DNA from: Podarcis vaucheri
Taxonomy: Eukaryota
Direction: 5' to 3' (one strand)
Assembly (NCBI GenBank): GCA_965113315.1
Contig: OZ220365.1
Length of the DNA: 64,000 nt
The notes below the pieces were generated by a model. That model was not told where the DNA came from. It searched no databases and saw nothing but the letters and a program-made list of their open reading frames with translations. Position numbers and translations under genes: made by a program. Below are positions 1-64,000 of this stretch, piece after piece (positions within the stretch are counted from its first letter, which is position 1; each line of letters begins with the position of its first letter).

Positions 1-204
1 CTTCCACATACTGCTTTAGTCCCATTCTTTGGCCATCTCCCCCACCATTATCCCTCCTTTCTACTACAAAATCAACTCTCCCACACCTCTGGTGCCTTTT
101 CTACTGCTATTCCATGTTAGGGATCATTAGGGGAAAGAATTGAAAATAAAGCTGCCAGCACCATAATGCCATTATAGAAACCTGTTTCATAACTGTGTAC
201 AAGT

Positions 205-600
205 CTAATTGCTGCACCTCAAAAAAGGATATTGTAGAGATAGGAAAGGTGGGCAGAAAAGAGCTACCAAAATAATAATGGGGCTGGAGCAATTTATCTA
301 TAAAGTTACAATATTTGGGGCTTTTCCGTTTGAGGGGGGAAAGCTTAAGTTTATGCAAAATGTAGAAGAAGTGAATAGTTTTTCTCTATCATAATACTGA
401 AGCTTAGAGTCATCCATTGAAGCTAAACGCTGAAAAATTGAGGACAGACAAAAGGAGATACTTCTTCACACTTCAAATGGAGTTGATTATCACAAAGTGT
501 AGTGATGGTCACCAACTTGGAAGGGGGTTAGACAAATTCATGCAGAAGAAGGCTATCAATCATAGCACAATGGCTATGTTATATCACCAGTATCCGAGGT
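205..600 (+). mobile_element. Decayed CR1 LINE 3' fragment
   Basis: Resembles the squamate CR1 ORF2 end/3' UTR (..GGACAGACAAAAGGAGATACTTCTTCAC..GTGATGGTCACCAACTTGGA..TTAGACAAATTCATG..GGCTATCAAT); translated remnant KLRTDKRRYFFT. Boundaries approximate. Confidence 0.7.
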
Positions 601-3134
601 GCTTTGCCTCTGGTTGGCCACTGCGAGTACAGGATGCCGGTGGCGTGTGGCAAAATTTTTAGTAGGGGAACAGTTAGGGTCAGGGGCAGCAGCTTGCGAG
701 GGCAAGGTGAGGACCTGACATCTCGATATTGCTCACGTCAGCAACGCACTTCCCTCTCTAAGCTGGGCAGAAGCTTCCCAGGATTTGGGAAGGAGGTCTG
801 TGACAGGATGCTGGAGCCCTCATGCGTCCTTCCCAAAGCTGGTTGTAATGTAGCAATGGAATCAACTGCATTCCAGCCTACTGTGTCCAAATATACCTTG
901 TGGAGCAAAGGTAAATGTGGAAAATATTTGGTCTCAGAGCAAATAATTTTTGCCATACATTGGTTTTAGCTTTTATTGAGGGAGAACTGTGTCAAATGCA
1001 TATAGCTACTTTTATATAACACATTTCATTAGATGATTGCAGGACACATAGTAAACATCAATTAGCACTTGCACAAGTGTCAAAATGTTACACTTCAGAT
1101 GGGAAGCTGAGATACAGAGAGAGATTCGTCTACGAGATCACAGAGTGAGTCAATATCAAAGGAAGAATAAGTAACCCAGAACAATTATTTATAACTAGCC
1201 AACATACTTTTGCGGCACATGAATTTTAATTAAAGAAGAAGTCTTAAAACTTGATTAGCTATTTTGTCTCCTTCCATTTTAATCTTGAGAACTACATATG
1301 TTACAATAGGTTAAGGACTGTTGAGAAGACATTTCTCTTGCTAATCTAGTACAGATGTTACAAAGCATTTCCAAATTTTGCTGAATGTTGGCATTCAGTG
1401 TTAGGACAACCCAGATGAATTAGTCAATTAATTATGTGAGCATCCCACTTCCCCAAAATTGGAGATGCACCAGTGAATATTAGCAGGCACCTTTACGTCC
1501 TTGTCAGTATTGATTTGCATATATCCCCAAACTGGGGAAGTACCGGTACATCTTAGTTTTTACCATTCACATAATTTAACAGGAACTGTCAGCAATCATG
1601 TGTGAATTTCGTACATTCACCCCCACCTTGTGCAATGGGAGAATGAAACTACTGCAGGAAATCCTTCATACAGTGACTCTTCACTGGTCCAACTGGACCC
1701 CACTTCTCTTCCGTAATGGAATAAGGCCACCACACAGGTTTTACCAGCTTCAGCTATTATGAAGTTGTGAAGCCCTTAAATATTTCACAGTAAAATGAAT
1801 TTATTTTGAATTGTAGTTAATTTAAAATAAACATGTGGTGTGGGGTTTTTTTTTATAAAAAAACACTAATAATAAAAGTCATTTTTACCAATATACAGGT
1901 ACAACTTAAAAATCAGTTTCCACATAGCCTTTTGCCACCTTCATGCCTGTTCACAGAAGCAGTGTGACATCACCAATTTCTATATGTGCTTGTTAAAGGA
2001 TTCCTACTCAAGTGCTTACCTCCCACTTCTGTTACCTCATCATTCTGTTACAAAAGAGAAATCTGTTGGCAAATTACTTTGGGAGTTTTGAGTTCCACAT
2101 GTTTAGATTGCAAAATTCCAATCAAAACAATCTTGAAGAATGTCATGATTAAGAACTTGTGGTAGAGAGTGCTGGGTTCAAGTCATTAGATAGTTTTAGA
2201 TAAGCCACTGTTCTCTCAGTCTTCATTGCAGTCTGCAGTGTGAATATTAATACTGGGCTATTTCATAAGCACTTAAAAATCATATGTGTGACATACCATA
2301 GACAATAATCCTGTACAATCTGACCTAAGAGTAAATCTCATTTCACTAGGATTGCTCTGTTAAACACAGTTATTTATTTATCATTATTTACTACAACCAT
2401 TTCCACCATGTTGCAAGCATTCTCAAAACTAAAATTAGGATGGTAAAAATATCACCTCTAGTACACTAAAAGTTCATTGTAGGCATACATTTGCATGTAA
2501 GAATGATTGGGTGAGTTTTCTAGAAGTGAGGAAATAATTTATACTTGTCAGTTAGAACTGCCTCAAACCAGGTTGAAGACTTAGCATGCCTTTGTTTTCA
2601 CAAGTGACTGAACCCTGGTTTTGAATTTTCTACACATAAAAAATCAGATAAAAACTTAAATTGATTAGAATAACACAAAGGTTTCTGGGAGGCTTATTAG
2701 TATATTGAGTATTAATGCTTCTCCCATTAGACTAATCTCTGACCATTTTGACACTTGGGTTTGGCAGATTTTTTCTTGGAAAAGTAACATCCGTAATAGC
2801 TTTTGAAAACAATGTTCCCCTCTGAGCCAGAACCAAGAGGTCTGTTGCGTGTGCACGGAGACCGTTTCCCCCTCTCTGGCTTTGAGAGCAGCTCTTGAGG
2901 GCTTGTGGAGCACTGCAGAGCAAAGGACATTAAGAGGTCCATGTGCATGTGTGTCAGGCTGCTCATGGCTCTTTGGGCACTAACAACTATATTGCATCCC
3001 CCACCCCAGAAATCTATAAATATGTATTTCATATTTATACTGTTCTTATCATCTAGATAACCTATGAGAGAAAAAGTTCAGGTTTATCTCTGTGTTAATC
3101 TTCTTGCGTAAGTTTGTATGTGTTTTTAAAACAG

Positions 3135-3234
3135 GGAGAAACACTGAGGAAGAAGAAGCTATGATGCAAGAATGGTTCATGTTGGTCAATAAGAAGAATG
3201 CCTTAATAAGGAGGATGAATCAACTCTCCCTGCT
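3135..3234 (+). CDS. EHBP1: EHBP1 internal coding exon (bMERB domain)
   Basis: AG at 3133-3134, GTAAGT at 3235; 100 bp, phase 1 to 2; encodes (G)[32 protein letters not shown](L), matching vertebrate EHBP1. Confidence 0.97.
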
Positions 3235-4948
3235 GTAAGTATATATACTGATTGGCCAAAACTGTTGAACCTTTCTGCTTTCTTTCTGTAGGACGACAGA
3301 TTTTCCAGCATTTCAGTCAGAAACTTTTGAAGCACACAATTTTGTAAGCATAATGGCCTGATCCTAAATTTAGAACATGAAAATGAATGGTCCCAGGATC
3401 TGCATATTCAGCCTTAATCAAAAGATTTACAGATGCCTTTGCATGTTAGAGATCCAGATGTAATTCACACACAGATCACCACTGAATTGAAGGGGGAAAC
3501 TACATACAAGCAGAATAACACTGTGTAGTATCACTTGTACAGTATCACCTATAGGCTGAATCAATAGGATTGTGGTGTGCGGGAAAAGGGGGGAGGGGAC
3601 AATGGACGGCAGATAAATTTCCTATTTTTTATGTTACTGAGAGCTAATGAATAAATTGCATCAGAGTAATATGCAAATGACAGGCACTTAAATTAAATTG
3701 CGTGCTACAAATGTGAAAATCTGGGAAAGTGTGCTTTTTAGAAATGGCTTCAGGGAGCAAGGAGTGCAAGTGACTTGCATCTTCTGTCCTTCCTTGTAAT
3801 CTCTGAAGTGGACCTTTTTATCTAGCCTCTGCCAGATGCAGAAACCGTCTATGCAGGCTAGTGCAGGGAATGTGGCTGAGAGGTAAACATAAAGTTTCTG
3901 TTCACACATTACAAAGAATATAAGAAAGAATATAAGAAACCATCCTATATCAAATATTTCCCGCTAGCCCAATATTGCCTTCTCTCTCTGGTTGTGGCTC
4001 CCAGGTATCTTCTGTTTTCACAACAGGCACATATGCTGCTTTGGTCTGGATAGTTGTGCAGGCACAAAAAAACAGCATGGGACAAACTGTTCCTTCTTTC
4101 CCACTTTGCATCTTAGTTTCCCAAAAAAAGTTCTGCACTATGTCCAAAGCAGGCAGCTGTCAGTTAACAAGCCAGTATATGATCTAGGGCTAAGGAGGAA
4201 CACTCAGCCCCAACACTTTTTCTCAGCTTCATAATCATGGTCCAAATGATCATCTGAACTGAGCTGAACTGCCAACACCCAATACCACTGCCTGTGGATG
4301 GCATTAAAAAAGGGACAATGGGCCTTGACCCAATAGCTGACCAGGGATAAGGAGTGGAAGAAGACTTTAGTGAACTTCAGATGAAGCTATGTCACCACAG
4401 GCAAGGGAGAGCAATCCCATTCTGAAGATTTCTACGACCCTTTCAGAAATAAGGAAAGGTTGATGGTTTCCAGATGCACATTCCACTGAGTATGGATCCT
4501 GTGCTCCTTACAGACAGATATGCAGCCAGATTGCCTGTGGCTGCAGAATAAGTGGACCACTCTTCTCTGAGGACAAAGCATTCAGTGGTAGAAGGCTGCA
4601 GAACCACATCTGGTGAACCCAATTCCACATTTGAACCCTGAGTATTAATATACGTGGTTCCTTCTACTTCAGCGTATTATTTTACATATAATGCCTCCAT
4701 TCATCTGTTAACTCTGAAGACAATGTATTATGTCCTATGGAGCAATGATGTTCGAAAGTAGAAGAAAATCCTTTAAAGTAAATGGACTTGCATCCCAATA
4801 GGCAAATGAAGAGGCAGACACATCAGCTAGGGTTGAACAGGCCGCTTTTATTTAGACCTTAAACTGAAATTAGCAGAGGATGACGACTATGGGGCGGAAA
4901 CCACCTTAACTGTATAACTATAGCCATTGGACGACTTTCCCTTGCCTA

Positions 4949-5132
4949 CAGAGCTTTCCAAACTTTTAATGCTGTGACACACATTTTAGACATGCATCAT
5001 TTCACAACACAGTAATTCAGTTTTACTAGCAAACCAGAGGTTAAACTAACTCCTTTCCAAATCCAGAAGGACACACCTACACATTGCAGCCGACACACTA
5101 ACATGTCGCGACACACACTTTGGAAAGCTCTG
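4949..5132. mobile_element. hAT-type MITE
   Basis: 14-bp perfect terminal inverted repeat CAGAGCTTTCCAAA ... TTTGGAAAGCTCTG; no TSD recognisable. Confidence 0.65.
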
Positions 5133-5565
5133 AATTAGGACATGGCTCCCTAGTCCCCACCCTCTAGGACCGCAGAGTCCCAGGTGGATAAGGGAGTCTT
5201 GCCCTCTAAACTACAGAGCCTTGGAGCCAGTCCACCAACTGAAAGGTGCCTAAAGGACGTCACCAGGCTAAACCAAACTATTTCTTTTCCCTCACCTAAA
5301 CTGCCAAAAATGACCAAATCCATAAGATTAGCCTAATTAAACAACACAGCAGTCCATCTAGCATTCTGTCCTGCTATTGGGTTGTTGTTGTTGTTTGATT
5401 ATATATATTGTGATTTTATTTTTTGATTTTGTTCTGTGAACCACCCTGATACCCCCGGGTATAGGGCGGTATATAAATTCAATAAACAAATAAATAAAAT
5501 ATTCATTGTGAAGTAGACAAAAAACCAACCTGTGATCCAAAATGCAGACTGGGGGAAATTCCTGC

Positions 5566-5583
5566 CTGGCCCCCTAGTGGCAA
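5566..5583 (-). promoter_or_regulatory. Candidate CTCF site
   Basis: Minus strand TTGCCACTAGGGGGCCAG closely matches the CTCF core consensus; motif only. Confidence 0.5.
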
Positions 5584-5632
5584 CCCTGAAGCACACAGGG
5601 AGGGAGGGAGGGTGCTGCTGCAAACAGAGTTG

Positions 5633-5764
5633 CAGCCTTTCTCAACCTGTGGGTCCCCAGACCCACTACAACTCCCATCACCCCTAGCTAGCAAGGCCAG
5701 AGCTCAGGGATGATGGGAGTTGTAGTCCAGCAACATCTGGGGACCCCCAGGTCGAGAACCGCTG
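5633..5764. mobile_element. Palindromic hAT-derived MITE (Charlie/MER5-like)
   Basis: Imperfect TIRs CAGCCTTTCTCAACCTG / CAGGTCGAGAACCGCTG with internal inverted ACTACAACTCCCATCA / TGATGGGAGTTGTAGT; related decayed copies near 44800-44905, 51954-52060 and 53895-54040. Confidence 0.7.
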
Positions 5765-6088
5765 GAGGGAAGTCCCTTAAATACAGGGATTGAGCTCTCC
5801 CCTGCTCCTCAGACCACCTTAGGAATGCACCCAGGATTTTCCTGCTCTGCTTCTCTTGCCCAGCGACCCACAAGGAGACCCAGCCTTCTGAGCACCATCC
5901 AGGCCTTTTGCTGAATGTTCATCCAGCAATGCTACTTCTTAATCCTTTGTTCTCATGTATCATTTATTTAGAGTAGCTTAAACCTATAGTCCTAACTGAG
6001 TCCAAAAAATCAATGTAAATTAAAGGTTCTTTTAAACGTTTAATGATTTAGTAATTAACATATTGATGAACTTTTGCAACTTGCCTAG

Positions 6089-6162
6089 GGAAAAGGAGCA
6101 TGACCTAGAGAGGCGGTACGAACTGTTGAACAGGGAGCTGAGAGCAATGCTTGCCATTGAAG
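6089..6162 (+). CDS. EHBP1: EHBP1 internal coding exon (bMERB domain)
   Basis: AG at 6087-6088, GTAAG at 6163; 74 bp, phase 2 to 1; encodes EKEHDLERRYELLNRELRAMLAIE, in frame with both neighbouring exons. Confidence 0.97.
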
Positions 6163-7534
6163 GTAAGAAATGTTTTGAATGTTTAGGCTTCTGTCTGTGA
6201 AAGTATTCTGCTTTTAGATGCAAACCAAAAATGCTGTGCGACCCCTTCTAGATCAATTTGGAACTTTTCGTTTATTTATTTCTTTAAGTAGCATCAGCTC
6301 TGACACACAGCACTGGTTTTGCCTCAGTGCAAAAATAGAAGAAATGACACATCAGATTAATTATTTTTACATCTTAAATATTTGTTCGCAACCGTACTTC
6401 CATAGAAAAAATAGACCCCACCCATCTTCATTATAAAAATATCATGCACATGTCAAGTAAAACATTTTTTCAGAGAAAATGACAGCATTAGTGCAACCCT
6501 TTGCACGTATATTTTCTTGATTCTCTGTATCTTTCTAAGCAGCCACTCACTTCACTGGAATGAATACTCATGAGCAGATTGACATAAGGGATAAACAATG
6601 GTCTCCTCTTCCTAATGCTTTTAAAGAACTGTACAATAATCCAAAGGATGATTTATAATAAAAGTAAACATCCAGATAGGTTAAACTACTGCTTTACCTT
6701 ATTTTGTTATTTAAATATGCTAGGTTTCTTTATAAAGCTGTTCTACTTATAGTTTTCAGCCACATATTCTGCCTTTACAGTTCAAAGATGTTTGCTTAAA
6801 AGTTAATCCTCTGGGCTCTGTAAAATGGACCTTTTGTCTAATCAATGCAAATTGATTTTGCTATTCTGTATTGACCTCTTAACCCTTTGACTGTCCATGG
6901 TAATTTCTTTCTTCACCTGATAAGGTACCTGATCCATAATGAATCAATTCTAATTAGTTTAGAGACATCACTGAAAGCATGAGTTTGGGAGGAAAAGGCG
7001 TGAGGTGTCAGGTAGCTTTCTAATCCACCTCTTTGTAGCTTTTTGACAAAACTCAAGAATTACAGGAATCCTGAAAAAACCATAAACCTTTAACATGTTT
7101 ATTGCTTTCTAAAGATGGATTTGACAGCAACAATAAAAAAATGTTCAAAAGAAAATAAAACTTTGGGCCCAGGCATCTAGAAGGTGTCTTTTGGGAGACT
7201 TCTAAGTCTTTGAAGTTTGGGGGCTTCTTAAGTAAAAGTGTGAAGTAACACTGAGTTCGCTTTTGAAGGACATGAAGCAGGTTTATGCAGGCCTGAAAAC
7301 AGCAAAACATATTTTTCTTTTAAAAAATATGTACTAGCGACATCATTACAATAATTGGTATTAATAATAACATCAGCAACATCATCTGGAGGGCTTTTCA
7401 AAAGTTGAATAGTGTTGTTTATGCCTTAACATTTAAATGTTATTTATATTATTCTGCTAGATTCTCAAAGTTACCCACTCCCCTTCTGCCACCAAGATCC
7501 TCTTAAGTTAGTCTTAGTTATGTTTTATTTATTT

Positions 7535-7820
7535 CAGGGGTCAGCAAGGCTTATCTTGCCTCACCCAGTACACTGCCGTGGAGCCCCCTCTGTGGGCTGT
7601 ATTGTGGGTGGGGGCACGTGAATGGGCGCACCTGCAATTTCCGGTGTCTGCATCTACACAGACACAATTTCTGGCACTGCAGAAGTGAGTCCCCATGCCG
7701 CGCTGTGTCGGTTTAGCGCAGCGTGCGAGGACTTGCCAAGAGGGCGGCTCGGTTCGGGGGCCGATACAACAACCCCCGTGGGCCGGTTGTGGCCCATGGG
7801 CCTTAGGTTGCTGACCCCTG
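7535..7820. mobile_element. Non-autonomous hAT (Charlie-like) element
   Basis: 13-bp TIR CAGGGGTCAGCAA / TTGCTGACCCCTG; degenerate 8-bp TSD ATTTATTT / ATCTAGTT (6/8). Confidence 0.75.
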
Positions 7821-8239
7821 ATCTAGTTTAACAGGTTAATGGTGCTCTTCTGAATATATTAAGTGGGTTGTCCATCTGCAGCATAAATGTAACATTGGCC
7901 CAGTTGCACAAGCATAAACAAAGGTGGTCACTTCAAAAATTGCAGCCACTTTGCTCATCCTCCAGTTCTGCTGCTGCCATGATCCCCAGAACTAAGCTAT
8001 GATTTAGCATTATATCTGATTTGTACTCCCCCCAAAAAAACACACACACACAAAAACAAACAAACCAAAGGAGTAAGCCAAGAAAAAACCTTGTCTACAG
8101 CTCATAGTTTGTTTGAAGCTAAGCCAAACAGTGGCTCCAGGCAGCAAAGAAGCAGTAGGACTGGAGGATCTGCCTGCTCACTCACTCACTCACGCTAAGC
8201 CATGGTTTGACTTATCACTCCATGCACTATTTTTAATTT

Positions 8240-8670
8240 TTTCTTTTAAATGGCATACCCCACTTTTTGAGGCACTTCTCCATAAAGTGATGAGTAAAAA
8301 CCAACTCTACCTGACAATAAAATATAAAAATATGAAACACAGTACTGTACAATTAAACATTAAACCAATATAAAAAGTTAAATACATAAATAGAATATAA
8401 AATACAACACAGGTGTTTTAACAGTGTTAAAACAAAAAAGCCAACAAGAATTTGAAACTCCAGAAATAAAATACACTCATTTTAAGCAACATCTTCAACA
8501 AACATTGAAACCGCAAAATTGGGGCTTGTTTCACTTCTAAGGGAAGAAATTTCAGAGAACTGGTGCCACAAGCACTAAAAGCACCTGCTCAAGTCACAGC
8601 CTGCTTCATTGCCGTGGCATGTGGCGCCATCAACAGATGGTTTCATCCATTGATCTAAGGGACAGGGCAG
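8240..8670 (-). mobile_element. Decayed L2-like LINE 3' fragment
   Basis: AT-rich tail followed by sequence resembling an antisense squamate L2 3' end (..GGGAAGAAATTTCAGAGAACTGGTGCCAC..GATCTAAGGGACAGGGCAG). Confidence 0.45.
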
Positions 8671-8845
8671 CTTGAATAAAATATTGTGGGGGCCCAGGTA
8701 AGCCCGCATAATTGATCAAATGACACTGTGCACACACACCATTTGAATGGGAATGCCCATCAACTTTGTGGAGGCCTGGCCCCCTCAAGTATTTTATTGT
8801 GGGGACCGAAGCCCCCACAGTCCCAAGGAGTTTGCTTTCTAGTGG
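8668..8845. mobile_element. hAT (Tip100-like) MITE, same family as 36501-36689
   Basis: Shares CTTGAATAAAAT, CCCAGGTAAGCCC and ATGCCCATCAACTTTG blocks with the copy at 36501; a further partial copy at about 9461-9650. Confidence 0.6.
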
Positions 8846-9916
8846 GACTGGGGCAGAGTGTAAGGAGAGAGGCAGCTGTGCAACTTTGTGCTTTTGGTGC
8901 GTTTCACCCTAAACTGAAACAAGTCTTAGCAATTCCTGAGATGCTGATTACATGTTTTCTTCATTCAACACTGTAACACAACTAACAGAGAGAAACACTG
9001 GAGGCAGGGAATGCCTTATTTCCATGGAATTTTGCACCCCACTCTATGGATATAGATGGAAACTTATCTGATTGGCAGATATAATCAGATGTATATCCAA
9101 GGACAGGTTTGGTTTCTGTGGGATGCATTCACATTCTTAACCAACTCCCGTCACACAGAATCACACAACCCCATTGAATCCAGTTGTGGCTTACTTCCAA
9201 CTGAGTGTACATAGGATTGCAGTCTCAGTGAACCTGTAAGCCGGTGTTTAAAATGGAGATGTTTGCAATAGAACATCATTTTGGGGTGTTGAAGCTTTTC
9301 ACACAGAATACAGGCCTGACCAACCACATTCTGGTTTTCTTTTGGCCATAGATTATTCTTATTTTTACAAGCAGTACTGCCATCCCAGCAAAAGCCACAG
9401 GTCAACATATAATCTGGTTACGTGTTGAAAGAAAACGACAACACATATTTCTTGATGATCAGGAGCACCGACTTGAATAAAATATTGGGGGGGGCAGATA
9501 AATCTCAGCCCCGATCCTAGCAACAGAGGTACCTAGTGCTGGTGAAACTGTTTATTCCCACTCAGCCCATTTTTAATCACCAAAATAGCTCTGTGAGGTT
9601 GACTGGCTAGCCCCCTCAAATATCTTATTGTGAAGCTAAAGGGACCCAAAAACCAATGCAGAATAAGGCTGTCTCATGAAAACAAAGTATAAACATAGAG
9701 TAGTCACCAGCTGAGTATTGAGGAGCTTTGGGTTCCAGCCACCTTCTTGCATGCATTGCGCCACTTGTTAAAATTTAATGCCTCCTTAGAACAGCTGAAG
9801 TTCATGTTTTACACACCTTAGGAGTGGCGTGTGTTCATTTTTCTACCCAACAAATAGATCTCCTTTAGAAATGTGTACATCTTGATTCATTCTTGGCTTC
9901 GAGTTTGAAGTGGGTG

Positions 9917-10079
9917 NNNNNNNNNNNNNNNNNNNNNNNNNNNNNNNNNNNNNNNNNNNNNNNNNNNNNNNNNNNNNNNNNNNNNNNNNNNNNNNNNNNN
10001 NNNNNNNNNNNNNNNNNNNNNNNNNNNNNNNNNNNNNNNNNNNNNNNNNNNNNNNNNNNNNNNNNNNNNNNNNNNNNNN
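9917..10079. other. Assembly gap (N run)
   Basis: 163 N bases. Confidence 1.
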
Positions 10080-12199
10080 ATTCCATAGATTGATTAGGTT
10101 CAGCAGTAGAATCCTATCAAATGGCTTCCTCTGATGATGATGCAAACTCTTTCAGGATTGCTAGTTGACTGGAACTAAAGATAAGGCTTTGACTGCAATC
10201 CCCCAATGTGCTCTTTACAAAACGAGTCTTAATTTTCATCAAAAGTTGCAAGGCTTATTTTATAGTGAGAAGATTTAGGGGTTTTTATTACAGAACTTTG
10301 GTCATTTTCAATATACTGGAGTATATTTCTGCTAGAATACCAATATGTGTTTTCTTTTCCCAAACTAATTATCTCCTTTTAAAGAAAACAAATAGTAACT
10401 GATTCAGAAAAAGAAGCCCTGCATACTTTAGTTTTTGCAGGTTTTTATTCTGTATAAAATTTTGAAATCTATATCCTTCTTTAAAAATTTGTTTTTGCCA
10501 GTGACAGAAGAAACAATGTTCCCCAGTACTTAGATTTAAGCCAATCTATATACTGGTCCTTAAACCCATGCTTATGGGAGTAATCACATTGATTTCAAGG
10601 GAACTTCCTTAGAATGGCAGCTCTAAAACCATTTCTTAACAAAGTAATGCGTGTTAGGTCTAGCTGAGCTGCAGATAATAAACGACCAGAGCAAGTTTTT
10701 TTGTTAAGAAAAAGCCTGTGATTAATATAATTTCTATGCATCTTGCTTTTGTTCGCCATATAAGGATGTCAGCATATTAGGCTCCAAATAACTCTTTAGA
10801 TTCACATAAGCAGCTTGCTTTCACCCAGTGAACATTTTGGTGGCTGTTTCTTTCTTTAAATGGCTAGTGTCTGCAGCATATAACAAACTGCTCTAAGTTT
10901 CAAAAACCATTTCCTTTGTGGAGACTGGTCTGCTTTTTGAATTTAACTAAATCTTAACTTACTTTACAGAACAAGCTTCATATGGGTTTGCTTGCTTGCT
11001 GTAGTCAAGTGGTGTAGTGAATGATTTTCTTTAATTTCCAAACTTCAGAACGTGTAACTGGAGCACTCCAAGACTAAATGAGTTCAACTATTTCCTAATA
11101 AATGTGTTTAGGTGGGAGCAAAAGTTACTGGAGGCTGTGATTCGTAGCTTTTACTTTTTAAAAAAGTCCCATTGGAAACAACAGAACTTACAGTCTTCTT
11201 TTATTTTGAATCTTTGGGTATAATAGAAAACGTAATCAGAAGGATTACTGCCATTATTATTTACTGACTAGACCAGAATAAAAAAAAGATTGAGGACTAG
11301 AGGACTTTGTTGGCCAATACGTATATCTACTTACACTACATTAAATAGCCTTCACATGAACTGATATAAGTAAGGTTGCTCCTACATATAATAGTGGTTA
11401 AGTTTCTTGACTTTTTAAATTTTGGAAATAGAAATGAGCATTCATGTCTGGTTGTTTACTATTTTAATTAGCAAACCTTAGCATCCTGTGCATGTGGATT
11501 TAGAAATCCCACTGAGTTCAATAGAGCTCACGCCTTACTAAGTGTGTGGAGGGTTGCAGCCCAAGTATCATGGGATCATTTGCCCTATAAAAGAAATTTA
11601 TTTCAAACAATATGTTTGGGACTCTTAGAGAATTGTATCGTATCATTTTTGGAGAATTGTTATATTTAAGCCATAAATGACACGTGCTCTTGCTTTATTT
11701 TGCCACTCTGAATACATGCATTCAAGTGTAAGATCTCAACAAATTATGAACAGCTAAGAAATTAGGCATATTTTTGAAAGCAGAGGGAGTTGGTGCCTTT
11801 CAGACTTTTGGCGCTAACTATTGTTGAAATGTAGGTATATCATTACTAGTAGAAATCATCTGCTACTGGGCAGCCTGTAAATGCTGTTATTAAATAAATA
11901 CAGTAGTGGCAACAACAAAAATATGCTGAAAACTTTGTTGGAGTCCTTTCATGTAAACACAGTGTCTAGGATGTAGTTTTTACAGATATATTTGTTGTTT
12001 TCTGCAGCTGTGTGTGAGGGAATATATTTTCTCTATGTCACTGTTAGTCTGCATATACTGTGTATATTGGGGAGGCAATTTAAAGAATGGCTTTTTACTG
12101 CTGTTCTAACCTTTATTGGATGAGCCTGCATCTAATTTTTAATTTGTAAATACAAGACTGAATTCACTCTAGCACCACTTGCTTTCATAAAGCTTCTGA

Positions 12200-12395
12200 N
12201 NNNNNNNNNNNNNNNNNNNNNNNNNNNNNNNNNNNNNNNNNNNNNNNNNNNNNNNNNNNNNNNNNNNNNNNNNNNNNNNNNNNNNNNNNNNNNNNNNNNN
12301 NNNNNNNNNNNNNNNNNNNNNNNNNNNNNNNNNNNNNNNNNNNNNNNNNNNNNNNNNNNNNNNNNNNNNNNNNNNNNNNNNNNNNNNNNNNNNNN
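12200..12395. other. Assembly gap (N run)
   Basis: 196 N bases. Confidence 1.
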
Positions 12396-13684
12396 GGGTT
12401 GCACTGTCTTGCCTCTGGTTTTTTGTGTTGTTGGTTGTTGTTTTTTAGAAAGTTGATTGAGGAGAGGACACCACATGAGTCAGAAGTGATGGAGTTTTCT
12501 TTTAAAGCCAGTGTCCTGTTTCCCTCTCATTTGTTCTGCTATCTCCTTCATCATCTATTTCTCCTTCTTTTCATTGTTTACCTTCCTAATGAGGGAGGCG
12601 GGGCAGACTGGAGGTTGATTGACAGGTGCAGGCCCTTGCAGTCTGGCCTGGAGAGCAGTTGGTTCAGAGCTTGAGGAGGGCTCCAGTGTTAAATGTGCCC
12701 TTTTTAATGAAACACTGCCTTATAAAAAGTAAGAGACAATACAACACCAAAAGGAAATACCTGTATGAGAAAGCCTCCCTCTTTCTGCAGCGTCTTTGAA
12801 TAACAAACTAAAGCAAAACTGAAGAAGTGAAAGAAATGAGTGTAGATCTGTACTCCACCTTCAACAACAACCAAATTTGGAATTGTTTCCTAGATAAAGG
12901 CCTAAGATTCAGCTATTACGCAAGCTGCCAAACAGTCTGAACAACTATGGAAGAAGCTGTGTAATACTGTCTAGCAGATGTGTTTTTACCTCAAAGAAAA
13001 ATGCTGATTATCTGATACTCACTTTTAAAGTTATTCTGAAGCATCTGGTGCCCAGTGTGAGACATTTCCAACAGCTAAGATGTAGCAAGAAAGAAATTAG
13101 CAGAGAATAGGCTATTTGGAGGGGAGGGGAGGTTACAGTGAGATTAAGAAAAGTGTTTTTCTATTTGCTTTAGCTGGCTTTTTGTCTGTAATTTTTCCTG
13201 TTTCAATTCCTGTAATTTTTCCTGTATGATTCCTACATACATATGCACACACTGTGCGGGTTGGGGGTTTTTTTGCCTAGACAAACTGATATGCAAAATG
13301 GGCACATAAAGGCAAATCATCAAGTTTCCTAATTTCCAAACTGGGAAATTGATTCCATTCACTCCACACTAGTGTGTTTTCATACAATTGGAACATTTTT
13401 TAATATGCCCTAGACTCTAATGTTGGAAAACAAAATTATTGGGTCCGATTTATCCATCTTCCCACCCTTCCCCATCAAGCTATAACCTGAAGTCATCAAC
13501 TGAGAGTCTCGGCAGTTTAAAGTTACACAAATCCATAGGAATGTGAAATGAAATGACCCTTATTGGTCCCTACAAAGAAGAGGCTTTATTGTGGAAGCCA
13601 ATGATCTGGCACTGATTTGTTTAGATCATACGTAAGTTAAGCTTTCAAAGCACGCAGTTCTGGATTTCTTTCTTTTCTTTTCAG

Positions 13685-13799
13685 ACTGGCAAAAGACCGA
13701 AGCCCAGAAGAGGAGAGAGCAGCTTTTGCTCGATGAGCTTGTTATTCTTGTTAATAAACGTGATGCACTGGTCAGAGATTTAGATGCTCAAGAAAAACA
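13685..13799 (+). CDS. EHBP1: EHBP1 penultimate coding exon
   Basis: Polypyrimidine tract plus AG at 13683-13684, GTAAGT at 13800; 115 bp, phase 1 to 2; encodes (D)[37 protein letters not shown](Q). Confidence 0.97.
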
Positions 13800-14162
13800 G
13801 TAAGTTTTGTATCTTGGCCAACATCTCTAACGGGAGTGTGCTTTTCCTGCATGGTAGCCTTGTTTCATCTAATACCATTCAAGAAAGGAAACTTTGAAGA
13901 CAAGTCAACAATCCAGTGCTAAAGCACTTCAATTTGTAGAAAATCTGTGCAGTCCTAGGTTACAGTAATGACTGTCCTCTTAGCTCTTACCCATCCAGTC
14001 AGATGGCAAGCCCTCCCTTCCCTTTCCCACCGCCCAGGGTCCCTTAAGTGAATAGTAGTTGGGACTTGAATTTCTGAGAGGTTCTGTGCAATACCTATTG
14101 CATTGACGTGTGAAGTAGAGCTTTATTAGGGAAACTGATGACAATTGTGTTTGGTTTCCCAG

Positions 14163-14253
14163 GGCTGAAGAGGAAGATGAGCATTTGGAAAGGACCCTAG
14201 AGCAAAACAAAGGAAAGATGGCCAAGAAAGAAGAGAAATGTGTCCTTCAGTGA
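14163..14253 (+). CDS. EHBP1: EHBP1 last coding exon, ending in CaaX prenylation motif CVLQ
   Basis: AG at 14161-14162; encodes AEEEDEHLERTLEQNKGKMAKKEEKCVLQ then TGA at 14251-14253. Confidence 0.97.
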
Positions 14254-15385
14254 CTAGCTGTCATGGGGCAAGATACTGTTGTGTTTTATAGCTTAACCCT
14301 TCTTACATTTTGGAAATACTGACACAAGACTAAAAAGACAAAATCTCAAATAATAAACTTCAGAAAATGTTTAAACCTTCCATTTGACTAGACCAGCTTT
14401 ACCCCAAATTGTTTTCTTATTCCCTCACCCCACATGTTCCGATTCAAGCAATATTCCTTCAAAATCACCTTTCTCCCTGATTTACTTGCAGACTTAGACA
14501 AAAAAATTACATGTTTTTAAATAAGTCTGCATTCAAATGTTGTGGCAACACCTGGGTTGTTTAAGAAGGGGAGAAACCCTGGCTTTTTAATCTTTTGTTG
14601 AAATAACTTTCAAATACATTCTTTTATGTAATAATACTGCAGAGGGAGAGAAGACAAAAATAATTTTGAATGATTTCATCCAGTCCTGTTGTGTGTAATA
14701 CTTAATATGCTACCTAAAATTGTTTAGCTAGATTATACTCAGACCATTTATTACGATGCGCTATATTTACCAATGTTTATTTCAGCAGCAGTTTCACATT
14801 TTTATTTTAATTATAAATTTAAGACTTTTTGATGTGCTCAGAGAGAAGGTTTTTTAACCTATACCTTTCAAAAGCCTTGTGATCTGAATAAGTGATTGTA
14901 ATGATGAGACCGACTGAAGTGTGATCAGTTTACAAAAAAAATCATCTTTAGAGGCAATTCCATTTTTATTAATTATTTATTTACCTCTTAGTTTAGCTCC
15001 CTTCTCTTCATTTTGTTCAACCTCTGCATTCTGGCTCCACAATGCTGTTAATATTTATTGTGTATCCATCGGGGGCCTGTCTTGCCATTATCTTCAAAAT
15101 CCCCTTGCAAGTTAATATATCCTTCACTAGCATCCCACTCATTTTTGTGGAAACTGTTACATTTATTTATTACAATACTGAGTTATGTATAAATTTTCAA
15201 TAAAGCTGGATCTTTCTTACCATAACTCTGGTGGTCTCCTTTTCTTACAAAACCTTTTTTTAAAAAATAATAATAATAATCTTGATATTTCTCATGAATG
15301 ATTTTATGGCATAACTTCATAGCTGTTATTTTTAGACATAACATCTGTGCAAAACTAAATAAAGCTGCAATACTATGCACATTTA
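14254..15385 (+). other. EHBP1: EHBP1 3' UTR with candidate polyadenylation signals
   Basis: AU-rich sequence after the stop; AATAAA at 15199-15204 and 15358-15363. The cleavage site is inferred. Confidence 0.6.
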
Positions 15386-16619
15386 CTTGGGAGTAAGTCA
15401 CACAGTCTGGTTTCATTCTGAGTGTAGGATTGAACTGTAAATCTACTTTTACATAGTTTATGTTTCTGACGAACGTTGACTGAAAAATAGGAACAAATTG
15501 AGGTGGGGGCATGTATTGTTTTTCAAGTTTTCTGGCTCCAATACTGTTGCACCAATGTTTTCTACGTTGGTGTTTCATATACAAATATTTGCCGTAGCAT
15601 TGCCTTCGAACAGCTCTACTAAGCTGTTGTTTAAAGTTTGTGTCAGCCCCACGTTTTAGCCTAATTAACCAGATGGGCAATGCAGCCGCCTGCGTTTTTT
15701 ACTGCCTCTACATGGAATTCAGGGAGGTGATCGCAGGATAGCTGTGATGAAGGTGGACAAGAGTTTTGCCTAAGGAGCTGGGATTTTCTCTCTGGAGAGG
15801 TTGGAGGCACTTTATTAAAATTTTCAAATAAGATAAAAGGCAGGTTGTGCCATTTCAATCTGAGCTGAGTTTGCTTAACAAGTAATTGTATAAACTGTGC
15901 TGTGCTTTTTAAAAAGATTGTTTAATAATAAATTTTGCTGTGGGGAAAGGTTACTAGCAGGCCTCACAAACGGGGTTCTTGTTGATTCTGCTCTTCCTGA
16001 GAAGCCTAGGTGATCCAACCAATGCAAACTCCTTGGGCGGCGGTGGGGGGAGATGGAGAAGAGAGAGAGAGAGAGCGAGCGCGCTTCTGGGATCCAGCTC
16101 AGGGTCTCGTACTGGGAGGGAGGCAAAACAGAAAGCGGCACAAGGAGAACCCCCGATATGTTACAAAATCCACATCGTGAATAATCCGGTTAAATGATAA
16201 CAAGTGCCAGTGTAAATACGAGGGACCTGCGCCTTGTGCCTTTGGATGTATCCATAATGGGAATCGCTTTCTGAGGGCGTTCATATGCTAAATGAATTAA
16301 ACCTCTTATCTTCGCCGACTACTGGATGAAATTCGGGCCAGAATCTCTCCCTCCTGCTCTCCCCTCCACCCTCCCTCGGTTCCCGTCTCTCCTCCCCCTT
16401 TCCAAGCCTCTCTTTCTCCCACAATCCTTCTCTCCCGCCTCCCTCCCCAAGCTTTTTTCCTTGCCATCCTGCAAAGCTAACAAATTCCACCGTCTGCCTT
16501 TAAAAGCCGCTGCTAATTTGGGCCGAGAGGGAGAGACCTATTTCCTTGTTTGTCATAATGCAGGTTAATTCGCTTTGGTGCTTTGCGAGAGTCAGGTTAG
16601 CATTTATTCATTTGCGGCC

Positions 16620-18250
16620 AGCGATCTGCTCCGCGGCCGACCTTCCTCTTTGGTCGCATCCGGAGATCTGGCCGCGCGGCTCCTCCGGCGGCCCCCAAAG
16701 CGCGCTCGGCCCGCAGCCTCCCGGTCAGGATGTGCGCCTGGAAGCCCGACGCCCGCCCTGGCTCCTGGGGACAGGGCTCGTGACTTGGCTCCTTGGCGGG
16801 GCTGGGCGGGGAGCTCCTCTCCCGGCCCCGGGGCGCTGCCTGGGTCTCTTGGCCTCTCTCGCCGGACTTCGCGCAGGACAAGTCGAGGGGCGGGGGGGAT
16901 TTCTGGCGGGGCTGGTGAAAGTGCGCGGGCAGGAAGGCGGAGCCCCGCAGGGACCCCGCTGGAAGCTCAGCTGACCCCAGGAGCCAGGCCTGTCCCCAGC
17001 CAAGCTGAAAGGGGCCCCCGGATAATGGGGTTTGCTTGGTGAGGCTTTCCAGGGCTGAAGGGAAAGGGCGGGGCTGGCACAAACGGGGGTTCTTTACTGA
17101 ACCCCTAACTCTCGTCGGAAGAGGCTCTGCTTATTAACTGCTGGCGTTTGGCGCTTGCTTCTCTTTTAAATTCACAGTTGGGAAAACTTTTTCTAGATAC
17201 CCTGAGAGGGAGGGAGATGAGAGGAAAGCGAGCTACGAAGTTTGCACAGCCCAACAAGTTCCTGAAAAGCAATCCTTTGGAGAAGGAAGTGCCACAGACT
17301 CCCTGGAACTTTGCTTCCAAGTAACTTTCGGGCTCAGCTTTGGTGTGGCCCCTCCAGCATTGGGGGGCTTATTTCGGCCCGGCTCTGGGCCCTCCTGCCG
17401 GGACTCGCAGCCACTTCCTTCTCTTTCAAGCGGCTGGACTGCCGAAGGGAAGGGAGGGCGCCTCCCCAGATTTTCCTTCGAAGAGCGGGGAGAGCTCTCC
17501 ACCATCCGGAGTCTATCCTAAAACTCTAGTCATTGGTTATCTAGGAAACCCTTCGCTCACGAGAAAACCTCTTGCTTAGGAGAGAGGCTTCTGCCTCTTT
17601 CCCGGCGCTATAACTAGTAGGCGTTTGCATCAAAACAAAACGAACCCCAAAGCAGCAGAGAACACCTAGCGCGTAAAAAGGGAGCTGAACTTTGGAAATG
17701 CAGAGTTGCGCGCAAGAGGCAGGCTGGCTGCTGAGCGAGGCGAGAGAGAGAGAGAGATGGATGGATGTCCCTTTCCCCCTCGCCTGGGGACCCTTTGCCT
17801 CCAAAATGCACGATCACCCCACCCACCACAGGACGGCGGCGACCATCATCTCCAGCTCTCACGCCTCTGTTGCCCCCCCCCCCTCGTCTTCCCTTCCCTT
17901 ACCTGCGCCTGCCAAGTTAGGGCCACCTGAGTGGGAGCCCCTGCTCGACGCCAGCTGGTTCCCAAAAGGTGCCGGCCAGGCCGGGGCGGGGGAGCAGTTC
18001 TTTCCAAGCGGTGTCTCGAGAAAGAGGCAAAGAGCCTTAGGCCGTCTTTCTGCGCGCCCCGAACCTGCGGCCCAAGATCGCCTCGGCTTCCTCCACTGCC
18101 GGCTTAGTCTCTCCGCACCTGAAGGTTTGCAGGAGAGAGAGAGGGAAAACAGCGAGACCCGCATCTTCCGCGTCTCCCCCGCCACATACTAAACTTTTTT
18201 GTGTCCGCGTCTCCCTGGCTTCTCTCTGGCTCTGAGAGTTGCTCGTGCCC
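16620..18250. promoter_or_regulatory. CpG island between the EHBP1 3' end and OTX1
   Basis: Very high GC and CpG density; boundaries estimated by eye. Confidence 0.75.
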
Positions 18251-20903
18251 CCCTTTCCTGCCCTTAATCCATGGGTTTTATGGGCTGAGCATTAAGGAAA
18301 TTCGCCTGCAATTTGGGATTAGACAAATACTCTTATTACAGGGGGAGGGAGGGGGAAACACAGAAAGAGAGAGAGAGAGAGAAGTAAGGCGTAGGGGTTT
18401 AGTGCTACTTGATACTCTGAGCTTTTCACTAGACTTGATCGCATCATCCGAAGCTTGAGACGGAGGCAGGCGGCTGCCAGACTCCAAATCTGACTCTGAG
18501 GAGGCCAAAGGAGCACGTTCCTGAGGAATCTGCCTGCCCGCCTCAGCATCAGGATCCCAACACAACACAACAGCACACACACACACCCGCACAATCTGCT
18601 TTATTACAGAGGGAAAGGGGAGATTAAAGCTAATTCTGAATTTTGAGGAGGGGTGAGCAGAAGGACCCCTGTTCTGACTCCATAATCCACTGATGGGGCT
18701 ATTTCTGGAGACTGACACTAAAGAAGAAAAGAACCCCCACAAAGCTCGGAGGTCCCCCGTGGATAATGGTCTCCCATACTTTGGCCAAGGTACTGGTCCC
18801 AGCGAGAACTCCCCGCTTCCACTCCTCTCCCCCCCCTTCTTTTGCCTGCCCCATCTTTCTACTTTTTGTGAATGGGCTGCGGCGGCTTTTGTTCTGAGGA
18901 GAAGTGCCCGTGTCGCTGACTTTTGTGGGCTATAGAAGGATCTTGTAAACCTCATTTTTCTCCCTCTCTCCCTCTCTTTCGCCTCTCCGCCAGTCCACTT
19001 TGATTAGATGTCCCCCTCAATGGGGGAAAAATGTAATTTCGTCAGGACTGTGGCGGTCACTCCCTTTGAACATTAGCTCGCTTTCAGCTCCAGCTTCAAT
19101 TAGAAGGAGTTGATTTTGAGAGATCAACAAAAGGACCGCACCAAAGCCTTATTAAAGGTCCTAAGAAGATCTCCCGGATCCTTTGAGAAGCAGTTAAAGA
19201 AACAGTGTGCTTCCCTCATATTCTGTTACCGTGTTTCATTGGGACTCCAAAGGGAAAGTGTCTCACGGAAAAAGGGGAAAGCGGAGCGGGGGCAGCGGGT
19301 TAGAGGACCCTCACTTTGAAGCGGCGGCCACCAATTCCTTCCTGACCTCGCTTTCATTCCGTTTGTTAGCAACCAGTTGATTCGGAGGGTTTCTTTCCCC
19401 TTTGAAAAAACCATGATGATGATGATGATGATAATTCCTTTTCACTTTAGTCTTTGTATGTTCAGAAGTTTTCTTTCTATTAAAACTTCTTTACAAAGGG
19501 GGGAAGAAATAATTCTTTGTAAAGGATTCGTGTCTATTAATATTTATGATAATGAACTAGATACCCTCGACGTGGCGCGCACTCTGTGCGCTCAGAAGGT
19601 GTGTGTTGTGGATGGATGCGCGTGCGGCGTATGCAGGCTGGCGACTAGCAACTGCAGAACTAGCGTTGTAGAATATGATATAGAGGAGGTATAGATACAA
19701 CCAATCTGGGCTACCATCTGCGCATTTTAACAACTTTTATGCTTATGCCCGCATCCTGAGGAAACTTACTTGGCAGGAGGACCCACTGACGCCCTTTGAA
19801 CTTTTGTGTAACACTCTTAACAAAGGGTCGTTGGGAGCAAATTACTTTATTTCGCGGGCACTTATTGTTCCACAAATACACTTAGAATCAGAGCTCACTT
19901 CGGATTATGTTTTATTAAAGTTGTCCTCCTCGGCCTCAGACACTTCCTTGCCAAGTCCGAGAGACGCCTCCCGGGTCCCCGAGAGACGGACTTCGGAGGC
20001 TGCAGGGACTGATCGAGGCTGCTGCGCGCAGCTTGCCTGGCAACTAGCCGGCAACAGGTTTCCAGCAGCCGCGCCACGCGCAGATTGCAGAAGCCCAAGC
20101 AAACGGGATCCATACGGCACAAAAATGGGCGGCGGGGGGGGGGGACTGGACTAGAATTGCCACTACTTCGACTTTTGCCCTGCGGAATTATAGAACCGAA
20201 GTAATCCGTGGAGATATATGGATCGAGGCGTCTACTGGTTCTCGGCGTTTGTCTTCTCCCTTGAAAAACACCCCCTTGGACAGCCTTTGCTCTCCCCAGA
20301 AACCTGCCTTCCCCGAATTGAGAGCGGGAAACAGGCGTCCATCGGGCCTGGCCGGGGCCAAACTCGGGACACTTCCCGGGCACCGAAATGAATGGGACCT
20401 GCGCGCCGTTGAAGCGCCCGAGATCCGGCGCAGCAAACTTTCTTTTGCGGAAGAGCAACGCGGCTCGGACTGAAAGGAGACGGCGAAGACAGCCCGGCGG
20501 GGAGAAGGAGGGCGCCCCGTCCCGGGAGAGGGCATCCTCGGGCCGCCCGGGAAGTGCGGGGCGAGGGGCGGCGGCCCGGCCGGTCTCCCTTCGGGCGCGG
20601 AAAGTCCCCTGCTGGGCACGAGGGCGCAGCGCGGCGCGCCCCTCCCCTCCCCCCCCGGCCCGCTTTGGAGGGGGGTCCCGGCCGGGCCTGGGGGGCGTCC
20701 ATCCCGAGGGAGCCCCGGCCCGGGAGTCGCGCGGGGCTGTTGCGGGCGGGCGCGGGCGGGCGGGCCGGGCTGGCGCGGGGGCGGGGGCGGGGCGTGCGAG
20801 GGAGCGCTCCTGGTCCCGCGCTGCCATTGCCCGGGCGGCTGTCACTCAGCGGCGGCGAGGCCGGGGATTGGCGCGGGCCGGGCTACGCACTGGCCTGGCG
20901 CTC

Positions 20904-20997
20904 ACCTACCCGGGCCGGGCGGAGGAAAGGGGATCAATCTTCGTCGGGCTGCATTTCCAATCACCTGAAGAGCCGGGCGAGACGCGACCTCGGCCAG
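20904..20997 (+). other. OTX1: OTX1 non-coding first exon (5' UTR)
   Basis: ACCTACCCGGG..GATCAATCTTCGTCGGGCTGCATTTCCAATCACCT resembles the start of the human OTX1 mRNA as recalled; strong donor CAG|GTAAGG at 20998. TSS approximate. Confidence 0.75.
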
Positions 20998-21008
20998 GTA
21001 AGGAGCGC

Positions 21009-21063
21009 GCCGCCGCCGCCGCCTCGGGCTCTCCCTCCTCCTCCTCCTCCTCCTCCTCCTCCT
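21009..21063. repeat. (GCC)5 and (CCT)10 trinucleotide tracts at the start of OTX1 intron 1
   Basis: Direct reading of the sequence. Confidence 0.85.
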
Positions 21064-23722
21064 CTCGCCTCGCTCCCCGGGCCGGGCAAGAAGTTGCCAA
21101 GGAGCCTTCTCGGCGGGGCGGAGGAGGAGGAGGAAACTCCAGCTTCCCCGCGAAACTTGCCTCGGCCTCCTGGAAGCGGGGTACGGGGCTCCGCCGACGC
21201 TGCCCTCTGGCTCCCTCCGCGCGCGCCCTCCCGCCTCAGCCGAGGGCGCTGGGGCTGCTGCTTTCCTCCGCTGCGGGGACCGGGCTCGCCCGGCTGGCGC
21301 TCCCGGGGCCCCGAGGGCCCTGGCCGGCTTCCCCTCGACACCTTCTGGCGCTGCGCCGCCTCCTCTCTCGCTCGCTCGCTCCGCGCCCGGCCGGGGACCG
21401 GCAGCCCCGCGGAACCTGCTCGGCGAGGGGCGGCTGAGCTCCCAAGGGGGATCCCCGTCCGTCTCTCCCGGTTGCGAGGCGACTTTCTCTGTTCTGCCGC
21501 AATCTTGACTTGCTGCGTCTTGGCTGCCGCGGGGCCTGTCCGGGAGGACCTTTGGCCGCCCCCCCCCCCCGGTTTCTCCGGGGTCTCTGGCCAGCTCCCT
21601 CCCGGGATTCCTGGGCCTCCTTCGAGGTGCCTCGTCCGAAGATCTCTCGCTCCAACTCTCCTTTCCTGAAATTCAAAGCGCCCAAGGAAGGCGCTGAGGG
21701 AGCCGCTGTTTAGGAGATGTTTTGAAAGGCTTATTCAAGTGCGATCCCGGAAAAACGCATTGGGGGGGGGGTTGCAACTGAAATAAATAAGCAAAAGTGT
21801 TGATGTTTCAGAGAGTTGCAGTCTTGACTACTTTAAAGCAAGTAGAGCTGGAAGAATGGAACTATCCTCCAAGTCAAAACAAAACAAAAAATTTCCGTGT
21901 TGCTGAAGTTTTTGCAAAGTCTAAGGCCCAATCCCAATGTTATTTCCTCTAAAGGAAACCACACGGGTTTCAAAAGGCCCTTAATCTTGTCAGCACACTT
22001 AGGACCGCAGCCTGCTAAAGTAAAGCAGATGGACTTTCTTTTCACTTTTTGAATCGCGTGAAGAGGCAGAAATCCCTTCCTTCTCAAATCAAACCAAGGA
22101 GAACTTTAAAGCAAATCAAACTTAAGGGAAACAGCAACAGGTTAATCAGTTTTAAGAGTGTGGAATGCCTTAAATTAATTTGGCATATATCGGCCTTTAC
22201 AGCCTAAGAAAAAATTATTAGCTTAAATTTAAATCCCACTTCATAGTTCTTGCTCTTGTTTCTTATTTATTTATTTTGGTTTGGTTTGGTTTTGTAATCT
22301 TTCTGCTATAAATATAGGTTTTGGAAGCAGGATGGCCTGCAGTCCAATTAAGGTTTCTGGCCAATAATTAATTGAGGTTAATGCCACCACCATCTGCTGC
22401 TGCGGGATGTGGGATTTTATTTTATTGTATCTGCTTGGTTTGTCTAACTTATTGTTTGTGCGTCTCTCCGGCCGAATCCATCGGCTAATGAACCTGCTGG
22501 ATCTGGACATGGGAAAATTTACCTAAATATCTGTTTCTCTCAGTTGAGAAAAAAATAAACAAATGCCTACAAAATCCCCCCAGAAACCCTCTTATAAATC
22601 CTTGGAATTATATAACTTCGAGGAACCACAGCAAAACTTTTAAGGAGCTGTAGAATTAAAAACAGCTACAGCACCTTGAATGTTTTGCCTATACAGGGAT
22701 TCTGCGGGTATATAAGCCACCAGCCTTACTCATGTAGTTGGAAGACAGTTTGCGTTGGCCTAAATTTTACTTTATTACTTTAGTAAGAGGGCCTAGGATC
22801 CTGCCTTCAGTCTTCGCTACTCTCCGCCACCCGAAAAACGCGAGAATTAGGCAACTTTGTCGTGCCGTCTTCCTTTGCCTTCCTCCGCGGCTCTTCCGTC
22901 AGTCGGGCGGGGGGCTTTGGAACGTGAATTTCAAAGCAGCTCCTGGAATCTGTTTGTTTTTAGGCCATTAGCCATTTCTAATTAAAGCCTCTCTTTCTCC
23001 CCACTTTCAAATTAATTATACTTACCCCCTTTTTTGGTATCTCGTTTTGATTTTTAATCCAATTATCTTTTTAAATAATTGCTTTATCTCCCTCATCGCG
23101 GAGTACTGTACCCCCTGGAAGCCCCTCGGCGATTGTATGGCAATATGGCTGTAGTTATTAAAAAAAAAAAGTTCGGGGGGGGGGAGTAGACCTCCTTCCC
23201 CACTCCCACTCCACCGCCCAGTTACACCTCTTCACTCTCTGTCACTTTCTGAGTCCACTTCCCCCTTTTCTTGGCGGGTGGGGGGAATTTCCGCCATCTT
23301 GTGTGCGACGGAGAGACTTGACTTTTGTCCTTTAAAAAAGCCCTATTTATACGGAGTGTGTATGTGCATGTATACCTTTTTTAAGACCTAATCTTGCCTA
23401 ACTCCGAGTACAAGTTTTCTTACTCCTGGACCAGGTGTTGGGAAGAAACCCCTCGCCCCTTTTTTTGTTTTAAATTGACAGTCTTACGTTGCTTTATTTC
23501 CCTCCTTGCGCTTTTGAGAGGGGTTTTTTTTTCTTAGTTAGGATCTGCCATAGCTGTGTATAAAATTATATTCCAGCTTGGCTTTATCTGAAAGTCAAAT
23601 AAATGAGAAGGAATCAGAGGGAGGGAAGTAAAATAGGCGCGCTCTGTGTGGAAACTTAGGAAAAAGCTGATGTTTTGCCTTGTTCTCTGTCTTGTGCGTG
23701 TGTTTTTTTTCTGTTCCTGCAG

Positions 23723-23916
23723 GCTGCAGTGAGAGGCTGTCCTGCCCCTGGGATTTCCTTCAGCCGCCTCCTTGGAAGAATCAATCTTTTAAATTTTTAT
23801 TATAATTTTTATTTAAAAACCACGAACAAACCAAGAATTTTAAGACACGCCTTTTGGGGAAAAGAACATTTCTAATTGTGTGTGGATAAATTGGAAAAAT
23901 CTTTCCAGCTTTTAGC
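23723..23916 (+). other. OTX1: OTX1 5' UTR part of the first coding exon
   Basis: Polypyrimidine tract plus CTGCAG acceptor at 23717-23722; no ATG before 23917; TTAGC-ATG-ATG start context typical of Otx genes. Confidence 0.7.
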
Positions 23917-24013
23917 ATGATGTCTTACCTCAAACAGCCCCCCTATGGCATGAATGGGCTGGGGCTGGCGGGACCGGCGATGGATCTTCTCCACCCTTCC
24001 GTGGGGTATCCGG
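23917..24013 (+). CDS. OTX1: OTX1 coding exon 1
   Basis: [32 protein letters not shown] plus 1 nt, donor GTGAGC at 24014; the N-terminus is diagnostic of OTX1 rather than OTX2 or OTX5/CRX. Confidence 0.98.
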
Positions 24014-25714
24014 GTGAGCAGCACCAACCTCTTTTGCTTCTACTACCCGCTGATTATTGGCTAGGCAGATCGAGCCCCTCCAAGCAGCCTCGTAGTTAAT
24101 TTATGCGGCTGAAATAAAATAGTTCCTCAATTTATTGTAGAGGTTCTACAAGGCGAAAGGGATCCGAGAGCCTATGGATAAAGCTCTTGATAGATCATAT
24201 TATTATTTTTCCAGGTCAGCAAAACCATTTTCCATAATTGAATTATCCACTCTTATTATCACCCCCCATACCTGTGGTATCCTAAACTACCCCTGTATTG
24301 GAAAGTGAACACTGCTGATTTTCCTGGCGTTTAATTCAATGTTAAAATGCTTATTTCTCATGGCACCCTAGCACCCCAGGCCAACCTTTAAACAGGTTGG
24401 TATTTAGTAATTTGGTATTTAGTCCCTAATTATAATCAATGGGGAGCACGCTAGCAAAATGTTTACTGTCCAAAGTGTGAGTTGCCAAGTTTCAGATTTT
24501 GACTTGCTTTTTAAGACCCGATTTATTTTTGTTGTTGTTGGAGTGTATGCCTTGACAATATTACAAATAAAACAAATGTGGGTTTAAACTACTTGCACTT
24601 TGAGGGATACATCTAAAGCCAAATACAAACACGTTTAAATGTTACTTCTCCTAAGGTTATTCGTGCTTGAGAACTAACTGGGGGTGGGGGTGAAATCCTT
24701 TGATTGCGAACTTGGGCTGCCCATCCGAAGTTAGGAGCCAATCTTTTCTCTTTTCCCGGGTCCATAACTCCACAGTACTCCCCGCCCCCACGGATGAGTT
24801 TGCTGAGAAATGAAGAAATGGGGTGTTAATGGGCTTTCCCCGTGTCTTTTCAAATGCTGTTATAGCCTGATCCACAACCCAGTTAAGCCGGAAGTCGTGG
24901 CATATAATGCGAGAAAGTGCTGTCTATCCCCAGCTCAAGAAGTTCTCTGTCCTTCAGAAATGCTTGAGTTCTCCTGACCCTGAATGCGCAGGCAGCCGGG
25001 CTTTCACTGTGAGGTAACCCTCTGCTGACTTCAGTGAAACTCGCTCCCATTGCAGGGCTGCAGCTTTAAACCGTCATTCCAAAAAGCGTATTTGTTCTGC
25101 AAAGTAGCACCAATTTAATTCTGCTGCAGTTACTGCGGAGTAAATTATACCTGGGATTGCAGCTTTACTTGGAGGATTCAAGACCTAAGGTCTTCCCTGG
25201 AACTTACGTCCAACTAAAGTTCTTTTTAAAAATTATTTAAATGACTGGGCTGTAAATAATCTATTTAAGTACAGATACTTCCATTTTAACTGGGTTGTCG
25301 CCAAGAGACCCAGAACTTCAAGTGAGCTGCTCTTTTACGTCGGAGGCCGCTCAGGAAACTCAGTCTGCAACCCGAATAGAATTTCCGTCGGCGCTTACCT
25401 CCCCTCCTCCTCCTCCCTGTGGTCCGCAGAGTTTCTCACCCTCCCCTACGCCAACAGACGCTTTGTGTTTCTATTTATGCGCCTTTAAAAATATCAGGAG
25501 CTGCCCTTGTGGTTTGGGCTTCTTTGTGCCTCCCCCGCCCCCACCTCCTGATTCGCTTGCTGGACGGGAGAGCGGCGAGCGCGCGTCTCTCCTCCACCTC
25601 CCCATCCAGAACCAGGGGCCGGGGGGGGGGCGGAGGGAGGGGCGGCGGGGCGGATCTTGACCATGCCGACACGGGTCCTAAACACCCCCTGTCTTTCTGT
25701 CCCGGGACCCGCAG

Positions 25715-25866
25715 CCACCCCTCGGAAGCAGCGGAGGGAGCGCACCACCTTCACCCGCTCGCAACTGGACGTCTTGGAGGCGCTTTTCGCCAAGACCCGC
25801 TACCCGGACATCTTCATGAGAGAGGAAGTGGCGCTGAAAATCAACCTGCCGGAGTCCAGAGTCCAG
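25715..25866 (+). CDS. OTX1: OTX1 coding exon 2 (homeodomain N-terminal arm to start of helix 3)
   Basis: AG at 25713-25714; 152 bp; (A)[50 protein letters not shown]; GT at 25867 at the paired-class Q/V intron position. Confidence 0.98.
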
Positions 25867-28800
25867 GTCCGATGGCCCTTGGGAAAGCAGCGAAGCTGGG
25901 GCAGAAGGGCGGCTTGGCCGGGGCGGGGGGCGCTGGGGGTTTTGTTCTTGCCTTGGCGGGGCGCGCTAGAAAACGGGAAAGGACTTTACGCGTGGAACGT
26001 TCGCTTTGTTTTAATTTGCGGATTTTTCTCATTTTTTGTGTGGCCATATCTTCCCTGAGTTCGCACCTAACTAGGCCTCTCTTGCTAAACTGCAGCTAAA
26101 ATTCTTTACCCGCCAATGCTGGAGCGAAATAACTTTTCGGCGCTTAAGTTATATAACCAAAAGTCTCACAATTAGGAGCTTTGAAGCCGCTTGTTGGAGT
26201 CTGAACAACCGCCTCCGTTTGGCGTCAAGGTCCAATTCCCCTAGCTGGACCCTCTCTATTGACTTGTTTTCTCCTTCTCACTAGTCAGGGGGCTAAGAAT
26301 CCCGATCCTAAACACAGATAAATGGGCACACTCCAGCCAAAGTTCGATCCAACTGATGCCCACCAAGTTCAGTTGGGTTTGAGATCAAACAAATACCCCT
26401 AGCTTTTTAATTTTAAAGTGTGGCTGACTTTTGTTGGATTGTGCGTAATTTGTTTAAACCCCATTGATTTTCATCAGGGTTGGTTTTTTTACCTTTTAAA
26501 TCTAAACTTTAATTTAAAAATTGCCAATTCAATAAACAAAACAACAAACTAAAATGCATCATAAAATGTAATAAGGGCAAACAGAATGAAAATACATTAT
26601 AAGGTAATAGAGCTAAATAAAGAGAATGGATAGCATAAAAGATATTCCATGGTGGGATACAGGATTCATTTTTATGCAAAATATATTAAGTATTCATAAA
26701 CATCACTAGATAAAATCATATTGAGTAGGAGTGTGGCAACCATGAGTTTTTTGGTCATGTAAATAATGAACAACGACCAGACAATGCAAAATCTGAGGAG
26801 TCTGCGTTGCCCCTGGAAGCATGTATCTTATGAGTCAGTTTTTAATAAATGACAATAAACACAACATTTTTGAACCATGAGTCCAAAGAGTAGCAAGATG
26901 TGTCCTTTCACCCTTGAGAAACCACTAAGCAAGCAGCAAATATAAAATGAATTGTTTACAAATAAGATTGGCATTGGCACCATCAAAAATAGACAAAAGA
27001 CATAACTGAGAGCCCAGAGTGACCTGTTTGTCTATGATAATACTAATTTCTGTTGCCGCCTAATTCCAGAACTTGTTTACATAGTTACATCCCCACCACA
27101 TATGCCAGTATGCTCCTCATACAGTACCTTGCAACCCCATGAGCATAAGGGGGAGCCATATCTAACAATAGAAGCTATTAAAATCAGTTTCAGTATGTTT
27201 AAGGTCTCCTCCCCCAGGCACATTTGGAGAAAATTTCCTTAAAATATTACCAAGTAAATATGTGTTATATTCAAGACAATCCTAAATACACTTAGAGCAG
27301 AACCTTAAACATTATTAGTTGGAAGTCTCTCACTAGGACTTCTTTACAACTTAATTTTTTTGTGATTTCTACCTTTCTTGGAAGGAAAAATCACATTAAT
27401 TTCAATTGAAGTCTATTTCCACGGGGCGCCACAAGGGATTGCAGGGCGGCATGGGGGCTGCTGGGTGTCCCTGGGTGCTGCAATGTCCCCTCTTTAAAAA
27501 AGCTCCGCCCTAGGCACCCCTAGTGCAGACCCATTGAAGAGACATGGTTGACCCTGAAGTAGTTCAGCTGACTCCCACAGGACTAGTAAAATAAACATTG
27601 TGACCCAGTTGCTACATTATGTGAGGCTTTTATTTTGTTATCTTCCCACCTCATCCCACACATACATTTCCCTTTCCTGTAGCATCTTAAGCTCAGTTGT
27701 TGACTTGAAACTCACACACTGGCTTTGCCATATATGAGGGTTTGCTTTTCAGTTTGTTTATTCCAAAAGACTAGGAGCAGGCAGACGCTAATTTGCCAGA
27801 CTTCAGGTTGCTGTGTTTGGAGTGGGTGTGGGTATGTATGCGTACACACCTTGGCTCAAGTCAGAATCCTAGGAAGAAAATCTTTTTTAAATGCACTTTG
27901 AGCTCAGATTTCTCAAGCCTTTATTTCCCTAAAGCCCACTTTCCTCCAGATGGATCCCCAACAGTCAACAAGGGGCACCTCTAGAACTAAATTCTGCTAA
28001 TTTGGCTGCTGCTGCAGCTGCTGCTGCTGCTGCAGGCTAGAGTGGAAAGCAGATACTCCTTCACAGGAGTCCAAAAGAGCCAGTTCCATTTTGAACATTT
28101 TGATGCAGAGAGGTGAACGAAGGGTGTTTATTATTTTGCATTTGCAAAGTTTTGCTAATAAGATTTTGACCAGTCTGCACAACTCTGGGGAAGCCCCCCT
28201 TAGCTGGGCTTGGCATCACACCAAGCCTGCCACCCTTGATGCAATCCAGCTTCATCTGGCTAGAGCTTGTTTCAGGGGTTTCCTCTGACAACCCATGGAA
28301 AAGGAGGGATTCAGTTTCAGCCTGCTGAGGCAAGGTCATAGACTATTTCCTGACCATACCTCCCTTGCTGTATTAGTGTTAGGGACTAGATAGGACAGGC
28401 CATAAGGCTGCTCTTTAGAACTGTAAATATACCTGTAATGAAAATGCAACCACACCTCTGTTGTGCAAGGTGAGATTCTTCCTATCTGCTAATTATCTGG
28501 TCAATGTCCTCTTTCTCTTTGAGGGTCATTTCAGACCTAAGGGGTTTTCTACATGGAAAGCATTTACCTGGAAAAGAAAGGAATTAAAAAGTGCATGTCA
28601 TTGTTGCATTTCAATGCATGCATGCATGTTATGTGGGCAGGCTGTGTTTTACTACATGTAAATGGAGTGAAGTACAACTATGCATAATAGATCACAGAGA
28701 GTTATGTATGTAGGACGCTATTAATGACTAAAATGGCTCCAAGATCTGTTCCTACATGTATTTACCTATGAGCAAGCCCTATTGGAAACTCACTGGGACT

Positions 28801-30187
28801 TGCAGTGGTAAAGCACCTATTGGAAAGAGTGTTACTCTGATCAAGGTTCAATGCAAACATACTTGAAATTAAGTCTGTTTCCTATACTGTTATTGTATTC
28901 GTGAAATAGCTACTAGCTGATGTGGCATGTTACTTAACAAAAAAAGAATCTATGATTAAAATGTTAGCGATTGAGGCTGAGATTCACAAAAGCTTACCAA
29001 ATATCACAAGGATAGCCTGTATGGGAGGTGGGGGGGAGGGACTTATGTGAGAATTACAGCCATTCTGAATTCCATACTGTGGGTTCTCTGGACTTGGATT
29101 GCTACACTGAAATTCCAGTTCCCACAAAGTGATTAAGGGAGCTCCATCTTGTCTGTCAGATAATAAGATGAACTGAGTTTCCATATAAAGGATAGATAAG
29201 TGCACTGTGATTACGATGGTGTTAAGGCAGCTAAGTCCTGGAAGCAAACTGTTTTAACTTCAAAAATTCTGTGCTCATCGCACTGTCAGGCGGTTGGTGA
29301 AATGATATGTAGGTGGTAGTCAACGTGACACAGTCTTGAAACTCTACTGGGAATTTCATTGAAGGACTGGCTGTAACAGAGCACTTAATTCAACTGGGTG
29401 GTGACTGGGCTGTATGTCCTTGGCACTGACAGGTGGATGTTATGCTGGTTACAACTTGATTTTCTCATGTTAAGATGAGAACTCTAGCTGGTAAATTGTT
29501 GAATTGATGAGACAACCTTGCATAAGTAATAATGGGAAACAAGACTCATTTGGCTGCTCTTCAGTGTGCTGGTAGCAACTGTATCATGCTGATGCTGATA
29601 TCCTTTCATACTGACAACACTGAGTGGTGTTCCTTGCCTTTTTACGCCATAGACTCAGCTGGGCAAGTGTACACTAAAGCAGTGGCTGTTATGATAGTTT
29701 TTGGTTGGATATGGATTTGGTTCATGTTTGTTCCATGTAGTTTGGTGGAGCAGAGTTTATCTAGGAGCTTGCTAAAGGATGCAGGATACTGATTGTCTTA
29801 GACTTTTTGGAGATGTAGATGAGGGAGCTGACCGACTGATGAGCAAAAGGAAGAGTAGACAGTGGGCAGTAGTAACAGGATAGAATGCTACCTGTTGACT
29901 AATCTTACAGGTTGAAGGATAAGGAATGACACAGTAAAAATGCTGGCTTGCTCTTAACTGATCATAAAGGATACTAATGGTGCTATGTACTGGGATGGGT
30001 GTGTCTGCAACAAAGGAATGGTTCCTGTTTTGGGTATGCTGAGAGTTATACTGTCTTTTATACTATCTTTTAGGAGATAGTATAAAGCAGGGTATATTAA
30101 GATGATAGCTCTAGATATATATTTAGGGGGGAGGCCAAGCTGGGTACTGTTGAACGGAACAGGCTGAGAACTTTGTTCCTAATGGCT

Positions 30188-30311
30188 TAAGGTTACCAGA
30201 TTTTTTTTTCAATGAATCTGGGGACACTTTTCAACTTCAATGGATTTTGTATGGGGACTGGTTTGTAAATCCGGGGACTGTCCCTGGGAAACGGGACGTC
30301 TGGTAACCTTA
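30188..30311. mobile_element. hAT (Blackjack-like) MITE in an OTX1 intron
   Basis: Perfect 13-bp TIR TAAGGTTACCAGA / TCTGGTAACCTTA and perfect 8-bp TSD TAATGGCT (30180-30187 and 30312-30319). Confidence 0.9.
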
Positions 30312-30629
30312 TAATGGCTCCCTCTCTCTGTAGGATGGGAATGTAGAATGGGGTTGGAAAGAGAATACTGTGTTCTGTTGGACGGATGCTTAATTAGGGG
30401 TGCAATTCTCCACATCTAGCATTTGCCTGTTGGGTGCAGATGAATCCTCCTTGCTAGATATTTGAGAGGGACAGGTGGAGGGATGGATTTAACATCTTTG
30501 CTACATTTAAAATCTCTAGCTAATAGGATTCTTTAATAGCAATCCTTTGGGCAAGGAGCTGCAAGGAGCTCTGTAGCAGTGCATGCTTTAGGAGAAGAAA
30601 ATCCCAGATTAAATCTCCAGTTTATGAAT

Positions 30630-30738
30630 GGAGAGATCCTCCTTGGAAACCCTGGAAATCCATTGCCAGACAGTGTAGACAATACTGAGCTAGCTGGACC
30701 AAAGGTTTGACTCAGTATAAGACAGTTTCTCATGTTCC
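30630..30738 (+). mobile_element. SINE/CR1-tail fragment
   Basis: ..GCCAGACAGTGTAGACAATACTGAGCTAGCTGGACCAA..TGACTCAGTATAAGACAGTTTCTCATGTTCCT, a common squamate SINE 3' end. Confidence 0.6.
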
Positions 30739-31563
30739 TGCGCTGATGGCTGGCTCATTGCCTGCTTCTATTGGATGTTACTAGTAGAAGGTGCATGAGG
30801 TACTGGACTGCCAGCTTAATTTATAAATGGCTATAAGGAGGATTGGTTGGACAGGGCTGTGTTGGTGGAACTGGTGCAGACTCCCACTCCCTTTCCTACT
30901 TTTTGGATAGTATGACATGATGGATGTGGGTGGACTGGCAGCCCCTCTCTGCAGGAGCCTGCTGGGAGGAGGATGGAAGTTGGCTAGGGGGGAAACTTGA
31001 TCAAACCATGATGGGTTGCGTCATTCACCTGAGCGGAAGATGGGTGTCATGCCAGGCGGGTGCTGAGTCTGGGGGTGTTTTGGCTAGGGTGTGGTTTGTG
31101 GTGGCTACGTGGGGTTCCAGAGTCGCCCAGAACTGGTTAGCTGGGTTCTGTTCTGGGTCGCACCAGCGACTTACCTTCCCTTTCTCGCGGGCCCCACATG
31201 GACGCAACAGTGTGCGGAGACTGGCGAGAGAGAAGGCGCTGAGCCAGAGCCGGGTGGCTCCTGATTGCCACTCGTAGGAAGCCGGCAATGGATGTGTAGA
31301 TCCATTGTGTAGTGATGCGTAGTGATGGAGGATGATAGGCTAGCCTGGACAGCTGCTCAACGGCCTCTTCCCCCCTGCCCCATTCCGCGTAGATTGAGAT
31401 TGTTTGGCACTTTTCTGTCTCGTTGCGATCACACAGCGTGTGCCAAAGGGGGCGAGGGGAAGAGAGCGGGGGGGCAGAGCGGGGGTGGGGTCCCTTCTTC
31501 GTGGAAGAGCCTGTTCCGCCCCCCGCCCCCATTTTCTTTTCTTTTCTTTTCTTTTCCTTGCAG

Positions 31564-32400
31564 GTCTGGTTCAAAAACCGCCGCGCCAAGTGCCGCCAGC
31601 AGCAGCAGAGCGGCAGCGGCGCCAAGAGCCGGCCGGCCAAGAAGAAGGCGTCTCCGGCGCGGGAGAGCTCGGGCTCGGAGAGCAGCGGCCAGTTCACGCC
31701 GCCCGCCGTCTCCAGCTCCGCCTCGTCCTCCTCCTCCAGCTCCAACTCCTCGGGCCCGGCCAGCGGGGCGGCGGCCTTGGGCAACCCGGCGGGCAGCGGG
31801 GCCTCCGGCTCGGCCTCGTCCTCCTCCTCGGCGTCCCTCAGCAGCGCGCCCTCGGCCGTGGCCGCCTCGTCCATCTGGAGCCCCGCGTCCATCTCGCCGG
31901 GCGCCGTGCCCGAGCCCCTGGCGCCCGGCGGCGCCTCCTGCATGCAGCGCTCGGTCTCGGGCGCGCCCTCCGCCTCCTACCCGATGTCCTACGGGCAGGG
32001 CGGCGGCTACGCGCAGGGCTACCCCGCGCCGCCCCCGCCGCCCCCGCCGCCCTCCTCCTCCTACTTCGGCGGGGTGGACTGCGGCTCCTACCTGCCCATG
32101 CACGCGCACCCGCACGCCCACCAGCTCAGCCCCATGGCGCCCTCCTCCATGGCCGGCGCGGCGCACCCGCACGCCCACCACCCGCTGGGCCAGGGCTCCA
32201 GCCACCACCACCATCACCACCACCACCACCACCACCAGCCGGGCTACGGGGGCACCGGACTGGCCTTCAACTCCTCCGACTGCCTGGACTACAAGGAGCC
32301 GGCCCCAGCCGCCGCCGCCTCGTCCTGGAAGCTGAACTTCAACTCCCCGGACTGCCTGGACTACAAGGACCAGGCCTCCTGGCGCTTCCAGGTGCTGTGA
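31564..32400 (+). CDS. OTX1: OTX1 coding exon 3 (K50 recognition helix, SIWSPA motif, His tract, duplicated Otx tail)
   Basis: Long polypyrimidine tract plus CAG at 31561-31563; [23 protein letters not shown]11..[26 protein letters not shown] at 32398-32400. Spliced protein 361 aa. Confidence 0.98.
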
Positions 32401-33735
32401 GGGTCGCCGCTCGCGGGACGCTTTATCCGGCCAAAGGAGGAAGGCAGCGCCAGCCCCCGCAGCCCCGCCACCCGCAGCTCCCTCGGGCAGCCCAGCCCCG
32501 ACGTCCTCCTGGCTCGCCCCCGTCTCTGCGCGCTCTCCACCAAAGCCTCGGCCTTCCTGCTCCCCAAACCGCCTCGTCGTCACTTTTCTTTTCTTTTTTC
32601 AAAAAATATTTAAAGAACATGAAAAGAAAGTGCAAGCACCCCGCGTCCAAATAGCATGCCTATTTTTCCAGCTCCGTCCCACACAACCAAGGATGCGGCT
32701 AAAGGGCTGCTGGATCAGGCCTGCTGCTCTCCGCCTCTCTCTTATCAGCTGGACTCCTGGTGTGTTATTTATTCGCTGTCTGGGATTATGTTCCGCATTC
32801 TGCTCTTATTTTTAAACAGAAGAGAACTTTAAATCTAAATTCGTTCTCCTCCTTTTCACATACATGTTCCCTGGAGACCCCCCCCGCACACAAGATTCCT
32901 CCCCCCGCCCCAGCCACGTTGCTGGAAGCTTTGTAAGGCTCCCTCTCGTCCAAGGTGAGAGGGAGGAAGCGCCTTTTGCTTTCATGCCGATTGCAGACTT
33001 CTGTGTACAGCTCTTAACCCCCCCCCCATCTCCTTGGGAGACTCTTCTCCCCCAGTTCTCTCCGTAGGATTGTATTACAAAAAACGGCAGGAATTGTGTA
33101 TATAGTGTAATGTTAAGTCCGTTCCAGAGACCCTTTTTATTTTTAGTTTGATTAACTGAGGTGAAGGTGAACTCAATATCTTGAGCCCAACGTACAGGAA
33201 ATCGAAGGAACCGCGCGCATCTCATCTTTTTTCCCCGGCCAGGACTTCCCTTGCAACTTTTTTGATCTTTTTATATCTCGATAATTTTTGCGGGTGGGAA
33301 GAGGAAGGTTCCACTAGTTGGGGAAGACAGGAATGCCCCGTTTGGTAAGGGGGGTGAGGGAAAGAGGCATTTCGAGGGGTGGGGAGGTAAAGCGGGGTAG
33401 GTGTGGGTGCGGGAGTTGGAATGCGCTACGCGCCCCCGGAGCAGCCCCTGGAGCAGATCACGCCAGGCCTCCTTTCTCTAGTGTTGCCTTGGCTGGACAC
33501 ATCCCGCGTACTCTGTCATCCGCCTCCAAAAAAACAAAAACAAAACCCGTTTAGGGCCTGCTTTGCTCTCGGGAATGGAGAGGAAAGAGAGAGTGCGAAA
33601 TTGTAAAGTTGATTATTTACCCCGTTAATGCAACAGTCACCTGTTGAAATGTAAGGCAAATCTCCCCCCTTCCCTTTATCTACATATCCCTATAATAAAA
33701 TTCAAACTAATAAAAGCCCTTGTCTGCGTCATCCT
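32401..33735 (+). other. OTX1: OTX1 3' UTR with tandem polyadenylation signals
   Basis: AATAAA at 33694-33699 and 33709-33714, about 1.3 kb after the stop; Pumilio element TGTATATA at 33097-33104. The end is inferred. Confidence 0.6.
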
Positions 33736-34699
33736 TCTTGGGCGACCCGAGAGCAGCGGAGGGGCTGGAGCGCTCCCCCGAGTCCCCCCCCCAGCTCTGC
33801 ACCTCTGTCAGGCCGCTGCTCTGGCGGGGACAGATCGATTTTATTTCCAAGGGGAGGCGAGGAGGGAACGCTGGGTCGCCGCACTTTATCTCAGTGAGCT
33901 GCCTTTTAATTACTGTAATTGGATTGGCGTCCAACCAAAACTTTGAGGGGTTATAAACGCAATGGAAAGGGCGTGAGTGCGCTACCGCCCCCTTGGCCAC
34001 TCTCTGCCTTTGGGAAAGCGCAAAAGTTACCCAGCGCAAGCCTTTCTCTACGGATCTTGGGGCGGGGTGTGGGTGCTGTGTGTTCGAGGGAGACAGGAAC
34101 ACCTGAAGCCTGGCAGTAACTTTCATATGTTAATTACCCTCAAACGCTGCCTGTTCCCCGCAGCTGGGCAGGCTGGGGCCAAATCACCCTGGGGTTGTGT
34201 TGGTCATTACCTTCTGGAAAGCTTCCACTTGGCGCTCCTGTTAAACCGGTCACTTGGCAAAAGCTTCTAGGAAGTGAATATTTATGAAACTTCAGGATCG
34301 TAATTCTGCTAGTCCAGGCTGGGGGCAAAAAGTAAAAAACCAATAGAAGCTGGACCCACAACCCAGGATCCGAAACCAGCTTAGCCAGGGAATAGCTTCT
34401 TACACGAGTATGAGACCAAAGACTTCAGCGAAGGGATTCAGGGTACAATATACCCCGGACTGAGATACTGTACTGCTATCAGAAAGTCTTATTGCGTTTA
34501 CAGGAATTGGGGTTTTTGTTTTTGTTTTAAATAGTAATTTAGAATCGAACCCAGATTGTATTTGATCAAGATTTGATTTTAGATTTAGCGTACATGAAAA
34601 AAAATCTTTAAAATTATAACAATCTTTATTTATATAGGGCTGGCAAAAGCTACGTGATAATGGAGAACGGAGTGTTGTAGAATTAAGTGCTGAAATAAG

Positions 34700-36350
34700 T
34701 GGCATAGCGCAAAATTCTGAGGGGCTGCAACCAGCCCCCCCCCCCCGCCGGCGCCGGCTTCCACGAGGAGCCCCCGGTCGGCAAAGGCGGCAGGGCAGAT
34801 CCGTCCCATCGTGAGCAGGCAGGGACAGAGGAGGCGGGCAAGGAGTGACCCCGGCGCAGCACGGCGCTCCTCTCCACGGACGTCGGGGGGATTCGACCTG
34901 CGCGGGCAGGCGGGCGGCGAGGGGGGGCCCATTACACCATAGCTGCCGAATGCTTCCTGGGAGGGACGGGGGGGATGGTAGTAGTTTAAGGGGGCAAACT
35001 TGCCTCCTTGCTTGAAAAGTTTGCAGGTTTTTGTCCTTGGCCAAAGGAAAAAAGCTCTCCTGTGGGATAAATTTAAACTGACATTTCAAAACCACTGGGA
35101 TTAATTAGCCTATTAATTACTACTAAATAATTAATTGCTGTCCTTTATGCGGCACATAATCAGGGTTCACACCCACAAGTGGATTAGCTGTTGTTCTGTC
35201 AACGTGAGAACGCCAGTTCAACATCGATTTTATTTTCTCTTGGAAGCTGACTTCATAAACTTGCCTTAAACTAATTTTAAAATCAGGGCATGGATGGAGG
35301 TTAATGAAGATGGCAGTCTTCAGAGTGATAAATTGTTATCTTATGTGTTTATAATATGAGTAACAGCTGCGGGTTATAGATGTTTATGGGAATTTGGAAC
35401 AACAGACGTGCAAGATCACAGGCTCCATCAAAAAGTTCAATGCAGTTTATATAAAATAAAACAAAATAGCGCAATTAGCTGTTTCCTGTCTCAGGAAGTT
35501 ATGGATGCGTAGTCTGGTAGGTGCTCCTCAGGCAGTACCACCTCCACCTCTCCTACTCCCCTCCGGTCAGGAAGGTCCCACCAAGGATGTTCTTGCCCTC
35601 CGACTGGGATTTGGACAGCTGTGCATCCCCAAGCGCCGGTTTGGCTCTGCCCAGGACGACTCTGGCCTTCTGGACCACGTGGCCGCGGAGCAGCGAGGCG
35701 GCGTGTGACAATGGCCCTGCTTTTAGGCACCCGATTATACGGCTTAGCTGTGAGAAGCGCTTGAGAGGACGGCAGCCGCCCTTTCCTTCGTTTTCAAAGC
35801 TGAAAGATGAGACATCTGTGCGTGCGCTAAAAGGCGCTCTGGGAAAAGCCGACGCCACTTTCGAGAGACGCTCTCCATCTCGCCCGAGGAGGTGGCTCGG
35901 CTCCGCAGCCGGTTTGCGCCCGGTTTCCGTTAGCGAGCGCCTGCCGTTCCCATTCATTACTGGGGAAGGAAGCGCGGTAGGGTTATTAAATGGCGACAGG
36001 GTGCAGCTGCCAGAGGAGTCCTGCGTCTGAGCGAAAATTAGTTACGGTGCGCATTCCCCTATGGCCAGGATTCTGCTGGGACGCGGCCAGGGGAAGGAAC
36101 AAGAGGGGATTTCAGGCCGGGCAAGTACCAGGCGGGCCGCCCCAAGCAGCAACCGGACACCTTCAGAGCCCCCGCCTCAGTCTGAGCCAGGGCTCCTCGA
36201 AGAAGCAGCCTACGTCCGAGGCCAGGCGAGCCGTAGGAGAGAGCGCATCTGGAGCATGTGCAGAGTGCAGCCTTCCCCTAACTCAGCGGGATGAAAGGGT
36301 TCTTATGTCAAAAGGTGTGGCCTCCAGGCAGGCCTGAGCTCCTTATTGAG
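34700..36350. promoter_or_regulatory. Downstream CpG-rich region enclosing an AT-rich homeodomain-site cluster
   Basis: CpG-dense flanks around a TAAT-dense block at about 35050-35480. Confidence 0.55.
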
Positions 36351-36500
36351 GAACTAAGTTCTGCTTGGTTTTGCACCTTTCGCTTTCTTGCAGCACCTTC
36401 GCTCACTGCCAGGACATTATTGGGTGAGCATGTTTTATTCATGTATGGAGGTGATGCTCTTTGACCGTAATAAAGATTTGGTTTGGTTCTCAGGTGAGGG

Positions 36501-36689
36501 CCGGAGTGCCAACTTGAATAAAATTTTGTGGACGCCCAGGTAAGCCCTGCGCTGCATAATCGATCACATGACGCGGCACAGGCACACTATTTGAATAACA
36601 ATGCCCATCAACTTTGGGGGACACACACAGCCCCTTCAAATATTATTGGGGGGGCAAGGGATCTCGGCTCCTAGGAGTTGACTCCTATG
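36501..36689. mobile_element. hAT (Tip100-like) MITE
   Basis: Near-perfect 8-bp TSD GGTGAGGG / GGTGAGTG (36493-36500, 36690-36697); imperfect termini; related copies at 8668 and 9461. Confidence 0.7.
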
Positions 36690-37279
36690 GGTGAGTGGGT
36701 CGGGTGAGGGGCTCGGAGAGGGAATTTCAATCAACTTCATAAACGGAATGTTTCAAGATTTTTAACGGTCTTGCTTGTTAGTGAGCGGCAGGGTCGAGTG
36801 CTGCCTCCACGCTTTTCCTGATGTCTTCAGAAGGAAAAGGACCTGAGCCTTTGGGATGGTGCCCTTTTGCCCCCTCTCCGCCAATGGCTGCAGAGCTGCT
36901 TCTTGCAGTTTAGGTCAACCCCCCCACCCCCACCCCCACCCCTCCTCGCTCACAGAACCTAAACAACTCAACGTGCTTTGTAGAGCCCAAGTGTAGATCA
37001 GAGCAAACAATAATGGTATTTTTAATAAAGGCACAAGAGAAAAGCAAAAACATATCCACTTTGGTGTGTGGGTGGGTGTGGAGGCGTGGATCGGGTCAGT
37101 AAGTTAAAGAAGAAAGATTTCCTTGCATTTGTATGGGGGAGCGGGGAGAGAAATCCACTTGCAAAGCCTGCCGTCCTTCTTTCTTTTAAATCTATGAATT
37201 GGATCTGTGCTGGCGTCTGAAAGCAACAGCCCATCGTTAAAGAAAGGAAACAGATCAAGCCAGAGCACTTCACTGGGAC

Positions 37280-38720
37280 TCACTAGGGGCCTGCTTCCGA
37301 GTCACCTTGCGCAGTAGTCAGCGCGATATTAAACAGGCAGAATGGCAAAACGGAGGATCTGCGGAGGGAGATTTCTTGAGCGCTCTTCTCTCCACTAGGA
37401 GAGAGCGGGGGTTGCCAACGAGAACCCAGAGCGGGATAAGTCACCCGACTTGCTGGAGAGGCAATGGCGCCTCGACGCCAGGAGTATTGAGCAGCGACTC
37501 CCCGACAGGCGGACGCGCGTGAACAACCTGTTTTTGTTTTAGCAACAGGGAGCAACGTGCGCGCGCGCCCGCGTGTGAAAGAAGAAGGCAGCGCACGAGC
37601 AAGCACCTTGCCAGCAGCAAGAAGAGTTTCACTCCTGCCGCAGCGCTTTGCTTGGCGTCACCTCTTTTGCACCCAGTCAGTTCCAAGAAGCCTCTTCCTC
37701 CGCCTTTTGCGCAACTCTTCCTCCTCTAGTGTGTCCTCATTTGCCTTTTGCCTGCAGTTAGGAGACGAGAAAGACTCTCGCGTTTACTGAGCTTGGGGAC
37801 GGGTGGAGCGGGTCCCTTGAGATGGCAGCGCGCACCTTGCTTCGAGAGTGGGGCTGGGCGGGGAACCCGGAGTCCAGTTGGACCTGGGGTAGCAGGATTT
37901 GAACCCCCGCTCGGCCATGAAGCTCACTGCGGGACCCTGGGCCGGACACCATCTCTGAGCCTAATCTCCCTCGCGGGGTTGTTGTGAGGATGAAACTGGG
38001 ATGATGGGAACCCTGCAGGCCACACGGAGATCCCTGGAATACAGGAGCGGCGCATAGCGCAAGCTGCCCCCCCCCGACCTTGGCAGCCCCCCCCGGCTCC
38101 CCTCTCCGGGGCGCAACTCCCCCCCCCGCCCCTCTCCGCCCCCTCGGCGGGATCTGTCTGCCGGCTGCGCGGGGGCGACTCGCCTTCCTCTTCGCGCAGC
38201 CCTTGTCCAGACTGGGCGGCTTCATTAACAGCTGGCAGCCCGCGGAAGACGCGCCCAGCCGCGGGGCCTCGCCGGAGCCCGCGCAGTTTCGCTCCTCCTC
38301 CCCGCCCGCCCGCCCAGGAGTTGCAGCCCCAGCCGCGGCGAGGAGGAGCAGGAGCAGCCCGGGCGGGAGCGAGGCCGGCCCAGCGCAACCCGACAAGGCC
38401 CCGCGGAGGAGGCCGAGGGGGCGCACCCGCCCGCGCTCTGGCCGAGAGTCCGGCGGCGAGGGAGCCCCGAGGAGGCGCTGTCCCGCCCGAGAGAGGCGAA
38501 CCGCGGCGCCCTCGCCCTGCCTGCCTCCCCCCCCCCCGGTTATTAGAAATCCCCCCACACAAAGTGGAAAGTTTACCGAAGGGATGAAGAGGAGTGTGCG
38601 GTGTTTTCCTCGCAATATTTACCTTTTGATTTGCTAGTGGGAGTTATATTTGGTTAAAGCCAACCGATTTTCTCGGCGGTGGTTTTAATCTCCCGGGGGC
38701 GGGTGGGACATTGCCCAAGA
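37280..38720. promoter_or_regulatory. Orphan CpG island about 5 kb downstream of the OTX1 stop
   Basis: Very high GC/CpG content with no recognisable coding exon. Confidence 0.7.
37870..38040 (+). mobile_element. Squam3-like tRNA-derived SINE fragment
   Basis: ..CTCGGCCATGAAGCTCACTG..CTCTGAGCCTAATCTCCCTCGCGGGGTTGTTGTGAGGATGAAA; similar to copies at 41615 and 50693. Confidence 0.65.
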
Positions 38721-40120
38721 TGGTCTGACGTAAACTGACGTCTGAATAACCCCAGTCAGAGACGGATTTCAGCTGGCACATTAAATGTATGCAATAAAAT
38801 TACACGATCTTGTCATGCTGAAACTTCAAAAACGTGCTTTTATATGCAAATATCGAAGCAGGTTTGACTACCACGAACTCGCTTGCTAGTAATAATTTAA
38901 TGTAGTTATAATTTGTAGCGAATGAAATAAAATTTACAAGGAAGAAGTTCATTTCACCATTAATAATAGGAAGGTTTTCTAATGTGAAGACAAGATTTTT
39001 CACAACTGACGATACTTTCGTGGTTTTGCCCGTTTGCAATCACAGTATGGGGGGCGGGACACAATATTTGCCCAAAGATAGAGCGTAAAATAACCAAAGA
39101 ACCAGTTATCTTGTGCACGAGCTCGATATTTATGGTTAAGCACACTAACCTGAATTGTTTATTAGAGTTTAGTACTGAGCGGCCAGAATCTTTCAACGCT
39201 ATGAAAGGTCCAGCACTAAAATAAACAGTAATATAGGAAATGCTTTTAAGCAGGCTTAACTGACATGCAGAAATGTTGTGATAAACCTTCAGTAAGTGGA
39301 AGAGGCAAGCCTATCACACCTAAATTAAGCCAAAGGTTAAGCCCTTAATCCTAAACGCATCTATTTAAGAAGCAAGTTCCACTCAACTCATGTGGATTTA
39401 CTTCCAAGTAAAGTATGTTTGGGATCAAGTGTAAAGCCGCTTACATCAGAAGACACTTAAGTGGGGTTTGGACCGAGTTGTTAAAGCAGCAGTAACTATA
39501 ACTGCGAATGTAACATAATTGGGGGGAAATATTTTTTTAAAAAGCTCAAAGAGTTAAGGCAACTTTCAAAAGACAAAAATATAATTAAGAACAACCAAAA
39601 ACGTTTAATTTATGTATAAATTAACTTACACAAAACATTTAAAGCACAAACCTGGGGGCAGTCTCGGTGTCCTAATATTGCTGGTTAAATTACAGAGTCC
39701 TTTTTCTTGCCTCCTTTAATTTTTTCCGTCTTCAAAGTGAATAAATTAAAAGACAGATCTTTAACTCACTCCCACTTCAATATGTCTCTGGCTTGTTATA
39801 GTTGGCTTCAGAATCCGTGACAATGTCCATTTCTGGCTAGGGAGGAATCATGGTGGTTCTATGTGCCAAATGAGTGGTTAACAAACTCACCCAGTTAGTC
39901 TGCAATGGGAGTCTCACACCTCAGTTCTAAGAACGCCTTATTTGGAATTAAATTACTTTTACCTAGTTCTACGCTCCCAAGTCATGTTTGCTATTAATTC
40001 AGAATTGGAATACTGATTCCCTCCCAGCTGGTCAGATAAAACCGCCTTAAACCGCGGTCCTAGCACCTGGATGCCGGTCTGGTTGAAACCAATGGGGTTG
40101 TGTAATGAGTGGAAAGGAAA

Positions 40121-40187
40121 CTGCTTGGCAGGGGGTTGGACTCGATGGCCCTTGTGGTCTCTTCCAACTCTATGATTCTATGATTCT
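40121..40187 (+). mobile_element. Young, extremely 5'-truncated CR1 3' end
   Basis: ..GGGGGTTGGACTCGATGGCCCTTGTGGTCTCTTCCAACTCTATGATTCTATGATTCT with the CR1 (ATTCTATG)n tail; identical over 63 bp to 57892-57954. Confidence 0.9.
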
Positions 40188-40988
40188 TAGGCTGGAAAGT
40201 CGCAGAGGGGAGTCATTGTTCATCTGGCTGGAACGGCAAGGGCTCCAAGGCTGCTCTATAACTGGGCCCATCGCTCCGCCCAGCTGCATTTCAGCTCAGT
40301 CCAAGTAGACGGCTCTAGCTCTGAGGGCTGGGATGATCTTGCGACTAAGATCATGTCGCGCTCACAAGGGAATTCGAGGATAACGTGCAGGATGGGCAAG
40401 GGATGTTGTGTAGGCAGGACATGTGTCCAGGGACGCGGGTGGCATGTGCACAGACAACTCTGGAATAAGAAATAAAAAAATCGGGTGTGGCAGGTGCCCA
40501 TCGCAAGAGCTGTGATTTTAAAGCACACACCTCTCTATGGAGTGCAGGTAACTTGATGGGAAATCGGGTCGTTTTTAGTGTTCTGCTAAACGATGAGGGA
40601 TAATCTTGGCAGAGGCTTCTCTGGTTTGCAGGCTTTCTGATCAGTCGAAAAACAATTTTCATACTTGGCAAAAGAATAAAGGCAGCCCTACCAAGTGGTT
40701 ACAGGCGTACAGCTGTCAAGTCACCACTTGGCAAACGGTCGTCTGAATTCACTCCTAGACTGCAGTTCGGGTCAATCCAGGGATATTGAAATCTGTGACA
40801 GTCTAAGCACCGTAGCTCCCAAGAGAAGCTCGAAGCACACCGTTGCACACTTTAGCAACCCGGATTTCTAAAAGCAGGCGCGCCTTTGTCCTCTTTGGAT
40901 TGTGCCCAGGAGATCCCGGTGCGAGGCAGGGAGCAGTAACGGAAACGGCGCTCGTTGCCTCACCACTACCGCAAGGCGTCAGGTAGTA

Positions 40989-41491
40989 GTTGTTGTTGCT
41001 GTTCAGTCGTTTAGTCGTGCCCGACTCTTCATGGCCCCCTGGACCAGAGCACGCCAGGCACTCCTGTCTTCCACTGCCTCCCGCAGTTTGGTCAAACTTA
41101 TGTTGGTAGCTTTGAGAACACTATCCAACCATCTCGTCCTCTGTTGTCCCCTTCTCCTTGTGCCCTCCATCTTTCCCAGCATCAGGGTCTTTTCCAGGGA
41201 GTCTTCTCTTCTCATGAGGTGGCCAAAGTCTTGGAGCCTCAGCTTCAGGATCTGTCCTTCCAGTGAGCACTCAGGGCTGGTTTCCTTAAGAATGGAGAGG
41301 TTTGATCTTCTTGCAGTCCATGGGACTCTCAAGATTCTCCTCCAGCACCAGAATTCAAAAGCATCCATTCTTCAGTGATCAGCCTTCTTGATGGTCCAGC
41401 TCTCACTTCCATACATCACCACTGAGAAAACCATGGCTTTAACTATACGGACCTTTGTTGGCATGGTGCTGTCTCTGCTTTTTAGGATGCT
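40989..41491 (-). mobile_element. 5'-truncated Bov-B (RTE clade) LINE
   Basis: Minus frame DSILKSRDSTMPTKVRIVKAMVFSVVMYGSESWTIKKADH*RMDAFEFWCWRRILRVPWTARRSN..SRARLND is the Bov-B ORF C-terminus; (CAA)n-like tail; TSD GTCAGGTAGTA at 40978-40988 and 41492-41502. Confidence 0.95.
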
Positions 41492-41614
41492 GTCAGGTAG
41501 TAATCCGCAGAGCGGGAAAGGAAAGATTGCAGGAGCACCGGAGCAGGGCTATTTCCGGGATCGCTGGCAAAGCTCCAGAGTGCCCAGCAGAAAGCACATA
41601 TGCCACCCAGCAGG

Positions 41615-41795
41615 GTTCGGGCTAGGCCTTGGGGGCAGGGTTCAAATCCCCGCTCACTGGGTGACTAGTCGCCATCTCTCAGCCTAACCCACCTCATAGG
41701 GTTGTTGTGGGGATTAACCAAGGAGAGGAACCATGTGCGCCACCTGGAGCTCTTTGAAGGAAAAGGGGGGATATCAATGCCCTAAATAAAATAAA
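41615..41795 (+). mobile_element. Squam3-like SINE
   Basis: Box B-like GGTTCAAATCCC, body CTCTCAGCCTAACCCACCTCATAGGGTTGTTGTG, (TAAA)n tail. Confidence 0.7.
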
Positions 41796-42460
41796 CACAG
41801 ATTTTAGGAAGAAGCTGCCAGCGCTTCACCGCGCGCAGTCTTATCTGCATCAACTGACAGAGGTTCTCCCAAATCCCAGAGGCGGGGGACACCATTCCCG
41901 CCCGCCCCCATGGTGCGGGCTGAGTTTGGCCTCTTCTGCGTGCAAAGCAGATGCTCTCATCGCTGAGCTCCAGTCCGTCTCAATTCAACAGAGGAAGCTG
42001 CCCTACAGGGCCGTCGATCCACCCTGCGTCACTCAGCAATCATGTCCACACTGACAGGCAGCATCTCGGGCGGGGCTCCGGGGAAAGAGCGGGCTGAGCC
42101 TTGGCATTTGGCTCGGGTGTGGAACGAGGCAGGAAAGGTTAGAGCGTCCAGATGGTTGTGAAGCCGGCGCGATGAATTCGAGAAGAGGCACCGGGAAGGA
42201 TTTAGCAGACGGATTTAGATGGCGGTTTGGGTCTTTTAACTTCTACTGTCCTGCTATATAACTAGTAGTGCAAGTCTATACGTGTCTCCTTGGAGGTAAG
42301 CCCCTTGGAATTCAAAGGGACTTACACCCGGTAAGTGTCTACAGGACTGCAGTTTTAACATGTAGGATAGCCGTCGGCAATTCGGAAGCTATATACGAAA
42401 AAAACCCCTGTTTAAATGCAAGTGAAGAATATTTCGTATTTGCTGTAGATAGGCATTCGC

Positions 42461-42810
42461 AGAATTGTAGCGTTGGAAGAGACGCCGAGGGTCATCTAGT
42501 CCAACCCCTGCAACCAGGAATTTCAGCTAAAGCATCCTTCTGCTTAAAAACCTCCAGTGAAGTCCACCACTTTCTGAAGGAGTCTGTTCCATTGTGGAAC
42601 AGCTTTTTCTGTCATAAAGTTCTTCCTGATGTTTAGTCGGAATCTCCTTTGTTGTAACTTGAAGCCATCTTTCCCTCCGGAGCAGGAGAAGGCCTTGATA
42701 AATTTGAAGATGGCTGTCACATCTCCTCTCAGTCTCATGTTTTCTAGGCTAGACATACCAACTCACTCAAATGTTCCACATAAGGCTTGGCTTCCAGACC
42801 CTTGATCACA
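42461..42810 (-). mobile_element. CR1 LINE 3' fragment (older subfamily)
   Basis: Minus ORF SLENMRLRGDVTAIFKFIK..GFKLQQRRFRLNIRKNFMTEKAVPQWNRL is the CR1 ORF2 C-terminus, followed by the CR1 3' UTR. Confidence 0.9.
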
Positions 42811-44934
42811 CTGTAAGAGTCACAGAGCTAGACTAAGATGAGAATCCCACGAAATTTGGGGAAAGTGATTGGTTGATTGGTTGGATTGTAATTATTTACC
42901 GAGTCACTCAGTTACACGCGCAGCTAAACGTGCGAATTGTCTCCAGCGAAAAACATCGCGCCGTCTCCGGTTAAGTCCGCCGAGAAGGTTGCGGGAAACG
43001 ACCCTCCAGCTCACCGGCTGGCGAGATTATTCGCACCAGCTAGATCGACAACAACATGCCTTTCACAAAACTCCAAAGACTCAGACAAAGATTATATTAG
43101 AAATAATCCCTGAAATTTGCGTGTGCGATGTACCCGTGTGTGACAGGGGACTGTTTCCGAGAGGCGGAGGGAGGTAAGAATATTTCCCCCGACTCTGGAC
43201 TAGGGCAGTGCCACTGAACTCCAGAGCTAGGCTGGCCAAGTATTTAATTTTGCAGTCTGGCATCTCCTGTGCCTTTAAACAATTGCGCGGTAGCAAGCGC
43301 AAAGATGCTCCCACCACGGCACCTGTAAAAGTTTCCCCGGTGCTGCGCCCGAGCGCTTTCCGCGCCTCTGCTCCAGGCACCGGCACTCACTGCCTGAGAA
43401 AAAGTGGGCCAGTTTACTGGAAGTTGAGGGGGCGGGCGGCTGGGCGGTGTCAGCGGCTCCCAGGTGCTCACTGGCTCTTTCCTTCCTCCCAACTGCGCCT
43501 TTTGCGCAGCGTGTTCAAGCACAGCGCCTGGAAAACGGAAACGGCGCGGAAGGAGGGCGCCCTCTACAGCTTTCTCGAGGCATAGCCAGGGCCTTCGGGG
43601 GCCCAAAGCACCTGGAGTCCCCGCTACGCAAGGCATGGTGCCTTGATTATGTGCTTAAGTGTCCTTCCCTACGCGGAGGCGCAGCACCAAGCGCGGTGAG
43701 GTCCATTCCAGTCCCTTAGAGAGAGGGGAGAAACAGCCTCCTTTCTTGCGGAAGAAAGGCCGCCTTTGCTGGCTTAGCCTAGAAGGACAGAGGAAGCAGG
43801 CGCTTGTGACTGGGCTGATAACAGCAGTTAGGAGACCCCGCCTTCCCCTCCCTGGTAAGTGAATCTTTCCTCCATCTTTCTTTCTACACTGAAGGTTAAA
43901 GACTTGTCCAAGAGCAGTTTCTGAGGTTATGTGGGGAGCTGGAACTTGCTGCTTGGCTGACCACGTTGCCTGCTTAGAAATCTGGGTCCAGATCTTGCAA
44001 AGGAAGTGTGCTTCCAGACAGAGGTTGGTTCTGGAATCAATGCTGCTCAAGCTCCCTAGTCTTTTGCAGTTGTCCACGTGACATCTTTAAAATTCCAGCA
44101 TGTACATAATCATCTTCATCATCACATCCTCATCATCATTAACATTTAATCTGGATTTCCTTTTACAGCAGAAAATCTGCTGAGTGACAATAACCTGCTG
44201 TACATCTGCAGGAACTGCTGGTCATCAGCACACTTTTTAAAATTGGTGTGCAGTTTGTCATGTGGCTTGGTGACATTTAAGAGGGTGGTCTCTATCATTC
44301 CACTCTACTTCTCATTGCTTCTCACCTGGGCACAGCTTTGCCCTTTTGGTTCTTGAGGCCCAGTGGAGAACAGCCTGCTTATTTATATAGATTTCCACCT
44401 GCTGAAGGCAAGTTAGAATTTTAGAAGCCTTGTTCAGATCAGAAATTGAATCAAGAGCTCCACACATGTGGTGGATTACCTTGGAGGTTGTACCTTGGGG
44501 GAATTTTATTATTATTATAACAGTAGTAATAGTAATGAGGTATTGTGCAAGACTGCTTTATCATAATTTCAGTATAGCTACTTATCAGTCTTGCACAAGA
44601 TCTCTGTATTCTATGTAAAGGAAAATGTGCCGTTAAATTTTAAAATTTTGTACAACTGGATTTCAGGGAGTCAGAAGAAGCCTGGGAACATCATGGTGGG
44701 GTGGAGGAGATTGGGAGTCATTGCAGCTGGCAAGCCAAAATGCTAACCCTGAAGCAACAATTGCCTTAGCAAGGGCGTCAGATTCCTCCCCCAGAACTAC
44801 GGTGGGGAACCTGGTGCCCTTTCAGTGCTGCTTGGACTCCAATGCTCAATTGGTCCCAGCAAAGTACAGCCAGTGATCAGGGATGATGGGTGTTGTAGTT
44901 TAGCATCACGAATCGGAAAGGAGAAGACTCAGAT

Positions 44935-45025
44935 TTGCAAAAGCATACACCATAATAAATGTGTTATTCAACAAGGTACCACAATATTTTTGCTTCAAAG
45001 ACTAACACGTCTACCTCCCTTGAAA
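44935..45025 (+). mobile_element. Penelope-like terminal repeat fragment
   Basis: ..AATAAATGTGTTA..AAGGTACCACAA..AGACTAACACGTCTACC resembles reptile Penelope ends; a similar piece at about 56120-56180. Confidence 0.45.
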
Positions 45026-47628
45026 TTAATCTAGAATAGTTTAACTGAAGTATCATTTAGTGGGACAGTTTCATGCTGTAAGTCATGGGCTGCAATCCCA
45101 TTTGGACCTTCATTCAAATTCACTCCAGGACCAAAAGGCTTCTGTCTTGAATGTGAAATATGCAAACCATTCCCTGCTGAGGAGTCAGATAACGCACTGG
45201 CATATAAGCACACTGTGGATTCATTTGTTGACTTCAGTAGGCTCAGAATTACTTGCAATAGTTAATTTCCTCTTCCCCTTGCCCTGCCTCCCAAACAAGA
45301 CTGTAGGAAGCCAGAATGCAGTCCTGTCCTTCTTTCACCTCCATGTGGAGATGACATGGGAGAACACCAGAAGGTGAATTGAAGTTGTGCGCATAGAGTC
45401 AAAAATAAATTCTTTCTCTAATTCCTCAGAGTGATGGGGAAGGAAATTAAGAGGCTATTAGAGTTAATGTAGGTACACGCTAAAGTATGTATACTAGCTG
45501 TCTCTGCAGTCGCCTGAGTATATGTCTTAATAATGGGCTGCAGGGAAAATAAGTTTGTTTCTTTCCTTTTGAAATTCACAGTAAAATAGGAATTGTAACA
45601 GTGCCCAGGAGCACTGTGGTAATTTAAGGGTCTGTCAACATTTTCATAATAAACTGACGGGGTTTTTTTGGTGGAGGGTTTCCGTATTTCTGACTTGACT
45701 GTTTAAATTTTGCTTCAGGCAGATGGCATACAACTGTAATGTAGAGGAAAAGATATTTAAAAATATAAACACAGCAGGGTTTCAGGTAGTCTTGCAGCCC
45801 AGTTTTAGCCAGTTTAGTTCTACCAAAACTTTGTTTAAGAGCAAAAGGATCTTTTATTGCATCATTACAACTACAAGTTCAGTGATCCCACTTCCACATA
45901 CACAAAGCACTTTGAGAACAATCTGTTTTAAAATAACTGTGATGCTAGAAGCTTGATTTGGGATCCTTCTTGCAACTTCTCTAGTAGCTAAAGCAATAAA
46001 GCATTGCCTTTCCTTTTGAGGAGTGAGGCAGGGGTGTTCTGTTTTATACACTTCTAACTTCCAGTTTGGGGAGCGTTAACATTTTCAGCTTGCAGCGTAG
46101 CTGATGGCACATGCGCTTGACCCAAATATAGCTTTTGTAGAAACACTGGTTCTAGCATCTAGACTGGATAAATGGATGAGATTAAAAACCCTATTGAAAT
46201 TCCAGTGACTCTGCAGTGGTGAAACAGCTCCTAAGTTCAGCAGAATACTGTCCCCTTAGGAATTGTAGTATACTATTAAGATGGCCTACAAACAATCAGT
46301 TCCACAAACTAGTTCAGCAGAGTACTTATTATTGTTACTGTTCTTATTTTATTATTATCACCAGCCCTTCACAAGCAGGGTTATAGCAATTCAGAATTTA
46401 GAATTAAAAACAGTTAAAGCAAATTACAGTCACACAAATAAGGTGTTGGCAGGCTTGGAGGTTTTAAAAAGTGGTAAGGGTTGAATGTGTACTAACCTTA
46501 TAGAAAGCAGAAACAGCAGGTCTGGCAAAGAACAACCTTCTGTGTACTGATAGTAGGACAGCATTCTCCGTGTTGCACCTGAGAGTGGCAGGCTAGCTGG
46601 GGGCCTCTTGTTGTCCTACACAAAGTAGCCCCTAATTTCAAGAGGTCTACTCTGAGTAGGACTAGCACTGAATACCACCCGTGGTTTTGAAATTTCCTAG
46701 AGTTCAGCTAGCATTTTGTCTGGCAGCTCTACTCTATGCACTTAAGGGGATTTTGCTCCCAGCTACCCATTCAGTCACTTTTGACTGCTGCAACATCAGA
46801 CGAGGACTTTCTCTTCACTTCTCCCATCAGAGATTGAGCTAGGCTGTTAACATTTTTTTTAAAAAATCATCTGTAGGTTTAATCTTTCCCTCCCCCCTTC
46901 TGTTCTTTTTGTGTTTGGTTTCTCTCTGTTGCTTCATACACCTCAGGGCAGCTCTCCTGCCTTTTCTCAGGCTTATTATGAGTTTGGGCGACGGGGGTGG
47001 GGGGAAATAGGCTGTATGCACGAATGCAAGTTCCTTCTAACCCCTGGATCCAGCAACTGTTAAAATATAAGCCAGGTGAGCTTCCTGTTTTGAAGTAATC
47101 GCCCGGATGCCTAACAGCAAATGGGTTGCGCCCCTCAGACAAAGCCTGAGTTTAGAGTTAAAAAGGGCAAGCTGGAGAGAGAGAGTCAGAGCAAGGTTTG
47201 AAAGCAAAGTTTGATTTCTGTTTGAATCTAAGACTGTGGCTGTGGGAGAAACTAGACCCTTTTGGGGTGTTAATGCTGTGAACCCCTCCATCGTAGACTC
47301 AGGCTATGTGTATATATGTGTAAATAAACCATATATCCTAAAGACACCAGTCTCCGCTGTCCCTCATTCCAAAAGAAAACACAAACTGTGGGTAAGCACT
47401 TGGAATCTATGGAATCTTGCCCCAGTCGGAGATTGGGGTGGTGTGCAACAGGCCTATAGCTCAGTTCTCTTTTCAGGTCCTCCATTATCTCCCAAGACAG
47501 ATGGATGCCCACAGTAAATTGCTGCCCACTGATGGGCGCAGCCTGTGCCAACTGCACTTGGGAAAAGGGCACATTGTCAATCATTGCAGTGTTACCAGCA
47601 ATTTATGAAAGAAGTGTGCCAACTTGTG

Positions 47629-50201
47629 CAGGGTTGCCATATTTTGGAGAGCAAAAAAGAGGACACATTTGCTGACTTCTACTTTTAACTACAGATCTCT
47701 ATGAAAACTCTCATTTGAAATATCCCTACTATATGTAGGCTATTCCCACATAAACTTACATAGGATTCCACTACTGATGGCCATTAAGACACAGAGGTTA
47801 GATGCCATCTGTCAGGGACATAAGAGCGATAGGTCCTTTGGATTAGTAGTACAGCAGCAGCCAGCCTTCCCTCCAGATTCTGATGACTGCCGGCCACTGC
47901 CTCTCAGGGTTCATTGATCAGCAAACTGTAGAGTTGGAAGGGGTCCTGAGGGTCTGATATGACTATCATTCTCTGAAATTTCCTCTCTGCCCCCCAGCGC
48001 CCTCTGAAGCTGACCACCACCCACCCACCCCACTTCGCCCCTCTACCTGCCAGGCAACTTTGAGGTGCTGGAAGCCGTGGTTGAAGAGCAGCTCCTGCAG
48101 CACCATCTGCACTGGCACATTATGGTCAAAGGGCAAGCACAGCAGCCAGTGGAGGGGCTTGGGGCTGCGTGGGTCATTGCCCACCTGCATCTTGGGGTTG
48201 GCCCCTCCATGCGCCCCATGGCTGTGTGCCACCAAGAAGTGGAAGTGGAGTAGTGGCTTGCTGGGCACCTTGGTGGCCTGGCAGGTCGAGCTCAGGTCCA
48301 GCTGGAAGGAGCCATTTCCAGCACCAGGGGAGTTGTCATGGAAGGGAAACTACCCGCGGCTTCTGGTTCCACTCTGCCTTAATGGAGGCAGCTCCCACGA
48401 CAGCAGGAGATTGTTGGTGAAGGAAATCCCAGGATGATTGAAGGTAATTATCATTGCAAATTCCCTCCAGGGACGGGGTGGGGTGGGGATGGACTTCATT
48501 CGCAGTTCGTCTCGGTACCTGGCTCTCGCTCAGGCATGGATTGTGGGAGGCAGGGAGGTGCTGAGTGCAAAAAAGTCTTACAAGGACAGGAAGAAACAAC
48601 ACGGACAAAATAAGCCTCCAAAAACCCTCCAATGCCACCAATAAGAAGCAGAGGTTTTCCAGTTAATTAGAGTTTAATTGGACAAAAGTACAGGCACATG
48701 CTAGAAGAGATGAGATCACAAACTGCGGAACAATAACAACTGCAAAGACTTTAAGGTTTGAATTTGAGATACGAGTAAGACTTCATTCGGTGCAAAAGAT
48801 GGTGTGTGGGGAGGGGAGCTTATGGTTTCTTTATTTAAAGTTTTCTTTTCTACATTTAGGATTTGGCAACCCTCCTCTTAATGTTAGTTCAAAGTAGTTG
48901 TATTTGTACAAGCAAGGACGGAAGAAATTGGATTATCGATATGGAATGTAATATTAAACGGAACTGTGTGTGTAAAAAAACAGGAGAAAGGGAGGGAAGC
49001 TCTATTTTTGCAAAAGGTTTATGATGGAAACTTAGAGCTGACTCTTCCCCATCCTTTATTATTTACGGAGTGAACTGAATAATGCTAAGAGGACTTGGAA
49101 TTTAATTTAATTGGAAGTATAATTGCTCATTTATCTTCAGTTGGACAGAAGGATGAAAGGAGTCTGTGAACTTGCCAAGGAACTGATAAGGTTCACTACT
49201 GAGTCATCTGCAGTTCAACAGACCACTCTTCTTCCCAGGCTGAGAGGGAAAAGGGTAAAAACAGGTTATTTATTGGGACACAGTGATTTTTGCATCTGTT
49301 GTTAAAGTTGTAAAACAATGAAGCATGAAACTGAGCAATTTAGAAATTTCAGGAACAACAGTGGGATATCAGCTCTGCCCAAGGCATGATGGAGTACAGC
49401 AAGAACCGGGCGAAAGAAAGACATAACATCTTACAAGGACAGGAAGAAACATCACTGACAAAATAATTGCCACACACAGGAAGAACAAGGATATAGTTTG
49501 AGTTCCTCACTTGTAGTTTTATAAATTATTTAATGTGTCAACATGAATAGAAGTTATTGATACTGCAGTTGTTGTATAGGGGATTATTATTATGACCAGA
49601 ATGTAATGGAAATTAATAAGATTTTGGAACACAGAAATAAAGCAAACAATCAAGCCATCAATTCTAGCATGTGGGAGGCCATCTCATCTAAATTATATAA
49701 TTCGGTATTTGAACAATTGGTATTAATAATTGTATTATAAATTGGTATTCCTATAATGAGGATACTATTAGATTGTAATTGAAAACTAATAAAAATTATT
49801 ATCAAAAAAAGAGAAGGGAAACAACCTGCCGACCACCTCCATCACCTGGCACACAAATGGCACCACCTCTCACCCGGCCTGGCCTTGGCTGCTTCCGTTC
49901 CCTCCGCCGACTGGAAAGAAGAGCCGCGTTTCGAGGTTCCACGCTTCAGAAGGGCCCTGATAACAAAAAGCAGCAATTCTCACTCTCACACAAACATAAA
50001 CGCCTCATGCATTTGGAGTTTATAGTTGGATCAAGTCAAAGGTCTATAATCCTGCTCTCTCATCGACCCTGTGATACTAATGGTACCAAACAACACCCCC
50101 CTCCCAGACATTTAGCCAAAATTTAAAAATCCAGCTGGACAGAACTTTAAACTGTGAAAAAGAGGATGTGTCCAGGGGGAAATGAACATATGGCAACCCT
50201 A
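47629..50201. mobile_element. 2.57-kb non-autonomous hAT element with internal cargo (candidate Pack-TIR)
   Basis: TIRs CAGGGTTGCCATATTTT and (reverse complement) TAGGGTTGCCATATGTT, 15/17 identical; perfect 8-bp TSD AACTTGTG at 47621-47628 and 50202-50209; AAAAAGAGGA subterminal motifs at both ends; no transposase ORF. Confidence 0.85.
48047..48428 (-). pseudogene. Exon-like coding fragment of an unidentified gene inside the hAT element
   Basis: 127 codons with one in-frame TAG (48350-48352); strongly C/G-ending codons (..CTG CAG GAG CTG CTC TTC AAC CAC GGC TTC CAG CAC CTC..); donor-like CAG|GTAGAG at 48046. Confidence 0.55.
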
Positions 50202-50692
50202 AACTTGTGCCTTCTCAAATCACTTCACAGCAAAGTACTGTTTCCTCAGATCTTCCGGCACTCAGATGCAGCTCTCACTCCTACAACTGGAGATGCCAGG
50301 GCAGAATACCTCACCCAGGTAAGCAAGGGAAGGAGAAATCTACCAAGCATAGCTGTGGCAAGGGTCTTTCATGCCCCCTTTGCCCCCTCCCCTCTCGCAG
50401 TATAGGATCACTGTGTCTTGGCTCTCCTGCTTTGGAGAAATAATCTTCAACAGCAAGTAGCAGGGTCTCCTGTGCAGAAGACATGTTCCCCATATCCAGT
50501 CAATCTAGCTGTCAGTAGACACTCCACTCCAGCCATTGTTGATGCTGGTCAAGTAGTCCTGACTACATTTGTCCTGTAGGGTCACATCTTGGTCACATAT
50601 CTTGGACACACTAAGCAGAACATCCCTAGCCAGTCAACAAGGTTTTCAGAGGAGGCTCTACTGGCTATACCACAATCAGTGGACTGCCTCCT

Positions 50693-50872
50693 TATTTTGT
50701 TTGTTTATTAATGATATATCCCACCTTTCCTCCAAGGTGGCCCACCCTGTGAAGTAGGCTAAGGTGAGAGATTGCAAGTGACTCATAATCACCCCATAAA
50801 CTTCATGGCTGAGTGTGGATTTGAACTCTGGTCTCCCAGGTCCAACACCCTCAACACTGAACCACACTGGCT
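50693..50872 (-). mobile_element. Squam3-like SINE
   Basis: Antisense tRNA-like head (GGATTTGAAC; ACCACACTGGCT) and (TTTG/TTTA)n tail. Confidence 0.7.
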
Positions 50873-53020
50873 TTTGTAAGATTCCTCTTATGGCATCTCA
50901 TGTAAGTCAACTGAACACAAGGCTTTTCTGCATGAGCTGGCAGGTGGTCAGAGGGGGTAGTTGAACTTTACTGACATTTGCTGCAAACTGAAGAGTGTTT
51001 TGTGTAGTTTGTTGTTGTTCTAGAAATCCAAACTGGCCTCACCACCACTTTTAACCTGCAATATTAGCAGTGGACTACATTGCAGGGCTGTCATACGTAA
51101 GCCAGTTCCTCTCAGCCACAGTCTGAATTATACAGATAACACACTGTATTGACACACAATATGCTATGAGTGTTATTTTGTCCAGGGGAAAGGATAGTTC
51201 CATGGTGTTAATGAATTGTTTCCAAAAGCAAAGGCAATATTCTATTAGGTAGTAAAAAGAATTTCTTCTGCAGCTGTGTTTGCTCCTTTGGCAAAATAGG
51301 ATTAGAATCTTACTCAGGAGTAGCAGACATGGCAGCATTCGTTTACTTCCTAACCTTACTGACTGTGTCCTCCCCTTCTATTGTCTTCTTACACCTCCCT
51401 CTTGATGTGCGTGTGCACACCCTCTCCCAATTATCTGGCTAGCTCTTGGGCTAGGGACCTGAGTTTTTCTTTTTGTTACTCTGTAAATGAACATGATGCA
51501 TTGAAGGTTTAGTTCATTTGCTGGATATATGAATAAATATTATGTATGTTTTAAATTGTAGTGGCTGTTTTTCCTCCCTTTATATTTTGTGGCAGCTAAT
51601 TGCTTACAATAAATTCAGACTGATTTTTAACTTTAGGTAGGAAATATATCCAGGTACCCAGAGGCTTACAAGCGTTTTAGCAATTCAGATGCAATGCAAT
51701 ACATTAACCAGCGGAGGGTTACAGTCTGACACTGGGCACTGAATGTTTGCCAGCCAGTTTCTTCAGATTATGAATTACAGAGCATTTCATGATACGACTA
51801 ACCCCTCCATCTTACACACACAGTTTTCTAGAAGCAGTAACATTGCTTCTACACAACGGTGTTTAGTCTTTTGAAAGTGGTGAAAGAGTGCACACATACA
51901 CAGAAGTAAATTTAATTGAAAGAAATGGACTGTTCCATGTAACATGTTTAGGACAGTGAGGGGAAACCTGTGGCCCTCCAGACAGTGCTGGACTCCCAAC
52001 TCCCATTATCCCTGACCCTTGGCCAGGCTGGCTGGCTTGAAGGAGCTCAACAGCGTTGGGGAAGGAGGGTCACCAGTTTGGGACATACACCCCAATCACA
52101 CCCTTGCCATTTTTAAAGGTTTTGTTTGCATTTGATCTAGTTACCAGAAAGGCAAACTCCATTTCCCTCTAGCCTTTAAAATAAAAATAAAAAACAGCTG
52201 TGATTTAGATGCCTTTCAGTTGTCTCAGACCCGACCTAGATAAAACAATTTCTGATTTAAAGTGCTGGTAATCATGTTTGTTTGTTTGTTTTTATTTAGC
52301 AAGATTTATATATCTAATAATTAAAAAAAACACCTTGAAGTGGTTTACATTTAGGACTGGGGTTTAATAATACTTGCATTTTACCCTCCTTTACCCTTCC
52401 TCTAGCTATGGATTCACTTGTTTCCTATGTTGGCTAATATATAATTCTGTGTAAACCAAACTCATGTATATTTTAAACAATATGTTGTTTGAATAGTGGG
52501 TATCACAGTGCCCATGTACTTTCCCCCTTCTTGGAGCCATCACCACCACCACCACCACCACAACAACAACTGTATTTTACAAATAAATAGATTTGTGCAC
52601 TTAGTTACCCCACCTGCTGTCTCAGAAACTCCCCAGTCATGTGAACTTTAAGTAAATGATTCCTTTTTTTGTTCCTCTTCAAGTGCCCACAACTAGTGAG
52701 ATTTTCAGTATTCAACCCTGAAATCTGAAGGATGAAACTTGGGGCTACTTGAAATTGTTTAGTAATTACCAGAGAACCATCACTTATACAGAGACTAACG
52801 TGGGAGTGCATTTTCTATGACCCAGTCTCTTCCATATCCAATAACATGTAATTATCAAGCCTAAGAAGTCCAGCGAAGGATTGTTGAACTAACCTGACTT
52901 CCTCCCCGCCCCTTTTTTTGAACACTGAACTTAACAATAATGGACCTGGAGTAATAATTAACAGGCATTCCTATTCAACTACCTATACTTGTCCTAGGAT
53001 CAGTGCTTTTTTTTGGGGGG

Positions 53021-53100
53021 GGTACTCAAGACTACGCAGTACTGGCACCTCTTTTTTTAAAAAATGTGGTACTTACTGTAACAACTTCATGGTGAGAAGG
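53021..53100. mobile_element. hAT element end fragment
   Basis: CAGTGCTTTTT..GGGGGTACTCAAG..AGTACTGGC recurs at about 61868-61915. Confidence 0.5.
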
Positions 53101-54155
53101 ATCACTAGTGCAAGAAATGTAGCATCTTCCTGTATTTTAAGATTGAGGAGGAGTGTAATCAGCTTATTCTCATGACAGAACTCTGAATGTATCTCAGCTT
53201 TATGTCTAGTTTTATACAGATTAATTCAAATACATGGACTTCCAGTTCTGCCTCTATTATAGCCCGTTCCTGTTTCCAGGTATGCCAAAAGAGTGTCTGC
53301 TTACTGTGACAGAACAGCAGGATTAGAACTGATTTGTTCTTACTAAATTGACTTATGCATGTTTTATAGCCTTTAGCTAATTACATCCATCCAGCTCAAT
53401 ACCTTACAAATAGTTACTATGTACATCCACCCAGCACCATTTTTAGATAATATGTATGCACTTAATCATGATTGATGATGAAATAAGCAGCCAACTTCTA
53501 GAGTTGTCTAGAATTGCAGTTGTAACCCAAGATGTAAAATAGTTGCATCTGACATGACTTTAGCTGGTCAATGGCAATTCTCCATTTTAACTGTTTATCA
53601 CATAATGCCCCTGCAAAAATGGTAACATATGAAGTTTCATTACATATAACTTGGTATGAGAAAGGCATGAATATATCAATGGATATTTATATGGATATTC
53701 CCAGGCCTATCTTCAATACCCTTACTTATAACTAAGTTCAATTCATTTAAGCAACACTTAATTCTTGATAATTGTGCTTAGGACCAGGTTACTGTTGTCT
53801 TCTGAAATCATTTTTTCCTGCTGAGCATATGTTGTGAATGCTTTACATGTCTAGGTCACAGCTTCCAACTATTTGGGAAGCAGGTTGAACAGGATATAGA
53901 GAAGATGGGGACTCTGTTCCCCAGCAAATGCTGTTGCACTACAACACTCAACATTGGTGACCATTGGCTGTGCTGGCTGGGCCTGATGAGCACTGAAATC
54001 CAACAACAGCTGGAGGACAATAGGCTCCCCATTCCTGATCTATATGGTTGAATTTGAATGGTTGAAGTATTTGCATTTCCGGGTCAGCACACCAAAATCA
54101 ACAGGAGCTGATTTCACCAGTGTTCTACAGTTAGCAATGGTTATTCTAACTGGTA

Positions 54156-54479
54156 GGGGATGTGGGTGGTGCTGTGGTGTAAACCACAGAGCCTAGGGCT
54201 TGCCGATCAGAAGGCCGGCGGTTCGGATCCCTGCGACGGGGTGAGCTCCTGTTGTTCGGTCCCAGCTCCTGCCAACCTAGCAGTTCGAAAGCATGTCAAA
54301 GTGCAAGTAGATAAATAGGTACCGCTCCGGTGGGAAGGTAAACGGCGTTTCTGTGTGCTGCTCTGGTTCGCCAGAAGCGGCTTAGTCATGCTGGCCACAT
54401 GACCCGGAAGCTGTACGCCGACTCCTGCAACCCCAGAGTTGTCCGCGACTGGACTTAACAATCAGGGGTCCCTTTACCT
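54156..54479 (+). mobile_element. Near full-length Sauria SINE (Podarcis/lacertid type)
   Basis: tRNA-like head, body ..CCTGCCAACCTAGCAGTTCGAAAGCA..GTGCAAGTAGATAAATAGGTACC.., tail CCCTTTACCTTT; about 15-bp TSD TTATTCTAACTGGTA / TTATGCTGACTGGTA (13/15). Confidence 0.92.
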
Positions 54480-54769
54480 TTATGCTGACTGGTACTTAGT
54501 TACTTGTAATCAAGTAATATGGGGAAATAACATCTTATTTAAGAAAACATAAGTAAAAATGATGGGGCCACAACCTGACAGGAAGGCATGCACTAGTTCA
54601 GGAAATGCTTGGCTTAGTCCCTGGCCCTCTGTCAGGACAGCAGGACGTGGCTATTTTGCTTTGGTGGTGGTATGGCAATTTGCTAAGAGCTGATATTCAT
54701 TCATTCATGTATTATAGCAGGCCTCACTCCTGTTGTTGAAAACAGATTTTGGAGCTAAGCTCTGATGCA

Positions 54770-54872
54770 CCTTGCAGGTGTTCCATAGGCATTTCATTGG
54801 CCACTGTGAGAACACAACGCTGGACTGGATGGGCCCTTGGTCGGATCCTGCAGGCTCGTCCTATGTTCTTAT
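54770..54872 (+). mobile_element. CR1-type 3' UTR fragment
   Basis: ..GGCCACTGTGAGAACAC..GCTGGACTGGATGGGCCCTTGGTCGGATCC..TATGTTCTTA. Confidence 0.6.
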
Positions 54873-55085
54873 TTTGTTGGTGCACTAGATGAATGATCTC
54901 AGGACCCATTCTAAGTTGACATAATTAAAACTCATTCCATCACATTTTATATGAACCTTAAATTAGCTGAGAGGCAAATGTTCCACCACAAATGGTTGGT
55001 AAACTGGGTGGAGTATATTCTACTAATGCCATATGAGAGTCTTTCATCATTTTTGTGAAGTACAGTATATACTTCTGTGCACTGT

Positions 55086-55247
55086 GTTTCCGTGTGCTGC
55101 TCTGGTTCGCCAGGAGCGGCTTAGTCATGCTGGCCACAAGACCCAGAAGCTGTCTGCAGACAAACGGCTAGTAAAGCGAGATGAGCGCCGCAACCCCAGA
55201 GTCGTCCGCGGCTGGACCTAACGGTCAGGGGTCCCTTTACCTTACAG
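55086..55247 (+). mobile_element. 5'-truncated Sauria SINE
   Basis: Aligns by eye to the 3' half of the copy at 54156-54479 (GCTGCTCTGGTTCGCCAG..TCAGGGGTCCCTTTACCTT). Confidence 0.9.
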
Positions 55248-55480
55248 CAGGGGTAGGCAACCTAAGGCCCGGGGGCCGGATGCGGCCCAATCGCCTTCTC
55301 AGTCCAGCCCGCGGACAGTCTGGGAATCAGTGTCTATTAACGTGAGTAGAATGTGTGCTTTTATTTAAAATGCACCTCTGGGTTATTTGTGGGGCATAGG
55401 AATTCATTCATTTTTTTTCTTCAAAAATGGTCTGAGGGATGGTGGACTGGCCCATGGCTGAAAAAGGTTGCTGACCCCTG
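55248..55480. mobile_element. Non-autonomous hAT (Charlie/OC1-like) element inserted at the SINE tail
   Basis: TIRs CAGGGGTAGGCAACCT / AGGTTGCTGACCCCTG (14/16); perfect TSD CCTTACAG at 55240-55247 and 55481-55488. Confidence 0.92.
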
Positions 55481-55899
55481 CCTTACAGTATTTGAAGTAC
55501 AGTTCATATATCTGGCTCAGGTCCGTGACAGCTTATGTCATTGTAAATGTGTTAGTCTTGCTGAGAGTAAAGCAACAGTGTGGTAACTTACCTGAACCGG
55601 GGGGGGGGGCAATAGGCAGAAAGGCAACCTATTCTTCTCTTGTTGATTTCTTCCTGAGTAACTTTCTGTAGATTGCTTTTCTTCAGGCTTTACTTCCTTC
55701 CTGCTTCTTCTCTGTTAGTGTTAGTGTTAACGTTATGTTTGTCACATGTAAATTTGTACTCAGGATGACTTAAGTTTCTTTTCCCCTTTTAAACATATTT
55801 TATTCTTTTTTATTACAGAAAACATGTTTCATTTTCCTTTCAACCAGCAGTCTTACCAGACTATTTACTTCTGCACTCCCCTGCTATATATCCCAAACT

Positions 55900-56100
55900 C
55901 TAGCATAGGGCCTTCTTGGTAGTGACACTCTCCTTGTGGAACACCCTCCCTTCAGATATCAAGGAGATTAAAAACTACATAGCTTTTAGAAGACATCTGA
56001 AGACAGCCGTGTATTGGGAAGTTTTTAATGTTTGATGTTTTATTACGTTTTGATATATGCTGTAAGCTGCCCAGAGTGGCAGGAGTAAATAATAAAATCA
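55900..56100 (+). mobile_element. L2 LINE 3' fragment
   Basis: ..AGGGCCTTCTTGGTAGTGACAC..TGTGGAACACCCTCCC..TTTTAGAAGACATCTGAAGACAG..GCTGCCCAGAGTGGC, a typical lizard L2 end. Confidence 0.7.
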
Positions 56101-57832
56101 TCATCATCATCATCAACATGGGCAAGTCTTAGGGTGTCACAAAACCTTTTGTTGCTTTTGCTGCAACAGACTAATATGGCTCAGGAAATTGACTTCTGTT
56201 GGGAATATTGGCATGCTTACAGTTAGAACTAAAATGCTACTCCGTACAGTATGCACTGGTTATGCGCATGAGCTGGTTCTCCCTATTTGTTTGATAAATA
56301 TTACTACCTAGAATGTGGCCCATCTTGAGGCCTGCAGGTATAGGGCGGTATATAAATTCAGTAGAGGAGGAGGGGGAGGAGGAAATGTTTCCTGATTCAA
56401 AAAAGCCCTGCCAAAAAGAAGGAAAGAAATGATGTACTTGTTAGTATGTTATGATAAAAAGTGGACCTACCTTATGTGAGAAACTCCTTTCTGCAATATG
56501 ACAGGCATCAACAACTGTGTGCTTTAGGGGTCTATCAAAACCATGGCTTGCTTGCCACTTCCTAATAATTGAGGCCAATTTGAACTGCTTTTGGAGCTCT
56601 AACGATGATGTTCATTAAATTGTTTTATTGCTTTTTTATTACTGCTTTTGTAAACTGCTTTGAGATTTATTTGTTTTTTTATAGAAAGTGTCTTCAAATT
56701 GTTTTAAAGAAATTTATACTTCGGGGGGGGTGTATAGAGAACAGTTATGTTCTGTGGTTGCAGTGTGTGATCACATCAATGGTGTAGAGGGAAAGCAAGC
56801 AAATGAAAAACACATTTTCACTGGCTGGGAAAAGGTTTATCAAATGATGGGAAGGTGCAGTGGGGAAGACATCCCTGTTGGTGCGGAGTGTGTGTGTGTA
56901 TTTTAGGTTAGTTGGTTAGCAGGGATCACACAGTTTCTAATCAACTTGGAGAAGCATTTCAAAATAGTGGGAAATGGGGAGTGAATGATGCCACAACACA
57001 CAACACACAACACACAATCTAGCAGGTGCATTGTTTTGTATCCAGCACAGTAGCTGGAGAAAATATGTTTGTGGTCTCCTGCAACAGCTGTGTACTAATG
57101 AGTGACTCTATACATTAACACACTGGTCTCAAAATGCCCTTAGCAGAGTAAGATAACAGAAGAAGAGAAAGCTTAAAATCATATGCTTTGGAAAGCAATA
57201 GTGCACTTGCTTTTGTAAAATGTAAGTCTGTCTATCCCTTTGTTTAAAAAGCTGCCCAATCTGCAATCCAGGTAAATCCACCTACATTAAACCAATCTAA
57301 GCCCCATCAAGTTCAAGCTGATCTACAGCTCAGCTAAGTACAAGGATCTTAAGCTGATTAATACCCTGACACTATACATGTTTCTTGGAAATAAGTCTTA
57401 TTGAAATCAATGGGACATGCTACTAAGTAATATGTTTAGAATTGGAGTTTTAGCCAATTGGCTTAAATCCTAATAATTCACATTAATTGGATTTGAGAAT
57501 CTGGCAACCATTAAACGTTCTCTGTCCATTAAACCTAGACAGGAGATATTTGATGTAGAATAAGTAGTACAGTCACGAAGATCTTCATTGTCTGCATTGG
57601 ATTCTATTTGATGTTCCAGGGAGGTGACAGGTTCTTAGAATTGCTGAACCTAAACCGACTTGTTTGGAAATCACAACCCATGTCAGAAGTGTAGTTTTTG
57701 GTGAACTTCCACAAAAATAGCTCCAAATCTTCTTCTTCAATAGCTTTGGGCAAAACAAAAACAAGAAGCTCAAGGAAAAAGGTAGTGAAAGTCACTATGG
57801 CAAGATTCTTCTTTTCAGTGTAGGACTTAGAA

Positions 57833-57954
57833 TCATAGAATCATAGAGTTGGAAGAGACCACAAGGGCCATCGAGTCCAACCCCCTGCTTCCTGCTTGGC
57901 AGGGGGTTGGACTCGATGGCCCTTGTGGTCTCTTCCAACTCTATGATTCTATGA
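57833..57954. repeat. Perfect inverted repeat of two CR1 3' ends (56-bp arms, 10-nt spacer)
   Basis: 57833-57888 is the exact reverse complement of 57899-57954. Confidence 0.95.
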
Positions 57955-58396
57955 CTTTATTGTCCAGGATAATACCAGGTGTTACTATACTGTGTCCCAT
58001 AGCTGACATTTGCACAGCACAGTGATGTTGCCATGTATACTCAATGAATACTCAATGAATACTCAATGCCATACAGCAAAAAGTAAAGTGCATTCATGAA
58101 TAACGAATTAAACATCAGTTTTTTAGTCACAGTGATAAACGAAAAGTGTCTTAGCCAATTCTCAGCTGTTAACTGAACACCTGTCTTCCAACTTTTGGCA
58201 ACCTAACCTAGCATCTGTCAGCATAAGCCCAACAAATAGGTTTAGGTGGGGATATGTAATAAATAATAAAAAGATAACAGAAAAATGGGGGAAGAGTGAG
58301 CAAAGCAGGGGACCAAAAAAAGGAGAAATATTTTTGGAAATAATCTGACCTTAAGCATTTCCAAAAAAAGCATTGAAGTAGTAGTTTAATTTTAGG

Positions 58397-58785
58397 CATA
58401 GGTGTGCATACGGGATGTGCCAGGTGTGCCCAGGCACACCCTAATGTCTGGAGGTGAGAAAGTGTCTTTGTGAGTCCCTGACCTTCCCCAGCTGTAGTAG
58501 AGCATGGCTCTGCCATGTCGACCAGGCTGATCCTCCATGTGTCCCAGTGAGCTGTGCCTCAGGCCCCTGGGCAGGCCATGGTGCCCACCTCCATATTAGC
58601 CTTGATCACCAGTGGTTGGTGAGTTGGGTTCTGAGGAGCCTCCCACACATCACTTTTTGTGGAGACATCTGTGGAGGTGAGAGGCTGATTTTGTGGTGCA
58701 AGCTGCATGTATTATCTCAAGCAACATTCCCGAGTGCTCCTGCCCCCTTTTCCACAAAGGCAAAAATCCATGGGTGCACACCATG
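58397..58785. mobile_element. Probable hAT (Tip100-like) non-autonomous element
   Basis: Termini CATAGGTGTGCA / TGCACACCATG around a GC-elevated interior; no TSD found. Confidence 0.45.
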
Positions 58786-61700
58786 AGAGTAGCCGGGGGG
58801 GCAGTTGCCCCCCATCAGTAAAAATCAATACAAATCAATACAAATGTGATTTGCCTCTTTAACATCATTGCTATCCCACAGAACATGTATTTTTATTTTT
58901 ATTTTTTTATTTTTCACTCAGCTGTACAATAATGTGGAATAAATTGTGACTTGGTTAGAAAACTCTAGAAGTTGAGTTTGTTCCCTAAAGGAAAAACTGT
59001 AATATGGTATCAGTGTTTGACTCAAGAGTTAGACTAAAAAAGTAAATGGAGAGAACGTAAGCAAAACATGGCTGTGTTCTCAAAGGGTGTGGCAGGAGAG
59101 GACTGCAAGGGTGGTGAGAAGATTCAAGGACAATCAAAGAAATATTTAAATATTTCAGTGTAGTATATATAGTATATATTTTTTTGCAGAATATAGATAT
59201 CTTTTCAAAATGAGAGCAAGAGCATCAAGTGATACTTAGTTGTGATTCAGAGTCGCCATTTGACCAGAGTGCTAGAGAAGACTAGTTTATACTTATATTC
59301 TGGGAATGATTCATGTTCTTATCTAACTGCATTGCTTTATATTTTCTGGATGTCCCATTATCATATTTTAAAGTAGAATTTTTTTATTTATTCTGAAAGT
59401 GTGACTCAGAGAAAAAAGTTTGAAAACCACTGTTATAGACAGTGATCATCTTAGATTCTAAGCATTATGTTGTGAGTTAATGAGGGAGGTGAAAATAGCT
59501 TCTGTGTTTTGTACCTTGAGAAGTGTTGGCCCTTGTCAATCGTATCTGAAAAGCAAGCTGTTCTTTTTAAATGTTTTACCCTGAGTCATGGGGTCACTTG
59601 AAATGCTCAAGAGATTTACACAGGATGCAGTGAATGATCTGCTGACTTCAATCGATGCAATTGTAGCATTAAGAAACACAGTATAGAACATGGTAAAAAA
59701 AATAAATCACTTCAAATATAGCTCTCTCCGAGACCTGTGTCTGCAGCAAAGAAACATGAATATCTCCCAATATGCATACTCATTACCTCCTGAGTAGGGC
59801 TATTCTTCCGTGGCAGTGGTTTATTTTCAAAGGAAAAAAGGGCCCATGCTGGTCCCTTGCTTGAATTGTCTCTTTATTTGGGTTTAAGTTGCAGAGACAG
59901 GAATTTGAAGCAAAAAAAAAAAAAAAAAAGGCATTTTGTCTTCATTTATGGTTATGTATGTTGCATAGGGCAATAAGTGAAATAACTTGTTTTGGGATGA
60001 TATTACTGTGTCTGTCAAAGGTGTACCTGAAATCTTTTTAAAGAATGGGAGCTGACAAAATATGAACTCTGATCCAATAGCCTTGCATGTGTATTGTCAT
60101 TATGAATGCAAACGATGGTGAGATGCAAGTGTCAAGATATTATCTCAGTATAGTCACAGGCTGTCTGTGTTCAGTTACCTCCATATCAGCATTCCTACCT
60201 TGTCCCCCTTGCCTGGTGGGCTTAAAAAATAATTCATGTTATTTCTCTTGAGTCCAGCAGTGACCAGGATGCCGAGTCAAAGGTGTTGCCAGCCCATGAG
60301 TCAGGTCAAATTTCTGGCTCTGAGCAGATGATGGTGATCGGGGGACCACTGAATGCAAAGCTAGCAGGCGGGAGCCCCTGAACCAGATCCTACAGCATGA
60401 GGGCCCAAAGAACCAGAGCAAGGACCCTCACAGGTGCCTTTCCTGGGCTCAGGGAACCAAGTGCCTCTCAACCGACCTCACCAGTGCAGCAAGCAGGGAG
60501 TGTACCAGGCTATACGTCATGCAGGAGTCCTCAGGCTAGAGGGTTGGCTCATCAAGAGATTTGTTCTCCCAAAGGAGGCAGAGGCTCAAAATACCTCCAT
60601 TCATTTCCATCCTCACTGGAAGTGCTTGCTGTTCTGATAGCTGACCTGCACTGTGCTCCTCCACAGGACCAGAACATGGTGATTATTGGCCACCATAAGA
60701 GCCATGGAGCTGTCTCAGTTAATATCTCACCTCTTGACTTAAGTGGGTTTTTTTGTCCTGGGCAGGTTGAGGGAGATCTGCAGTTGAGGAGATTTGGTGT
60801 AATTCCTTTGTCCTGGAAAGATGATAACGTATATTGGTTTAGACTTACAGGGACTCCAGGTTCCAAAAGGTTTCCAGACACCTCTTGGGGGTGTTCCCCA
60901 CTGATATTGTTGGTAGTTCTGATGATGGTCCTGTTGGTCTCTAGAATTCCAGTGAAGGAAGATGTGTGACAAATCCAATTAAATGTAAACTTAAACTTAA
61001 ACTTCTGATATGTTTACACAGTCCAGGAATGCTCAGTATGTGAAATTCATAAGTGGAGGGGTCAGTGCATGTGGTACTATACATTCTGTTGAATAGCTAA
61101 ATAGTGCTTTGGTGACACTTGGAAACTGTACCCTTTAGGGAAGCAGGCTCAGCGGTCAAGGATAGGACTTTGCCTTGTATCTCCTGCATTTATAAGCAAC
61201 CTAATCTGTTTGAGATCCGTTATGTGTTATTATGATCTGATTATTTATTCAGGTCAAAATCTAATCTGTTACATCAAAAGCTGACACCCCCCCCACACCA
61301 TTGTCTATAACAGGGAATAAAAAAGGATATAAGTTCCCCCCTTTTCAAGTAAGTAGATGAAAATGACAAGCAAAGGGGCCCCTCCTGAGAGGATTAAGCC
61401 CATGACATTTCAGCCAGATCCATCCAGGGGACCCTCTTAAGGGTTTTTAATTTTTTTATTTAAAAAAATAAATAAAAGTCTCTTTTTTATTTTTTTGCCA
61501 TGGGGGGGGGGAGTCTGCCAAATTTCAGAATGATATATTAATAACACTAATAATAGATAATAATACTAGCTGGAGCTGCCCACTTAAATGGGAGATCCCA
61601 CCTCTCCACCCCACTTCTCCATGCCCCTCCACCTCTAAAGGGCTGCATGTTTTCCTCAATCTGCTTGGTTTAGTTTTTCAGAGAAGAAAAGGGAGTGGAG

Positions 61701-64000
61701 ATGGTCTTGTGTTTAGCTTGATGCGACAACTGAGGTAGCAGAGATACTCGGAAGGTTGGGTGCTCCCAGCTCACCTCACCATGCCTTGGTAATGGCACAA
61801 TCCAGCTCTTTGCTTCTTTATTTGGGGTATACACAGAACCAACCCCTATTAAATAAGGCACTAAATGCAGTGCTTTTTCTGGGGGTACTCAAGGGGTACA
61901 GAGTACTGGCTCCCCCCCATGACTATAAACCAAGGTGCTTTGTTTGCTTCATGCTGCAGGTAGATCAGTCCAGCTTTTCATGAAACAGAACTGGATTTAT
62001 CCTGGTACAGAATTTCAGCCTGCAGCATGCTGTCATGTTATTAGCACAACATTTTCTAAGCAACTTTCGCTTGGTTTTCAATGTCACTCAGCCTTTAAAT
62101 ATCAGAATGCACTTTCTGTTTCTCAAACTAGTATTCTTTCCTTATTGCATCTTCTGATGAAGTAAATAACAAATTGTGTCTTTCTTAAGCTGCTCAGTGG
62201 TATATTGTAGAAAAGGTCGAACCTATTGAATGAAAAATAATTTTAAAAGTGCAGTTGTCATCTACATGCTTATAAGAAGTCTTTAACAGGCATTTGTGGA
62301 GACTTCAACGCCAGGATTAAGATAATGGTGTACAGTAATTTGTATATCAAAGGGTTCTGGTTTTTTTGTATAATATTCCAATTCTGTTCTGTGAGTTAAT
62401 AATTATTTTTATTCTGTTTGTTTTATCACCTGAATGGTACAGTAATCACCAACTGAGCTAACACAGTAGCAATACATTTAAAATTCACAGTAGCTTGGAA
62501 TCTATTTTGATTTTGCCAACAAATACCCAGTTTAACTTGCTGGAAATGATCTGCAGTGTAAGAGATCCTTTCCTTTCATGCCTTGTATCTAGCACCCCCC
62601 CACACATACCCAGGAAAGAAACACATTTGCAGAACTGCAGTATAAATAAAAAAAATATGCCTGTTTCCAGCTAAATCCCTATTCAGTACTTTGAAAGGAA
62701 GGAACTCCAAGAAATCTATAAAGGGATTTTATTAAAAACTGAGATATTTTGGAAACGGCATTCCTGATCTTCTGTACATTTCTAGCATCACTTCCTGTGT
62801 ATTTTAAAACCAAAATCCTCTTAGCATGCAAAGTAAATAGATTACGATATACTGAAGGATTAAAGATCACTGTCTGGTGTCAGATTAATCCCTCATATAG
62901 ACCTTCACTTGTACTGACAGAAATATGGCTGCAATTCAGCAAAATAGCTCTATGGCTAAGTAACGCATTTCAGCATCCTTAGGCTGATCAAGCAAAAGGC
63001 TCCCTTGATCTGTTGTTGGACTGCATAGACCTTTGCAGAAAGTGCCTTTATATAAATATATCTTATGAAGCACATGCTCTCCTCCTGTCATTGAAAGAAA
63101 ACACACAGTAACAATTTTATTTTTATATGCAGTGATATATGGTGGACTACTGTCTCATAGGTCTTGTATTTCTCGGCCACTGGACCAGTGAGGGTTGAAA
63201 ATATTACGCATTTTACTACTTTTTGTCTGCTGAGGACAAGCATTTCAGCATGGATTTAATGTGTTCATCAGACTATTACTGATAAGTCTCTATGCATTAT
63301 TCCCCCAGTCTTGCTACTAAACCACAAGGTTAGATGCAGATTTGACAAGGACTCTTTGCAAAGTATAAAAATAATTTTATCTCTCTTTATTTGGCAATAT
63401 CACAAATTAAGTACATAACTAAACTCAACATAACTTTAGTTTTAAATTGTGTGACCACAGTTAAGATCATTTTATATTATACATGTCTCCTGACAACACC
63501 AGAAAAAATGCATTGAACAATGTCAGGAGGAAACTACTCTTAAAAGGAGAGTACAAATTGTAGTTATGACAAAATGCAGCATAGGATTCCCCCCAGTCCA
63601 TTTTCTGTTAATGCCTGAAAAAGCTGAATATTCTATAGAAGGTTAGATTATTAGAGTCACCATGCATTTTTAAGGAGAAAATAATGGTTATTCAGCTAAA
63701 CTGATATGGATGTACTGGAAAATGGAGAGCATTTTTCTTCAAAGAATTGTACTGGCTGTTAAAGGATGATTTTTTGCAGAGGTATCCTGAGTGAAGATGC
63801 TATCTGTTAGAATGTTATGGAATATCTATTGCAAAGCCTTAAGTGGAAATTCAAACCTGTAGTCGTAAAGGAGGGAGGAGTAAATTCTGAGATTTCTTTT
63901 AACTGCTCCTCCTGCCACTGTGGATTATGTTTATGCTTATGCGAGGGAAGGAGGCAGAGATAGGGAAAGGGGGTCTCTCCGTATTCTTGAATTACCTTCT

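What the first reader, a model, noticed from the sequence alone, without database searches (positions are those of the whole stretch)
48047..49956. Two minus-strand exon-like fragments of an unidentified gene inside the element
Seen: an 83-bp CpG-rich segment (49956-49874) has a good acceptor (CTTTTTGTTATCAG) and donor (G|GTGAGA) and reads GPSEAWNLETRLFFPVGGGNGSSQGQA or ALLKRGTSKRGSSFQSAEGTEAAKARP. A 382-bp segment (48428-48047) reads ISFTNNLLLSWELPPLRQSGTRSRG*FPFHDNSPGAGNGSFQLDLSSTCQATKVPSKPLLHFHFLVAHSHGAHGGANPKMQVGNDPRSPKPLHWLLCLPFDHNVPVQMVLQELLFNHGFQHLKVAWQ, with vertebrate-like high GC3, one stop and a donor-like end; its acceptor is one substitution from consensus (CCTGG). Inference: DNA-level, intron-retaining capture from a GC-rich donor gene. 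I could not identify the protein.
Basis: partly seen in the sequence, partly recalled or inferred. Interest (0 to 1): 0.7.

Follow-up and report, generated by a model that had tools for sequence, protein, structure and literature searches.

The report
Transposon carrying broken ACTR5 gene start
The two "exons" are one decayed copy of the start of the chromatin gene ACTR5, held inside a small cut-and-paste jumping element of a lizard and later split by a second insertion; a sister copy on another contig suggests the loaded element likely moved, a known but rarely seen kind of gene capture in vertebrates.

Summary
The sequence is real, but these are not two exons of an unknown gene. Both pieces come from one exon, ACTR5 (Arp5) exon 1 plus upstream DNA; the intact donor lies on contig C25. 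A 1,455-bp non-LTR-type insertion with a 17-bp target duplication split the copy. The cited acceptor lies in that insertion and the stop codon in the duplicated target site. The cargo, including an inverted piece of intron 1, sits in a 2,573-bp hAT-type element with 14-bp inverted ends and a perfect 8-bp duplication. It is decaying neutrally: 32 of 64 CpG positions changed against 20 of 225 others. A sister copy on C18 shares the arms, arm variants and cargo, which points to transposition after capture. Two more ACTR5 starts, fused to CDK8 intron 1, lie in what looks like a different inverted-repeat family. Verdict: a dead multicopy Pack-TIR, a new member of a known kind. An unchecked note of this scan reports a similar HCN1 case in another lizard genome.

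The parts
47629..50201 (-). Whole Pack element: non-autonomous hAT-type transposon, 2,573 bp with its later insertion; 14-bp terminal inverted repeats with one mismatch (TAGGG.../CAGGG...)
   Evidence: TIR scan with up to 2 mismatches gave 5 hits in the window; only this pair faces inward and is flanked by a duplication
50202..50209 (.). 8-bp target-site duplication, copy 1
   Evidence: 8/8 identical to 47621-47628
47621..47628 (.). 8-bp target-site duplication, copy 2
50085..50201 (-). Left arm of the MITE family; carries two variants shared with the C18 copy
50025..50084 (-). About 60 bp of filler, source not found
   Evidence: no match in 40 kb around the donor; not searched alone genome-wide
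49813..50024 (-).
   Evidence: 77% identity to the donor over 150 columns
49813..49829 (.). 17-bp target-site duplication of the retro-insertion, copy 1
   Evidence: 15/17 identical to 48341-48357
48358..49812 (+). 1,455-bp non-LTR (L1-like) repeat: fixed 5' start, A-rich tail, long variable target duplications, no long ORF; inserted into the captured exon after capture
48341..48357 (.).
48047..48340 (-). Rest of ACTR5 exon 1, with a 59-bp and a 1-bp deletion against the donor; 82% identity; ends at the true splice donor
47955..48046 (-). Sequence after the splice donor, partly shared with the C18 copy but absent from today's donor intron; likely the older intron-1 start
   Evidence: about 45 columns align by eye; inference
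47848..47954 (+). Piece of ACTR5 intron 1, inverted relative to the exon; direct in the C18 copy
   Evidence: 82% identity
47744..47847 (-). About 100 bp of filler, source not found (about 20 bp may continue the inverted intron piece)
   Evidence: no other match for this part
47629..47743 (-). Right arm of the MITE family
   Evidence: up to 92% identity to family members

Best explanation
This is a decayed copy of the 5' end of ACTR5 (upstream DNA, exon 1, part of intron 1) inside a non-autonomous hAT-type DNA transposon, which likely picked it up by template switching during repair or replication and likely moved at least once afterwards. Shown: donor identity, DNA-level cargo, inverted ends, 8-bp duplication, a second copy with the same arms and cargo on another contig with unrelated flanks, the later retro-insertion, and CpG-driven decay. 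Inferred order: (1) a MITE broke or stalled and copied about 1 kb of the ACTR5 CpG island from contig C25; (2) a transposase supplied in trans spread the loaded element; (3) in this copy a piece of intron was inverted, small deletions arose, and an L1-like element inserted ten codons into the exon; (4) the cargo became methylated and decayed. It most likely does nothing now.
For: Donor: the only non-repeat match of the long segment is C25 (82% over query 119-407, E 1.7e-73); the short segment matches 158 bp upstream of that in the same exon region; donor exons 1 and 2 match human Arp5 residues 2-125 and 126-201. Element: TIRs and 8/8 duplication; both arms are abundant repeats (102 and 1,244 first-look candidates, 40 scored each), and the commonest family members are about 280 and 630 bp with no ACTR5 cargo. 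No family arm lies in the 40 kb around the donor, which argues against end-bypass transduction. One origin for the window and C18 copies: same arms; the left-arm variant CTAAA is in both and in 1 of 35 other scored arms; both have Ser codons where donor and human Arp5 have Gly, at a non-CpG site; both share post-exon sequence missing from today's donor; cargo ends within 3 bp of the same intron position. Decay: 32 of 64 CpG positions changed (29 transitions) against 20 of 225 others; 29 of 90 residues changed against 28.4 +/- 3.8 in 5,000 neutral simulations; an open frame survives in 18% of simulations. No reads on the unique cargo in 2 of 2 RNA runs of a related species, of which about 12% and 6% were read (weak, no positive control).
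Against: The C18 copy's left end is interrupted, so its target duplication cannot be read; distinct duplications, the usual proof of transposition, are shown for one copy only. No transposase for this family was looked for. Only 7 of 33 TIR-paired family members (58 loci examined) show an 8-bp duplication with at most 2 mismatches; some look like 7 bp. Shared differences from the donor cannot be polarised without an outgroup, except the one Gly site. dN/dS is 0.60, not 1; selection on the donor branch and CpG bias can account for this, but it was not partitioned. The 5' piece kept more CpGs (8, donor 14) than the exon body (4, donor 32). Two fillers have no known source.
Confidence: 0.8

Rival explanations
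1. Capture without movement: a MITE already resident here was gap-filled from ACTR5, and the C18 copy arose when another resident MITE was repaired from the loaded one (ectopic conversion).
For: Most animal Pack-TIRs form this way (PMC8277862). The C18 copy's duplication cannot be read. A conversion tract starting in the arm would also copy the arm variants.
Against: Donor and copies lie on three different contigs, whereas gap filling shows a bias to nearby donors and the multicopy cases in that paper were distal. It needs two rare long-range events.
Confidence: 0.12
2. Independent captures: the ACTR5 CpG island is a favoured template and was copied separately into each element.
For: ACTR5 starts also sit in a second, differently ended repeat. 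The window and C18 copies differ in structure (inversion, deletions).
Against: Shared arm variants, the shared Gly-to-Ser change and matching cargo end. This rival remains open for the second family.
Confidence: 0.05
3. The captured ACTR5 promoter piece is still active as a promoter or enhancer 15 kb downstream of OTX1.
For: The 5' piece kept 8 CpGs (o/e 0.91) while the exon body fell to o/e 0.15. The locus is held by 9 organism labels.
Against: Per site the contrast is modest (8 of 26 against 32 of 64). Organism I shows C>T changes at four of these CpGs and a 15-bp deletion (my reading of places 49875, 49908, 49925, 49927, 49930). Non-CpG divergence is no lower there (14 of 112). No RNA reads in 2 runs.
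Confidence: 0.03
4. One reading: two consecutive exons of an unknown gene, or a processed retrocopy.
For: Splice-like motifs and high GC3 are present.
Against: One donor exon explains both pieces; the copy runs on into intron sequence, and the exon-2 start has 0 matches in the window at up to 3 mismatches.
Confidence: 0.005

Closest known systems
Multicopy animal Pack-TIRs, e.g. Pack-hAT-N8_XT carrying the CAPSL 5' UTR in western clawed frog (Tan et al. 2021, PMC8277862; parts 1-3 of 10 read, plus passages and a supplement search)
   Same: Non-autonomous hAT-type element, host 5' sequence as cargo, donor and copies on different chromosomes or contigs, more than one copy.
   Different: Older and more rearranged (9-15% non-CpG divergence, inversion, nested insertion); about 1 kb with promoter-side DNA, coding exon and intron against a median of 224 bp; distinct duplications shown for one copy only. 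That survey listed 0 Pack-TIRs for the anole, but its anole library held 0 hAT consensus sequences.
Rice Pack-MULEs (PMC5861414; passages read)
   Same: Preferential duplication of GC-rich gene sequence by a TIR element; here both identified donors (ACTR5, CDK8) are GC- and CpG-rich gene starts.
   Different: Short 14-bp hAT-type ends and 8-bp duplication, not long MULE TIRs; vertebrate host; a handful of copies, with no sign of expression.
Non-autonomous hAT families of Anolis carolinensis (PMC3014272; passages read)
   Same: YARNG terminal motif and 8-bp duplication.
   Different: This TIR was not among the table rows shown (some hobo rows were cut from view); no autonomous partner identified here.
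ACTR5 / Arp5 (PDB 6hts_H); its role as an INO80 remodeller subunit is recalled
   Same: Cargo encodes residues about 36-123 of human Arp5.
   Different: A fragment of exon 1 only, split and decayed; not a paralogue.

Membership tests
Pack-TIR (Tan et al. 2021) | Non-TE host sequence flanked on both sides by arms of one TIR element | tested here: met
Pack-TIR (Tan et al. 2021) | Parental copy identifiable and not linked to the TE | tested here: met
   ACTR5 on C25; no family arm in 40 kb around it
Multicopy Pack-TIR | Two or more copies with the same chimeric structure at unlinked loci | tested here: met
   C17 window and C18:1.178 Mb; flanks do not align
Multicopy Pack-TIR | Distinct target-site duplications for each copy | tested here: inconclusive
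   8/8 in the window; left end of the C18 copy is interrupted
Multicopy Pack-TIR | No empty TE at the orthologous site in an outgroup | not testable with these tools
   both related species laid already carry the loaded element; no outgroup genome offered
hAT superfamily | Terminal YARNG motif (PMC3014272) | tested here: met
   TAGGG and CAGGG
hAT superfamily | 8-bp target-site duplication | tested here: met
   8/8 in the window; in the family 7 of 33 paired elements at 2 mismatches or fewer, about 0.4% expected per pair by my arithmetic; 26 of 33 do not show it
hAT superfamily | hAT transposase in an autonomous partner with the same ends | not tested
Processed retrocopy | Exon 1 joined to exon 2, intron lost, poly(A) tail | tested here: not met
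L1-type non-LTR element (the 1,455-bp insert) | A-rich 3' tail and long variable target duplications, no terminal repeats | tested here: met
   17 bp in the window; 14-20 bp candidates in 6 of 18 other loci, the rest truncated, cut by the locus end or with none found
L1-type non-LTR element (the 1,455-bp insert) | Homology to L1 ORF1 or ORF2 | tested here: inconclusive
   no long ORF in the insert or recognisable by eye in one other copy; no profile search run; the L1 label rests on structure and recall

The most novel reading that the evidence does not exclude
Lizard hAT-type MITEs behave like plant Pack-MULEs: they repeatedly capture CpG-island gene starts and pass cargo between different element families. 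Here the same ACTR5 start rides in two differently ended families, in the second fused to CDK8 intron 1, making a multi-donor, multi-family shuffling system in an amniote.
Probability: 0.3. Interest if true: 0.65.

Novelty: new member of a known kind. Interest (0 to 1): 0.38.

Why it matters
The copy itself is probably dead. It matters as an example: only four multicopy Pack-TIRs were found in 100 animal reference genomes, none in a lizard (PMC8277862). Here one gene start occurs in four copies and apparently two TIR families, once fused to a second donor. If this is general, squamate hATs disperse promoter-bearing CpG-island fragments, and a genome-wide count would test whether the plant bias for GC-rich gene starts holds in vertebrates.

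Tried and rejected
Pfam found nothing for the copy or the donor exon; the PDB sequence search gave the name. Two-exon model, retrocopy, segmental duplication (flanks do not align) and end-bypass transduction (no arm near the donor) were rejected. Purifying selection on the copy was rejected: residue changes match neutral simulation. A solo LTR for the 1,455-bp insert was rejected on its tail and long duplications. The look-up of sequencing runs: no RNA holder listed. There is no positive control for the RNA runs and no transcription start for the donor, so 'upstream/5' UTR' is not resolved into promoter or UTR. Searches for more copies gave none beyond the four; they are insensitive, since each missed known copies, so four is a lower bound. 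The repeat finder did not recover the second family's ends; they were read from alignment and sequence. A 22-residue test of a possible WDPCP last exon gave no PDB hit. Literature: 'ACTR5 + pseudogene + transposon' 0 papers; 'squamate + DNA transposon + gene fragment + capture' 3 papers, listings only, none on this; 'Pack-TIR' appeared in one listed paper; ACTR5 had 0 hits in 12 supplement files of PMC8277862. Subscription papers, Repbase and Dfam were not searchable.

Full report
Observation. The window also holds an OTX gene at 25552-32400 (Homeodomain and TF_Otx families; the OTX1 label is recalled from its His-rich tail). The finding lies about 15 kb downstream of it.

The gene is ACTR5. 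A genome search with the long segment gave 40 scored matches: the window, one locus on contig C25 (82% over query 119-407) and 38 loci matching only the first ~95 bases. The short segment matched the same C25 locus 158 bp upstream, plus two loci on C18. The C25 exon translates to the Arp5 N-terminus (E 1.6e-45), its next exon to residues 126-201, and the window's peptide hits only Arp5 (E 2.6e-15). Alignment shows one continuous donor stretch: upstream DNA, ATG, exon 1, splice donor.

Why it looked like two exons. A 1,455-bp repeat (48358-49812, plus strand) inserted ten codons into the exon. It has a fixed 5' start, an A-rich tail and a 17-bp target duplication with 2 mismatches; 6 of 18 other loci show 14-20 bp candidates. 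It is abundant (1,044 first-look candidates) and has no long ORF. I call it L1-like from structure and recall only. The 'acceptor' of the long segment is antisense repeat sequence, the stop codon is in the duplicated target site, and the 83-bp 'exon' is non-coding sequence upstream of the ATG. A 59-bp and a 1-bp deletion against the donor happen to restore the frame.

The carrier. The cargo is bounded by 14-bp inverted repeats at 50201 and 47629 with an 8/8 duplication. Both arms belong to a common MITE family whose usual members are about 280 or 630 bp. YARNG ends and 8-bp duplications are given as hAT marks in PMC3014272 (passages). In the family, 7 of 33 paired elements (58 loci examined) show the 8-bp duplication at 2 mismatches or fewer; 26 do not. 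No transposase was sought. No arm of the family lies in 40 kb around the donor. The capture was at DNA level: the copy includes upstream DNA, the unspliced donor site and 107 bp of intron 1 in inverted orientation, and lacks the exon-2 start.

A sister copy. At C18:1.178 Mb the same arms enclose the same ACTR5 pieces, with the intron piece in direct orientation, internal deletions and its own later insertions. The two copies share left-arm variants (CTAAA in 1 of 35 other scored arms), a Gly-to-Ser codon at a non-CpG site that is Gly in donor and human, post-exon sequence absent from today's donor, and a cargo end within 3 bp. Flanks are unrelated. One capture followed by movement is the simplest reading. 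Against it, the C18 copy's left end is broken, so its duplication cannot be read, and ectopic conversion is not excluded.

A second family. Two more ACTR5 starts, at C18:109.88 Mb and C17:103.03 Mb, align with each other over about 640 bp (70-77%). After about 15 ACTR5 codons both switch to about 240 bp of antisense CDK8 intron 1 from C18:27.49 Mb, then to a short repeat piece whose flank resembles ACTR5 intron 1. They end in a different terminal sequence; the C17 copy has a matching left end and an apparent 6-bp duplication, read by eye, with support from another member. The repeat finder did not recover these ends, and the C18 copy's left end was not found, so this family is tentative and unclassified. 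Whether the cargo passed between families or was captured twice is open.

Age and function. The exon body has 32 of 64 donor CpG positions changed (29 transitions) and 20 of 225 other positions; CpG o/e fell from 0.82 to 0.15. Of 90 residues 29 changed, against 28.4 +/- 3.8 in 5,000 neutral simulations; dN/dS is 0.60 with donor-branch selection included. Twenty listed runs from 9 organism labels and 8 studies hold at least half of the sampled words. Contigs of organisms G and I cover the cargo and span the insertion's 3' junction and the left flank with about 2% other letters, so capture and insertion predate their split. Two RNA runs of organism I (about 12% and 6% read) put no reads on the unique cargo; this is weak, with no positive control and unknown tissues. 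The one hint of function is better CpG retention in the 5' piece (8 of the donor's 14 in count), but organism I has lost four of them and has a 15-bp deletion there (my reading).

Comparison. It works like, and meets the structural definition of, a Pack-TIR; the multicopy class is probable but its duplication test is inconclusive. Tan et al. (PMC8277862; parts 1-3 of 10, passages, and a search of 12 supplement files) found 370 Pack-TIRs in 100 animal genomes, four multicopy, none in the anole, whose library had no hAT entries. GC-rich cargo recalls rice Pack-MULEs (PMC5861414, passages). I found no paper on this ACTR5 copy (open-access library only). An unchecked note of this scan reports an HCN1 start in a Pack-hAT in another lizard genome; no note matched this place or sequence.

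Verdict. A real, identified and most likely dead gene fragment in a Pack-hAT; a new member of a known kind. Interest 0.38, mostly for the multi-copy, two-family, two-donor pattern.

Noticed in passing
L024/L123 (G000:C18:109.877 Mb), L133 (G000:C17:103.032 Mb), L138 (G000:C18:27.49 Mb): Two copies of a chimeric cargo: ACTR5 start fused to antisense CDK8 intron 1, inside a repeat with different ends from the window's element; apparent 6-bp duplication in the C17 copy.
   Followed up: partly
window 48358-49812: Abundant ~1.4-kb non-coding, non-LTR-type repeat with an internal 38-bp direct repeat, often full length; may be a non-autonomous L1-dependent family. Parent not identified.
   Followed up: partly
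window 48338-48382: Contigs of organisms G and I both stop aligning at 48338 with about 107 unlike letters beyond; the 59-bp deletion may be specific to this lineage, or they carry another insertion.
   Followed up: no
L064:1501-1964: Another member of the same MITE family with an interior not shared by the 16 other long members compared (microsatellite and SINE-like piece); possibly another captured cargo.
   Followed up: partly
L082, L087, L116: Some family members show what look like 7-bp rather than 8-bp target duplications.
   Followed up: no
L002:1788-2340: Donor ACTR5 intron 1 begins almost at once with a different hAT-type MITE and a SINE-like piece that are absent from the copies; they likely inserted after capture.
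   Followed up: partly
L029:1183-1230 (-), about 1.2 kb beyond the window's right end: Short terminal exon-like stretch ending in HFGLV-stop; by recall the last exon of WDPCP, which would put the element between the OTX1 and WDPCP 3' ends. PDB test gave no hit.
   Followed up: partly
G000:C26:16.08-16.68 Mb: At least 11 copies of the second repeat family's arm cluster within 0.6 Mb, suggesting a tandemly duplicated region.
   Followed up: no
window 57826-57959: Two head-to-head SINE-like copies form a 61-nt inverted repeat with a 10-nt spacer; one arm is 100% identical over 63 nt to 40121-40183.
   Followed up: no
window 25552-32400 (+): OTX homeobox gene in a large CpG island.
   Followed up: partly

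What the first reader, a model, noticed from the sequence alone, without database searches (positions are those of the whole stretch)
47629..50201. Cargo-carrying hAT transposon (candidate Pack-TIR gene-capture element)
Seen: two hAT-type TIRs 2.57 kb apart (15/17 identical) flanked by a perfect 8-bp duplication AACTTGTG, so the interval is bounded as one insertion. There is no transposase inside. The interior is a mosaic of a CR1 scrap (about 47925-47970), a GC-rich coding-like segment, a LINE-like AT-rich segment and a small exon with intact splice signals. Known: 8-bp TSDs are the hAT signature, and host-fragment capture by TIR elements (Pack-MULE/Pack-TIR) is well described in plants but only sparsely in vertebrates. 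Inference: a lacertid non-autonomous hAT family that transduplicated part of a host gene, here landing about 15 kb from a developmental regulator.
Basis: partly seen in the sequence, partly recalled or inferred. Interest (0 to 1): 0.8.

Follow-up and report, generated by a model that had tools for sequence, protein, structure and literature searches.

The report
Old hAT mini-transposon holding ACTR5 exon 1
A roughly 150-base cut-and-paste mini-transposon, 15 kb downstream of the OTX1 gene of a wall lizard, holds a decayed copy of the start of the ACTR5 gene, which lies on another chromosome; this kind of gene-fragment capture is known in animals, and this copy is old, apparently single and inert.

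Summary
The 17-nt inverted ends match 15/17 and are flanked by a perfect 8-bp duplication, AACTTGTG. Read data show that 47629/30 is the true end of a family with several hundred copies.

The usual family members are about 150-bp MITEs with no cargo. This copy is opened at one internal point and holds about 2.4 kb. Roughly 0.95 kb of that is the 5' end of ACTR5 on the minus strand: upstream region, ATG, exon 1, splice donor and the start of intron 1. It is 68% identical in protein to Podarcis ARP5, groups with lacertids, and shows heavy CpG decay.

A 1.45-kb poly(A)-type retroposon later split exon 1.

The cargo reads as single copy at 85% likeness or more. The same insertion is present in at least three related species labels, and no empty site was seen. 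ACTR5 and OTX1 lie on different chromosomes in two Podarcis assemblies.

So host-gene capture is confirmed, but mobilisation with the cargo is not. This is a new member of the known animal Pack-TIR kind.

The scan has already noted similar hAT elements carrying first exons elsewhere in this genome (PKD2, CRPPA, SIX5). I did not check those notes.

The parts
47621..47628 (.). left copy of the 8-bp target-site duplication AACTTGTG
47629..47727 (+). left arm of the hAT MITE (TIR 47629-47645; subterminal GGACACAT motif)
   Evidence: depth about 418 in this bin against about 1 in single-copy flanks; reads start matching at 47630 with unrelated flanks; contigs of other copies run through to about 47727 and then continue at 50152/5
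47728..48046 (-). cargo: sequence after the exon-1 splice donor (GT at 48046-48045), taken to be the start of ACTR5 intron 1; contains a CR1-like scrap at 47930-47954
   Evidence: No ARP5 exon 2 follows anywhere in the window. Low read depth of about 11. CR1 motif. The intron origin itself is inferred, not shown
48047..48357 (-). cargo: main part of ACTR5 exon 1 (ARP5 residues about 8-128, with a 20-codon in-frame deletion and a stop codon just before FPF)
   Evidence: PDB ARP5 E 2.5e-15. 61/90 identical to Podarcis muralis ARP5. Groups with lacertids. CpG o/e 0.18 at 61% GC. Read depth 1.3
48341..48357 (.). left copy of the 17-bp target duplication of the retroposon (15/17 to the other copy)
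   Evidence: (D18)
   Evidence: Read depth rises from about 40 to about 336 towards the 3' end. Junctions. No Pfam domain
49813..49829 (.). right copy of the retroposon's target duplication
49813..49842 (-). cargo: first 10 codons of ACTR5 exon 1 (MEVVGRLFPF against lacertid MEEAGGVFPF), ATG at 49842-49840
   Evidence: Weak on its own (E 1.3), but in the right order, strand and frame, and joined to the rest of the exon through the target duplication
49843..50151 (-). cargo: 309 bp upstream of the ATG (5' UTR and promoter region of ACTR5, inferred); CpG o/e 0.59
   Evidence: Single-copy depth of 2. Composition. Only a weak collinear match to the 5' extension of the Varanus gene model
50152..50201 (+). 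right arm of the hAT MITE (TIR 50185-50201)
   Evidence: Joints 47690/1 to 50152/5
50202..50209 (.). right copy of the 8-bp target-site duplication AACTTGTG
   Evidence: Contigs of two other species labels bridge this junction

Best explanation
This is an old, fixed, inert Pack-hAT element.

Shown:
- An ordinary member of an abundant hAT MITE family of about 150 bp is opened at one internal point (after 47727, before 50152). Little or no MITE sequence is lost.
- The opening holds about 0.95 kb that includes the start of ACTR5 exon 1, its splice donor and what follows the donor.
- No other ACTR5 exon is in the window.
- The functional ACTR5 gene lies on a different chromosome from OTX1 in two Podarcis assemblies.

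Inferred route (my lean, about 45%): the MITE inserted here first and made the AACTTGTG duplication. Later a break inside it was repaired by copying filler DNA from the CpG-island 5' end of ACTR5. This is the transposition-independent gap filling described for most single-copy animal Pack-TIRs.

The nearly equal alternative (about 40%) is capture elsewhere followed by one cut-and-paste jump to this site.

Afterwards the copy lost its CpGs (many Arg to His and Glu to Lys changes), took a 60-bp deletion and a stop codon, and was split by a poly(A) retroposon. All of this happened before the related species labels that share it (about 1-2% different) diverged. It has no coding potential.
For: - TIRs and TSD.
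- Family terminus, short cargo-free relatives, single-copy depth of the cargo, and presence at the same site in organisms A, C and G.
- ARP5 homology: (E 2.5e-15), (68% to P. muralis ARP5).
- Only exon 1 is present, and it ends at CAG|GT.
- Lacertid placement with UFboot 98 / SH-aLRT 66, and the lacertid-only CRASEVPS motif (cargo CQATKVPS).
- CpG decay.
- Retroposon hallmarks.
- Tan et al. 2021 (PMC8277862): 208 of 370 animal Pack-TIRs are hAT; only four (1.4%) were multicopy; breakpoints are internal with small gaps; 94% of primate cases have the bare TE at the orthologous site; about 40% of single-copy cases are interchromosomal.
Against: - No outgroup with a bare MITE at this site was seen.
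- The parent gene is on another chromosome, whereas about 60% of gap-filled Pack-TIRs are in cis.
- Single-copy status holds only for copies at least 85% alike, and the cargo is old enough that sister copies could be missed.
- The canonical MITE structure rests on two listed joints; more were not shown.
- Notes of this scan report multicopy, mobile hAT elements with first-exon cargo in this genome. I did not check them. If true, they favour the jump route.
Confidence: 0.45

Rival explanations
1. Capture near ACTR5, then one jump. A MITE close to the ACTR5 5' end took up the promoter, exon 1 and intron start through repair or template switching. The loaded 1.1-kb element was then excised and pasted 15 kb downstream of OTX1 on another chromosome, and the AACTTGTG duplication was made at that moment. 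Cut-and-paste leaves one copy.
For: - The parent gene is on a different chromosome.
- Both TIRs and the subterminal motifs are intact, and the TSD is perfect.
- The family has several hundred copies, so it was active.
- In Tan et al. the multicopy, transposed Pack-TIRs are always distal from their parent.
- Unchecked notes of this scan describe multicopy hAT elements with the same build (5' flank, first exon, donor) in this genome.
Against: - The cargo shows single-copy depth at 85% likeness or more.
- No polymorphism or empty site appeared in the runs laid.
- In the published survey most single-copy Pack-TIRs were made in place.
Confidence: 0.4
2. One reading: a family of non-autonomous hAT elements that all carry this cargo and are spread through the genome, like a Pack-MULE family.
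For: The ends belong to a multicopy family.
Against: - Depth over the ACTR5 exon is 1.3, against about 418 over the left arm.
- Contigs of other copies join the two arms directly, with no cargo between them.
- No related small ORF exists in 5.8 billion proteins, and the best hit among cluster representatives is 59% identical.
Confidence: 0.05
3. The ACTR5 piece is a retrocopy of an (unspliced) transcript, inserted into the MITE by LINE machinery.
For: A poly(A)-type retroposon lies inside the cargo, so such machinery acted at this locus.
Against: - The ACTR5 piece has no poly(A) tract at its 3' end (around 47728) and no target duplication of its own.
- It carries 309 bp upstream of the ATG and stops in intron sequence.
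- The retroposon's own 17-bp duplication lies within exon 1, so it arrived after the exon.
Confidence: 0.04
4. Two separate MITEs, or a chance pair of ends, bracket a segmental copy of ACTR5 (a composite or an artefact).
For: Composite elements made of two MITEs are noted elsewhere in this genome (unchecked).
Against: - The window has only two TIR matches.
- The two arms are complementary parts of one MITE, broken at the same point.
- The 8-bp duplication is perfect.
- Contigs from three species labels agree with the assembly across both junctions.
Confidence: 0.03

Closest known systems
Animal Pack-TIRs, mostly Pack-hAT (Tan et al. 2021, Nat Commun 12:4280, PMC8277862), e.g. Pack-hAT-N8_XT of Xenopus tropicalis
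   Same: hAT ends with a TSD around a piece of host DNA. No transposase. Breakpoints lie inside the TE with almost no TE sequence lost. Single copy, like nearly all (all but four) of the published cases.
   Different: - That survey lists 0 Pack-TIRs for its only lizard (anoCar2).
- Here the cargo is a complete gene 5' end (upstream region, ATG, exon 1, donor).
- The parent is on another chromosome.
- The element is old and was later hit by a retroposon.
Pack-MULEs of rice and maize
   Same: TIR elements carrying GC-rich gene fragments, with a known bias towards gene 5' ends (from my own knowledge of the Pack-MULE literature).
   Different: Different superfamily (Mutator, 9-bp TSD, long TIRs). 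Pack-MULEs are often multicopy and transcribed, whereas this element is single copy and decayed.
Filler DNA copied into P-element excision gaps in Drosophila (gap repair with template switching)
   Same: This is the proposed mechanism: a break in or at a TIR element is repaired by copying ectopic sequence between the retained ends.
   Different: That is an experimental system in which the break comes from excision and internal sequence is lost. Here the MITE appears to be opened at one point without loss.
Composite (macro)transposition by two Ac/Ds or MITE copies
   Same: Host DNA is bounded by transposon ends and flanked by one TSD.
   Different: That route needs two elements, and each side would keep a whole element or its outer end from a different copy. 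Here the two arms are the two halves of a single MITE, and no further TIR is present.
Helitron gene capture in vespertilionid bats (Thomas et al. 2014, PMC4224331)
   Same: A vertebrate DNA transposon carrying promoters and first exons of host genes.
   Different: That is a rolling-circle element with no TIRs or TSD, capture by read-through, and amplification to many copies.

Membership tests
hAT superfamily, non-autonomous (MITE) | 8-bp target-site duplication | tested here: met
   AACTTGTG lies directly outside both ends, 8/8 identical
hAT superfamily, non-autonomous (MITE) | Short terminal inverted repeats beginning YAG | tested here: met
   CAGGGTTGCCATATTTT and TAGGGTTGCCATATGTT, 15/17 identical
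hAT superfamily, non-autonomous (MITE) | Many copies with unrelated flanks that end exactly at the TIR | tested here: met
   About 600 reads and about 150 contigs per run start matching at 47630, with flank consensus agreement of 0.34. Depth suggests some hundreds of copies
hAT superfamily, non-autonomous (MITE) | An autonomous partner with the same ends that encodes a hAT transposase | not testable with these tools
   No lizard genome collection was open to DNA search, and there is no transposase in the element
hAT superfamily, non-autonomous (MITE) | Target preference nTnnnnAn | tested here: inconclusive
   AACTTGTG does not fit on either strand, but this is only a statistical preference and cannot be judged from one site
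Pack-TIR (Tan et al. 2021) | TIR-element ends with a TSD around non-TE sequence | tested here: met
Pack-TIR (Tan et al. 2021) | The interior derives from a host gene that still exists elsewhere (a parental copy) | tested here: met
   ARP5 exon 1 homology. The window holds no other ARP5 exon. Intact ACTR5 is annotated in five lacertids, on a chromosome other than that of OTX1. The cargo groups with lacertids
Pack-TIR (Tan et al. 2021) | DNA-level alignment to the parent that fixes the breakpoints and any microhomology | not testable with these tools
Mobile, multicopy Pack element (Pack-MULE-like; the transposition-dependent class) | Several copies with the same cargo and different TSDs | tested here: not met
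   Read depth is 1.3 over the exon and 2 over the upstream part at 85% likeness or more. Copies diverged by more than 15% would be missed
Processed retrocopy of ACTR5 | Spliced, with a poly(A) tail and its own TSD | tested here: not met
   The piece ends in intron sequence after CAG|GT, has no exon 2 and no A-tract, and carries 309 bp upstream of the ATG
Poly(A)-type (L1-like) retroposon insertion (48358-49812 only) | 7-20-bp TSD, poly(A) signal and A-run at the 3' end, and 5'-truncated copies | tested here: met
   17-bp duplication, 15/17 identical. AATAAA lies 15 nt before the A-run. Depth rises about 8-fold towards the 3' end
Poly(A)-type (L1-like) retroposon insertion (48358-49812 only) | Remnant of a reverse transcriptase or ORF2 | tested here: inconclusive
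   No Pfam hit in 9 plus-strand pieces. The 1.45 kb may be 3' UTR, or a non-autonomous element

The most novel reading that the evidence does not exclude
This element is an old member of a long-lived lacertid 'Pack-hAT' system in which one abundant hAT MITE family repeatedly takes up the same kind of fragment: CpG-island 5' flank, first coding exon and splice donor. The examples are ACTR5 here and, in unchecked notes of this scan, PKD2, CRPPA and SIX5 elsewhere in the genome. The family can move these fragments between chromosomes. That would make it a vertebrate counterpart of plant Pack-MULEs with a built-in preference for gene starts, active both before and after the radiation of wall lizards.
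Probability: 0.3. Interest if true: 0.7.

Novelty: new member of a known kind. Interest (0 to 1): 0.4.

Why it matters
Gene-fragment capture by cut-and-paste transposons is well documented in plants and was surveyed in animals only once. That survey found none in its single lizard genome.

This locus is a clean, fully dissected lizard case:
- the parent gene is identified and lies on another chromosome;
- the cargo is a whole gene start;
- the order of events is clear: capture, then CpG decay, then retroposon hit, then speciation.

On its own it is an inert relic and changes little. Its value is as a dated, old data point for the wider pattern of first-exon cargo in hAT elements that the scan keeps meeting in this genome. 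It is also a caution that "TIRs + TSD + host DNA" does not show that the cargo ever moved.

Tried and rejected
- **Real ACTR5 locus:** rejected. Only exon 1 is present, the window gene is OTX1, and ACTR5 sits on another chromosome.
- **Two-MITE composite:** rejected. There are only two TIR matches, and the arms are halves of one MITE.
- **Retrocopy:** rejected. Intron and upstream sequence are present, and there is no A-tail.
- **The 'small exon' at 49123-49260:** rejected. It lies inside the multicopy retroposon, with no Pfam or protein match.
- **Weak tblastn matches to ARP5 exon 2** at 48485-48444 and 49399-49358 (E 0.4-4): rejected. They are out of order and lie inside the repeat.
- **Homology between the retroposon's 5' end and the ACTR5 upstream part** (repeat D9, 16/22): chance level.

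Searches that gave nothing:
- Rfam on 47000-51000.
- Pfam on 22 ORF pieces.
- Word search for small relatives of the cargo ORF.
- Self-BLAST of the element against the window.
- Full-text search for the TIR sequence.
- Paper searches for lacertid hAT capture.
- The scan's findings searched by sequence.

Other limits:
- The two pieces of exon 1 were searched separately by reference and never joined.
- The window's 359 N were left alone.
Full report
**Observation.** CAGGGTTGCCATATTTT lies at 47629-47645, and its inverted partner TAGGGTTGCCATATGTT lies at 50185-50201 on the minus strand (15/17 identical). These are the only two matches in the 64-kb window at up to 3 mismatches. AACTTGTG lies immediately outside both ends, at 47621-47628 and 50202-50209, and the window has only one other copy of that 8-mer. 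A subterminal GGACACAT motif is present in both arms. From sequence alone the chance expectation is about 4e-4 per window (my arithmetic). That is not negligible over a whole genome, so I looked for independent support in reads.

**Read evidence.** I laid window:46600-51600 on contigs of three runs (organisms A, C, G) and on raw whole-genome reads of organism E. About 1.9 Gb of organism E was read, roughly 1.3x coverage if the genome is about 1.5 Gb. The likeness threshold was 85%.

Depth in the raw reads, both directions summed:
- single-copy flanks: 0-1 (one flank bin reads 3.6);
- bin holding the left arm (47602-47768): 418;
- 47769-48102: about 11;
- main ACTR5 exon part (48103-48269): 1.3;
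- 48270 to 49605: rising unevenly from about 40 to 336;
- 49606-49772: about 260;
- 49940-50106: 2;
- bin holding the right arm: 17.

About 600 reads, and about 150 contigs per run, begin to match exactly at 47630. What precedes that point is unrelated, AT-rich sequence (consensus agreement 0.34). So 47629/30 is the true terminus of a family with some hundreds of copies.

Contigs of other copies join 47690/1 to 50152/5 with only 23-35 letters between. Those letters resemble 47692-47727 of this element. The usual family member is therefore a MITE of about 150 bp (left about 99 bp, right about 50 bp) with no cargo. This copy is opened at a single point, after 47727 and before 50152, and little or nothing of the MITE is lost. 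That structure rests on the two joints that were listed; 134 further rows were not shown.

**What the interior is.** The minus-strand ORF 48349-48044 matches actin-related protein 5 (the ARP5 subunit of INO80) in the PDB at E 2.5e-15, residues about 30-124. An exhaustive HMMER search of cluster representatives found only ARP5 N-termini. The closest full-length protein is Podarcis muralis ARP5, with 61/90 residues identical over residues 39-128.

The match ends exactly at the exon 1/2 boundary. There the DNA reads CAG|GTAGAG, a splice donor. No later ARP5 exon is present anywhere in the window. The copy therefore comes from genomic DNA, not from mRNA, and this is not the ACTR5 locus.

A second piece, at 49842-49813 on the minus strand, reads MEVVGRLFPF against lacertid MEEAGGVFPF. 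It is weak alone, but it has the right strand, order and frame.

**The retroposon.** The two exon pieces are separated by 48358-49812 and share a 17-bp direct repeat, GAAGGGAAAC[T/A]ACC[C/T]GC, at 48341-48357 and 49813-49829. The intervening 1.45 kb ends with AATAAA followed 15 nt later by an A-run that abuts the repeat. Its read depth climbs about 8-fold towards that end. These are the marks of a 5'-truncated, poly(A)-type (L1-like) retroposon that inserted into the already captured exon. No reverse-transcriptase remnant was found, so its family is left open.

The 'small exon with intact splice signals' (about 49123-49260) lies inside it, in sequence present 100-fold in the reads, and has no protein match. 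It is not an exon of a captured gene.

Without the retroposon and one repeat copy, the cargo is about 0.95 kb:
- 309 bp upstream of the ATG (49843-50151);
- exon 1 (49842-49813 plus 48357-48047);
- 319 bp after the donor (48046-47728), which holds a short CR1-like scrap sharing TAGAGTTGGAAG with the CR1 3' ends at 57.8 kb.

That the two non-coding parts come from ACTR5 is inferred from contiguity only.

**State and age of the copy.**
- 29 of 90 aligned residues differ from Podarcis ARP5.
- At least 21 of the 32 minimal nucleotide changes are G>A on the coding strand, and 4 are C>T. They give Arg>His or Gln nine times, Glu>Lys four times, plus Asp>Asn, Ser>Leu and Thr>Met.
- The exon is still 61% G+C but has CpG o/e of 0.18. 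It looks like a CpG island that was methylated and decayed.
- The invariant DNGS motif is now GNGS, 20 codons are deleted, and a stop codon precedes FPF.

In a tree of ARP5 exon-1 peptides, the cargo on a very long branch (1.07) sits with the four lacertids against 18 other tetrapods (UFboot 98 / SH-aLRT 66). It also keeps the lacertid-only CRASEVPS patch, as CQATKVPS. The source was therefore an ACTR5 gene of the lacertid lineage.

The retroposon's own target duplication already differs at 2 of 17 positions. Contigs of organisms C and G bridge the MITE/flank junctions with 1.2-2% differences: X17 record 15 covers 49783-50739, and X18 records 18 and 22 cover 47349-47677 and 49780-50316. A single read of organism E over the exon shares their variants. 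Capture, decay and the retroposon hit all predate these species labels. No empty site was seen.

**Where the parent is.** The window gene is OTX1, with the homeobox exon around 25.66-25.83 kb and the last exon ending at 32397.

In two assemblies the two genes sit on records of different length:
- P. muralis: OTX1 122,509,924 bp, ACTR5 102,226,558 bp;
- P. lilfordi: OTX1 119,730,235 bp, ACTR5 96,959,041 bp.

The parent is therefore on another chromosome.

**Mechanism.** Tan et al. 2021 (PMC8277862) found 370 Pack-TIRs in 100 animal genomes, 208 of them hAT and only four (1.4%) multicopy.

They argue that single-copy cases arise without transposition: a break inside a resident TE is filled by copying other DNA. 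Their evidence is that breakpoints are internal, that the TE gap is small (median 4.6% of TE size), and that 94% of primate cases have the bare TE at the orthologous site. About 60% of cases are in cis and 40% are interchromosomal. Multicopy cases were always distal from the parent.

This element fits that build: a single internal opening, no loss of MITE sequence, and single-copy cargo. I therefore lean, at about 45%, to filling in place.

The nearly equal rival, at about 40%, is capture near ACTR5 followed by one cut-and-paste jump. That would explain the interchromosomal position and would also leave one copy. My data cannot separate the two routes. In addition, the single-copy result holds only for copies at least 85% alike, which an element this old might not satisfy.

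**Comparison with other notes of the scan.** Notes from other windows of this genome describe hAT elements carrying CpG-island 5' flanks, first exons and donors of PKD2, CRPPA and SIX5. Some are said to be multicopy and polymorphic. I could not check whether they share these ends; the search by sequence returned nothing. They are leads only. If they hold, this locus is an older member of the same system, and the jump route gains weight. Note s1-850617, 'two minus-strand exon-like fragments of an unidentified gene', covers this same stretch. The two fragments are the two halves of ACTR5 exon 1.

**Limits.**
The intron and promoter origin of the non-coding cargo, the breakpoint microhomology and a DNA-based date are untested.

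**Verdict.** Capture of a host gene start by a hAT MITE is confirmed, but mobilisation with the cargo is not shown. This is a new lizard member of the known animal Pack-TIR kind, and it is old and inert.

Noticed in passing
window 25657-25830 and about 31560-32397 (+): Homeobox exon and last exon of OTX1 (His-rich tail), 98% identical to Podarcis lilfordi OTX1 and 97% to P. muralis OTX1. The window therefore comes from a wall-lizard-like genome, and the element lies 15.2 kb downstream of OTX1.
   Followed up: partly
window 48358-49812: Multicopy poly(A)-type retroposon with a 38-nt internal direct repeat (48576-48613 / 49429-49466, 95% identical). Contigs of other copies join 49402 back to 48578, so the family seems to contain a variable internal duplication of about 850 bp. 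No reverse-transcriptase remnant was found, and the family is not identified.
   Followed up: partly
window 47268-47434 and 50775-50941: Two very high-copy short repeats in the flanks (raw-read depth about 680 and about 446). Their match boundaries are sharp, at 47309/47349 and 50801/50843, and the loose-end consensus is shared across runs. They look SINE-like. The left flank up to the insertion site is itself moderately repeated (depth about 96), so the MITE landed in or next to an older repeat.
   Followed up: no
window 48047-48316 (-): Among the Arg (CGN) codons of the captured exon, nine became His or Gln (G>A on the coding strand) and only one became Cys (C>T). Symmetric CpG deamination should give about equal numbers (binomial p about 0.02). 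TpG and CpA counts on the DNA are balanced (33 against 31). This could be chance, or strand-biased deamination of a single-stranded repair intermediate.
   Followed up: partly
Read depth here is only about 10-fold.
   Followed up: partly
window 16500-21700 and 37700-38650: Long GC-rich stretches with overlapping open frames on both strands, 4-9 kb upstream of the OTX1 homeobox exon and about 5 kb downstream of the gene. They look like CpG islands or regulatory blocks.
   Followed up: no
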